A stretch of 43,193 bases of DNA from Dicyema japonicum. Taxonomy: Eukaryota > Animalia > Dicyemida. Positions 1 to 43,193 of the stretch are shown one piece after another (within the stretch, counting starts at the first letter, position 1; each line of letters begins with the position of its first letter). The position numbers were made by a program, and so were the translations under genes. The stretch spans positions 1 through 43,193 of the forward strand of contig RDEW01000127.1 of assembly GCA_011109175.1 (NCBI GenBank), read 5' to 3'. The notes under the pieces were generated by a model. That model worked only from the letters and a program-made list of their open reading frames with translations, searched no databases and was not told where the DNA came from.

Positions 1-2301
1 TTTGCCGTCTAGATGATCCAAAGCTTTTCACGTCGAATAGAATGCCATATAGTTATTCCGCCAAAGTATTTATGGATGTGCAATTTGAGGAACAAAACTT
101 ACCAGAATAAACATGCATAAAATCCAATTGACCACTATGCCATTAATCTGTTATCTAGACATGTTGGTCCTGCATAGATAAATTTTTAAAAAAGTTAAAG
201 AAAACAGAAATGTTGCAAAAACAAATAAAAATCACTCAGACATCTGAGATATAAAATTTTTATTGTTTTTTTAACACGTGAGGACATTCAATCTACCAAA
301 CCCAGCTGCCTTCTAGGGGTAACTTCTTCTTTATCCAAGTCCGCCTACATCAAATACTAACGTTAATATTCTTGAATAGCCCCACTCTAACTTACTGCAA
401 AATAGAGATCCTGTGCTTTGGTTGTTGCTTTTCTGATACCTACCGATGTCAAATAAATAATTCTCCAAATTCAAATTTACTATAAAAGTCGGAAAAACTA
501 AAATTTAAAAATCATGATCAAAATACATTACATAATATGTCTATCACACACCATATCTCTAAAAATAGTCACAACCACACAACTCATGTAATACAGTACA
601 AAAATAGGTAAACACTGGTTTGTCATCATGTCTTTTCTCCTGTCAATGTTGAGCACATTCACTGACCATAGCCCAGTCTTTCATGCGTTGGCAGTTCCTT
701 GAACATCAAATAGAATTCCTTAATGGACAAAGAATATTACTAATGAACGAATATCTCTTTTCTTGCCTGGCTAACCTTTGAATTGCAATGTGGGTTTTTG
801 GACATATACATCCACCATATTCATCCAGTTTTATTTTGAAGCTTCATGATACTATCCTCAACTCTTTACTGCCTCATATGCTCTTCAGGAGTTTTCCTCA
901 TCAATATAACCTCAGTCTGTCGAGTACCACCATTTTTGATTTCATCAGCATGGACATATCTTTGTAAGCACAACAAACAATCTCAAATTGATTGGGCACT
1001 TCTAGTGCATATAGCTGAGACAGCTGTGAGAGACAGGGATTACTATTATCAAAGTCTGTATTCTCCGACTTTGCACAACAAGGTGAATTTCTAACTTACT
1101 ACTACAACTGAAGGACGCCGTTGTGTCAATTTTGAATGCACCGGTGTCTATAATTTGCCAAACGTAGTAAACCTTTACTCTTATTGAACCTCTAGTGGTT
1201 ATACAGACTGTAATTTAATCCAAACTAAGGATTAGATTTCTACAATATTAACAAATTGTCTACTGGAACAGTCACGTGATCGATTTCACTCCTTTGACTT
1301 TAATGACAGTATAACGGCTCTCACTTTCTCTGTACACACTAGCACGAATAACGTCAGAGCCCTCAACTCAACGAAAAAACTTCAGAATTTCCTCTTATAT
1401 AGAGAAATTTGCCCGTCCGACATTGTTGTATTTATAGATGTCGAAGTTTTCTCTTTCTGACTTTGCTTGGGAATCCTTTTCCGCGAGTTTAGTTTCCACA
1501 AAGTCCAGACAAGTGTCGATGTTTGCATGTCTGATCCATTGATCTCTCTGGTGAGAAATGCCGAAAGTCCTTTCTGTTAGGCTTATGGACGACCATAATA
1601 TTCTCTTCTAAAAAAATCATTTACGTGTATTACATTAGCTTTTCTGACGTATTGAGGATATGACAACATTGTGTTGAAAAAGAAAAAGAGGAGACTTTCT
1701 AGAGTATAGCATTCTTTAGGTATTCCATCCTTTCGGAATATAAGCAAATTTCATACCGAGACGATATAATTAGTTAAAAGTATTTTTGGAAAAGAAACGT
1801 CGTAGAAAATAATATTATCTTTAGATTCCATAATTTCCCGTTTTTCCATATAATTTTTTTCAAAAGTGTAAGAACGTCTTCCATTTAAATCATCCACATG
1901 TTTAATAAAAAAAATATTTATTAAATATTTATTAATATCTTGGGATAATATAAGTTAATATAATTTTGAATGTCGTTCATAAGTTATGGATAAGGTTTTG
2001 AAAGCTATTTTATTGAATAAGGAACAATTTCGATACCGTTAATATTCTATCGTAGAGTTTAAGGCTATAAGTTTATGGATTTTCATCAATTTCTCAGAAA
2101 ACGTCAAGGGATATGTGCGTGTGATTTGACACCACCACAGTGAGGAGGACTTAATAAGAAAAGAGGAGAAAGTCTTTTTTGGTTGTGCAAGGCAGAAAAT
2201 CTGCACATATCGAAAGAGGTAACAACATTGAAAGGACGATCTAAATATTCAACTCTATATATTTAGGAATCATCATACAATCCTGCAAGGAAGGAAATTT
2301 T

Positions 2302-2416
2302 GAAGGTTTACGAGTAGAACATACTATACGAAGATTTGATGCACCATATTCTCCTAACTTAATCCATGTGAAGGCTGTTTTTTCATTCTTAAGGCTGGAA
2401 TGAAGACGTATTTATC
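2302..2416 (+). mobile_element. IS630/Tc1-mariner transposase remnant (third DDE motif region)
   Basis: Translates across one frameshift as HTIRRFDAPYSP(x)LNPCEGCFFILKAGMKTYL, matching the PYSPxLNPIE motif of IS630/Tc1 transposases; surrounding sequence is full of stops. Confidence 0.55.
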
Positions 2417-3464
2417 TAACATAATGATGTTATTGTAGCAGGAAATAGAACTCTAACAGAATTTCGAGCTCAATTACTACAAAATGCTTTGGACTATTCT
2501 ATAACACATCTAACGCGAGAGAAAATACGATGTTTATACAGGAATGTTGAAAAATTAAATGGAAATTGTACGATTGGGATTCCATTATTTGATTAAATTG
2601 TTAATTAATAATGTTAACTCCATTGTCAAAGATGTATATTTCAATGTTAAAATATATTTAAAAAATGTTAAAATTGAACATCGCATTGTGTCTTTCACCA
2701 AATCAGAATCTATATGGAATATCAATATTTGTAGATCGTACATCTCAGTCGACTGTAAGGTTATTTTTCATAACTGGCTTATCCATAAAAATAAGATCTG
2801 ATGATATATTCCCCAGGCCGAGCGAGCTCTAAAATTCACTAATATTTTTTAAAAGACTCGTAAGCCTTAACTCAGCCCGGACAGGAGTTCCTAAATTGAA
2901 TAACCATGCAGTCAAGGCTTGGGTTTCCTGACTCTAATTTTGTGTGCAAATCTCGCTGACTAACATTCTGACTAAAGGTTCCAAACACCTACGATGTCTC
3001 GGTTTTACGAGTGACGCTGTCATCTGTAAATATTTCATTGGGGAACGGTTCGTCTACTTAGTTCCTCTCGACAAGTGCAGTGTTTAAAGGTCGCCAGTAA
3101 TTAGATGACAAATGGGATAAAAACAGGTGTTGTTAATTGTAGTATAAAATTGAACGATTTGTGGATAATTAATGAATTATTTGATACTTTTTTGTCTATT
3201 TTTATTCGCCAAATTTTCATTACAGGCGGTTGTACATATTTTAATTATATAAGTTCGAGCAAATAGACAACCAAGGTGACTCACAAGAACATAATCAAAT
3301 TGGATTGAAAGAAAAGAAGAGATCATATTATGACTATGATTCAGAGCCTTTATTCGTCGGATAACAAATTAATACACTAACACAATATATATGTCGCTAA
3401 TATATTAACTACATTTACTATATTCATTTAATAGTTTATCTAATGCCTTCTTAAACTCCTAGGA

Positions 3465-3529
3465 GGTTTCATGTAGCCATTCCTCCCAAAGAGACGCCCG
3501 GTGCCTAGTCGGCAGCAAACACAAAGAAC
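3465..3529 (+). ncRNA. Degenerate copy of the Ingi/Vingi-like 5' structured RNA element
   Basis: GACGCCCGGTGCCTAGTCGGCA (3493-3514) matches the 9628-9689 copy at 18/22 nt and keeps the UGCC/GGCA hairpin with a 5-nt loop; upstream GGTTTCATGT resembles GGCGTCATGT of the 36566 copy. Confidence 0.35.
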
Positions 3530-3969
3530 AGATTGAACTTTGAAAGGATGTTCTTATTTACAAAGTCTTCCAAGAATATATCGATGAACAAATATTCTGT
3601 GGAGTGAATGACATAAAGGCTAAACTAACGTCACAATAATAGATAGGGCAATTTTTGTATTAGTCAAAAATTCACATGTTATTTTAAATTGTTTAAAACT
3701 TATAAAAATAAAAATTTTATTGATTTTTATTATTTAATTTTTATAGTTTTCAAATAAATTACTAACGTGTCATCAACTTACGCTTCGTTCAATCAAGAAG
3801 GTTATTGAAAAGGTTAAAACTCATTAGAAAATATCCTGGAAAATTTTATATCAACAACTTTTTATTGAATTTTTCGTCTAATAAACATTTCAAACTAGCA
3901 TGTTTATTATTTTTATTAGAATTTTATGGTGCCACTGTAAAAATATATGATTTTCAAATTACATCTACC

Positions 3970-5960
3970 GACTCTAGGATCAATAAGTCACGAGTATCTT
4001 GTTAAAATCTTGGAAAACTCGGGACTACCAGAATGGATAACCAAATTTGTAATATCAATAATTCCAAACTGGCGTGTGTCATTAAGATTGGGGAAAAAGA
4101 TATTGGGAACGATTAATATAGAACGTGGTATACTCCAAGGCGATTCTCTGTCGCCTCAATTATTTGTACTTGTCTTGGATCCACTAAGCAGAATGTTGTC
4201 TGCAAAATATCCGAACATGTCTATCAATATTGCTGAATCTATTTCTTTTACTTTTTCTACGAATCATTTTTTTTTCATCAATGATGTGAAGTTGTTGGCA
4301 AAAGAGGAAGAGACACTGGATGATCAAAGCAGTGGATGCTTATTTAATTTGGTCGGTTTAGAAAAGAATTTCGATAAATCAGCAACAAATAGTTATTTAT
4401 TGTCGAATAATGCTAAATTAATGGATGGAGTAGATAGTTATCGCTATTTGGGGGTGTTAGAAGACAATTCCAGAAAAATAATTAAAGAAGTTGTACTTAA
4501 AAATATCAAAGAGGAGGTGCAAGATCGTATCGAAAAGCTGTCAAAAACGAAATTGAATTCGGTCAATTTGTGTAAAGCCATTAATGAACATGCTCTACCC
4601 CTTTTTGATTATTATATTGGTCTTCTCGAAATGGAACCCGGTGAATTCGAGGAAATGGATAGATTAGTCAGAAAATTACTTATGCATTTGGGTATTCACA
4701 TGAAACTGGCTTCCAAGGAAAGATTATACTTACCAAGGAGTACGCTGGGAAGAGGGCTGATATCAGTTACTTTTAAGTCAGAAAAAATGCTACTTGAGTT
4801 TAAAACAAGCCTTGAAAGGCGGAAATGATTTCTCTGAGAAAAGCTGGAATTCTGTGGGCCGAACAGCTAAGAAAAACACATATGGCCACAATCACAGAAT
4901 TCCTGCGGGTAAAATACCAAATGGGCCCAACCATAGACATTGTGGAGAATCTAAAGAGTTCACAGATTAACTCTCTCCTGTCTATCATCAAAAAGAAAAG
5001 CCTAAATTCAATATTATTTGAATCACTTGAGAAATTTGACATAAATCATCGTCTACATGGATCACAAATGGAAATATTTTTCCCAAGTCTGAAGCGATGT
5101 TCTTTCTTTTGCAAGATAGGAATATCTTTTTTCGGGATCTTGGTCTAAAATGTCCACATTGTAATTCCTCGAAAAAAACTGTCGATCATTTGGCTACGAG
5201 GTGTAACAGATGCTAAACTCAGACTATACAAGACGACACAATGAAATAGTTAAATGCATTCACATGCATTTATCTAGAAAATTTGGATTTAAAAAATCCA
5301 AAAAATTGAAGTCACATTCTATTCAAAGCATCATCACAAATCAGCATGCCGAGATCCGAGTTGATACGACCATTCCAACGGAGTCCAAAGTCCAATATAA
5401 CAAGCCTGACATTTTCTTGTACGATAAGAAAATGAACCAAATATGGCTAATTGAAATTGGAGTAACAGCAATGGACAATCTCAAGGCTGTCGAAGTTGAA
5501 AAACTACATAAATACGACATTCTGCGAGTGAACTAGAGATCATTTACAAAGCCAAAGTAAAGATACTCCCAATTGTTCTTACCTGGAATGGAATTGTCTC
5601 CAGGTATTTCAAATCATACATGGACATCATTGGAATTACGACCATCACCCGAGCGTACATCCAAACGATTGCGCTGAAGAAGACTTTAGAGAGCATGCTT
5701 GTAGAATATAAACACGGGTTTGAACAAATAACGATGGCGATTAACAATAATTGGGAAGTGATGAAGAATCCTCTTACTGGATGCAATTTGGGAAAGAGGC
5801 GACGCGACACTGATAAAGAGTTGGATGATACAAAAATAGGAAGGGAAGCGGAGATACTACCAAGAGAGTCCCGGTGGGTGCTGGCCTGGTCGGAGAGACC
5901 AGAAGTTGATACATTAATTAGATGATATGACTATTGTTTGTTTTGTTTTAACGATTGTCT
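3970..5960 (+). mobile_element. 5'-truncated, frameshifted R4/Dong-like non-LTR retrotransposon (RT + CCHC + restriction-like endonuclease)
   Basis: RT motifs GILQGDSLSPQLF, decayed catalytic FINDVK and YRYLG; CPHC..HLATRC knuckle; RRHNEIVKCIH; KPDIFLYD..IEIG PD-(D/E)xK motif; split over ORFs 3947-4828, 4825-5148, 5210-5536, 5620-5925. Confidence 0.88.
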
Positions 5961-6199
5961 TGATTACAATGGCTGCTAAAAAAAACCTCAAAAGAGGCAC
6001 AAAAAAAAGTTATTCATTGGTATCCCTACGCACGGAAATCTTTAGTAAAAGGCGAAAGATTTATACGTTATGTGTAGAAAACAGAACAAAATTTAGATAA
6101 CAGATAACATGATTTATTCGCAAAACCCCAACTAACTAAACAAGGTAAGAGCCATTAACTAAAGAGGAAAGCCAAGATTTGGGGTCGTCTATATCGGGG

Positions 6200-7260
6200 C
6201 ACTCTCATGAGACACCGTATGTCTCTTCTCCGTAAAAAGCCCCAATTACAATGCGAGTTTCCACAAGCAATGTAATAAATCACCGATTCTTCTTGTTTTT
6301 CTTTCGTATTCGTCATCAATTTCAGATGCTAAATCCAATCCATGTGCTTCAATTTAGTTTCGTTTATAATTAGAACTTCCATCTGGATCGTGCTGGCTAT
6401 AGCAACCAGCACTGAGGCCCGTTTCCGAAGAGAACGGGCATTAATCAGGGTTATCCTGACTACTTCTGGTTTTTTCGGTGGCTGCCCTCTCTTCTTAAGA
6501 GCACCACTCTCTTCTCTGTGTTGAAGCTTCTACTGTTTTTTTTTTTAGAAGGTTTCTTATTATATGTCGTATTCCAGCCAGTCTGCCCATACATTCTAAA
6601 CTCTGACTTTAATTTCTTATTCGTTCCAATTTTGGAAACTTCACTTTCTCCATTATGGGCATTTTCTCGTTTTAGAAATAATTTTCCATTCGATTCTTTC
6701 CTTTTTTGGTCAATTTTGTTTTTCTTCGCAATGTTAGCTTCAACAGCCTTGGGGCATCTTCCATAATTTAGTTTCGTTTATAATTAGAACTTCCATCTGG
6801 ATCGTGCTGGCTATAGCAACCAGCACTGAGGCCCGTTTCCAAAGAGAACGGGCATTAATCAGGGTTATCCTGACTACTTCTGGTTTTTTCGGTGGCTGCC
6901 CTCTCTTCTCTGTATTGAAGCTTCTACTGTTTCTTTTTTAGAATGTTTTACTATATGTCCTATTCCAGCCAGTTTTAATTTCTTATTCGTTCCAATTTTG
7001 GAAACTTCACTTTCTCCATTAAGGGCATTTTCTCGTTTTAGAGATAATTTTCCATTCGATTCTTTCCTTTTTGGTCAATTTTGTTTTTTTTTCGCTATGT
7101 TAGCTTCAACAGCCTTGGGACATCTTCCATAATTGGCAAAGTCGATGGATGAACCACAATTCAAAAAACTTATTATTGTTTTTAACTGGACACTGCGATC
7201 TTCTATGTGAATCTGAACAAACAAGGCATCTTTCAACACATCTCCATTAGGCTTGAAGTA
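6200..7260 (-). mobile_element. 5' part of a two-ORF APE-type LINE (gag-like CCHC knuckles followed by start of AP endonuclease), decayed
   Basis: Minus strand reads ERCLVCSDSHRRSQCP then K(F)LNCGSSIDFANYGRCPK (gag-like knuckles), a Lys-rich linker, then VRITLINARSLRKR..EVLIINETKL (APE N and E motifs). No RT follows. Confidence 0.55.
6351..7133. repeat. Tandem duplication, unit about 415 bp (second copy about 370 bp with deletions)
   Basis: aatttagtttcgtttataattagaac starts at 6351 and 6766; both copies run to catcttccataat. Confidence 0.9.
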
Positions 7261-8977
7261 TGTTTCTCAAACTCGTAGTATATTTCTTCGTCTGTCTGAG
7301 ATCGTCAGATAACCAATGGTGTGCGGTATAATAACATTAGAATGAAATCAAAAGAAATACAATCTGATTCTGTGCTTTTATCTAAAAAATAAATACAAAT
7401 TTTAATCTGTTTCGCAAAAGTAATGAAATCACCTAAATACAAAATAAATTGTAAACCACATTCTCTATTTAGGTTAACAAATTAAAGGAACGGATTCGAA
7501 AGATTCAATATTCTCCATTCCGGAATATCTGAATTTATTTCCACCACTAATATGTTCATTAATTTCTAGTTCAGTTAGAAATGGATGAGATTTTTACCAA
7601 AACAGATCTGTTGATTAAAAATAGCTGAAATCCTCCAAAAATCCTTTTCCGCCAATTTTCGCATACAAACATTACCGAAGAAGTAGTCTTTTAGTTTTCC
7701 AAAAGGCAAATTCAACCTATGGAAGTGGAAGGTATGGGATCTTCTAGATGGTTTTAAAACAACCGTTCTCCGAATCTCTCAATAATCGATTGCCCTTCGA
7801 AACAGGTTTGAGTGTATTAATGATTTGTTAGACGAGGAATCCAATATCCCCATAATAAACAGTAGATCATATTTCAGACTTATCCTAAGTCATCCCGTAA
7901 TACGACTCACTTGTCTGCCTCTAATACTATCAAAGAAAGACCAACAATCATCACAGACCACGTGGATCTTCCCAATGACCCCAAAGAAGTCCAGACTATC
8001 AACACAGCCCATGTGATTCTTCCTAATATCAACTCTGAATTACAGACCATGAGGGTGTGCCTGATATCTCCACAAAGGACTAAATATCAGCGTAACTTAT
8101 TTGGTTCTCCTAATATTCCCAAAGAGGACCAATTGTTGGAGGATAATCAGAGAAAGTACACATTCTATTCATATAGTCACTAAACTCACCTGATTTGTTT
8201 GTTAATGTTTGTGTCGTTTATATTATAGAGTAAACAACGTGTTTTTGGTTTGACTGTCAAGAGTACTGTAAAAAAAATATTGAGGAGATCAAGGTTATTG
8301 AAGTCGGCTAAAGGGAAGAAAGTGGGAAAGAATAAGAGGACGAACAATCCGGCAAAGAATATATTAGAGAATACTAAGAAGAGTGAGAGAAGACGGGAAG
8401 AACTAATTATAGAGAGAATGATACTGTCTTGATTAGTTTTATTCTTAGAAGTCATGAAAGGCGAGAAAAGAGGGCTGAACAGCTTAGATTAGCTAATTCT
8501 CAAAATCGACTCAACAATTTTGTAAAAACGCCTCAAATTTGAGAATTCCGGAAACCCAAAAAATGAGCAATATGGAAAACCGATAGGACTCCAAGGTGGA
8601 CCAGTCTTCTGTAGAGACGATACTAGGTCCGTGATACACAGAGAAGATCCTAAGCCAATGGAATATCTAGTTATTAGAAAAAAATTAAATTCTATGTTAA
8701 CGGAATTCGTAATTCCAGAGACTTTAAACTTATGGAATCCGTTATCACTGAAAACCAGAAGTCTCAATGGCAACAGAATCATCAGTAACTGAAAAGGGAG
8801 ATGATTATTTGGAAAAGGTGATGTATGTGATGACAGTAGAGTTATAATATATATGATTTGAGGGAGGATTACTTGATGATGAGACACACCTAATAATGAT
8901 ATTCACGAGTGAGCGAGTTCATGTTAGTAATATTAATGTTAGTTGATATTATTTCTGCTTTGTGTGAACGACAAAAA

Positions 8978-9380
8978 CAGACTGTGGAGGTGGAGAAAAA
9001 AAGGAAGTATGACTTTCTTGCAAACGAGATGGTGCAGATGCTTGGTTGCAAGGTCCTCGTTATTCCTACAGTAATGACGTGGGAAGGAATTGCAACAAAG
9101 TACCACAAGGGTTATCTGAAGCAGTTGGGGTAGATAGTAATCTCCAGGCCTATTTACAGTTCACTGTGTTAAAGCGGACCCTAGAGAGACTGACACTGGA
9201 GTATAGGAGGCAGAGCCCTGAGATGCCATATGGGCAGAGGGTTCAATTTGACAAGGCGCTCTCGGAGTTGTTTCTGCAACCAGAATCGAACCTGCCTGAG
9301 GAGGCTGGCGAACAGGCAGGCGAGGAACGTTGTTGATTATTAAATATATTAACTTTTTTATTGTTTGTTAAATAAAGTGT
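8978..9380 (+). mobile_element. 3' fragment of an R4/Dong-like RLE retrotransposon
   Basis: QTVEVEKKRKYDFLANE..IPTVMTWEG..AYLQFTVLKRTLE RLE C-terminus; nearly identical to 24511-24808 (minus); ends in AAATAAAGTG. Confidence 0.85.
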
Positions 9381-9453
9381 CTAAAAATATTTTAATATAA
9401 TTTTGAAACACAACTAAGACAGTGATGTTGTACCAAAATTACCTGAGACAAAA

Positions 9454-9785
9454 TTATTTATTTATTAACCCCGGATACACCGAGAAAAAAGTTAAAATAA
9501 ACAACTAATCGAGTGTACCCAGTATCCACTTCTACAGAAACAGAGTCCATCCGGAATCAGCATAAAGGGTAAGACGTCCATTACATGCAGTTGTGGAAAT
9601 CCCTCCATTGGGTTGGGGAAGAGCAAATGATCTATTTTCATGCCGGCCTGGCACTGGGCGTCACCTAGACAGGTGGATCAGATGACGCCACTCTATTAGG
9701 AAGAGAGAGGAGAAAGACAAGCAAGCAGAAAAATTAAACCAATTAACCACGCAGCACCACATGGCGCCACGAGGCAACTTTTTTT
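9454..9785 (-). mobile_element. 332-bp SINE-like non-autonomous element of the Ingi/Vingi-like family, with 15-bp TSD
   Basis: Exact direct repeat ttacctgagacaaaa at 9439-9453 and 9786-9800; carries the 5' structured motif followed by catttgctcttcccc as in the LINE at 38099; its 3' end resembles the LINE 3' ends (29617-29675, 40865-40938) and ends in a (TAAA)n tail. Confidence 0.8.
9628..9689 (-). ncRNA. HDV-like double-pseudoknot RNA element, copy A
   Basis: GGCGUCA UC UGAUC C ACC UGUCUA GG UGACGCC CA GUGCC AGGCC GGCAU GAAAAUA GAUCA; helix order P1-P2-P3-P3'-P1'-P4-P4'-P2'. Confidence 0.55.
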
Positions 9786-9852
9786 TTACCTGAGACAAAA
9801 ATGAGACAGGATTATTTAAAAATAAATAAAAATTAATAAGTATATTTAATTT

Positions 9853-10445
9853 AAATCAAAAAAGCAGAAAATTGAAAGGAAATTCGATTCAGTTATTATT
9901 GACGAGTCAAAATGTCGAAATCAGAGTTGACACGTCGATTTTGCACACACAGGGTCATTATGCAACCATTGTAAAAAATGCAAGAAAACTGTTGATCATT
10001 TGGCCACTCAGTGTGGTAAAATGCTAAACAGTGATTATCTCCGAAGACATAATAAAGTGGTAAAGTGCATCGATCTTCACTTGTGTCGAGTGTATGGAAT
10101 CAAAAGAAGCAGGAAATTGAAAGGACATTCGGTTCAGTCAATATTGACGACTCAAAATGTCGAAATCAGAGTTGACACGTCAATTATGACAGAAACAAAA
10201 GTCCAATTCAATAAACCTGATATTTTTGTGTACGACAAAATAAAGAAGGAAGTAACCTTAATTGAAGTGGGCATTACTTCACAAGACCGACTACAGCAAG
10301 TTGAATTTGAGAGACCTCACAATTATGACTTGCTTGAAAACGAACTTTCGCTGCTCTACGAATGACAAGTGAAGATTATTCCAGTGGTTTTGACATGGGA
10401 TGGAGTTGTCTCAAGATGTTTCAAGAATCATATGGATAAATTTCA
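9853..10445 (+). mobile_element. Internal fragment of an R4/Dong-like RLE retrotransposon with a misplaced duplicated segment at its 5' junction
   Basis: HLATQCGKMLNSDYLRRHNKVVKCI..KPDIFVYD..IEVGIT..IIPVVLTWDG; 9853-9942 is a diverged copy of about 10099-10184. Confidence 0.85.
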
Positions 10446-11133
10446 TTTTTTACGATTAGTCTGCCGCGAGAATTATTTTCTGAAAACCTCTGATTTAAAG
10501 ACAAGATATTTTCTATATTTTTTCATGGATGAAGTGTTATACAATTAATCAAATAAATAATCTCAAAATTGTGACATACAAAACAAAGTAAATATTAATA
10601 ATTTAAATTGTTACGTCTTAATGAATTGTAACGTGTTCGCCGTCGTTTAAATATAAAAAAGATTCCACAGATAATTGTAATTCCACCAATTACACAAATT
10701 TCCATTATATATTTGTTATCTAAAGTTATATATTTATGTACTTTTTTGAATAATAATAGTTGTTGAAGAATATATTTTGCTTTTTGATGTGAATAGTGCT
10801 GTAATTTGAGATTTTTCTTATATTATTTAACATTAGAGTTCTACACTTATGATAACTGTTATTTGTGAATTTTTCTGGAGAATCAAATAATCTATCAGGA
10901 TCTAAGTTAATAAACAAATTTCTTAACATATATGGTTGTATGCTAATAATTCTAAACGAACAGATAATAACGTTCTGTAGTAATAGATTTGCTAGTAAAT
11001 ATCAATTTTATGTCATTTTTCTTCCATAAAAACATAACTTCACCATATTCAATATTTTTTAATTCAAATTGATAAATTCTGAAAATAATAATGAGAACAG
11101 CTTTTTTACGGAGACGTAGTATTAGTTCCGCAT

Positions 11134-11245
11134 AGGCAGGAGACACACTTTATTTAAGTAAAGAACAATTAATTTTTACTAATTGTAGAACCAAGGAATG
11201 ATCTTCACTTCTATTTTCTTTTTCTTGTGTGTGGGTCCTTTTTTG
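11134..11245 (-). repeat. Orphan element 3' end (AAATAAAGTG terminus), related to 31201-31310
   Basis: Aligns by eye with 31201-31310 over about 100 bp, including aaataaagtgt..cctgcct. Confidence 0.6.
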
Positions 11246-11309
11246 ACAATCCAGTCGTCCTCTTCTTTTTCGGTCTGGCTCACTTAGCCTATTCTTCATA
11301 AAGATTTTT

Positions 11310-11740
11310 TTTCAATACAAAGCTGTCTTTTGTAAGTGTAAAACAACATGACAGAGGACTTTGTTGCTGGTGTGTCGAGTCTTCGCTTCGAGAGACATAG
11401 TTCCAGCTTGTCAAGCATTTGTCGAGCAGACTGAGTCGCTGATTGAATGTTTCTGAATTTGGAGGCAAGAATGATATCGTCGTCATAGGAAAAAATTAAA
11501 CAGTTATCATTAGGTTTGTGGCATGTCGTTTTGTAAAGATTGATGAGTTGATTTGATGTTGTTGCAGAGTTCAGATAGGAGATGTTTTGATGGCTTTCTA
11601 TTAAAGATACAGTCTCACTCAAATAGTCGGTCTCTATCTGTCTTATATACACATACCAAAATTCATGATTTTAATAATGAACATAAAATCTACGATGATT
11701 TTTGTCATATTTCCATCGACCTTGAAAAAGTCCAGCTATG
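11310..11740 (-). mobile_element. Decayed RT fragment of the Ingi/Vingi-like family
   Basis: CLIFSYDDDIILAS..KSSVMLF resembles LILSYADDIALAT (28806 ORF) and LLTYADDLVIAS (40125 ORF). Confidence 0.6.
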
Positions 11741-14149
11741 CAGTTGGGTTCACTAGATTCCTTATGGGAATTGTTCAGATACAATAGTGTCTGAAAAGTA
11801 GCTAGAGGGGAAAGAATTTTGTCTTCTCTGTATTTTTTATTCAAAATTTGACTCCATCAGAGAAAAAACAAAATAAAATTGGCATCGTCACGTTTACTGT
11901 CTGATAATGATTAGGGTCATATTTGGAATATATCTTAGATATATTATAGTTGAAAGCAATTCATGTAAAAATAGATCGAGGAAACTGCCGCTTTATATTT
12001 TTTGCCTTTTGTCATTTTTATTAACATCTTAGGTCGCATTGAAGTGATCTGCTGTGTCTCATTAAATTATTAATCTGTCTCCATTATGACTATTCAGGCA
12101 TTGAGTTCCCAATGGGAGCTACCTCACATGATCGAGAGCCAAATCTTCCTTAGACATCTTGTCATTTTAGACTTTCCCCAGCTAACTCACATAAGTCGCC
12201 TGATCAGTCAGATTAGCTTTGCTGTGTCGGGGTCAATCACGCTAAACTATTCTTTGGATTATACGTGGATTTTTAACATTACTTAATGAAAACCATCTTT
12301 TTTTAATCTATTTTGTAATCTGAATGCAATATTTATTTACCCCTAGTTTATTTTCAATAAAGAAATCTGGTGGCTATTTCTAAATAGAACATTAAAAAGA
12401 AGTATTGACTGCACTCTACCAGGAGATAATTTCTATTACAGCCTTGTTCTCACCTTTTAAAAATATGACACACGGGAAGAAAAACTGATTTTAGTGTTCT
12501 GAATAAATTCAAACAGAAATTGGTCAATCTACCTTTATTTCTAGTAAAACATGATTGACATTAGCTTGAATCGGCAAACCCACTATTAACTACTCTACTC
12601 TATCCCGAATATCTAAACAAGACGATTAAACCAAAATGTATGATAATGGCCTCCTCAATCTGTTATTTGAAGACATCTCCCTTTAAATATTGAGACTTTT
12701 CGTCAACTTCTCGAGTCTCCAAAATCTCAGATATTTTAAAATTTTAAAGTTTTCTTAAATCAGTAAAGTCAGTTATTTTAAAACAAATTCTTTATTATAA
12801 CTTGCAGGTATTGGGAGTTACCCCTATGATCGCGAGCTAGATGTTCTGGAAGTGCAATCGTGTCTATCTAGGCTCTCCCTTCTGCAGTCTTGCAAACAGA
12901 GCGATTAACCTGAAAAACTCAAACGTGTTTGGGCCAAGTACGTTAGATGTCTCAAAAAGATCGGCTAAAATGCGAACCGATCCCAAATATTGCAATACTT
13001 ACATTTTTTCGAATCTTCAGCAGTATTCGTTGCAGAAATAACTTATGGAGATTCTCGTTTGAAAAAGTGTCCGTGCACGTTCAATCCCAAGCAAGACACC
13101 TTCCTTGGCTCTACAACAATGTTTCTCAACGGGTCTCCAGAAAAATTCAGAGAGTCTCCATGAATTTAAGTTTAAAAATAAATAAAATTATATATTAAAA
13201 ATTTTATTAATATTTGCATTGTAAATTTGTCGCAATGTGTTTTCATGATGGCCAAGTTGCTTTATCTCGTTGATATTTCCTTATATGTACTTGCAACACT
13301 TCTTTTAAGGACTCTACAGTTAATTCACAAGGATAGTGAGGCATTGAGTTTTTCATAATAAAAGGTACTGGGTTTATTAATTTAATAAGTGAAACTTTGG
13401 AATTCTTTGACTCAACGGGGACACGACTTGTGTATTTTGGAAGTGGAAGAGTGTTTGATGTACTAGCCATTCTATATAACTGTGCGATGACTACCAAAGT
13501 TAACTGTTAATGTTTTATGAGATTGTTGAGAATTGAGGACTCGACTGTGTTTGCAACTAATCGATGTTTTCTAAAGCATAGTGATTAGTGGTCAGAAGAG
13601 AATAACCTCTGCACAAATATAATTCTTGTCGAGGTATTTTTTGTTACATATCAGTGTCCCTTTTTTAGGGATGTCAAAAAGAGAAATCAGTTAATTTTTG
13701 ATGTTTTGGAATAGGTAAATGTTCATTTTAGTGTAGGAATCATACAAACAAGGAGACGTAATTGGTATATACGGGAGATTTAGGTACATTTTTCTTAGTG
13801 GTCTGTGGAAAGGTGAATTAACGAGTGATTATTAGATAGAAGTCTTGTAGGAAGTGAACAATCAAATAAAGTCAAAAAGTTAATTGAATAAAAGTTACTT
13901 TTTTCGGAGAACTACTTTAGTAATATTGAATCTTCCTAGTTTGGCTGGAGTGGGACTAAAGGACATAAAAATATATAAACTCCCGGATTAGAAGGATTTG
14001 GTAGTATAGAACTGGTAATAATAAAATAATAAAGGAAAGGTTCGAGTTAGGGCATCGAATTTGTATCAGAGTGTCATATAGTAAACTCCAGTCAAGAACT
14101 GCATATTATACAGGAAAAGACATAATATTTTTATGTAATAGTCCACATG

Positions 14150-14870
14150 TAATAATTTTAATTTTTCGTCTATCCACCTTTTTCAGTATCCATGATTCTG
14201 CGCGGAATAGGAAAACCGGTAACACGATTACATTAACCAGTCTGAATTTGGAAAGCAAATATCTTTGCTTTCCAAATTCTATTCATTCTCTGAAAGGTGT
14301 CTCGTCCCATGGCAATTCGCCTTTTGATTTCCAAACCTCCGTCATTATACGATTAATTAGACATCCCAGAAAGACAACATTATCTCAAATCTCTTGTTTC
14401 TTATTCCCATTTTTTTAGTTCCATTATTAGCAGTAGTCATAATTTTGGTCTTCTTGATATTTAGCAATAAACCAAAGACGACGCTCTATTCTCTGAATCT
14501 TTGAATCAAACTCCCTGAGGCCATCCTTTGTTTCAGCCAGTAAGGTTGCATCGTCAGCATAGCGCAAATTATTGATGCTGCCTCCTCCAATAATGGGCAT
14601 CGAATCCAAATTCTTTCAAAACGGACCACAGCTTGTCATGTATAACGGAATCAAAAAGCCTTCCGATAGTCAATGAAGCACATGTGTACACTCTTTTGGG
14701 ATTCATGGGCTTTCTCCATAATCCACCGGACATTTGCTATAAGGTCTCGTGTGCCTCGTCCTTTCCTGAATCCTGCTTGGACATCCGGTAGAATCATTTC
14801 GGCATTTGGCATTAGACGATGTTGTATTATCTTTAGAAGTATTTTGTTGACGAAAAAGATTAAGTATTTA
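14150..14870 (-). mobile_element. RTE-clade RT fragment with internal deletion
   Basis: KILLKIIQHRL..QAGFRKGRGTRDLIANVRWIMEKA..FIDYRKAFDSV then jumps to INNLRYADDATLLAET; the QG box is missing. Confidence 0.85.
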
Positions 14871-16039
14871 TCTAAAAGTAAGGTTGAAGGTAGACTATAA
14901 GATTGATTCACAATTTTGAAATATTAGGGAATCTTTCCAAACGTGTATTATGTGACATGCTGGACTGGTTGCCTTGCTGGACCGGTTACCATCATTTGTC
15001 GTTTGCAATCTGACAGCAGCCACATTTATGCGATGAAGAATATTTAAATTATTTTTTCGTATTTTTAATCGCATTATTGGTCAAGGATATGTGCTTAAAG
15101 ATGTAAGGGCCTTTCTTTTAATTTATAGGTTAAACATTGGAGTCAACTGATATTTTAAACTACCAATTCAAGATGCTCACCAAACGGCAGCATCCTTGAC
15201 TCCCTGTGTAAATAACTTTGATATTTTAAACCTTAAATTTTACTAAAATTTAATTTATCTGTCAACCAACGTGTGACAATTCTAGATTTGTAATCACGAG
15301 AAAGCAATTAACACTGGTTCAAACACATTTAACCAAATTGGAAGAATTCAGAAATTCAACTGTCGTTTAATAATATTGTGATTAACACGTGGATGCAAAG
15401 ACTGACTCACATCGGAAATTCGATTTTTGAACTCCAGCTGCACGAATATTCTGTGCTACCTAAAATTGAAGTGTATAAGGGATTACTGTCTAAAGTCTCA
15501 TGTATATGCTGATGATAATTAAAAATGAATTTTTTGTAGCGTATTGAAAAATCCATCTACTCAACTTTATTTTGTAAGAACACGACAATAATAAGAAACT
15601 GAAAATATAGTCACCAAAATCAAAAAGAAATCACGTTTTTTCAAAAAGAAAAAAAGACTTCATAAAGTAGAGTTAGGTTATAGCGGTAGATCTTCGCTGA
15701 CGATTTTCTACAAGAGAGAGATTTGGTATTTGCTTTCCTTTTACCCACCTGCTTCCTTGAAAGGATGGAAAAACAGTCATTTACACAATAATTTAGAATC
15801 AAATTACTGAAAAGATTGTCATTTGAATAGTTTACTGTAGATTTGTATATATTTTGGAGATCCACTAGTAATTTGAGTAGGTAGCGGTGAGAGAATCGAA
15901 CTCACAGTTAAATTGAAGTATCCTTTCGTTAGTTGGTGAAAGTTAAAAAACACACATGGTTTCATCGTTGTACCCATCCTGATTCTAGACAAGATGGAGC
16001 AGTCCTCATCAATAAAAACTCGTCTGAGCAGTTCTTATA

Positions 16040-16530
16040 AATATCCATTCTCATTGATCTGCTACTTTATTCTAGAGTTTCCGACTATACTGAACGTTTT
16101 AGAATTCTTGGTGGACTCTGCTCGGGCATGTAAATGGATTTCAATATCCTTCTCGTCTTCGTTATGCTTCTGCACCGTCATCCAGTTGCTTTGAACGTCC
16201 TCCTGTTTTGTCTGAGAATGAGTGATTTATGTTACTTCTATTTTGTTGAACCGTTCAAATTCGATGGCATAGGATTCCGGATTGTAGTCGTTCCAACGGT
16301 CTCGTTTTTTCATAAAATTGACAACTGATGTCCGCCGTCAGGTATTATTAATTATTAAAACACCTTCTTCGTAATCTTAGGGTTGGTTTTTCGCGGTCTC
16401 TAATAAATAACGAATTCCGATTAAACATCAAAGAAGTCCTTCTGCTTATGTGTCGTGGCACCACAGTTCTCGTAGGACCCATGTATAAACTATCCATATA
16501 GTGTACCGTCATCTTTCTCCCATGTTTTTG
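16040..16530 (-). pseudogene. SLU7: Unprocessed pseudogene of pre-mRNA splicing factor SLU7 (zinc-knuckle region)
   Basis: HGSYENCGATTHKQKDFFD | 27-nt intron 16400-16426 | RPRK, then KRDRWNDYNPESY, then a 24-nt intron (16212-16235); matches Slu7 GACENCGAMTHKxKDCxERPRK and KRDRWNGY. Two zinc-ligand Cys are replaced (Y, F) and stops and frameshifts are present. Confidence 0.75.
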
Positions 16531-16619
16531 CTATGTATCAATTTTTAAATTTAGCTAATTTAGCTGTTAGAGTTGGTTGATTAACAAACCCATAAACAAA
16601 AAACAATTTTTGTAATAAT

Positions 16620-18640
16620 AACGAATAAATTAAACTAATTAATTAATTAAGCGTATTTTGATCCAGATTGTTGGTAATCTCTCTTCTTCTCTTAGAAGAA
16701 GAGTGTGCCATAACCTCCCTGTTACTCCGCATCTCCACATCAGATTCAGTCAAAATATCTCCGTTTGAGTCCAATGGGCTGTCTCCACGGCATGCCAGTT
16801 CCACAAGTTGGGAGGTAGCAGAGGCGTACTCTTCATCGTATACCATTACCATAACAAATAGTTGAGGGGATAATGAATCTCCTTGCAAAATTCCCCGTCC
16901 CAGTTTTACAGAACCAATTCTTCTTCCATCTAAGTGGAGATTTACAGTCCACTTCTTGACTATGGTCTTTACAAAGTTTACAATCCAACGGGGTATTCCT
17001 GAGGAGTCCAATACATGAAATAAAAATTCATGGTCAACAGAATCAAAGGCCTTCTTCACATCCACCCAAGCAGAATAAAGGGCGTTTCCATACTCCTTAT
17101 TTAAGCATTGATTAATAAGGGCCTGCTCCTTAGCGCCCTGACAATGTTTCCTCGTTCCCAGCTGATTGTCAGATAATAGCCCAAACGAATCCACAAAATC
17201 TGAGAGTTTGGAATTAACACATTTGGTGATAAGTTTATATAAAGTTGGCATACACGTGATAGGACGTAAGTCATTAGGAGTCTCACAATCATCCTTTTTA
17301 GGAATTAAATAGGTTATTCCAGTATAAAACCAACTTTCAGGCATATATTCCCCATTAATAATTCGGTTAATCTCAGTACATAAAAAGCCATGTAAAGATT
17401 CCATTTTCTTAATAAAGAAGTTATATGAGCCATCGCATCCACACGCCTTCCAATCAGGGAGCCATTTAATAACATCCAGGATAAACTCATTTGTGAACTC
17501 TGGCAACATGCCTTCAATACCAGTATTTACTTTACCCACACTGTCATATGGCACGTTCATCTCTTTTCTTTTAGACCACACTTTTTCCCAAAACGACATA
17601 CAATCCTCATCATCGAAGCCATATAACGTTACTTCATTGCTTGCTGATAGGTTCCGATAAAATCTTCTTCGATTTAATTCAAAACAACAGTTGTCCTTGC
17701 GAAAGTCCTTCCTCGAATGATGTACAGCTATTTGCTTTTTCTTAATTCTGACAAGGTCACATAGTAGAGCCTCAATCCTGGCAACCTCCCCCTTTTTGGC
17801 CCTTTTGTATCCATAGGCACAAAGAACATCCATAACCTTTTGTTTTTCATACACAGGGAGAGCTTGTCTGGAAAAGCTATTGACAAGTTCTAGTTCTGCC
17901 ATCAGCTTTGAGATTTTCTTTTCAGTGTTCTCCAACCACGTACTTTGCGGTTTAACCTTCGCAGTTAAAGTCATATAAGCACACTGTGCAGCATATAGAA
18001 TATCAGTAATTTGATTGATATCTTGAGGCGGATTATCTTTCGTAATATAATATATTGCAGAATTTAGTCCCGACAAAACATTAACTCTGACATACTTTCT
18101 CTGAATTTTGGGTGTTGGTTTTCGAGTATCCCTCGGAATTGACTTAATTTTCTCAATTTGTACTTTTAGTTCCTCAAGGCAATTTCTGAAGGTGGAAATT
18201 TCCACATTAGTATTATTTTGCACTTTGAAACATTCGTCTCCTTTTACATTGTTATTCCGATTTTCAGGTTTCAGCATCTTTTTTAGTTGACATAGACTGG
18301 AACTCTTGGAGTACTTTTCATTGAACTTTTTGAGTACGAGGTTCCAGCCACCTCTAGGTATCCTTCCAAATCTTTGTTTCGTGGCAAGAAAAATCTGAGA
18401 TACCCACTCAGCTTCAGAGACACAGTGGACCTCTTCAATAATGGCAGATAATGAATGCAAGTTGGTATTGGCACCAATATTCCCAGCGATGTTGATATTA
18501 GTTCTTGTGACATTATCCAGCCCCACAGACGACGGTCCTGCTTCTACTAAACTATCTTCTTTATTTGATTTTGCAGGAATGCCCATAGGATTCGATTTCT
18601 CGGTATGATTAGAAACGGACATGTCAACACCACAACAACT
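16620..18640 (-). mobile_element. R4/Dong-like element with intact 5' ORF, internally deleted from mid-RT to the 3' tail (659-aa open fusion ORF 16643-18622)
   Basis: Long N-terminus, FELNRRRFYR, KACGCDG, LIPK, RPITC, QLG, DVKKAFDSVDH, QGDSLSPQLF; then an abrupt switch near 16842 to sequence homologous to 27814-27900. No YxDD and no RLE. Confidence 0.85.
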
Positions 18641-18789
18641 ACACGTTTTTAAATTTCTGTTTATAATTAACTTATATTTTATTAAATTTATTTGATTTTA
18701 TTTTAATAAAAATTTTGATTAATTGTAACAATAACGTTGTGTGAATGCTACAATTAATAGGTATATAATAATAAATAATGCTACCAGTA

Positions 18790-19107
18790 TATTCATGCTT
18801 ATGGGATGAAATAGTGGTTGCTATCCAAAACACAGCCTTTAGTGTGCTTGGTCACATCACCAAATCTCGTCACAAACAATGTAATCCGGATATCGGACAA
18901 CTCTCTGTAACACAGAAAGAGCTCAGACTCCGGATGGAAAACACAAACGCTCCGGAAGATATCAAAGTACTGCGCACCCAGAGAGGGAGAGTCTTAACGA
19001 AGATCAAACAAATACAAAGATTCCTTGCCAAAAATGAAGCTGAGGAGAAAATCTCAGACATATTAAAGTACAAGAACGGACCAAGAATGTTCAAAGCAAT
19101 CCGGCTT
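18790..19107 (+). mobile_element. Probable RTE-like APE-RT linker fragment cut by the assembly gap
   Basis: WDEIVVAIQNTAFSVLG..KISDILKYKNGPRMFKAIRL resembles KIESLKDNAKFYEAVKQI of the RTE copy near 33050-33100. Confidence 0.45.
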
Positions 19108-19217
19108 NNNNNNNNNNNNNNNNNNNNNNNNNNNNNNNNNNNNNNNNNNNNNNNNNNNNNNNNNNNNNNNNNNNNNNNNNNNNNNNNNNNNNNNNNNNNN
19201 NNNNNNNNNNNNNNNNN
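19108..19217. other. Assembly gap (110 N)
   Basis: Run of N. Confidence 1.
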
Positions 19218-19499
19218 CCAATACACGTGTCAGCTTGTTATTGTCAAATACTCTCTACCACAATACTCCCATTAATGAAATATACAAGCAATTCCCGTCG
19301 ATCAAATTAGAATTAAATAAATTTGTGATGATTTGTAATATATGTGTATTCATGTTAGTGGGGATTGTATTCCCTTTGATTAGGAGTTTTTGGATCATAC
19401 TGACGTTGATGAGGTCAAACAGAAATGGAGTATAATTGAATGATATGGAGGACTTTTCAATAGTTATTTCGGGGAGACTAATCTATGTACCCATTAAAG

Positions 19500-19850
19500 C
19501 CTTCAACTGTTGTTTTAAATCATCTTGTAATCCGTTGTTTTAAATCATCTTGTAATCATCAATCTGTCCAGCAGTAGTGTTCCTGGTTAATGGAATGTTC
19601 TGACATAACTGTGTATTCCATGGGCAAACAATATCAGATTTCTTAGCACCAATGCTGTATTAATCTCCTTCAATGTAAGATTTGTCACCCATTGGGACCA
19701 TTCGGCTGAGTTCATTGCTCGCAGTAACAGAAGCTACATTGGCTTGCTCTATTTTTGTTATACATTCGATGGTTAGTTTCATAATGTCTTTTTAAGCTGT
19801 ACTCTTGGTGTGGCAATGCTGTTGTTGCAAACTAAAAAATGTATCTTTGC
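19500..19850 (-). mobile_element. hAT (SPIN/Buster, GTF2IRD2-like) transposase N-terminal remnant
   Basis: FLVCNNSIAT, EYSLKRHYETNH, ASNELSR..KSYIEGD, VCP..QNIPLTRNTTAGQIDD, LQDDLKQQLK across frameshifts. Confidence 0.7.
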
Positions 19851-20081
19851 ATGTAAAAAAGTACTGTAGTTTACATTTTTTCTTTAAATAACCGTCTTTA
19901 CTTAAGTCTCCTATCCTAAATGGAGGAAGTTTACGTTGTGCATAGAAAGACAATTTATATAATTATTTATTTTATAATTTAATTAATACATTTGTTTAAT
20001 TGTTAAAAAAAATTTTTGTTTAAAAAAAAAAATTTTATTAATATAAAAAGAAATTTTATTATCAAATGAATAAAAATTAAA

Positions 20082-20720
20082 TTAAGGCATCTGAATGGCC
20101 ATGCTATTTCCCCTAACAATAGCCAACGAGATACGTTCTCGGAACCAACCAGTCTCTCGCGGATCCTTGGTCACAGCTTGAATCATGGAGCCGATCTTAA
20201 GAACCAACTCATCTGCTTGGGAGCCAAGGATTCCTGACGTTTATACCGCGAATGGAACAAATATATACTCCTCCGAAATTCTCTGGTACTTCCTCCTCTT
20301 TCGTTCCTCGGCCTGCTTCGAAGCATGTCCTGGGTCTGAAGTAGAAGCAACCAAATTAGACGGGGAATAAGTATCAACACACGTCGCGTCCCAGATCAGG
20401 TTTCGTCCGTTGGCGAATGGAAAAGTCGTCATCCCATCAGGGCGTTTTCCATCGTTTCGAGAAAGACCAGCAGGTTCTAACAGGCAATGGTGTCCAGCAG
20501 AGGCAAGGGAATTCTTTAATGTCATGTTAAGGCAGGAGTGCCTGGGGAAACGACCCGCACTCATCTTGCATGACATAATAACCGAAACGATTCCACAAAA
20601 GCAATTTATATTTGTTTTAAAATTTGTTAAAATTATCGCCAATAAATTAAACAATTTAAGTATAATGTTATGCACGTAAGCTCCCAGTGCTCTTCCAAAC
20701 ACGCACCTTGTACGACAGTA
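20082..20720 (-). mobile_element. CRE-clade non-LTR retrotransposon C-terminal RLE fragment
   Basis: SCKMSAGRFPRHS, LEPAGLSRNDGKRPDG, WDATCVDT, EERKRRKY, VPFAV*T (E to stop), RERISLAIVRGNS. Confidence 0.88.
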
Positions 20721-21299
20721 TCGCTGCTATAGGAACGTTCGTATATAAGAGTGAACGTATAATTTAAACGTATGAACGTCTTGAAAAGCCTGCTTTCCGG
20801 ATTCCAGTTCCAGTTAAAAAATCACCAAGGAAATGACTCCGAGACATATCTCAAAAACTACAGTCGAGGAAAACCAGGTGCAATTTATTAAAAATAAATT
20901 TATTAATATTATTAAAAAAATGATAAATGGGCAAAAGCACACGGAAAAAATATGCCGTAGGACAGCCCGTATGGAACGGTCCGTACTGGAAAGCGACCTG
21001 CAGTGCAATAGGCGGCAATCCAATAGATAAACTGCCTAAATGATAGCAATAAATCACGACCAGGTAAGTAAATTTTTTATAATGTGCTGTCTCCAAAAAT
21101 CTAACAATATTGCTAAAATATTATAGCCAAAAGAATGCTTTTAAAATCAATAGGAATAAAGTAATTTTAGTTTTTAGATTCTTATTCCTTATTTTAATAT
21201 CCCAATAAATTTTCAAAAGTATTTATAAGTTTGAATTATCGCTGTTGTGGTGGTGTGGTGTAATTGAGAAAAAGTAACCAGAAGCGATATGCACAAGAT

Positions 21300-21890
21300 C
21301 GACAAAAGAGAAGAGCTTTGTGAATTTTGCAATAAAATTAACAAAAGAAAGGCGGCTGATATGTTGTGTCGTTTGTTCGTCGGTTTTTCACATGTCATGT
21401 GTTGGAATGACCAAAAAAGCCCTTACCACCATTACCAACTGGTGTTGCCAGGCATGCCTCCTTCCTGGGACGAAAGAACCATCGACTCCACCCAATTCAC
21501 CTGAACGAATACCCATAGATTACCAGAAAACCCTTGAATCAATTGCTAACCTGTCATCTACACGAAGGATCATGATCAAAATTGCAAAAGCTGCCCGTGT
21601 TCCTGCCTGCCGCGATGGCAATGAAAGCGGGAGAGGCCGCCCGTTTATATGAAAACTCAAAAATAAAGAAATACAGCAGCCTCCTAAACCGTTTCCAAGT
21701 ACAGCCAGTGGTCGTCGAGATGAGCGGAGTCTTTGGCCTCAAGACGGTCTTTTTTCTTAGAGCACTTGGGTGTCTATTGACCAAAGCCTCGAGGTAGCGT
21801 CGGGAAACCGAGTGACTTTTCCAAAGGATATCCCTGGCAGTAGTCAGAGGTAACAGCCACTCGATCATATCCGCTGGATTCAGTAATTAA
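21300..21890 (+). mobile_element. Internally deleted CRE-like mini-element: PHD finger, KIAKAAR motif and RLE C-terminus
   Basis: PHD C4HC3 (CEFC..LICCVVCSSVFHMSC..WCCQAC, 21319-21457, one frameshift); TRRIMIKIAKAARVPA; then AGEAARLYENSKIKKY..QPVVVEMSG..FQRISLAVVRGNS. Confidence 0.72.
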
Positions 21891-22416
21891 CTACTCATGT
21901 TTCCTAATAATAAATTTAATGGATAAATGGGGTGGGAATTAGATATACCTCCTGATCAGTCATATCTGAGAAGTATATTGGTCTAATCTGATAAGGTATA
22001 TCGAAGTAAATCATATTATTTGTAAGATTTATAAATTCGTTTCGTGAAGTCCTATAGTATGCTGGTATTGAAACATTTGGTTTTGGTAAAATTTTGCAAT
22101 AACTTTTTCATGACTGAAAAGTAAATTGACTAAACTTTTGTTTAACAAACCGAGTTTGGTTAGAAATTACACTATTAACCATCTATGAACTGGTAATTCA
22201 AAATATCTTTGTAACTAAATTTATGTTAATATATTACGTATTGTTATTTTAGAAAGGATATTCTGACAAACTATTAAAAAAGTTTTTTATGTTATAAAAT
22301 TGTAACAAATAAAACTGATTAAATCTCATATGATTGAAGCCAATCATAATAATTACTCCGTGTCTATTAATTATGGTTGCAATACATAATACACCTTCAA
22401 GAGGATTCCAGTATGA

Positions 22417-22610
22417 CAGAGACAATTCAAGACTCGGAAATAGATACGATGATTCTGTTTACGTTTCATCGATTTTGGTAAATTTATTCATTGATGTACG
22501 GGAAATGGCCATTCAGAGACAATTCAAGACTCGGAAATAGATACGATGATTCTGTTTACGTTTCATCGATTTTGGTAAATTTATTCATTGATGTACGGGA
22601 AATGGCCATT
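22417..22610. repeat. Exact 97-bp tandem duplication
   Basis: cagagacaattc starts at 22417 and 22514. Confidence 0.95.
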
Positions 22611-23641
22611 GACCACATAGCACTCGCATATGTTAACACAGACATGACAAATTGCTTTTATATAGTGGAAAAGGATTCAACATTGTTTCCAAGAGCTTTT
22701 GCTACACTTTTAGGATTTCTATTCTCTTGGTCAACCAATTCTTCATATGCTTGACAATACCAGAAAATCCTGTAGTCCTTTGATGTGTCAATGAGTTTCA
22801 CTCTTCATGCTGATGAAATCAAGACTAGGAGGCTTAAATTTATAAAAGTCTTCTCAAGACAACTCCCTCATAATCCGTACCATTACCTTAATGCCAAAAA
22901 AGATCCTTTCAACCACATATTGGGAAATTGCATATAAAAAACTGTGTAATAGTAAAAAATCATTGGTGATAGACACAAGTTTATTAGAGATAAAAAAGAA
23001 GTCTAATCAGAGATAATTCTGCATCAGCCATTTCAGTAATTATCTGCAAGGTAGAATAGTTGTTATCCTGACTTTCTAATCAGATGATCAATGTAGACAT
23101 TAATTAGACATTCAAACCACGTGCTGGCAGCATACATGGGGTTCAAAAGTTGCTGAGAAACTTCACAATGGCATTTTTTAAAGAATAATCCAAATGAAGC
23201 TTACGCGGTGCTTTCATCCGGTTCAAAGTTTTTAACTTGAAGTCTAAAGATTTTGCTGATCATCAAAAAGGTTTGTCGTTCATATATCTTCGATGAGCTC
23301 GTCCATTTCTTGGATGATACTCGATATACAATTAAAAATTTAATTTACTTGAATAAGCTGGTTCACCAAAGTGATTGGGTATCGTTCATTTCGCCGATAA
23401 TTAGTTTATCTACATAGTCCTAGAAAACATTCACCTTTTTCGTAGCCATCAAGTCAATCGTGGTTAACCAAACCTGGGACAAGTCTCAGCTTGACGACAA
23501 AAATCTAACTTTCTTACTTTAAAGTACTACTTGTTCAAGATTCCGAGATAAAAACAACAGAAGCCGAGTTGATATGAATGGACAGTAGACATCAAATTTG
23601 GTAATCGATTATTCCTATATTTGCAAGCAGACTGGGATCTC

Positions 23642-23935
23642 TAACCACGTAATTATAATTAGGTACTGGCAGAACTTAAATGCGTACTAAACTACAAAAA
23701 TCCGTTGGGTTATGTTTTGAATTATACCTTCACTTTCAAGAAAAGAAAGAAGATGCTCAACAAGATCACAATTCATTTAAATTTATATAACCACGTAATT
23801 ATAATTAGGTACTGGCAGAACTTAAATGCGTACTAAACTACAAAAATCCGTTGGGTTATGTTTTGAATTATACCTTCACTTTCAAGAAAAGAAAGAAGAT
23901 GCTCAACAAGATCACAATTCATTTAAATTTATATA
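23642..23935. repeat. Exact 146-bp tandem duplication
   Basis: taaccacgtaattat starts at 23642 and 23788. Confidence 0.95.
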
Positions 23936-24000
23936 CAGTCCGACCCCGTATTGGGGCACCAAGTGCCCCAAAAAGCGGGGGTGCCCCAAAAACAGGGGTT
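23936..24000. mobile_element. Possible Tc1/mariner/pogo terminal inverted repeat (single end)
   Basis: TA followed by CAGTCCGACCCC and GC-rich ggggcacc/gtgcccc subterminal repeats; no partner TIR was seen in the window. Confidence 0.35.
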
Positions 24001-24510
24001 TAATAAAACAGAGATTTTAAACATCAAAAATCAAATTTAAAAAAAATAATCAGTTAATTTATCCCCAGTGATCCTTTTACTTCTTACATTTTTCATAAAA
24101 TTAAGTCTAAAATCGTAAAATTCTTTGAGCATTTCAGGAGATATGTAAAAAATTTTCTTCAAACAGTCATAACTAACTAATCCAAGGAAGGAACCAAAAG
24201 GATAACATCTGCTTGTGCCGACCAAATCCATCTTTCAATACTTCACTACAGGCTTCCGTTTCCGAAGAGAGGTGGAGAAGTAGGTCCGCCCTCTTCCATT
24301 ATTGTCCCACGTCCTACCGTCGCAGACATCACTTCATTCTTTAACGGAATAGTTTACATAATGCAATCTTCATCAGAAGGATTGGTCAGGGAAAAAAGTT
24401 CAGTATGTAATGTTGCAGTTCAGTAGGTAAATATAACTATGAGCTATATTTATTCGAGAAAATAAGAAATAATAAAATAAATAATTATATTATTAATTAT
24501 ATCAGCACCC

Positions 24511-24808
24511 CACTTTATTTAACAAACAATAAAAAAGTTAATATATTTAATCAACAACCTTCCTCGCCTGCCTGTTCGCCAGCCTCCTCAGGCAGGTTCG
24601 ATTCTGGTTGCTGAAACAACTCCGAGAGCGCCTTGTCTAATTGAACCCTCTGCCCATATGGCATCTCAGGACTCTGCCTCCTATAATCCAGTGTCAGGCT
24701 TTCTAGGGTCCGCTTTAACACAGTGGACTGTAGATAGGCCTGGAGCTTCCTATCTACCCCCAACTGCTTCAGATAACCCTTGTGGTACTTTGTTGCAATT
24801 CCGCGTCA
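24511..24808 (-). mobile_element. 5'-truncated 3' end of the R4/Dong-like element, abutting an LRR pseudogene
   Basis: Near-identical to about 9077-9379; same AAATAAAGTG terminus. Confidence 0.88.
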
Positions 24809-24811
24809 CAC

Positions 24812-25330
24812 CGGTCCAAACACTTACCAATATCCAAAGGAAGGGAAGTTATCCCTGTGTGGGAGATATTGAAGCTGATCATTGACTCTAAATATCCGAC
24901 TTCTGGTAGGATTTCCTATAGTGAGTGGTAAGTCTACCGAAAGCTTCGGGTTTTTCGAGAGGTCGAAAATTCTAAGGGTCTTTAATATCCACACTGTGGG
25001 GGGCACATGAGTTATGCTTCATTCAGAAAAGATTAAGGTCTTTAGGTTGAGTTTTACTAGCTCTGTGGGAAATCGCACGGTGTCTCCAGGATTCATACAT
25101 TTGATGAAATTCTTAGTAAGATTGAGTTCTAATAGGTTTTTAAGGTTGACTACCTCAGTGGGGACCGATCTGAGGTTGTTATTGCAAAGGATCAGCTTGG
25201 TTATGATCTCCTGTTCGTTTTCTGAATTTAGAGTGAAGGATACCGCTTGCTAGCATTCCTTTGATTCCCAGATTTGTGAAATCTAGGTGCTTATCCCCAC
25301 TTTCTGTGTAGGAGTGTATCTGAATAGACT
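24812..25330 (-). pseudogene. Leucine-rich repeat protein pseudogene
   Basis: KHLDFTNLGIKE*, ITKLILCNNNLRSVPTEVVNLKNLLELNLTKNFIK, LRIFDLSKNPKL, FNISHTGITSLPLDIGKC, with stops and frameshifts. Confidence 0.7.
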
Positions 25331-26099
25331 CTCGTTTGAGGTTGGAAGAAGCTAAGCTATAATAAGCTAAATCCCGCTGAGTTTAATCGCGTTTTGGTTG
25401 GTTTTACAGTCCAATGTCGATTTTTCATAAACATTGCTTAGCAACTATTAATTGGTTTTAAAAGTAATAAATTTTAATGAGGGACTAAAGGCAGTAAGAA
25501 CTGATTGAGAGTTGGCCCTCATGATCACAAGACCAATAATATTGGTAGTTACGTTCTTGTTATCGACCGGTTTCTTTCACTTGAGTTGACTGGGAGTGAA
25601 TAAATCACAAGACCAATGTTTGAGAGTGATATTACGCAGTTCTGGATTTTCTTTTCTGTATTTCAGTATGCCAGCCGATCTTGATAAAATCCATCGTACC
25701 GGGCCCAAATTTTGAAAATAATTTGTACCATGTTCTCGCATCAAATTTAATGCCTCTGGGTGACTTTTGACATGCACATGTCATTCTCGCCCCATGTTGA
25801 AAAAGTGATAACAAAATGCGAAAAGAAAACCAATGTTTTGAAATGCCTAAAGGCTTCTGGAAGAACGGAAAGCATACTGTTTTGAGCACCATATATTAAT
25901 AATACATTGAACCATGCATCTCTTGCGCATGTGGTATATGGGGCCTATTCATCTCTTTGACAAATCGAGGCTAGCATTATTATTATGCCTCACCAAATTC
26001 ATAAGAAATATTTAACTTTCAGTCAATATAAAAAAAATAATTTAATATCAGTGATTAAAATTAAATTAAATTTTAATTTAAATTGTAGAGAATGTGATG

Positions 26100-27620
26100 A
26101 CTCGATGAAGCACTTGCGAGAGATTGACGGAAGAAATGTCACAATTTCTCGTGCTGGAAGTCATTCAGACTTAAATTCCCTTCGAGTTCCTCTGCAACTT
26201 GCTAGGAAATATTTGATAGTATCGAGAATCTACAATCTGGAGATCTTTGAAGAGTGCAAAGTGATCTTCAACAGTGGTCATGTCCCCTTTTCTCCTTCAA
26301 GGACAGATTATCCGCGATACAGAATATGTCAAGGGTAACTGGGGGTATGCTGGAATTTTATTGATAGACGGAATGAAGGATGACTTGTACTCTAAATACT
26401 GATTGTATATCAACTTAAGTTTTGGACTCATAATTCATACTCTTCCGTTTTGAGCCACTGTAAAGGACCTCCCCAAAGTGTTTAGTACGTGCGGGGATAT
26501 TGGGAGATTGTAATTCCGCGGAATGGTATCATGGAGTTCTTACTTTAAGGTACCACATCTGCTGGGTTTGGTTTTGTGCAGTTCACGGACCCCAAGGAGA
26601 CTGAACTAGCCATTGAAACACTAAATGGTCGAAAAATAATGGGTACTTGTTAACGTTACAGTTTCCTGGGAGAATTGTGGCTTTTGATTATTCAGTGCTT
26701 CAAGATAAGTACAAGAACACTAATAATTCGCTGTCCGAAGAGAATTATGTCGGTTTTGTAGACGATTTAGACCCTAAGGTGAGCAATGGGGGACGTGGTG
26801 CTTGTGTATGTGTCGTAAAGGATGGGTCTTGCCAAGTAACTACATTCGTGAAATTTAGGTTAAAAGAAGCTGCTGAAAAGTGTTTAGACTTGGCAAAGGT
26901 CGGTACCCATGTAATCCCGCAGTCTGGCCAGTTGTCGTTCGAGGATCGTGTTAATTTCGCGGATTTGGCTGTTAACAGAGAAAATTGGAAGATTTTGGCA
27001 AGAAATCAATGGAGACTGAGAGATTGGATAAGAGGAATCTGTTCTTAGTGAGGGAAGGATGTTAGTTTTAAGTTAACTGGGAGTGATCAGACTGGGGACT
27101 AAAATGGCTGAGAGTGTTCCTGATCGGGATATAAATAAGTGGCACAAAATAGTCTTTCCCGACCATTTTAGTTGGAAGTTACACTGAGGGTGAAATTAAA
27201 GGATGACAAGCACTTTGTATCCCTTACGAGACTGACCTTTAACAATTTTGGAAATCGTATAACCAGTAAGAGATTAAGGTCCGCGATTTTGGAGAACGTC
27301 AAGAACTGTATGAAATCCCAGTTGATGGAGGTATTCGTTAATGTAAGTTCAGTGTGGTGTTATCATGAACAAGGAGGATGAGAGGTCAATGGGGTATGCT
27401 TTCGTGGAATTCCATGAACATTCTTTTGCGCCATCCGCTCTCCGTTTCTTCAACAACGACGAGACTGTTTTCGACGGAAGAGTTGTTCAATTTTGTCTAT
27501 TTCAAATACCCATCGTTCAGTTTGCTGTGGAGAACAGGAACGCTTTGTTGGCTAAGGAAATGCAGAGAGAAGGACAAAGGGTGAGCAATTGTACGATAAA
27601 CAGCTTTTGCAGAGACTAAA
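26100..27620 (+). pseudogene. RBM28: Unprocessed pseudogene of the RBM28/NOP4 multi-RRM nucleolar protein
   Basis: GFGFVQF, GRIVAFDYSVLQDKYK, EAAEKCL, DLAV, KRNLFLVREG, FVSLTRL, ECGVIM, SMGYAFVEFHEH, PIVQFAVE. Introns 26526-26549, 26899-26922, 27331-27352, 27581-27603. In-frame stop, frameshifts and apparently mutated donors. Confidence 0.82.
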
Positions 27621-27813
27621 TGAGAGGATATCCCAGGCAAGCATTCCAGCTAAGCAGTTAATTCCCGTGAATAACGGTGGTCTTCGAATTTATTTTAGCT
27701 AAATTTGTGGCTGGACTTCCACGGAGTATCGTCCAGAGAAACGTCGACATAGTTACAGAGACAGAAAACTTTAAGGAGCTCGTATTTTACTATCGTAATG
27801 GCTGTAGACACGT

Positions 27814-27900
27814 GATGACGGGTACATCTCTACTCCCTCTCAACTTGTGGAACTGGCATACCGTGAGGACATTCCATTTAACTAACAGAAATTTGTGACA
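27814..27900 (+). mobile_element. 3' tail fragment of the R4/Dong-like family seen at 16643-16842
   Basis: gatgacgggtacatctctactccctctcaacttgtggaactggcataccgtgaggaca aligns with gatgaagagtacgcctctgctacctcccaacttgtggaactggcatgccgtggagaca. Confidence 0.6.
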
Positions 27901-27979
27901 TTTTTGTATATCGAATAACACCAATAGCAAACAAGAACACCTATTCGAACAGAAGAGAAACTTACATCCCCTGACCTCT

Positions 27980-29693
27980 CTTTATGTTTCCCCTCGTCAA
28001 CTGGATTGTAAAATATGAACTAAGAAGTGATCACAACCCTATTATGAAGAAAATCAACACTGAAAATAATTTTATAGACAGAATTCAACTTTTTAAAATT
28101 TTGAAAGCGCGGATTGAATCAATTACATCGACATCAATAAGGAAGTATTTTACACATTGGTATTCTCATCAATTGACCAAATAATCAAAACTTTCACGGA
28201 CATTATACTCTAAGCAAGAAAAGTATTTATTCCAATGGGATGCCATCAAACAAGGGATACCTATTATAATACACATAAAAAACACTTATCAGAGAAAGAA
28301 ATAAATTAAAGAGGCAAAAGGATTTATCAAATGACGATTTCCAAAAAATGAAAACCTTAAATATACAAATTAAACAAATTACCCAATTTAGAGTCAAGAA
28401 GCGATGATATCTTCTATATGGAAGAAATCCATTATTTTGACAATTCGGAAGCCAAACAAACCTGCAAACTACCCCTTTTTTTATTGTCCAGTTGTGCGTT
28501 GTCCCGAATTATGTAAAAATTAATCTTAACACGAATCAAAGATATTGTACCAAATCGAGTATTCCAGCATGGACTCCGTGAAAGTCATTCTACTACAACT
28601 CACTTAACAAAATTAACTAATATATATCTGATGGATTCTCCTACCCAAAACCGCATAAAAGGACCACAATGGTTTCAATAGACTTGAGGAAAGTATTCGA
28701 CTCTGTGTTCCGGTCGCTACCTATAGAGAAAATTTCTGACAATCTTATAAACCAAGCATTAAAAGATGGCTGTCGATTTTTCTAAATGGAGGAAGAGGAC
28801 TAGTCATGTCGGACAACAGAAAATCTAAATCCCTTTTATTGCCGAATGGTGTCACTAAAGGTTCACCTCTTTCTCCTTTCCTCTTCAACTTGTACATCGA
28901 TGACCTTCCCACTAATAATGATCCCGATACATTGATACTTTCATACGCAGATGACATTGCTCTTGCGACAAGAGACTCTAACTATGAGAAGGCAGGGACG
29001 AAACTTCAAAGTTACATTGGTATGTTGAAACATTGGCTAACATCAAATCCACTGGAAGTTTCTACAAGAAAGTCATTTATAACAATTTTTTCTACATATA
29101 GAAAAGAGATCATTATACTCTTCCAAAATTAAATTGTTTGAATATGAAATTCCTATGAATAAGTATCCAATAATACTAGGATTAAAGTTGAATACTCTTC
29201 AGCGAACACGGCAATGACGTTATTACATTGGTCAGGAGGACCAACATATTGAAAATTTTGTCCGAGCACCAATCGGGCACAACATCTTCTTACTACAGAA
29301 AATTTACAGACAATACATACTGCCAGTAATTGAATACGCATGTCCTTCTTGGAGCTCGATGATTTCTGAATCGTCGTCTCGAAAATTAGAAGCCGCACAA
29401 CTTTCTGCCTTGAAAATAATTAATAAGAAAACTGTGGATAATGTATTGAATGTTAAAGAACATCTGAAGTCATTTCTACAGTGGGCAATAAAAACTTTCA
29501 CTCTCTATATCTGACTGTCTAGAAAATGCACGGAATCTATAGAGAATAAGACCTTCCCAGTTTTTATCAAATCTGTTGGATCTTCGAGGAACCCGAACGA
29601 GAGCCAGAACCCGAAAACCGGGATCACTTAGTTAGTAGTTAACTTTTAACTTTTCTAATCCGGTGATCTTGGGGTAAAAAAAAGAAAAAAAAA
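27980..29693 (+). mobile_element. Decayed Ingi/Vingi-like element (APE end, internal deletion, RT, 3' UTR, A-rich tail)
   Basis: LRSDHNPI; SIWKKSII; FQHG..STTTHL; SIDLRKVFDSV; GVTKGSPLSPFLFN; SYADDI; YILPVIEYACPSW; 3' motif accgggatcactt shared with 40865. Confidence 0.85.
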
Positions 29694-29774
29694 GTCAATT
29701 TTTATCGATTAAATAAATTACATTTAATTTTAAATGAAAGTAATTTCGATTATTTTACCAGGGGACATGAACGT

Positions 29775-29915
29775 CTCAAGTTTCCGTGGTTGACCAGGGT
29801 CAACTCTATCCTCGTCTTTGACGAAGATCTTAAGGAAATCCGGAGACGCCTCAAGGACAGAGAAGACCTCGACAGACTGCGAGACTATTCAAATAATCGC
29901 CAGAGTTGAAAAAAG
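29775..29915 (+). mobile_element. RTE 3' fragment
   Basis: FRG..LVFDEDLKEIRRRLKDREDLDRLRDYS resembles FRGRPRTKMPVVLHEDLKEMGRHLGSGEDLEWL (31406-31615 ORF). Confidence 0.55.
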
Positions 29916-31200
29916 TTAACTAGTCATTTGATTTCTTGTGTTGCAGATTTTTTGTTATGTGATATTAGCGTAAGCGCTTATCATGATAATAAAATAATTT
30001 CGATTATTCGAGGATATAAAAATTAGCCTTTCTATTTTAAGAAGCTCATGGAGAATTACTTCACTAAATGGTGTAATAAAAGCGCCGATAGATAGCTATA
30101 ATCAATAATTCAAATCGTCGATTTTACTGAGTTCATTGTATTAAGAAATCCGGAACATTACACCGAACCCTCAATAAATAAATGAAAAAAGAGATGAAAA
30201 TAAGATTGTGCCTGTTGTTGAGAAAAATATGACTGGTGAAAATAAGAATTCTAGTTACGGCAGAATATTTCCGTGGTTTTCGACAGGGACCTCAAAAAGG
30301 TTGGGAGACGTGTAGAGAAGGAAAGGACTACGGAATTTGCTTATAACAGGGGAAAGTTGAGAATGATTATTTTGTTGTTAGCTTCTACAGTTGCAAATGC
30401 TTTGTCACGATTCATGACCATGGCACGGCGAGAGTGCTAATTTCTATTCCTAAGATAGATTCGGTCATCTATCCATCTGTTACTGAAATCCCGGTTCAAG
30501 GTGATCTGAACTTCGACTTAAAAGTTGATAAGCGACAGTAACCTTCTGAACAACATTCAAGCATGAGATAATGAATAAATTTTTATTTTGCGGAAGATGT
30601 GAATATCGCTTCTGTTCTCAATGAGTTCACCTTTTGGGTTAATTTGAAAGAGTCCTTTTGGGCATAAAAGATATAAAGGATGAGTTCAGAAGTTGTTTTT
30701 TATGGTAATTCAAAACTCGAAAAAAGGTTAATGGTTACTCTACAATTGGATAGGAGCAGCGCATTTATAAAAAATACTAAAATATGTATACAAAGCCAAT
30801 TAAAAAAAGCAGCGATTTACGCAGACATCAACGAACGACTCCTTAATTTTTGATGTTTTGTATATTAATAAAGATTAAATGGTGTTTAAGACACATCCTG
30901 TGAAGTGGAGAGGTCATTTTTAACTCTTTGAAAAAAATAACAAAAAATATAAATTCTTTTACGCAAATCAAAATATTATCTAATTTTATGTTTTAACAAA
31001 TAAAAATTGGATCAACTTTTTCATTTTTCGGTCAACTTTTTTTACTCAGTAGATCAATATGTAATTCTTAACGAAATTTAATTGACCTTAAGGTCATTTT
31101 TAAGGGCAACTTTCAGATTGCCTTAGTGGGTGATAAAGTTAATATTATTATGGATGAAAATAATGCACTTTACGAGAAGCCATATTAGCAATAGGCTCCC

Positions 31201-31310
31201 AGGCAGGACAAACACTTTATTTTAAGCAAAAAACAGTTATCATAACTAATCAATGAAACAAAACTAAGGACTGTTCTTCACTTTTTTGTTGAGTGTGAGT
31301 CTTTTTGTAG
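31201..31310 (-). repeat. Orphan element 3' end, related to 11134-11245
   Basis: See 11134-11245. Confidence 0.6.
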
Positions 31311-31399
31311 ACGATCATGTCATTAAATTGTTCTGAATCCTTTGTAGGTGCAAGAGAGGCATGTCACCACCTCAGTCAAATTATTATTATTACTAGCAC

Positions 31400-33130
31400 T
31401 TATCGCTATGTCATAGGACTTGACAAAGCATGTGCAACACGAGTCAACAAGTCACTAGAAAATTTCATCATCATTTTCCTATTCAAAGCCGCAGTGCGTA
31501 GTAACCATTCAAGATCCTCTCCACTTCCAAGATGCCGTCCCATTTCTTTGAGGTCCTCGTGGAGAACGACTGGCATTTTCGTCCTTGGGCGGCCACGGAA
31601 ACGGGGGGCTTCCAACGTGAAGTAATCTTACATGGCTACGTTCGCGGGGGCATCTACGTCCAGTCGCAGAATATGGCCGAAAAGCCTCCATCGTGTATCC
31701 AAAATTTTATTTGAAATTTCAGATGTCCTCGTCCTTTTATAGAGAAGATTAGATGAGATCCTCGTATCACTTCTTTTGACCATCATATTCCGTAGTTGGT
31801 CTCTATGAAACGCATTAAGCCTCTTCAGTTCATTTCTTGAGCAGGCCCAGGTACCAGCGTTGTACAATAGTAAGGGTTTGACTAGCGAGTTGTATGATCG
31901 AGTTTTTGTTATAATGTCAAGGCCCTTTTTGTGGAGCCAGATGTTCTTCATTCTGGAGAGGGCAGTTTGTGCTAAGGTTTTCCTTTTTGTAATATCTTCA
32001 TGGTCTCCTAGGAAGGAGCCAAGTTATTTGCACTTGCGCCAGTGCTCCTCCATCCTTGTTCCTTCCCTCTTGAGTTCAGTTACCTCAGTCTTGTAGGATT
32101 CTTTGGTAGGAACCATTTGGCTAGTCATCCAGACACTTTTTCCATCAAGCGGGTGAGCTGTATTTTGTCGTTTGAAATAAAGTCTACATCGTCAGTATAC
32201 ACAATAATGTTAGTCCTCACCCATGATCGGTTTTGACTCCCGTAAAGCAGCTTCAAGGTATATACAGAAAGTATAGGTAATAATGGGTCTCCCTGTGGAG
32301 TGCCAACAGTCGTCTCAAATTGGCAAGACAAGGCTCCCAAACTCTTATAGTGAGCCAAGTATCAGCAAGGAAAGTGGTGGCCATTCTGACAGTGGAAGCG
32401 TCTAGGAAACTACCCAGAACCAGTATTAGCCTCCGTCTGTCGACAGAGTCGAAGGCCCTTTAAATGACGATTCCGAGGATGGTTGTAGACATTTTGAACA
32501 TTTGAACGGCCACAGATATCCACTTGTGGTCCACAAAACATCGGAAGTAGATCTTCCTTTTTAGAATCCGCTGTGGTATAGCGACAGAAAAGTATCTAGG
32601 CGTCCTTCCATCTTGTGTATTGTTATGTTCGCCAGAATTTTCCGAAGTAAATTCATTAATATGACTGGACAAAGGTTCTCCATCTTAGCTTTTGGTTTAT
32701 TCGCCTTCTGTACAGGTATCAAGATACCCTCTCCCAGGGTTAGCGTGTGACCGTTATAGTACATTTATTCAGGATCATAGCGATGCATTCATACAGCTTT
32801 TGGGTTCCATATTTGAAGAATTCACCACCAAGTCCGTCGGGGCCAGGAATCCTGTTGTTTTTTAACTTGTACTTGCAAGTTAAACTTGATTTCTTCATCC
32901 AATTTTCCTCGTTCTAGGATGATAGGATTGAAAAGTTTTCCAAACTAGGCAGCGATAATTTCCGCCACTTCCCTTTGGTCCTAAATCTGCGTTCATTTGT
33001 CATATTTTATCATTATCGGTTGACGGAATCTCTTTACTTTTATCTGTTTAACAGCCTCGTAGAATTTAGCGTTGTCCTTGAGAGATTCTATCTTCTATCT
33101 CTGGTCCAGTGCTCTATTTCTGTTATGCTG
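31400..33130 (-). mobile_element. Decayed RTE-clade retrotransposon (RT and C-terminus)
   Basis: PGPDG, ILIPVQK, GTPQGDPL, VYTDDVDF, LVKPLLLYNAGTW, RWRLFGHILR, FRGRP, across many frameshifts. Confidence 0.88.
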
Positions 33131-33473
33131 ATGTATAGTTTTTTTTAATATAAAAATTATTTTTTAATTAATTTTATACATTTAAAATTATTAATTAAAA
33201 AATAACTATTTTTTATTCATTATAAAAAGTGATATTTAAATTTTTAAATAAACACGTTTATCTTGTATGACAAAATTGATACTAGATAAAATAGTATTAT
33301 AAAAGAATGTCCAGAAGGATTCTACAAAAACTTGGAATTATCTAGTGAATTATGTCTAACTAAAGTGAAATACACAAAAATAAATTTTGTTAACCTTCAT
33401 AGAATCAATAAACAATTTTTTACATTACTTTAACATTTAAAGCAAAAAAAATGCTGTGATCGGGAGCCAACGG

Positions 33474-33705
33474 ATGGATACAGACGATCTGGCGTAATCA
33501 GGAGACCAGACGACAACGAAAGGGACGGAGAAGGCTAACGGAATGGATAGTAAAAAAAGTGGCACAAGCGAAGCCATAAACAGTGTTTAATGGATGCAGA
33601 CGATCTGGCGTAATCAGGAGACCAGACGACAACGAAAGGGACGGAGAAGGCTAACGGAATGGATAGTAAAAAAAGTAGCACAAGCGAAGCCATAAACAGT
33701 GTTTA
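33474..33705. repeat. 116-bp tandem duplication (about 2 mismatches)
   Basis: Copies start at 33474 and 33590. Confidence 0.93.
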
Positions 33706-34076
33706 CTTGTAACGCGAATGTGCTTTAACTGACAACTAACTTAACATTTGTCACATGTACGCTATGTCAGAGTTACACAGCCTACAATAGACCAAACTGA
33801 AGTAAGTTAGTGGGATCTTAAAATCACGAGGGCTTTAACTAAATCAGATTGAAAGATTTATTTACCTTTCAACTCGCTTATTGTTCCAATCACATGCAAG
33901 AGATTATGTGAGTATCACTCAATCGAATACATTGATTTTTTCAAGAACAGGCGTAGGTCAGTGAATTAACTATACCTTATAGAGAGATCTGAAAAATCAG
34001 AAACAAGCGATATGTGACGATTCTAATGGGGTCTATCTACTTAGCATCCAAGAAATTATTATTTATAAATTGTGAC

Positions 34077-34416
34077 CCCAATCTAACTGTTCAATGCCTA
34101 ATAGATGTTCTTGTCCAGAGATAGATTCGGCTTCTTTACAAGTAACTATTAGTAAACAAGTAAATTTTAATTTGGAATCCCCCCAAAGTAAATTTGAAAA
34201 GATGGGGTATCTGATTAAATGCTGCAGCATATTTCTTAAGGAATCTCCCAATCTAACTGTTCAATGCCTAATAGGTGTTCTTGTCCAGAGATAGATTCGG
34301 CTTCTATACAAGTAACTATTAGTAAACAAGTAAATTTTAATTTGGAATCCCCCCAAAGTAAATTTGAAAAGATGGGGTATCTGATTAAATGCTGCAGCAT
34401 ATTTCTTAAGGAATCT
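34077..34416. repeat. 170-bp tandem duplication (few mismatches)
   Basis: cccaatctaactg starts at 34077 and 34247. Confidence 0.93.
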
Positions 34417-34439
34417 CATTGAAATTATAAATATTTAAA

Positions 34440-34570
34440 AAAAAGCGTTCGATTCAGTCCCCAGGAACTCCTCACAAAGATAATATTTGAACCGAACATT
34501 CACGCGAACTTAAAAATTTGGCCTGGGAACTTTCTAAATGAAAGACGAGCACAAGTACTCTGCAGCATCA
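34440..34570 (+). mobile_element. Short RT fragment of the Ingi/Vingi-like family
   Basis: KAFDSVP..LLTKIIFEPNIHANLKIWPGNFLNERRAQV, resembling the RT near 39895-40010. Confidence 0.6.
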
Positions 34571-34960
34571 TTAAATCAACATTTAGCTACCTTTGACGAC
34601 TTCCCTATTCACGCAGGTAGAAATCACAGGATCTTCGATGATATTTCCAACATTAATTTGATGCTAAAATAAGCCTGATCCGCAGTGAGATTTGCCTTTC
34701 CTTTTCAAAAATAAAAAGAAATCAACTCAAACTAACGGAAAATATTCCGTCTTCTTCCTTCCTTTAAGAGTTCTACCCTAGTCAAGTGAATCCAGTTTTT
34801 CGATTACTCTTCAAAAGGAGCTTCCCGTTCTTCTATAACTGATATAATTTGTTTATAATGAAAGTGGAAAGACTTTTTGTTGCGGTTTAATAATTTACAT
34901 AATCAACCAGAACATAAAATAGTGTCTATAAATGAATTATTAAATGAACAAATGAAGGGA

Positions 34961-35348
34961 TATTAGGGTTACCGATATTCCAATTTTTTGTTTTAAACGG
35001 ATTTGGTAGACTGTTGCCAGGTTTGTCTTGAAATTGGATTATTGGGAAAGATTCATATCTCCATCCTTTCTATAAATTAATATAAAGTTTATACGTAAAA
35101 CCAAGAAACACCGACAAATTAGCCAGAATACACGTCGGTCAGATGATCCCGATNTATTAGGGTTACCGATATTCCAATTTTTTGTTTTAAACGGATTTGG
35201 TAGACTGTTGCCAGGTTTGCCTTGAAATTGGATTATTGGGAAAGATTCATATCTCTATCTTTCCTATAGATTAATATAAAGTTTATACGTAAAACCAAGA
35301 AACACCGACAAATTAGCCAGAATACACGGCGGTCAGACGATCCCGATT
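34961..35348. repeat. 194-bp tandem duplication with a single N at the junction
   Basis: tattagggttaccgat starts at 34961 and 35155; N at 35154. Confidence 0.93.
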
Positions 35349-35867
35349 TGTGTGTTTCATTTGAGCTAAATACCGCAGCTTGACAACTGCTGGACTAAAT
35401 TCAGTTGGATTCCGTGTCGAATCTCGTTCCTACCCTTTCTGATCGAAGGTTTCATGCCTCTACAATGCTGTTTGGCAATATAAACGAGGCCACCATTATT
35501 GATATCACTCTTATAAAATGTAATAGATGAATTTTTTCAGAGGAGAGAGAAAATTATTTTTATGCCCGAAAAAACAAGACGATCCGTTATAAATTTGCAT
35601 CTATATGAGGTCTGACGCGAGTTTTATTAAGACAGGAGAAATAATTGAGACCATTGAATTAAACTGAGGAATAAAAAATATCAGAATTCTGTACCAAAAA
35701 CACCTTCGTATGCCAAGTTTATCGAAGATTAAACGGAAAATTATAAGTTCACGCCTATCGAGACGGGCCATATGGTATTTCAGCTACCCCTTACATCTAA
35801 CCTTACTCAATTTATTTTATAATTAAAATTAAAAAATAAAATTATTTCCAAAAACCAAGGGTAACCA

Positions 35868-35990
35868 TACTGGTTGGAGAACACTGAGAAGAAAATCTTA
35901 AAGCTGACGGCAGTATTAGAACTTGTCAATCGTTTTACCAGACAGGCTTTTTTTTGAAAAACAAAAGGTTATGGATGTTCTTTGTGCATA
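35868..35990 (+). mobile_element. N-terminal fragment of the R4/Dong-like family
   Basis: WLENTEKKILKL..LELVN..RQA..EKQKVMDVLCAY matches the 659-aa ORF at 16643-18622. Confidence 0.8.
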
Positions 35991-36111
35991 TTGATATATT
36001 ATATTACTCTAATGTACACATATTCAATAAGTTTGAGAATATATTCAACCTTTCAACAACATCATTGTGGGGACTCACTGCAAATGGAAGTGTGCTTTTT
36101 ATCCCTTTATT

Positions 36112-36369
36112 ATTAAATTATTCCAAAGACCAAGGGTAACCAAACTAACCAACTCCTTGATCCTGACTCGTTCCAGCATTCCAGAACTTGTCACCAGGTA
36201 ACGACATTGTCCCCGGGGAATAATTGTTGGATCTACTTTATGCCGTCCAGGCATTGGGCGCTCCTCAGTAAGGTGATCCAGTGACGCCATCGGAAGGAAG
36301 GAAAATACAACTATCCACGTAGCACCAATGACAAACTATCCACGTAGCATTGCATGGCGCCTCGCGCAG
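36112..36369 (-). mobile_element. About 258-bp SINE-like element with structured 5' motif (copy B at 36229-36288)
   Basis: Same architecture as 9454-9785: GGCGCCATG..GTGCTACGTGG, a pyrimidine-rich spacer, then the fold. Candidate degraded TSD tttatccctttatt (36098-36111) / tttatccattcatt (36370-36383), 12/14. Confidence 0.6.
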
Positions 36370-36560
36370 TTTATCCATTCATTCAGTTTTTTAATTATAA
36401 TAAAAATTTATCCATTCATTCAGTTTTTTATTATAATTTATATAAATAAAAATAAAAATTATTTAAATAAATAATTAAAAATCAATTCATATATAAATAA
36501 ATAAATAAATAATAAAAATATATAAATAAATAAATATATAAATAAATAAATAAGAATTTT

Positions 36561-36677
36561 CTCGTGGCGTCATGTGGTTCACCTTTTGTGGTGGCGCTCA
36601 GTGTAATAATACACAAAAAAGAACCATTTGCTCTTCCCCATCCAGACTCTTTATGCCTGGATGGTATACCTCAACTG
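36561..36677 (+). mobile_element. 5' end of the Ingi/Vingi-like element with complete fold (copy C at 36566-36625), cut at a single N
   Basis: 36621-36677 is nearly identical to 38133-38189; the fold is GGCGUCA UGU GGUUC ACC UUUUGU GG UGGCGCU CA GUGU AAUAAU ACAC AAAAAA GAACC. Confidence 0.78.
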
Positions 36678-37027
36678 GNATAAGCAATTAAAATAATTAG
36701 TGATGAGATAATATGGTTAGAAGAATATTTGGTTGTTAGTCTCTAATATTTTACTATGAGAAGTTTGAATCCAGTCAGACACACAACTTAGAGAAACCTG
36801 ACGATAGGTTTATGATGGTTAATTATTATGTTTTTTTTCAGTGTATAAGTTAAATAGCACCTAGCTTCCACATTGCCATCAAGGATATCTTTTTTAAAAT
36901 TAGGAATCTATTCGATATGTTTGGTTTATTAATATATATTGGGAAATTGACTTTTTATTGTGATTCGTAATAATTTACTAAATTTCGTTTGTGAATTTTG
37001 CATTCTATTGCAATTAAGCAAATTTGT

Positions 37028-37203
37028 CAAGTTCACTGCATTTTTCTAGGAGCAACGTTGTAAAATACAGATTTAAATATTAGAGTGCTCCTTTTTTGAC
37101 ACATTTTACTTTTCCCAAGTTCACTGCATTTTTCTAGGAGCAACGTTGTAAAATACAGATTTAAATATTAGAGTGCTCCTTTTTTGACACATTTTACTTT
37201 TCC
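37028..37203. repeat. Exact 88-bp tandem duplication
   Basis: caagttcactgc starts at 37028 and 37116. Confidence 0.95.
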
Positions 37204-37328
37204 ACCTATTTCAAACAATAAATATGGATACTCAAATAAGCACTCAGTAAGCTAAATTTATTATTTTCCTAGGACAAAGTCAAGTACTTATCAACACACA
37301 TAAAGACGATAAAAATTAAATTTCCCTC

Positions 37329-37965
37329 CTAAATATCAAATCTTGTGGACAAAATATAATCAATAATACAATCTGTCGGTTCAGTGGGAATATCCTCAAA
37401 AATTTGTTCATTAAAGGCTAAAGAAAAAGTCCTCGGCCTAATTACGCCTTTCCATGAATTCAAATACCTATCATAATATCCTCGACCTCTCCCCATTCGC
37501 TTACCGCATATAGTAAAGGCAACCCCGGGTACTACAAGGACATCCAAACCTTCTAGTATAAAGCTCACTCAAACCGGAGTCTTCAGCCTCGACTTTGTTT
37601 TCGACTTGTTCATGCTGAAAAAATTTCATTGAACTTTTTCTTAGTGAAGCAAAGTCACTCACTCCATCCAATCTGAGCATCCTCATGGGCCCAATTTCTG
37701 GGCAATAAGGAATGAAGCAGCTCTTGTTATCTCTGAAGGCTGAAGTGATGATTTTATTGGTTGAGACTTCGCTTGGGATGCTCACGTAGAAACCAATATT
37801 CTTGGAGTCCTTGTATAGTTGGGTTTGTAAGAACTAAATTGGATACAGATTTCGGCTTACTTTCTCTTGGACTATATCTGACTGACGTTGTCGTTCGCCC
37901 TTGCTTAGTTTTGCTATGATGTTTAGAGCTTCACGTCTGAAATCAGTTTTAGATAGAGACTGCAT
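37329..37965 (-). CDS. MTHFS: 5-formyltetrahydrofolate cyclo-ligase, 195 aa; exons 37965-37861, 37833-37575, 37552-37329
   Basis: Removing GT-AG introns of 27 nt (37834-37860) and 22 nt (37553-37574) gives an uninterrupted 588-nt CDS with IGFYVSIPSEV, KSCFIP, GLDVLVVPGVAF, RMGRGRGYYDRYL, LAFNEQI. Confidence 0.92.
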
Positions 37966-38221
37966 AACATAACCGCAAATAAACTTAAAATTTTATTTAT
38001 TTTTTAATATGGTTGGCTTAATTATATTAAAAAGAATTATTACTAATATTATAAAATAAGGCTAAGGAACTATTGACTTATTTAAATCAAAATGAAGTGT
38101 AGAATGCGCTCAGTGTAGAATGACATCAAAAAGAACCATTTGCTCTTCCCCACCCAGACTCCTTATGCCTGGATGGTATACCTCAACTGACAACTCGAGA
38201 TGTTGTTTGTTCCCCTGGATT

Positions 38222-38260
38222 CTATTGCTTTCTGGAGATATTGAACAAAACCCTGGACCA
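38222..38260 (+). other. 2A-like (StopGo) ribosomal skipping motif LLLSGDIEQNPGP
   Basis: Exact fit to D(V/I)ExNPG-P, in frame and immediately before the APE start FMQLNANG. Confidence 0.85.
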
Positions 38261-38264
38261 AAAC

Positions 38265-38446
38265 CTTTTGTTTTTATGCAACTCAATGCTAACGGTATAA
38301 AAACAAAGATTCTGGAGTCACGATGTCTATCATCAAAGCACAAGATTGACATTTCCCTTTGTTTTTATGCAACTCAATGCTAACGGTATAAAAACAAAGA
38401 TTCTGGAGTCACGATGTTTATTATCGAAGCACAAGATTGACATTTC
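38265..38446. repeat. 91-bp tandem duplication that frameshifts the APE ORF
   Basis: gtttttatgcaactc starts at 38270 and 38361; copies differ at a few sites. Confidence 0.93.
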
Positions 38447-41019
38447 CCTTATCCAGGAGTCAAAACTTTCTACAAAGAGTACAACCCCACTTTTTCCTAG
38501 ATATATCTCTATCAGAAAAGACCGTATCGGACGTGGTGGCGGCTTACTTACCACTATTAAAGACGGTTTATCTTTCTACGATGTGAGCTCGCAAGTGGAT
38601 GATTTAATTCTACACCACAGGACCGCGGAACAAATTTCTATTGATCCTATTAATGGATCAGAACATCTATTTCTAATCAACATTTACATACCACCGCCGG
38701 ATCTCTAATAACTATGTTCCGAAGCTTGACAAACTACAAGAAATTCGAATTGTGTTACTATGTGGGGATTTCAACACCAAACATCCGCAATGGCTCAATA
38801 TCCAGTCGGCAGACAAGAAGGGGAGTCTAATTATCGACTCTCGAAAAAATGGTGATTCTGAATCACCCGAACATCTTTACAAGGACACCAGTCCAAAGAA
38901 ATGACAACCCAACCTTTCCGACATATCCATTGCTTCCTTTAGGATTTCCCGAAGATTTCATGGAACGTCTCCTACGATTTTCATAGTGATCATAATCCGA
39001 TTATATTAAAACTGAGCCGATTCAATAACTCACATAGAATTAAAGCAACCTTCAAGGTCTACAAGAAAGCTGACTAGTCGAATTTCAAGCTCTTCGTTGA
39101 CCATAACCTAATACATTTTGATCCCACCTCATTTTGCTCCATCGACAAAGCAGTGGACCATCTAAACCATGTAATCCTTCAAGCTGAAAAATTGTTTGTA
39201 CCACGTGCAGTTTAAAAATCTTACAAGCCTACTCTGGACTCGGAGACTTGTCAAACAAAGAAACTCCCTGAAGATGAATAATCTGCAAACCTGATTTGGA
39301 AAATATAAAATGCTTATATCAGATAATTACAAAACTAATCAGAGAAAAGAAAGATGTGGCGTGGAACCGCCTATTATCATCTGTTGGACATATAAAATCC
39401 ACGAGTCTTTTATGGAAAACTATTCTTCAAATCAATTCAAACTTATCAGATGTATAGAATCTTTTTCTGCTCCAAATACTGTGCAAGCTAACAACCCAAT
39501 GAAATATTACGCATCCATGAGTCACATGGACCTCTCGAAATCCCATTCTTGTCACCTTCAGAATTTAATCAATTTTTAATTTGTATTCTAACAAGAACGT
39601 CATCCCATGCAAATGGAAGAACTCATTTATAATACCCCTCCTAAAACTAGGAAAACCGAAAACCTTACCTTCTTCCTACCGTCCAATTTCATTAACTGTT
39701 CATTATCGCGCCTAATGGAGAATCTCGTTCTCTGGAAAATTAATCCCTATTTGCCCGACTGTCACTTTCAACATGGTTTCAGATATGAGCGTTCAACTAC
39801 GACACATTTGACTTTACTGTCTCAATTTATATCAGAAGGGTTCAACGAACTGAAACGCCATTTACGGACAATAGTGGTCTCCCTGGACATTTAAAAGGCG
39901 TTCGATTCTGTCCAGAGAACATTACTCACGAAAAAGGTTTTTGACACTACCATTCAGCCGGCTTTGAAAAGATTTTCTCTCCGGAAGAAAAGACGTGTCT
40001 GTATAGGCCACGCAAGATCGAGGTCCCGTCTCCTACCAAATGGCGTCCCTCGAGGATCCCCCTCTCTCCGGCGTTATTAAATTTATTCCTAAACGATTTA
40101 CCCTGCCCTGGAGGACCAGATTCAATGCTTCTCACTTATGCTGACGACCTAGTCATCGCTAGCAAGAACAAATACGTGGGTATAGCAAAATCAGAGCTTC
40201 AGTCACATATTGACGACCTGGGAGCCTGGTTGAATTTGAATCGTCTCTCCATATCCAGGGATAAATCAACGTATACAATTTTCACCACAGACGAAAAAGA
40301 AATTCATACACTGGATTTGAACATTTATAGACTCTTTAACATTACAAATTCATCCAACTATTCTGGGAGTGACTTTCGACCCTTTGATGACAATTTCTCA
40401 ACATGTGAAGAACGTCATGACAAAGGGTCTCAAGAAACTAAGTATAATCAAACCGCTCTCAAGTCCAGGCCGTCACGGGAATGCGCTGTCTTCTTGTTCA
40501 ATCAACTTCTAAAACCGACGGTAGAGTATGCTTGTGCCTCATGGGCCTATGGAGCTTCAATATCTAATTCATACAAGATCAACTCCCTAGCAGGCAAACT
40601 TTCACGTCTAACAAATTTACCCCCGATCTTTTTCCCCCAATGGTTGACTACGCCGCAATCAAAAATAACGGCTCCAGCTTCATCTGTCTGTATGGTCAAA
40701 AAACAAATCGTTTCTTCCATTCAAGGCTAGAGGCCTCAAATACACGAAACTTGGGGAAAAAAAACCCACCCCTCTTCAAACTCTAATGAAATCTGATCGT
40801 CATCTATTCAGGAAAGCCGTACTCTGAAGGAACATAGGAAAAACCTCTCGATCCTGTTGAGGCGTACCGGGATCACTTTATTAGTTGGTTTACTCCTTTT
40901 TTCTTAGTGTTCCCTTTTCGGGGTTATTAAATAAATAAAAATCAAAACGAAGTACTATGTGAATATTATTCATAAAGCATTTTCAAAACACCTGGATGTT
41001 CATTCTGGCAATGGTTGAA

Positions 41020-42080
41020 GGAATAAATGTCCCGACATTACTATCTTCAACCCTTCAATGGTGCAATCAGTAATTAGGAAAATGAATAACTCGTCTCCCC
41101 GCGGTTCAGATGACATCTCTATTCTCGAACTGAATCACCTGGGTCTTTCCGCGACAGCCGCAATGACATAAATTTTCAACTTCTCAATTAACGAGAACAA
41201 GATTCCGTCAATATAAGAGAAATCTCTGATACACCCTGTCCTGAAGAAAAACAAACCATCAAACTGCCTGTCCTCCTACCGACCGGTATCCATCATCTGC
41301 GCCTTATCACGAGTGTTAGAAAAACTGGTCCTTCTCAAGATGCGTCCTTTCATAACTCTACCATCTTTTCAACATGGATTCCGCGAAGGACACTCAACAA
41401 CAACTCATCTAACAAAACTGGTTAAATTAATCTTGGACGGCCTGAATACCCCAAATCCACACGAGAATCGTGCTGGTCTCAGTGGATGTGGAGAAGGCTT
41501 TTGACTCAATATCCTTGAAGATCCTTACAGCAAAAATTTTTACGACGTCGATCTACCCTAAGTTCAAATCATGTTTGGCTAACTTCATCAACGGTCAAAT
41601 GGGCCAAGTAGTGGCAAACAACCAAAAATCAAAACAGCGATACTTTCCAAATGGAGTTCCACAAGGATTCTTCTATCGTATACGGATGATCTAGTGGTCG
41701 CAGTGAAACATTGAAGAATCGAGGAGGCGACACGATCCATGCAAGACCTACTAAACCAGAAGTGTTTTTGGTTCCTGAAGAACCGTCCGAATATATCAAC
41801 AGAAAATTCACATGTAATGACGTTCACCTCAGCACGAAAATAATTACGGGCAGCACCACGAGTAACATTATATGACTCCCCGCTTCCCATTAAAAAAACC
41901 TTTTAAATCCTTGGAGTCATCCTGGATCCTCTACTCACATTTACCTATCAAGTGGACCTAGTAACCGCGAGAATCCAAAAGAAAATTGGAATCCTCAAAT
42001 CGTTCACTCACTCTCCAGTATCTTTAGAGCTTATATACAAACAATTTGTTCTACCTAGAATCGAGTAAGCCTGTGCTGCA
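41020..42080 (+). mobile_element. Second decayed Ingi/Vingi-like RT segment with deletion after the QG box
   Basis: SYRPVSI, FQHGFREGHSTTTHL, VDVEKAFDSI, GVPQG joined almost directly to YTDDLV, LGVILDP, YKQFVLPRIE*AC. Confidence 0.85.
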
Positions 42081-42384
42081 GTTCAAAAAATATTTTTTCA
42101 CTGAAAAAGTATTAAAAATATTGTCTTTAATTCTAGACCCTCTGTTATTAACAATATTTTGTGGGTTAAATTTTGGTCAAAGATTTCTGTTCCTTATCAT
42201 CCCTTGTATCAGTAGAATAGCATAATGTGATAAACATGCAAGGGCTGCTAGAAAAAGGAGCATTTGGTATTCTCTATTCAACAAGGATTCCCATGAGTAC
42301 AAAGTAAAGATAGAATCTTTCCTTTCGCTGGTGCAAATTGGGATTGTGAGATATTAGAAGATCATCGCGTCTGTGACAGTAGGA

Positions 42385-42435
42385 ACTGAATACAATTAAT
42401 TATTAACTTCTTTCTCGGTGATCCGAGGGTTTTAA
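42385..42435 (+). repeat. Detached 3'-end motif of the Ingi/Vingi-like family
   Basis: ttaacttctttctcggtgatccgagggtt resembles ttaacttttttctcggtgtatccggggtt (SINE 3' end) and the 29640-29675 end. Confidence 0.45.
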
Positions 42436-43193
42436 TTCGACTCATCAACTTTGATTTCTAATTTTATATTTTAGCAGTTTAATTTTGTTCAAACTCATAA
42501 AGATGGAAAATGAGATAACACTGAATTAGAATTACGTCACATGATCGCATCAAACAAATTGAGGTTAGATGTGTCACTATTATTACCTTCTCTTAAGAAA
42601 ATTATCTTTATTACAATTCACAAATGATGATTATTGTCCTGGAACATTCCGAAGTTGTCCCAAACATACATGATTAAGTAAAAATAACTTACATCAAATC
42701 AGACATATTGAATAAATCTATAAGGAGTTTGTCCCTAAACACAAACATGGAATCAAAATTACTGATGAAAGTCACCAATGTGTACTTGTGCAACTGACGT
42801 GTGGTAGCATGAAACACATCCTAGATTGGAAAAGGATTCGGAAAGAAACGAGACGACTCACTTGAATATAGAGAAATGGGAATAGGATGAGTGGGCTTAT
42901 AGTTTTTGAAAGTCTCTGTCCTTGTAACAAAGGTAAAGAAAGTGACCAAAGCGTTTATTATCGAATCCAATCAGATAACTATTAGAGAATATTATTAAGG
43001 AAATCAAAAGATAATGTAAACAGAATTTCACGAAAATGTAAATAATAAAACCACCATAACTAATTCTATAAAAAACTATAACTTACGATCTCTGAATGAT
43101 TCTGTTGCATGTATTATTGAAATGTACTCAAAAATAGAAAAATTATAATTTTTAAGAAAATAATAAAAACATAAAACAAATTGGTGACTTACA

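Follow-up and report, generated by a model that had tools for sequence, protein, structure and literature searches.

In the eel, the LINE UnaL2 and its partner UnaSINE1 form a system of the stringent type, in which the partner is recognised via a conserved 3' stem-loop and a short tandem-repeat tail common to both. SINEs of the UnaSINE1 type have tRNA-derived pol III heads, and only their 3' end is shared with the LINE. In trypanosomatids, the target-site duplications of the RIME/ingi and NARTc/L1Tc pairs are 12 bp long. The short members of these pairs (and their SIDER relatives) are non-coding elements that carry both ends of a single-ORF, 2A-bearing LINE, share with it a 5' end that has an HDV-ribozyme-type RNA fold (Pr77/L1TcRz), and have duplications of a fixed, fairly long size (PMC3185411, PMC3383444, PMC4035085, PMC3708506). 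Vingi elements of hedgehog and Anolis have a single ORF of ~1,000 aa with an APE endonuclease and RT, and no RNase H, and are accompanied by many short derivatives that keep both termini (PMC5786205, PMC3708506, PMC13708176). The RTE-derived Bov-A, WALLSI3, and RTE-N, and the R2-derived SIDEs, retain nothing of a single-ORF LINE but its 5' and 3' parts, and their parent clades have 5' self-cleaving ribozymes (PMC5786205). To date, RTE, Ingi, Vingi, and R2 are the only groups from which bipartite ORF-less non-autonomous LINEs have been reported (PMC5786205). Both 5' and 3' UTRs are also present in the trans templates of the Vingi and RTE gene-writing systems (PMC13708176).

Here we describe a partnership of this kind from a dicyemid. 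Dicyema japonicum is a parasite of the octopus kidney. Its 67.5-Mb genome (377 scaffolds, 36.7% GC) has introns of 38 bp on average and consists of 49% repeats, which the genome paper left unclassified beyond "LINE-1 ORF2-like" (PMC6736024). No description of dicyemid LINE or SINE families was found in the literature searched. The stretch of DNA analysed, hereafter the window, is the 43,193-nt contig RDEW01000127.1 of assembly GCA_011109175.1, and genome searches were made against an assembly of 67,542,437 bases in 377 contigs.

Results and Discussion

A preliminary description of the window had reported a 332-bp element with an exact 15-bp target-site duplication. We confirmed this element, here called SINE A, as a minus-strand copy bracketed by the direct repeat TTACCTGAGACAAAA on both sides (Table 1). 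The 5' fold, the catttgctcttcccc motif, the LINE-like 3' end, and the (TAAA)n-type tail that had been ascribed to it are all present as well. Eight bases at its 5' junction (9778-9785, A8 on the element strand) lie outside the SINE A family, as other copies end at 9777, and are filler.

Table 1. Location of SINE A, SINE B, LINE copies, and their component parts in the 43,193-nt window
Feature	Position	Strand	Details
SINE A copy	9454..9785	-	332 bp; bipartite non-autonomous LINE derivative; family sequence = 9454-9777
Target-site duplication adjoining SINE A 3' tail	9439..9453	.	15/15 identity with 9786-9800
Target-site duplication adjoining SINE A 5' end	9786..9800	.	partner of 9439-9453
SINE A, (TAAA)n-type tail AATAAATAAATAA	9454..9466	-	LINE copies have the same kind of tail
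SINE A, LINE 3'-end module	9457..9545	-	last ~50 nt of ORF + 3' UTR; consensus 233-321; 74-78% to last 70-97 nt of every LINE-A copy
SINE A, 3' terminal stem-loop	9471..9522	-	10-11 bp stem, ~30-nt loop, then GGGGTTAATAAA; MFE -18.8 kcal/mol, z = -4.96
SINE A, LINE 5' UTR + first codons module	9583..9691	-	HDV-topology fold + CATTTGCTCTTCCCC; consensus 87-195; 74-75% to LINE-A 1-83 and beyond
SINE A, leader, 86 nt	9692..9775	-	consensus 1-86; first ~25 nt repeat the LINE 5'-terminal motif CGTGGCGYCATGTGGT; contains T5 run
SINE B copy	36111..36366	-	leader, fold, 3' stem-loop, AT-rich tail; family limits = query positions 7-262
Complete LINE-A 5' end	36558..36678	+	broken off by assembly gap (N at 36679)
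LINE-A target-site duplication, 5' copy	38084..38098	.	14/15 vs 40939-40953
LINE-A copy, 2.84 kb	38099..40938	+	Exo_endo_phos_2, RVT_1
LINE-A, single-ORF start through 2A-like peptide	38165..38260	+	ATG 38165 in frame with GDIEQNPGP 38234-38260 (…LLLSGDIEQNPGP)
LINE-A target-site duplication, 3' copy	40939..40953	.	14/15 vs 38084-38098
5'-truncated copy of second, related LINE family	41046..42436	+	tblastn RT match 41046-42080

The window copy sits among other repeats, which take up its left side from 9379 outward and the greater part of its right flank. SINE A, its junction, and its right flank occur in three places at ~92% identity (window 9425-9960, on contig C32; C212:713643-714189; C348:180477-180686), of which only C212 also has the left flank, C348 having the right flank alone. 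This copy was therefore also multiplied by segmental duplication after it had inserted. An empty-site allele, which had been suggested as a check on the insertion, was not found when the two flanks were searched separately; their unique parts occur only in filled copies. The neighbour on the left (window ~9046-9379, plus strand) is the 3' end of a high-copy element with an ORF to 9336 and then an AT-rich end at ~9379; a genome search gave 543 candidates for it, 92-98% identical and mostly at 97%. The right flank, starting ~60 nt away, holds two repeated modules of ~96-100 nt and 72 nt (9848-10010 and 10098-10188), which elsewhere in the genome are paired ~78 nt apart in reversed order (146 candidates) and belong to an unclassified repeat family.

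A similarity search of the genome with the window copy returned at least 1,715 first-look candidates for SINE A. The copies that were scored were all full length (40/40; query 9-332), 91-94% identical to the window copy, and alike in their internal junction. From 30 aligned copies we derived a consensus of 321 nt, from which divergence is 0.9-4.7% (mean 2.5%), the window copy standing at 4.7%. An exact 21-mer from the 3' stem of SINE A occurred at 511 sites (260 forward and 251 reverse) scattered over many contigs, compared with 0 for the reversed control. Since 18 of the 30 aligned copies carry this 21-mer, the family is estimated to number about one to two thousand copies. No ORF exceeds 61 aa, the longest stop-free stretch of the consensus in six frames, and the LINE start codon is deleted. 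SINE A is a young, abundant non-coding retroposon family, and since the internal layout is common to all copies, the short form has multiplied as a unit.

Target-site duplications were sought at 29 independent SINE A insertions as the best repeat between the 55 nt upstream and the first bases past the tail. A score of 9 or more was reached at 16 of the 29 loci, as against 3.6% of 812 mismatched flank pairs, and a score of 12 or more at 10 loci, as against 0.1% of the mismatched pairs. The duplications were 9-17 bp long (median 13-14), plus one of 26 bp, while 13 insertions had no convincing duplication within the 55 nt searched. LINE-A, the LINE described below, had duplications of 14 and 13/14 bp in full-length copies and 14/15 bp in the window copy. 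Given these matching lengths (~14-15 bp), SINE A and LINE-A share an integration footprint. The genome-wide check thus returned what had been predicted of the family, namely copies with an identical internal breakpoint, which number in the hundreds, and with duplications of their own, in 16/29.

The upstream duplication is separated from the SINE A 5' end by 3 to ~40 extra bases. Some of these 5' extensions are common to subsets of copies (two loci have the 17-nt GATTAATGTTGTGGCCG, two have ATTTTCGATTTGCC, and four have ATAAGGCC), suggesting that transcripts may have started in the flanks of several source copies. In two 5' junctions (L019 and L014), the extra bases include short sequences repeated from the 5' part of the element itself (GTGGTGCTGCGT and GCCGCG), in line with template switching as reverse transcription comes to an end. 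One SINE A copy (L025:1487-1872) has landed within the coding sequence of a different LINE family; its duplication matches at 13/14, and its 5' junction holds 36 additional bases. The protein alignment of the interrupted LINE ends at residue 426 and restarts at residue 425 past the insert, and its comparison with the uninterrupted protein serves as a filled-site comparison. Together, the shared junction, the individual duplications, and this copy inside another LINE's frame uphold the earlier proposal that SINE A was retrotransposed as a unit and was not formed by deletion in place.

A second short element in the window, SINE B, had been noted with a candidate 14-bp duplication. It is indeed a real family of its own, for which the genome search gave 841 candidates at 84-94% identity, and it shares the leader motif of SINE A. 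However, its duplication is doubtful, as it matches at 12/14, overlaps the tail, and has a score that is reached by ~10% of mismatched flank pairs. A repeat of ~24 nt, TTTATCCATTCATTCAGTTTTTTA, occurs twice at 36371-36430, abutting the 5' end of SINE B, and complicates the reading of a duplication there. Elsewhere in the window are a U5 snRNA gene (5983-6089, minus strand; 78.6 bits, above the gathering score) and a U1-like sequence (20926-21071, minus strand; 45.7 bits, under the gathering score of 69.5).

Both ends of SINE A are related to those of LINE-A. At the 5' side, SINE A 87-169 is 74-75% identical to LINE-A 1-83 in every full-length copy, and a weaker match, from which the ATG is deleted, continues to ~195. 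At the 3' side, SINE A 233/258-321 matches the last 70-97 nt of LINE-A at 74-78% and leads into the same GGGGTTA(A/T)TAAA and (TAAA)n tail; the match of 258-321 to the last 70 nt is 77-78% (E about 1e-7 in a 275-kb set). Since the LINE stop codon sits in the loop of the terminal hairpin, this 3' part spans the last ~50 coding bases and the short 3' UTR. The 86-nt leader has no LINE-A counterpart beyond its first ~25 nt, and three other candidate LINE 5' ends gave only noise-level matches to it; ~35 nt in the middle of SINE A are likewise without an assigned LINE counterpart. The proposed origin by internal deletion from a LINE therefore stands as far as the sharing of both ends goes, but removing the interior of the window's LINE family would not by itself yield SINE A, whose ends are only 74-78% identical to that family and which has the extra leader.

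The 2.84-kb LINE in the window, a copy of LINE-A, has the reported 15-bp target-site duplication (14/15), with AAATCAAAATGAAGT and AAATCAAAACGAAGT as its flanks. This copy is dead, being 5'-truncated by ~35 nt, with a deletion of ~150 bp and many stop codons, and its N-terminal coding region contains a 96-bp tandem duplication (38264-38359 and 38355-38450, 95.8% identity). Full-length LINE-A is ~2,960 bp long, starts with (GAATT)TTCTCGTGGCGTCATGTGG, and has a 5' UTR of ~100 nt that contains the conserved fold and CATTTGCTCTTCCCC. Since the endonuclease follows directly after the 2A peptide, LINE-A has a single ORF and no ORF1. Its protein matches Exo_endo_phos_2 and RVT_1 in Pfam, and the LINE-A pieces had no RNase_H match in Pfam. 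Across the whole 67.5-Mb assembly, the RNase H profile PF00075 had one match (C321:356411-356839), and no such domain was detectable in the genome's many LINEs. The second LINE family in the window matches SINE A at its 3' end at 74.7% over 79 nt and shares the exact sequence TTAACTTCTTTCTCGGTG. A reverse-transcriptase fragment of a related LINE lies at window 28472-29108 (plus strand). The right part of the window (36105-41000), with SINE B, LINE-A, and the same flanks, recurs at 98-99% identity at C68:373987-377365 and C372:26420-29162, either as haplotypes that were left uncollapsed or through very recent duplication. In the C68 LINE, identity drops to 89% over the 5' half, suggesting that copies have recombined or undergone conversion.

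To place LINE-A among LINEs, its protein was compared with others. The closest homologs outside the genome are 38-39% identical, and several of the closest have N-terminal NPGP motifs. Recent horizontal transfer was rejected on account of this low identity of the best outside protein, and contamination by the octopus host was rejected since the elements are spread over many scaffolds of the D. japonicum assembly. In a tree of 52 unlabelled RT domains, LINE-A fell into a clade of 22 members (SH-aLRT 99) that includes 2A-bearing members, and the nearest branch outside this clade is an RNase H-bearing protein (support 91). Of the traits of the Ingi type, the single ORF and the N-terminal 2A are present in LINE-A and the RNase H after the RT is absent. 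The absence of RNase H and the ORF of ~1,000 aa in the relatives of LINE-A fit Vingi, which is Ingi-like without RNase H (PMC13708176), although many other clades lack RNase H too. These features are compatible with a Vingi-like position, and we put the chance that LINE-A belongs to the Ingi/Vingi group at about one half.

Both ends of the elements have conserved RNA folds. In single-sequence folding, all eight 3' ends that were folded (two from SINE A, one each from SINE B, LINE-A, and two other LINE families, and two from further elements) formed a terminal hairpin directly before GGGGTTAATAAA(TAAA)n, with z = -2.1 to -5.5. Equivalent hairpins are found in SINE A, SINE B, and at least four LINE families, with stems that differ in sequence while complementarity is kept (CUGGAUACAC/GUGUAUCCGG, UGGGAUCACC/GGUGAUCCCG, and CCGGCUUC/GAAGCCGG). 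This is the pattern to be expected if the reverse transcriptase recognises the 3' structure together with the repeat tail. In the predicted 5' fold, three helices show 92% pairing over LINE-A and four short families, compared with 32-56% when the partners are slid; two pairs are changed on both sides, and the covariation score was reached by 5/500 shuffles. The fold is retained in the non-coding short elements though it lies 86 nt inside them, with the leader and upstream bases also kept. Since copies retain the leader, cutting at the 5' edge of the fold is not what is seen.

Taken together, we consider it very probable that SINE A descends from a single-ORF LINE with a 2A peptide, an APE endonuclease, and RT, and without RNase H, by near-total loss of the coding region, and that it is copied by LINE proteins in trans. 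It would have kept ~110 nt of the LINE 5' UTR and first codons, with the fold, and ~90-100 nt of the last codons and 3' UTR. We infer that SINE A RNA would arise through RNA polymerase II transcription or through read-in from adjacent DNA, and that a LINE protein of the same superfamily would bind its 3' stem-loop and tail in trans. The protein would then nick the target with a stagger of ~14-15 bp and copy the RNA by target-primed reverse transcription, which would account for the duplications of 9-17 bp and for the additional bases, from a few to some tens, at 5' junctions. The 5' fold may serve in recognition or integration. Counted against this explanation are the leader, most of which has no LINE-A counterpart, the negative search for an empty site, the spread of the window copy by segmental duplication, the 13/29 insertions with no convincing duplication, and the fact that the ends of SINE A are just ~75% identical to LINE-A even though the short family is young.

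This last point bears on which LINE drives SINE A. The partnership could be real with a driver other than LINE-A, namely a related LINE family with an intact frame of ~1,000 aa, in which case SINE A would come from that family or from an extinct one; we regard the chances of this as evenly balanced. SINE A copies lie ~2.5% from their consensus, whereas LINE-A copies are ~10% apart and none of those scored has an intact frame. A protein search of the genome gave 8,641 candidates, and among these are several related families, 40-50% identical to LINE-A in amino-acid sequence, that have uninterrupted frames of 929-1,108 aa. Moreover, the sampled LINE 3' ends all match SINE A about equally (74-78%). 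Nevertheless, LINE-A gave the longest and best matches at both ends among the LINE ends compared, which came from families other than those with intact frames.

A driver from an unrelated LINE clade such as RTE, with the resemblance to the 2A-type LINE reflecting a shared acquired module, is very unlikely: bipartite derivatives and SINE bodies derived from a 5' UTR are best known from RTE (PMC5786205), yet both ends, the type of tail, and the duplication length of the short elements match the 2A-type LINE superfamily, in comparisons that covered ends of that superfamily alone. Still less credible is a classical SINE, transcribed by pol III from a tRNA, 5S, or 7SL head and with a borrowed LINE tail. 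Although the first bases of SINE A, TGGCGCCATGTGG, are faintly A box-like, its terminal motif is also found at the LINE's own 5' end, the T5 run at consensus 43-47 would terminate pol III, and the short elements showed no similarity to tRNA (ARAGORN) or to tRNA, 5S, 7SL, or snRNA (Rfam, E up to 1). The label SINE, given in the preliminary description, is accordingly not appropriate. Since there is no pol III head, the correct term is "non-autonomous LINE", and we keep SINE A as a family name. Finally, deletion in place followed by segmental duplication, suggested by the triplication of the window copy with its right flank, can be dismissed for the family, since the other 28 sampled copies have unrelated flanks, 16/29 have duplications of their own, and the exact 21-mer sites are spread over many contigs on both strands.

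By Kojima's terminology, SINE A counts as a bipartite ORF-less non-autonomous LINE: it is non-coding, it has a LINE 5' part and a LINE 3' part with tail, and its many copies share one junction and have duplications of LINE length. Among known systems, RIME/ingi and NARTc/L1Tc resemble it in their short non-coding elements with both ends of a single-ORF, 2A-bearing LINE, in the HDV-type fold of the shared 5' end, and in fairly long duplications; indeed, the commonest 2A core of L1Tc, DIEQNPGP, is identical to that of LINE-A. In contrast to the trypanosomatid systems, the dicyemid LINE lacks RNase H, the tail is (TAAA)n preceded by a 3' stem-loop instead of poly(A), the duplications are ~14-15 bp, and the host is an animal. 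The dicyemid fold also differs in lying 86 nt inside the short element with the upstream bases kept, and 5'-end cleavage is not seen. The Vingi systems are similar in their ORF and domains, in their many short derivatives with both termini, and in the use of both UTRs in trans templates, but no 2A peptide has been reported for Vingi and LINE-A has one. The RTE- and R2-derived elements are comparable in consisting of the two ends of a single-ORF LINE. Unlike RTE, however, the dicyemid endonuclease matches Exo_endo_phos_2, and the closest homologs form a 2A-bearing group beside an RNase H-bearing protein; R2 has a different endonuclease and is site-specific. With eel UnaL2/UnaSINE1, the dicyemid system has in common the 3' stem-loop and tandem-repeat tail shared by LINE and short element, but the dicyemid short element also shares the 5' UTR and is without a pol III head. 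A partnership between a LINE and a non-autonomous LINE is well supported here, as an ordinary case of a known kind and mechanism that is newly described for a dicyemid.

Kojima has asked why ORF-less two-ended derivatives arise only in the few LINE clades that also carry 5' ribozymes (PMC5786205). It is possible, though on balance doubtful, that the internal HDV-topology fold, instead of cutting the 5' end as a ribozyme, gives the LINE protein a second signal for recognition or integration, and that this LINE group may be a fifth clade making two-ended derivatives, beyond RTE, Ingi, Vingi, and R2. If true, such a signal would explain why two-ended ORF-less derivatives arise almost only in LINE clades with such 5' folds. 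The dicyemid system is a natural test case for this question, as the fold is kept by compensating changes although it is internal and apparently non-cutting, and the system is relevant to the design of retrotransposon gene writers in which both UTRs are required (PMC13708176). For D. japonicum itself, these results define one of the main repeat systems in a very small, half-repeat genome, in which a 2A-type LINE superfamily is accompanied by several short two-ended dependants.

What the first reader, a model, noticed from the sequence alone, without database searches (positions are those of the whole stretch)
36566..36625. Conserved 5' RNA fold with HDV-ribozyme topology, compensatory changes and a non-canonical core
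Seen: three complete copies (9628-9689 minus, 36229-36288 minus, 36566-36625 plus) and one partial copy (38106-38137 plus) share helix order P1-P2-P3-P3'-P1'-P4-P4'-P2'. Pairing is kept while sequence changes: P2 UGAUC/GAUCA, GGAUC/GAUCC, GGUUC/GAACC; P4 GUGCC/GGCAU, AUGCC/GGCAU, GUGU/ACAC; P1 GGCGUCA pairs with UGACGCC or UGGCGCU (G.U at the first pair, as in HDV). Established: trypanosomatid ingi/L1Tc elements carry an HDV-like ribozyme in their 5' Pr77 signature. Unusual here: J1/4 is CA, not GG (each L3 contains a UG that could pair with it), and J4/2 is A-rich, with a candidate catalytic C only in the two plus-strand copies (36614, 38127). Inference: either a variant HDV-like ribozyme or a catalytically dead scaffold kept for another job (promoter, translation initiation, RT recognition).
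Basis: partly seen in the sequence, partly recalled or inferred. Interest (0 to 1): 0.85.

Follow-up and report, generated by a model that had tools for sequence, protein, structure and literature searches.

The report
HDV-type ribozyme fold heading octopus LINEs
The roughly 60-base motif is a real, covarying RNA double pseudoknot of the hepatitis-delta ribozyme type, shared by a family of octopus jumping genes (LINEs) and their short parasites (SINEs); it is a known kind of device in a new host and element group, and whether it still cuts itself is untested.

Summary
Copies A (9689-9628 minus), B (36288-36229 minus), C (36566-36625 plus) and partial D (38106-38137 plus) share the helix order P1-P2-P3-P3'-P1'-P4-P4'-P2'. 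With seven more copies from Octopus sinensis loci, 90% of pair cells are paired (36-50% when partners are slid), and 12 of 18 pairs change on both sides.

The module belongs to 2A-leader APE/RT LINEs and their SINE-like derivatives. The ORF start codon (MWFTF...) lies inside the fold.

The "missing catalytic C" is mostly decay of the window copies. In a same-species DNA run, 99% of word depth reads C at 36615, the base after P4 (it aligns with D's C38127). For copy B, 83% reads C at the same place.

Against efficient cutting, all nine full copies examined have sequence 5' of the predicted cut: a leader in the six LINE copies, and an internal fold position in the three SINE-like copies. L3 and J1/4 are non-canonical in most subfamilies. 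No RNA evidence could be obtained.

This scan noted the same fold many times on other DNA of this genome. Verdict: new member of a known kind, moderate interest.

The parts
36566..36625 (+). Copy C, the complete fold at the head of a LINE fragment. P1 36566-36571 with 36593-36598; P2 36575-36580 with 36621-36626; P3 36581-36583 with 36590-36592; L3 36584-36589; J1/4 36599-36600; P4 36601-36604 with 36611-36614; J4/2 36615-36620.
   Evidence: Sequence; model match 81 bits, E 7e-17; only strict-descriptor hit in the window; pair counts.
36557..36565 (+). Nine-base leader UUUUCUCGU upstream of the predicted cut. It resembles the head of copy A (CCUCGU) and the leader of L066:3157 (CUCGUG).
36572..36574 (+). 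AUG inside P1/J1/2 that opens the leader ORF (MWFTFCGGAQ...). The same MWFTF start, in frame to the 2A site, is present in two O. sinensis LINE subfamilies.
   Evidence: Read from the sequence; P0003 sequence; L001 DNA; L066 DNA read in frame to GDVEQNPGP.
36615..36615 (+). First base of J4/2. It is A in this copy, but C in 190,368 of 191,498 word depth (45 contigs) of the same-species DNA run. It is homologous to C38127 of copy D and is the candidate catalytic cytosine position.
   Evidence: table 3; alignment.
38106..38137 (+). Copy D, the 3' half of the fold (P1', J1/4, P4, J4/2 CAAAAA, P2') at the head of a 5'-truncated, decayed LINE.
   Evidence: (family D12); contigs joining 36591 to 38106 (table 5).
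38120..38260 (+). Leader ORF of copy D running from inside P4 to the 2A site (GDIEQNPGP, 38234-38260). The endonuclease part follows and is broken by a 91-base tandem duplication.
   Evidence: homologue P0003.
38106..42436 (+). Decayed LINE body of copy D: endonuclease homology (by alignment to P0003), a reverse-transcriptase fragment, and a 3' end CTCGGTGATCCGAGGGTT shared with SINE-like copy A.
   Evidence: (RVT_1, 26.5 bits, just under Pfam's 29.6-bit cutoff).
36229..36288 (-). Copy B, the fold inside a SINE-like element. P1 has only 5 bp. In 69% of family word depth one extra base (A or G on the RNA strand) is read between 36261 and 36260, in P1'. The base after P4 (36239) is A here and C in 83% of family depth.
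   Evidence: (tables 3 and 4).
36289..36375 (-). Head of the SINE-like element upstream of copy B. It includes GGCGCCAUG, a second P1-like motif. About half of the family depth continues into it.
   Evidence: (depth bins; loose end at 36307).
9628..9689 (-). Copy A, a complete fold with no C in J4/2 (GAAAAUA), lying about 97 bases inside a SINE-like element.
9454..9785 (-). SINE-like (bipartite non-autonomous) element holding copy A. It consists of a head, the LINE 5' module, the LINE 3' end and a (TAAA)n tail. It is flanked by 15-bp target-site duplications TTTTGTCTCAGGTAA at 9800-9786 and 9453-9439.
   Evidence: 3' end compared.

Best explanation
The motif is the 5' HDV-like (delta-type) ribozyme module of a high-copy family of compact 2A-leader APE/RT LINEs of an octopus, and of the short SINE-like elements derived from them. 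The LINEs look Ingi/Vingi-like, but the clade was not tested.

Shown:
- The RNA folds as a nested double pseudoknot (P1, P2, P3, P4) kept by compensatory changes across at least five subfamilies.
- The family majority has a C directly after P4, followed by an A-run.
- The start codon of the leader-2A-endonuclease-RT ORF lies inside the fold.
- The four window copies are decayed relics. C has A for the majority C at 36615. B has a shortened P1' and A for C at 36239. A has no C in J4/2. D is 5'-truncated.

Inferred mechanism:
- In master copies the fold forms co-transcriptionally.
- The J4/2 cytosine acts as general acid to cut 5' of the first P1 base (36566 in copy C).
- This frees the LINE RNA from its short leader or from read-through transcripts.
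- It leaves a compact 5' knot that protects the end and places the AUG at bases 7-9, as proposed for R2, RTE and L1Tc ribozymes.

Cutting is probably partial or conditional. Genomic copies inherit the leader, so uncut RNA is the usual template for new copies. The same knot then probably also serves as the 5' cis-element that lets the LINE machinery mobilise the short derivatives.
For: - Pair counts: 90% paired against 36-50% slid, 12 of 18 pairs changed on both sides against 1-6, 0 of 500 shuffles. Five-sequence version.
- P2 was outside the model structure and still covaries. P2 covaries in non-coding SINE-like copies: UGAUC/GAUCA, UGGAUC/GAUCCA, UGGUCC/GGACCA and GGGUCC/GGACUC. Protein coding therefore cannot explain it.
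- P1 changes AUCGUC/GACGAU and GGCGUU/AACGCC.
- P4 differs completely between subfamilies: GUGU/ACAC, AUAC/GUAU, UGCUGAU/AUCAGCA and GUGCC/GGCAU.
- C after P4: 99% of depth at 36615 and 83% at 36239; D; four L001-family copies; L068:16915; L002. In L066:3157 it lies one base later. The codon holding this C differs (CCA, UCA, CUA), so the amino acid is not what is kept.
- L066:3157 has L3 UUCUCGU, J1/4 with GG, and J4/2 ACAAACA. L002 has L3 UGUUCGC, with J1/4 AC pairing GU at L3 positions 2-3, and J4/2 CAAA. From my memory of the HDV and CPEB3 sequences, both L3 loops are close to canonical.
- The strict descriptor hits only copy C in the window (0 in 5 shuffles) and the head of the L002 ORF.
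- Context: HDV-like ribozymes at the 5' ends of L1Tc/ingi, R2 and RTE (PMC3185411, PMC4035085; listed in PMC5786205); the cleavage site is the first P1 base and the core is L3 plus J4/2 (PMC4908430).
Against: - No cleavage or 5'-end data. The RNA runs found were of other species, were held only as contigs, and did not cover the fold.
- All nine full copies examined have sequence upstream of the predicted cut. Four L001-family copies at different loci share (G)UUUUUAGCGC and diverge only beyond it. One of them has a likely TSD. C has UUUUCUCGU. L066:3157 has a 17-nt leader. A is TSD-bounded with the fold about 97 nt inside. B and L065:15896 have the fold well inside their elements, and L068:16915, of the same family as L065:15896, also has shared sequence upstream.
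- In most octopus subfamilies L3 (UUUUGU, UUUUCU, UGUCUA) lacks the canonical C-G-C/U end. J1/4 is CA.
- The L001 family has a C-C mismatch at the first P1 pair.
- One SINE-like family replaces L3 by a hairpin of about 28 nt but keeps P1 and P2. This argues for a structural rather than catalytic constraint there.
- No Rfam HDV-type family matches even at E<=10. The same is true of the canonical-looking L002 and L066 folds, so this is weak evidence.
Confidence: 0.55

Rival explanations
1. The fold is a non-cleaving structural descendant of an HDV-like ribozyme. The double pseudoknot would be kept as the 5' cis-element recognised by the LINE protein, or as an end-protecting or translation-positioning structure around the AUG, and cutting would no longer occur. 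Such a cis-role would explain why short non-autonomous derivatives keep the LINE's 5' module as well as its 3' end.
For: - Every full copy examined has sequence upstream of the predicted cut.
- The fold lies inside the three SINE-like elements, where cutting would remove the head.
- One SINE-like family keeps P1 and P2 while L3 is replaced by a hairpin.
- L3 and J1/4 are non-canonical in most subfamilies.
- In L002 the only AUG before the 2A site spans the predicted cut.
- Literature: only RTE, Ingi, Vingi and R2 give bipartite non-autonomous LINEs (PMC5786205). Vingi- and RTE-based trans templates are built with both the cognate 5' and 3' UTRs, and the R2 ribozyme fold is described as protecting the 5' end (PMC13708176).
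Against: The C immediately after P4 is kept in the majority of two families and in several subfamilies, while neighbouring bases and the encoded amino acid vary. From general knowledge of the HDV ribozyme, that base is needed for catalysis rather than for folding. L066:3157 and L002 have near-canonical cores.
Confidence: 0.35
2. There is no RNA structure. The similarity would reflect DNA-level motifs: palindromic GGCGCC and GATC sites, for example promoter or transcription-factor sites repeated in the element head. Alternatively it would reflect conservation of the leader peptide, with the pairings arising by chance.
For: - GGCGCC, TGATCA and GGATCC are palindromes, so any two copies can 'pair'.
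- A third GGCGCCATG motif sits in the heads of A and B.
- The module is coding in the LINEs (MWFTF..KRTICS).
- A loose HDV descriptor matches about 100 places by chance.
Against: - Non-palindromic compensatory pairs exist: GGUUC/GAACC, GGUCC/GGACC, AUCGUC/GACGAU and GGCGUU/AACGCC. P4 stems share no sequence.
- Slid-partner controls fall to 36-50% pairing.
- Covariation is seen in non-coding SINE-like copies.
- The P4 region differs in length and in amino acids between LINE subfamilies while staying a hairpin.
Confidence: 0.05
3. It is a different class of self-cleaving RNA linked to retrotransposons (twister variant or hammerhead) that only resembles the HDV fold.
For: Twister variants head Perere-3 LINEs in Schistosoma (PMC8501958). 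The window has a similarly AT-rich, repeat-rich animal genome.
Against: The twister core strings GUCCCAAGC-CCGG-GUAAA listed in PMC8501958 are absent from the copies. No CUGAUGA...GAAA hammerhead core is present. No Rfam ribozyme family matches at E<=10.
Confidence: 0.02

Closest known systems
L1TcRz / Pr77 HDV-like ribozymes of trypanosomatid L1Tc/ingi LINEs and their NARTc, RIME and SIDER derivatives (PMC3185411, PMC4035085, PMC3383444)
   Same: - An HDV-type double pseudoknot in the first approximately 77-90 nt of an APE-type LINE that also has an N-terminal 2A peptide.
- The same module is carried by short non-autonomous derivatives, sometimes internally (SIDER2 signature II).
- Many copies are degenerate or inactive.
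   Different: - No detectable sequence similarity was tested or found here.
- The host is a cephalopod.
- In L1Tc the cut is at +1 of the element, while the octopus copies carry an inherited leader of about 9-17 nt.
- The ORF start codon lies inside the octopus fold.
- Activity is shown for L1TcRz and untested here.
HDV-like ribozymes of R2, RTE, Baggins and other LINEs (Ruminski et al. 2011, cited in PMC5786205 and PMC4908430; R2 in PMC3774820)
   Same: A ribozyme fold at the LINE 5' end. Proposed roles are 5' processing, translation initiation without a cap, and 5' end protection. P4 is variable.
   Different: R2 is processed out of an rRNA co-transcript, and its copies begin at or upstream of the cut in a way set by the target. 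Here the elements are dispersed, and their own leader is inherited.
Vingi-clade LINEs and the SINEs that carry Vingi 5' ends in their bodies (SINE2-1_ACar and SINE2-1_AMi with Vingi-2; PMC5786205)
   Same: Compact single-ORF APE/RT LINE with no RNase H domain detected. Short derivatives consist of head + LINE 5' end + LINE 3' end, as with copy A and the L065/L068 elements.
   Different: Vingi is not among the clades that paper lists as having a 5' ribozyme (R1, R2, R4, RTE, Ingi, LOA). Clade membership of the octopus LINE was not tested here.
Genomic HDV and CPEB3 ribozymes
   Same: - The helix order is the same.
- P1 has 6-7 bp, with G.U at the first pair in copy C.
- P3 has 3 bp.
- A C directly follows P4 and is followed by As.
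- L066:3157 (UUCUCGU) and L002 (UGUUCGC) have L3 loops close to the HDV/CPEB3 loops as I recall them.
   Different: Most octopus subfamilies have a 6-nt U-rich L3 and J1/4 = CA, so P1.1 would be U-A/G-C instead of C-G/C-G. No Rfam model match.

Membership tests
HDV-like self-cleaving ribozymes | Nested double pseudoknot: P1 crossed by P2, with P3 nested inside P1 and P4 between P1' and P2' (PMC4908430) | tested here: met
   90-93% of pair cells paired, with compensatory changes in all four helices. P2 was tested independently of the model.
HDV-like self-cleaving ribozymes | Catalytic cytosine at the start of J4/2, directly after P4 | tested here: inconclusive
   Absent in window copies A and B and at 36615 in C; present in D (38127). 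The family majority is C at 36615 (99%) and at 36239 (83%). It is present right after P4 in the L001 family, L068:16915 and L002, and one base later in L066:3157. Its catalytic role was not tested.
HDV-like self-cleaving ribozymes | P1.1: one or two pairs between L3 and J1/4 | tested here: inconclusive
   It is possible in every copy: UG with CA in A, B and C; UC with GG in L001 and L066; GU with AC in L002. Between C and L001 the same L3 position flips G-C to C-G. The register varies, and a chance match in a 6-7-nt loop is likely.
HDV-like self-cleaving ribozymes | Canonical L3 of about 7 nt (the HDV UCCUCGC and CPEB3 UUCACGU type, as I recall them) | tested here: inconclusive
   Met in L066:3157 (UUCUCGU) and L002 (UGUUCGC). 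Not met in window copies A, B and C or in the L001 family (UGUCUA, UUACUGA, UUUUGU, UUUUCU). Replaced by a hairpin in L065:15896 and L068:16915.
HDV-like self-cleaving ribozymes | Self-scission 5' of the first P1 nucleotide | not testable with these tools
   No usable RNA reads. Indirect evidence is negative: all nine full copies examined have sequence upstream of that site.
HDV-like self-cleaving ribozymes | Match to a curated Rfam HDV-type covariance model | tested here: not met
   No hit at E<=10. The models also miss the canonical-looking L002 and L066 folds, so the test has little power.
Ingi/Vingi-type LINE with 5' ribozyme and 2A | Single ORF with N-terminal 2A, APE endonuclease and RT; Vingi lacks RNase H (PMC13708176) | tested here: inconclusive
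   2A, APE and RVT_1 were found. No RNase H hit in the ORF pieces after RT, but those copies are decayed. No phylogeny against reference Ingi or Vingi sequences was possible.
Bipartite non-autonomous LINE / SINE with a LINE 5' module in its body | Short element with the partner LINE's 5' part and 3' end, flanked by target-site duplications | tested here: met
   Copy A has 15-bp TSDs, the fold plus about 110 nt of LINE 5' sequence, and a LINE 3' end and (TAAA)n tail matching 42405-42436. The L065 and L068 elements share about 110 nt with the L001-family LINE 3' end.

The most novel reading that the evidence does not exclude
The HDV-type double pseudoknot is above all the 5' cis-recognition and end-protection module that these LINE proteins need to complete a copy, with self-cleavage secondary or lost. 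Vingi-like elements would then join R2, RTE and Ingi, so that every LINE clade known to spawn bipartite non-autonomous elements carries such a knot. This would explain why SINE bodies keep LINE 5' ends and why Vingi and RTE gene-writer templates are built with the 5' UTR. A corollary: thousands of SINE copies inside octopus transcripts could carry a conditional self-cleaving site.
Probability: 0.25. Interest if true: 0.7.

Novelty: new member of a known kind. Interest (0 to 1): 0.42.

Why it matters
HDV-like ribozymes heading LINEs are established for R1, R2, R4, RTE, Ingi/L1Tc and LOA (PMC5786205). A cephalopod 2A-LINE, probably Vingi-like, and its SINEs would add a host phylum and an element group. 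No paper in the held library links HDV-like ribozymes with octopus or cephalopod LINEs, and Vingi is not among the clades listed as having a ribozyme.

Three features are worth a specialist's attention:
- The ORF start codon lies inside the fold, and the 2A peptide then sheds the leader peptide that the structured RNA encodes.
- A short leader upstream of the expected cut is inherited.
- The module is kept inside abundant SINE-like elements, with its J4/2 cytosine in the family majority.

Together these make the question "what does the 5' end of a LINE do for trans-mobilisation?" testable in a natural system. That question bears on Vingi- and RTE-based gene-insertion tools, whose templates are built with both UTRs (PMC13708176).

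For the window itself, the result is mostly that four decayed repeat copies belong to a known kind of device.

Tried and rejected
- Rfam at gathering and at E<=10 on all copies and on L002 and L066 gave no HDV-type hit. I judged this uninformative.
- Twister and hammerhead readings were rejected because the core strings are absent.
- The idea that the SINE head is tRNA-derived (CCTCGTGGCGC resembles a tRNA 5' end from memory) found no tRNA model match at E<=10. The head is better read as a partial duplicate of the LINE's first ~25 nt.
- Protein searches for more copies yielded little:
  - the full-library search with the 87-aa leader ORF gave one true relative;
  - two word-index searches gave P0003, P0006 and P0007;
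  - cluster members gave three more O. sinensis copies.
- The metagenome scan gave six marine 2A-LINE loci (L003-L006, L009, L010). No fold was found in them by the model or the strict descriptor. Their 5' ends may not be on the contigs.
- RNA runs were of other species and held only as contigs. They did not cover the fold, so there is no 5'-end evidence.
- An attempt to place the family's 5' boundary from binned depth (36505-36575 against 36576-36646) is too coarse to use.
- No TSD was found for L001 within its first locus.
- MFE folding without pseudoknots gives P1+P3+P4 for A (z -2.4) but alternative folds for B and C. It cannot test the knot.

Full report
**What is at the coordinates**

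The window is an AT-rich (about 35% GC), repeat-rich animal sequence with a U5 snRNA gene.
- Copy C (36566-36625, plus) lies after a (TAAA)n stretch and a 9-base leader. It is cut short at an N at 36679.
- Copy D (38106-38137, plus) is the 3' half of the same module at the head of a decayed, 5'-truncated LINE.
- D's ORF runs from inside P4 through a 2A site (GDIEQNPGP, 38234-38260) into an endonuclease part and a reverse-transcriptase fragment.
- Copies A (9689-9628, minus) and B (36288-36229, minus) lie in short SINE-like elements.

**Host and element**

A full-library protein search with D's leader ORF found one true relative, P0003, a RefSeq protein of Octopus sinensis. It begins MWFTFSGGAGYSPKRYLKRTICS.

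Copy C read from its AUG at 36572 gives MWFTFCGGAQCNNTQKRTICS. The start codon of the leader-2A-endonuclease ORF therefore lies inside the fold, at bases 7-9.

P0003's locus L001 and three paralogous loci carry the same fold. A third LINE subfamily with the same MWFTF start, in frame to GDVEQNPGP, is at L066:3157-3083 minus. A 2A-LINE from an unidentified organism in an ENA metagenome (P0006, locus L002) has a well-formed fold exactly at the start of its ORF.

**Is the fold more than chance?**

Topology alone is not significant. A permissive descriptor finds about 100 start positions in the window. A strict one finds only copy C on both strands of the window, none in five shuffles, and the L002 site. 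That descriptor requires a GC-rich 6-bp P1, a 3-bp Watson-Crick P3, L3 of 5-8 nt, a C directly after P4 and a P2 of at least 5 bp.

The real support is covariation.
- On the first five sequences, 93% of pair cells are paired (31-45% with slid partners). Five pairs change on both sides (0-1 when slid).
- A covariance model built on P1, P3 and P4 only found the four window copies and two weak decayed candidates. It also found seven copies in about 82 kb of O. sinensis DNA.
- On that alignment (11 distinct sequences), 90% of cells are paired against 36-50% slid. Twelve of 18 pairs change on both sides against 1-6. No shuffle of 500 reaches the observed values.
- P2, the helix that makes the pseudoknot, was not in the model structure. 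It still shows 89% pairing and four of six pairs changed on both sides.

Informative examples:
- P1 is GGCGUC/GACGCC, GGCGUC/GGCGCU, GGCGUU/AACGCC and AUCGUC/GACGAU.
- P2 is UGGAUC/GAUCCA, UGGUUC/GAACCA, UGGUCC/GGACCA and GGGUCC/GGACUC.
- P4 is GUGCC/GGCAU, GUGU/ACAC, AUAC/GUAU and UGCUGAU/AUCAGCA.

P2 covaries in the non-coding SINE-like copies, so protein coding does not explain it.

Caveats: GGCGCC and GATC are palindromes, and the A-versus-B difference in P2 is partly a register shift. The alignment is fitted to the model for P1, P3 and P4.

**The 'non-canonical core'**

Laying Logan contigs of a same-species DNA run on 36150-38270 at 80% likeness showed that these are high-copy families. 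Summed word depth is about 1e5 or more on the repeats, against a few hundred to about 1,500 on the sequence between them.
- At 36615 the letter read is C in 190,368 of 191,498 depth (45 contigs).
- 36615 is the first base after P4 and aligns with D's C38127. The family's J4/2 is therefore CAAAAA, not AAAAAA.
- For copy B, the plus-strand T at 36239 is read as G in 83% of depth. On the RNA strand that is C directly after P4.
- In 69% of depth an extra base is read in B's P1', giving GACGCC or GGCGCC.
- The four L001-family copies (GUAU-C-UAAAAA), L068:16915 and L002 (AGAAGUA-C-AAA) also have C right after P4. L066:3157 (ACAAACA) has it one base later.
- The codon holding this C differs between subfamilies (CCA, UCA, CUA), so the base rather than an amino acid is what is kept.

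The lack of a catalytic C in A, B and C is thus, at least for B and C, decay of the copies in this window. I could not lay reads on A.

What remains non-canonical:
- L3 is U-rich and 6 nt long in most octopus subfamilies.
- J1/4 is CA in the window copies.
- Relatives have GG with UC in L3 (L001, L066) or AC with GU (L002).
- Between C and L001 the same L3 position flips G-C to C-G. This fits a P1.1 pairing but is thin evidence.
- L066:3157 (L3 UUCUCGU) and L002 (L3 UGUUCGC) are close to the HDV/CPEB3 loops as I recall them.

**Evidence against simple 5' processing**

In R2 and L1Tc the cut defines the element's 5' end. Here it does not.
- Four L001-family copies at different loci are identical from (G)TTTTTAGCGC onward and unrelated before it. 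One has a likely 10-bp TSD bounding a 4.0-kb element. An 8-11-nt leader upstream of P1 is therefore inherited.
- Copy C has UUUUCUCGU. L066:3157 has a 17-nt leader that duplicates its own P2-P3-L3 segment and ends in CUCGUG. The head of A has CCUCGU before a second GGCGCCAUG motif.
- Copy A is bounded by 15-bp TSDs, with the fold about 97 nt inside.
- B, L065:15896 and L068:16915 also have shared sequence upstream (loose end at 36307).

None of the nine full copies examined starts at the first P1 base, so the RNAs that were copied had not been cut there.

One SINE-like family keeps P1 and P2 with compensatory changes, although L3 is replaced by a hairpin of about 28 nt. In L002 the only AUG before the 2A site spans the predicted cut.

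These points give real weight to a structural role: protein recognition, end protection, or positioning of the AUG.

**Comparison with what is known**

HDV-like ribozymes form a nested double pseudoknot. The cut is at the first P1 base, and the core is made of L3 and J4/2 (PMC4908430). They head R2, RTE and L1Tc/ingi elements, among others (PMC3185411, PMC4035085, PMC3774820; six clades are listed in PMC5786205). L1Tc and Ingi also carry an N-terminal 2A (PMC3708506).

Kojima (PMC5786205) showed several related points:
- Only RTE and Vingi 5' ends are found in SINE bodies.
- Only RTE, Ingi, Vingi and R2 give bipartite non-autonomous LINEs.
- A ribozyme inside a SINE would behead it.
- Vingi is not among the clades listed with a ribozyme.

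The window's elements fit the bipartite pattern. Copy A shares its 3' end and (TAAA)n tail with LINE D. The L065 and L068 elements share about 110 nt with the L001-family LINE 3' end.

A 2026 review reports that Vingi- and RTE-based gene-insertion templates carry both cognate UTRs. It also describes the R2 ribozyme fold as protecting the 5' end (PMC13708176).

No paper in the held library links HDV-like ribozymes with octopus or cephalopod LINEs.

Rfam's HDV-type models match none of the copies. They also miss the canonical-looking L002 and L066 folds, so that test has little power.

**Earlier notes of this scan**

The same fold has been noted many times on other pieces of this genome. My results agree that the fold is real, that it heads 2A LINEs, and that it lies inside SINEs with bases kept upstream. 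They differ from notes that describe a lost catalytic signature, because the family majority keeps the J4/2 cytosine.

**Verdict**

The most likely reading (0.55) is an HDV-like ribozyme module of an octopus 2A-LINE family and its SINE-like derivatives, seen here as four decayed copies. Cutting would be at most partial, because uncut RNA is what gets copied.

The main rival (0.35) is a non-cleaving descendant kept as a 5' structural or cis-acting element.

This is a new member of a known kind, of moderate interest.

Noticed in passing
window 5983-6089 (-): U5 spliceosomal snRNA gene (78.6 bits, E 7e-12), which shows the window is eukaryotic nuclear DNA.
   Followed up: no
window 38264-38445 (+): A 91-base tandem duplication (96% identical) right after the 2A site breaks the reading frame of LINE copy D at the start of its endonuclease part.
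   Followed up: partly
window 3465-3532 (+) and 12824-12783 (-): Two weak matches to the fold model (E 0.14 and 0.03). 3465 reads GGUUUCAUG...GACGCCCGGUGCCUAGUCGGCAGCAAAC and looks like a further decayed A-type copy.
   Followed up: partly
L066:3174-3158 (-) against L066:3148-3132 (-): The 17-nt leader upstream of P1 duplicates the element's own P2-P3-L3 segment almost exactly (GGUUCACCUUCUCGUG). Leaders of copy C and the head of copy A end in the same CUCGU. The origin and role of this duplication are unexplained; it could compete with P2.
   Followed up: partly
window 9755-9778 (-) and 36350-36372 (-): The heads of SINE-like elements A and B carry a second GGCGCCAUG motif that matches the first ~18 nt of LINE copy C. 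It faintly resembles a tRNA 5' end and contains CGCCAUGUG, which looks like a YY1-type site (from memory). No tRNA model match at E<=10.
   Followed up: partly
L002:1297-1372 (+): A 2A-LINE from an unidentified organism in an ENA metagenome has a near-canonical HDV-like fold. Its first base is the G of the ORF's only AUG before the 2A site, with a UAA stop directly before it. Cutting would destroy that start codon.
   Followed up: partly
window 5210-5536 (+) and 10000-10365 (+): Two related ORF fragments (RRHN..KPDIF.YD......IE.G) look like the C-terminal restriction-enzyme-like endonuclease part of another LINE group. They are flanked by 86-base repeats (family D5).
   Followed up: no
window 35865-36135 (-): The 3' end of SINE-like element B (GGTTACCCTTGGTYTTTGGAA) occurs twice, flanking a ~230-base insert that is also found inverted at 17808-17938. 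This is probably a nested insertion with a duplication.
   Followed up: no
window 36679: A single N (assembly gap) ends the homology of copy C with copy D. The body of that LINE copy is missing or unassembled.
   Followed up: no
window 22417-22610, 23642-23933, 33474-33705, 34077-34416, 34961-35347, 37023-37198: Several two-copy tandem duplications of 88-193 bases at 96-100% identity are scattered through the window.
   Followed up: no
L003-L006, L009, L010 (marine metagenome contigs): Six further 2A-LINEs share a conserved GTGTTTTTGG.[AT]GCG motif shortly before the 2A site. They have long 5' regions with no fold found by the model or the strict descriptor.
   Followed up: partly
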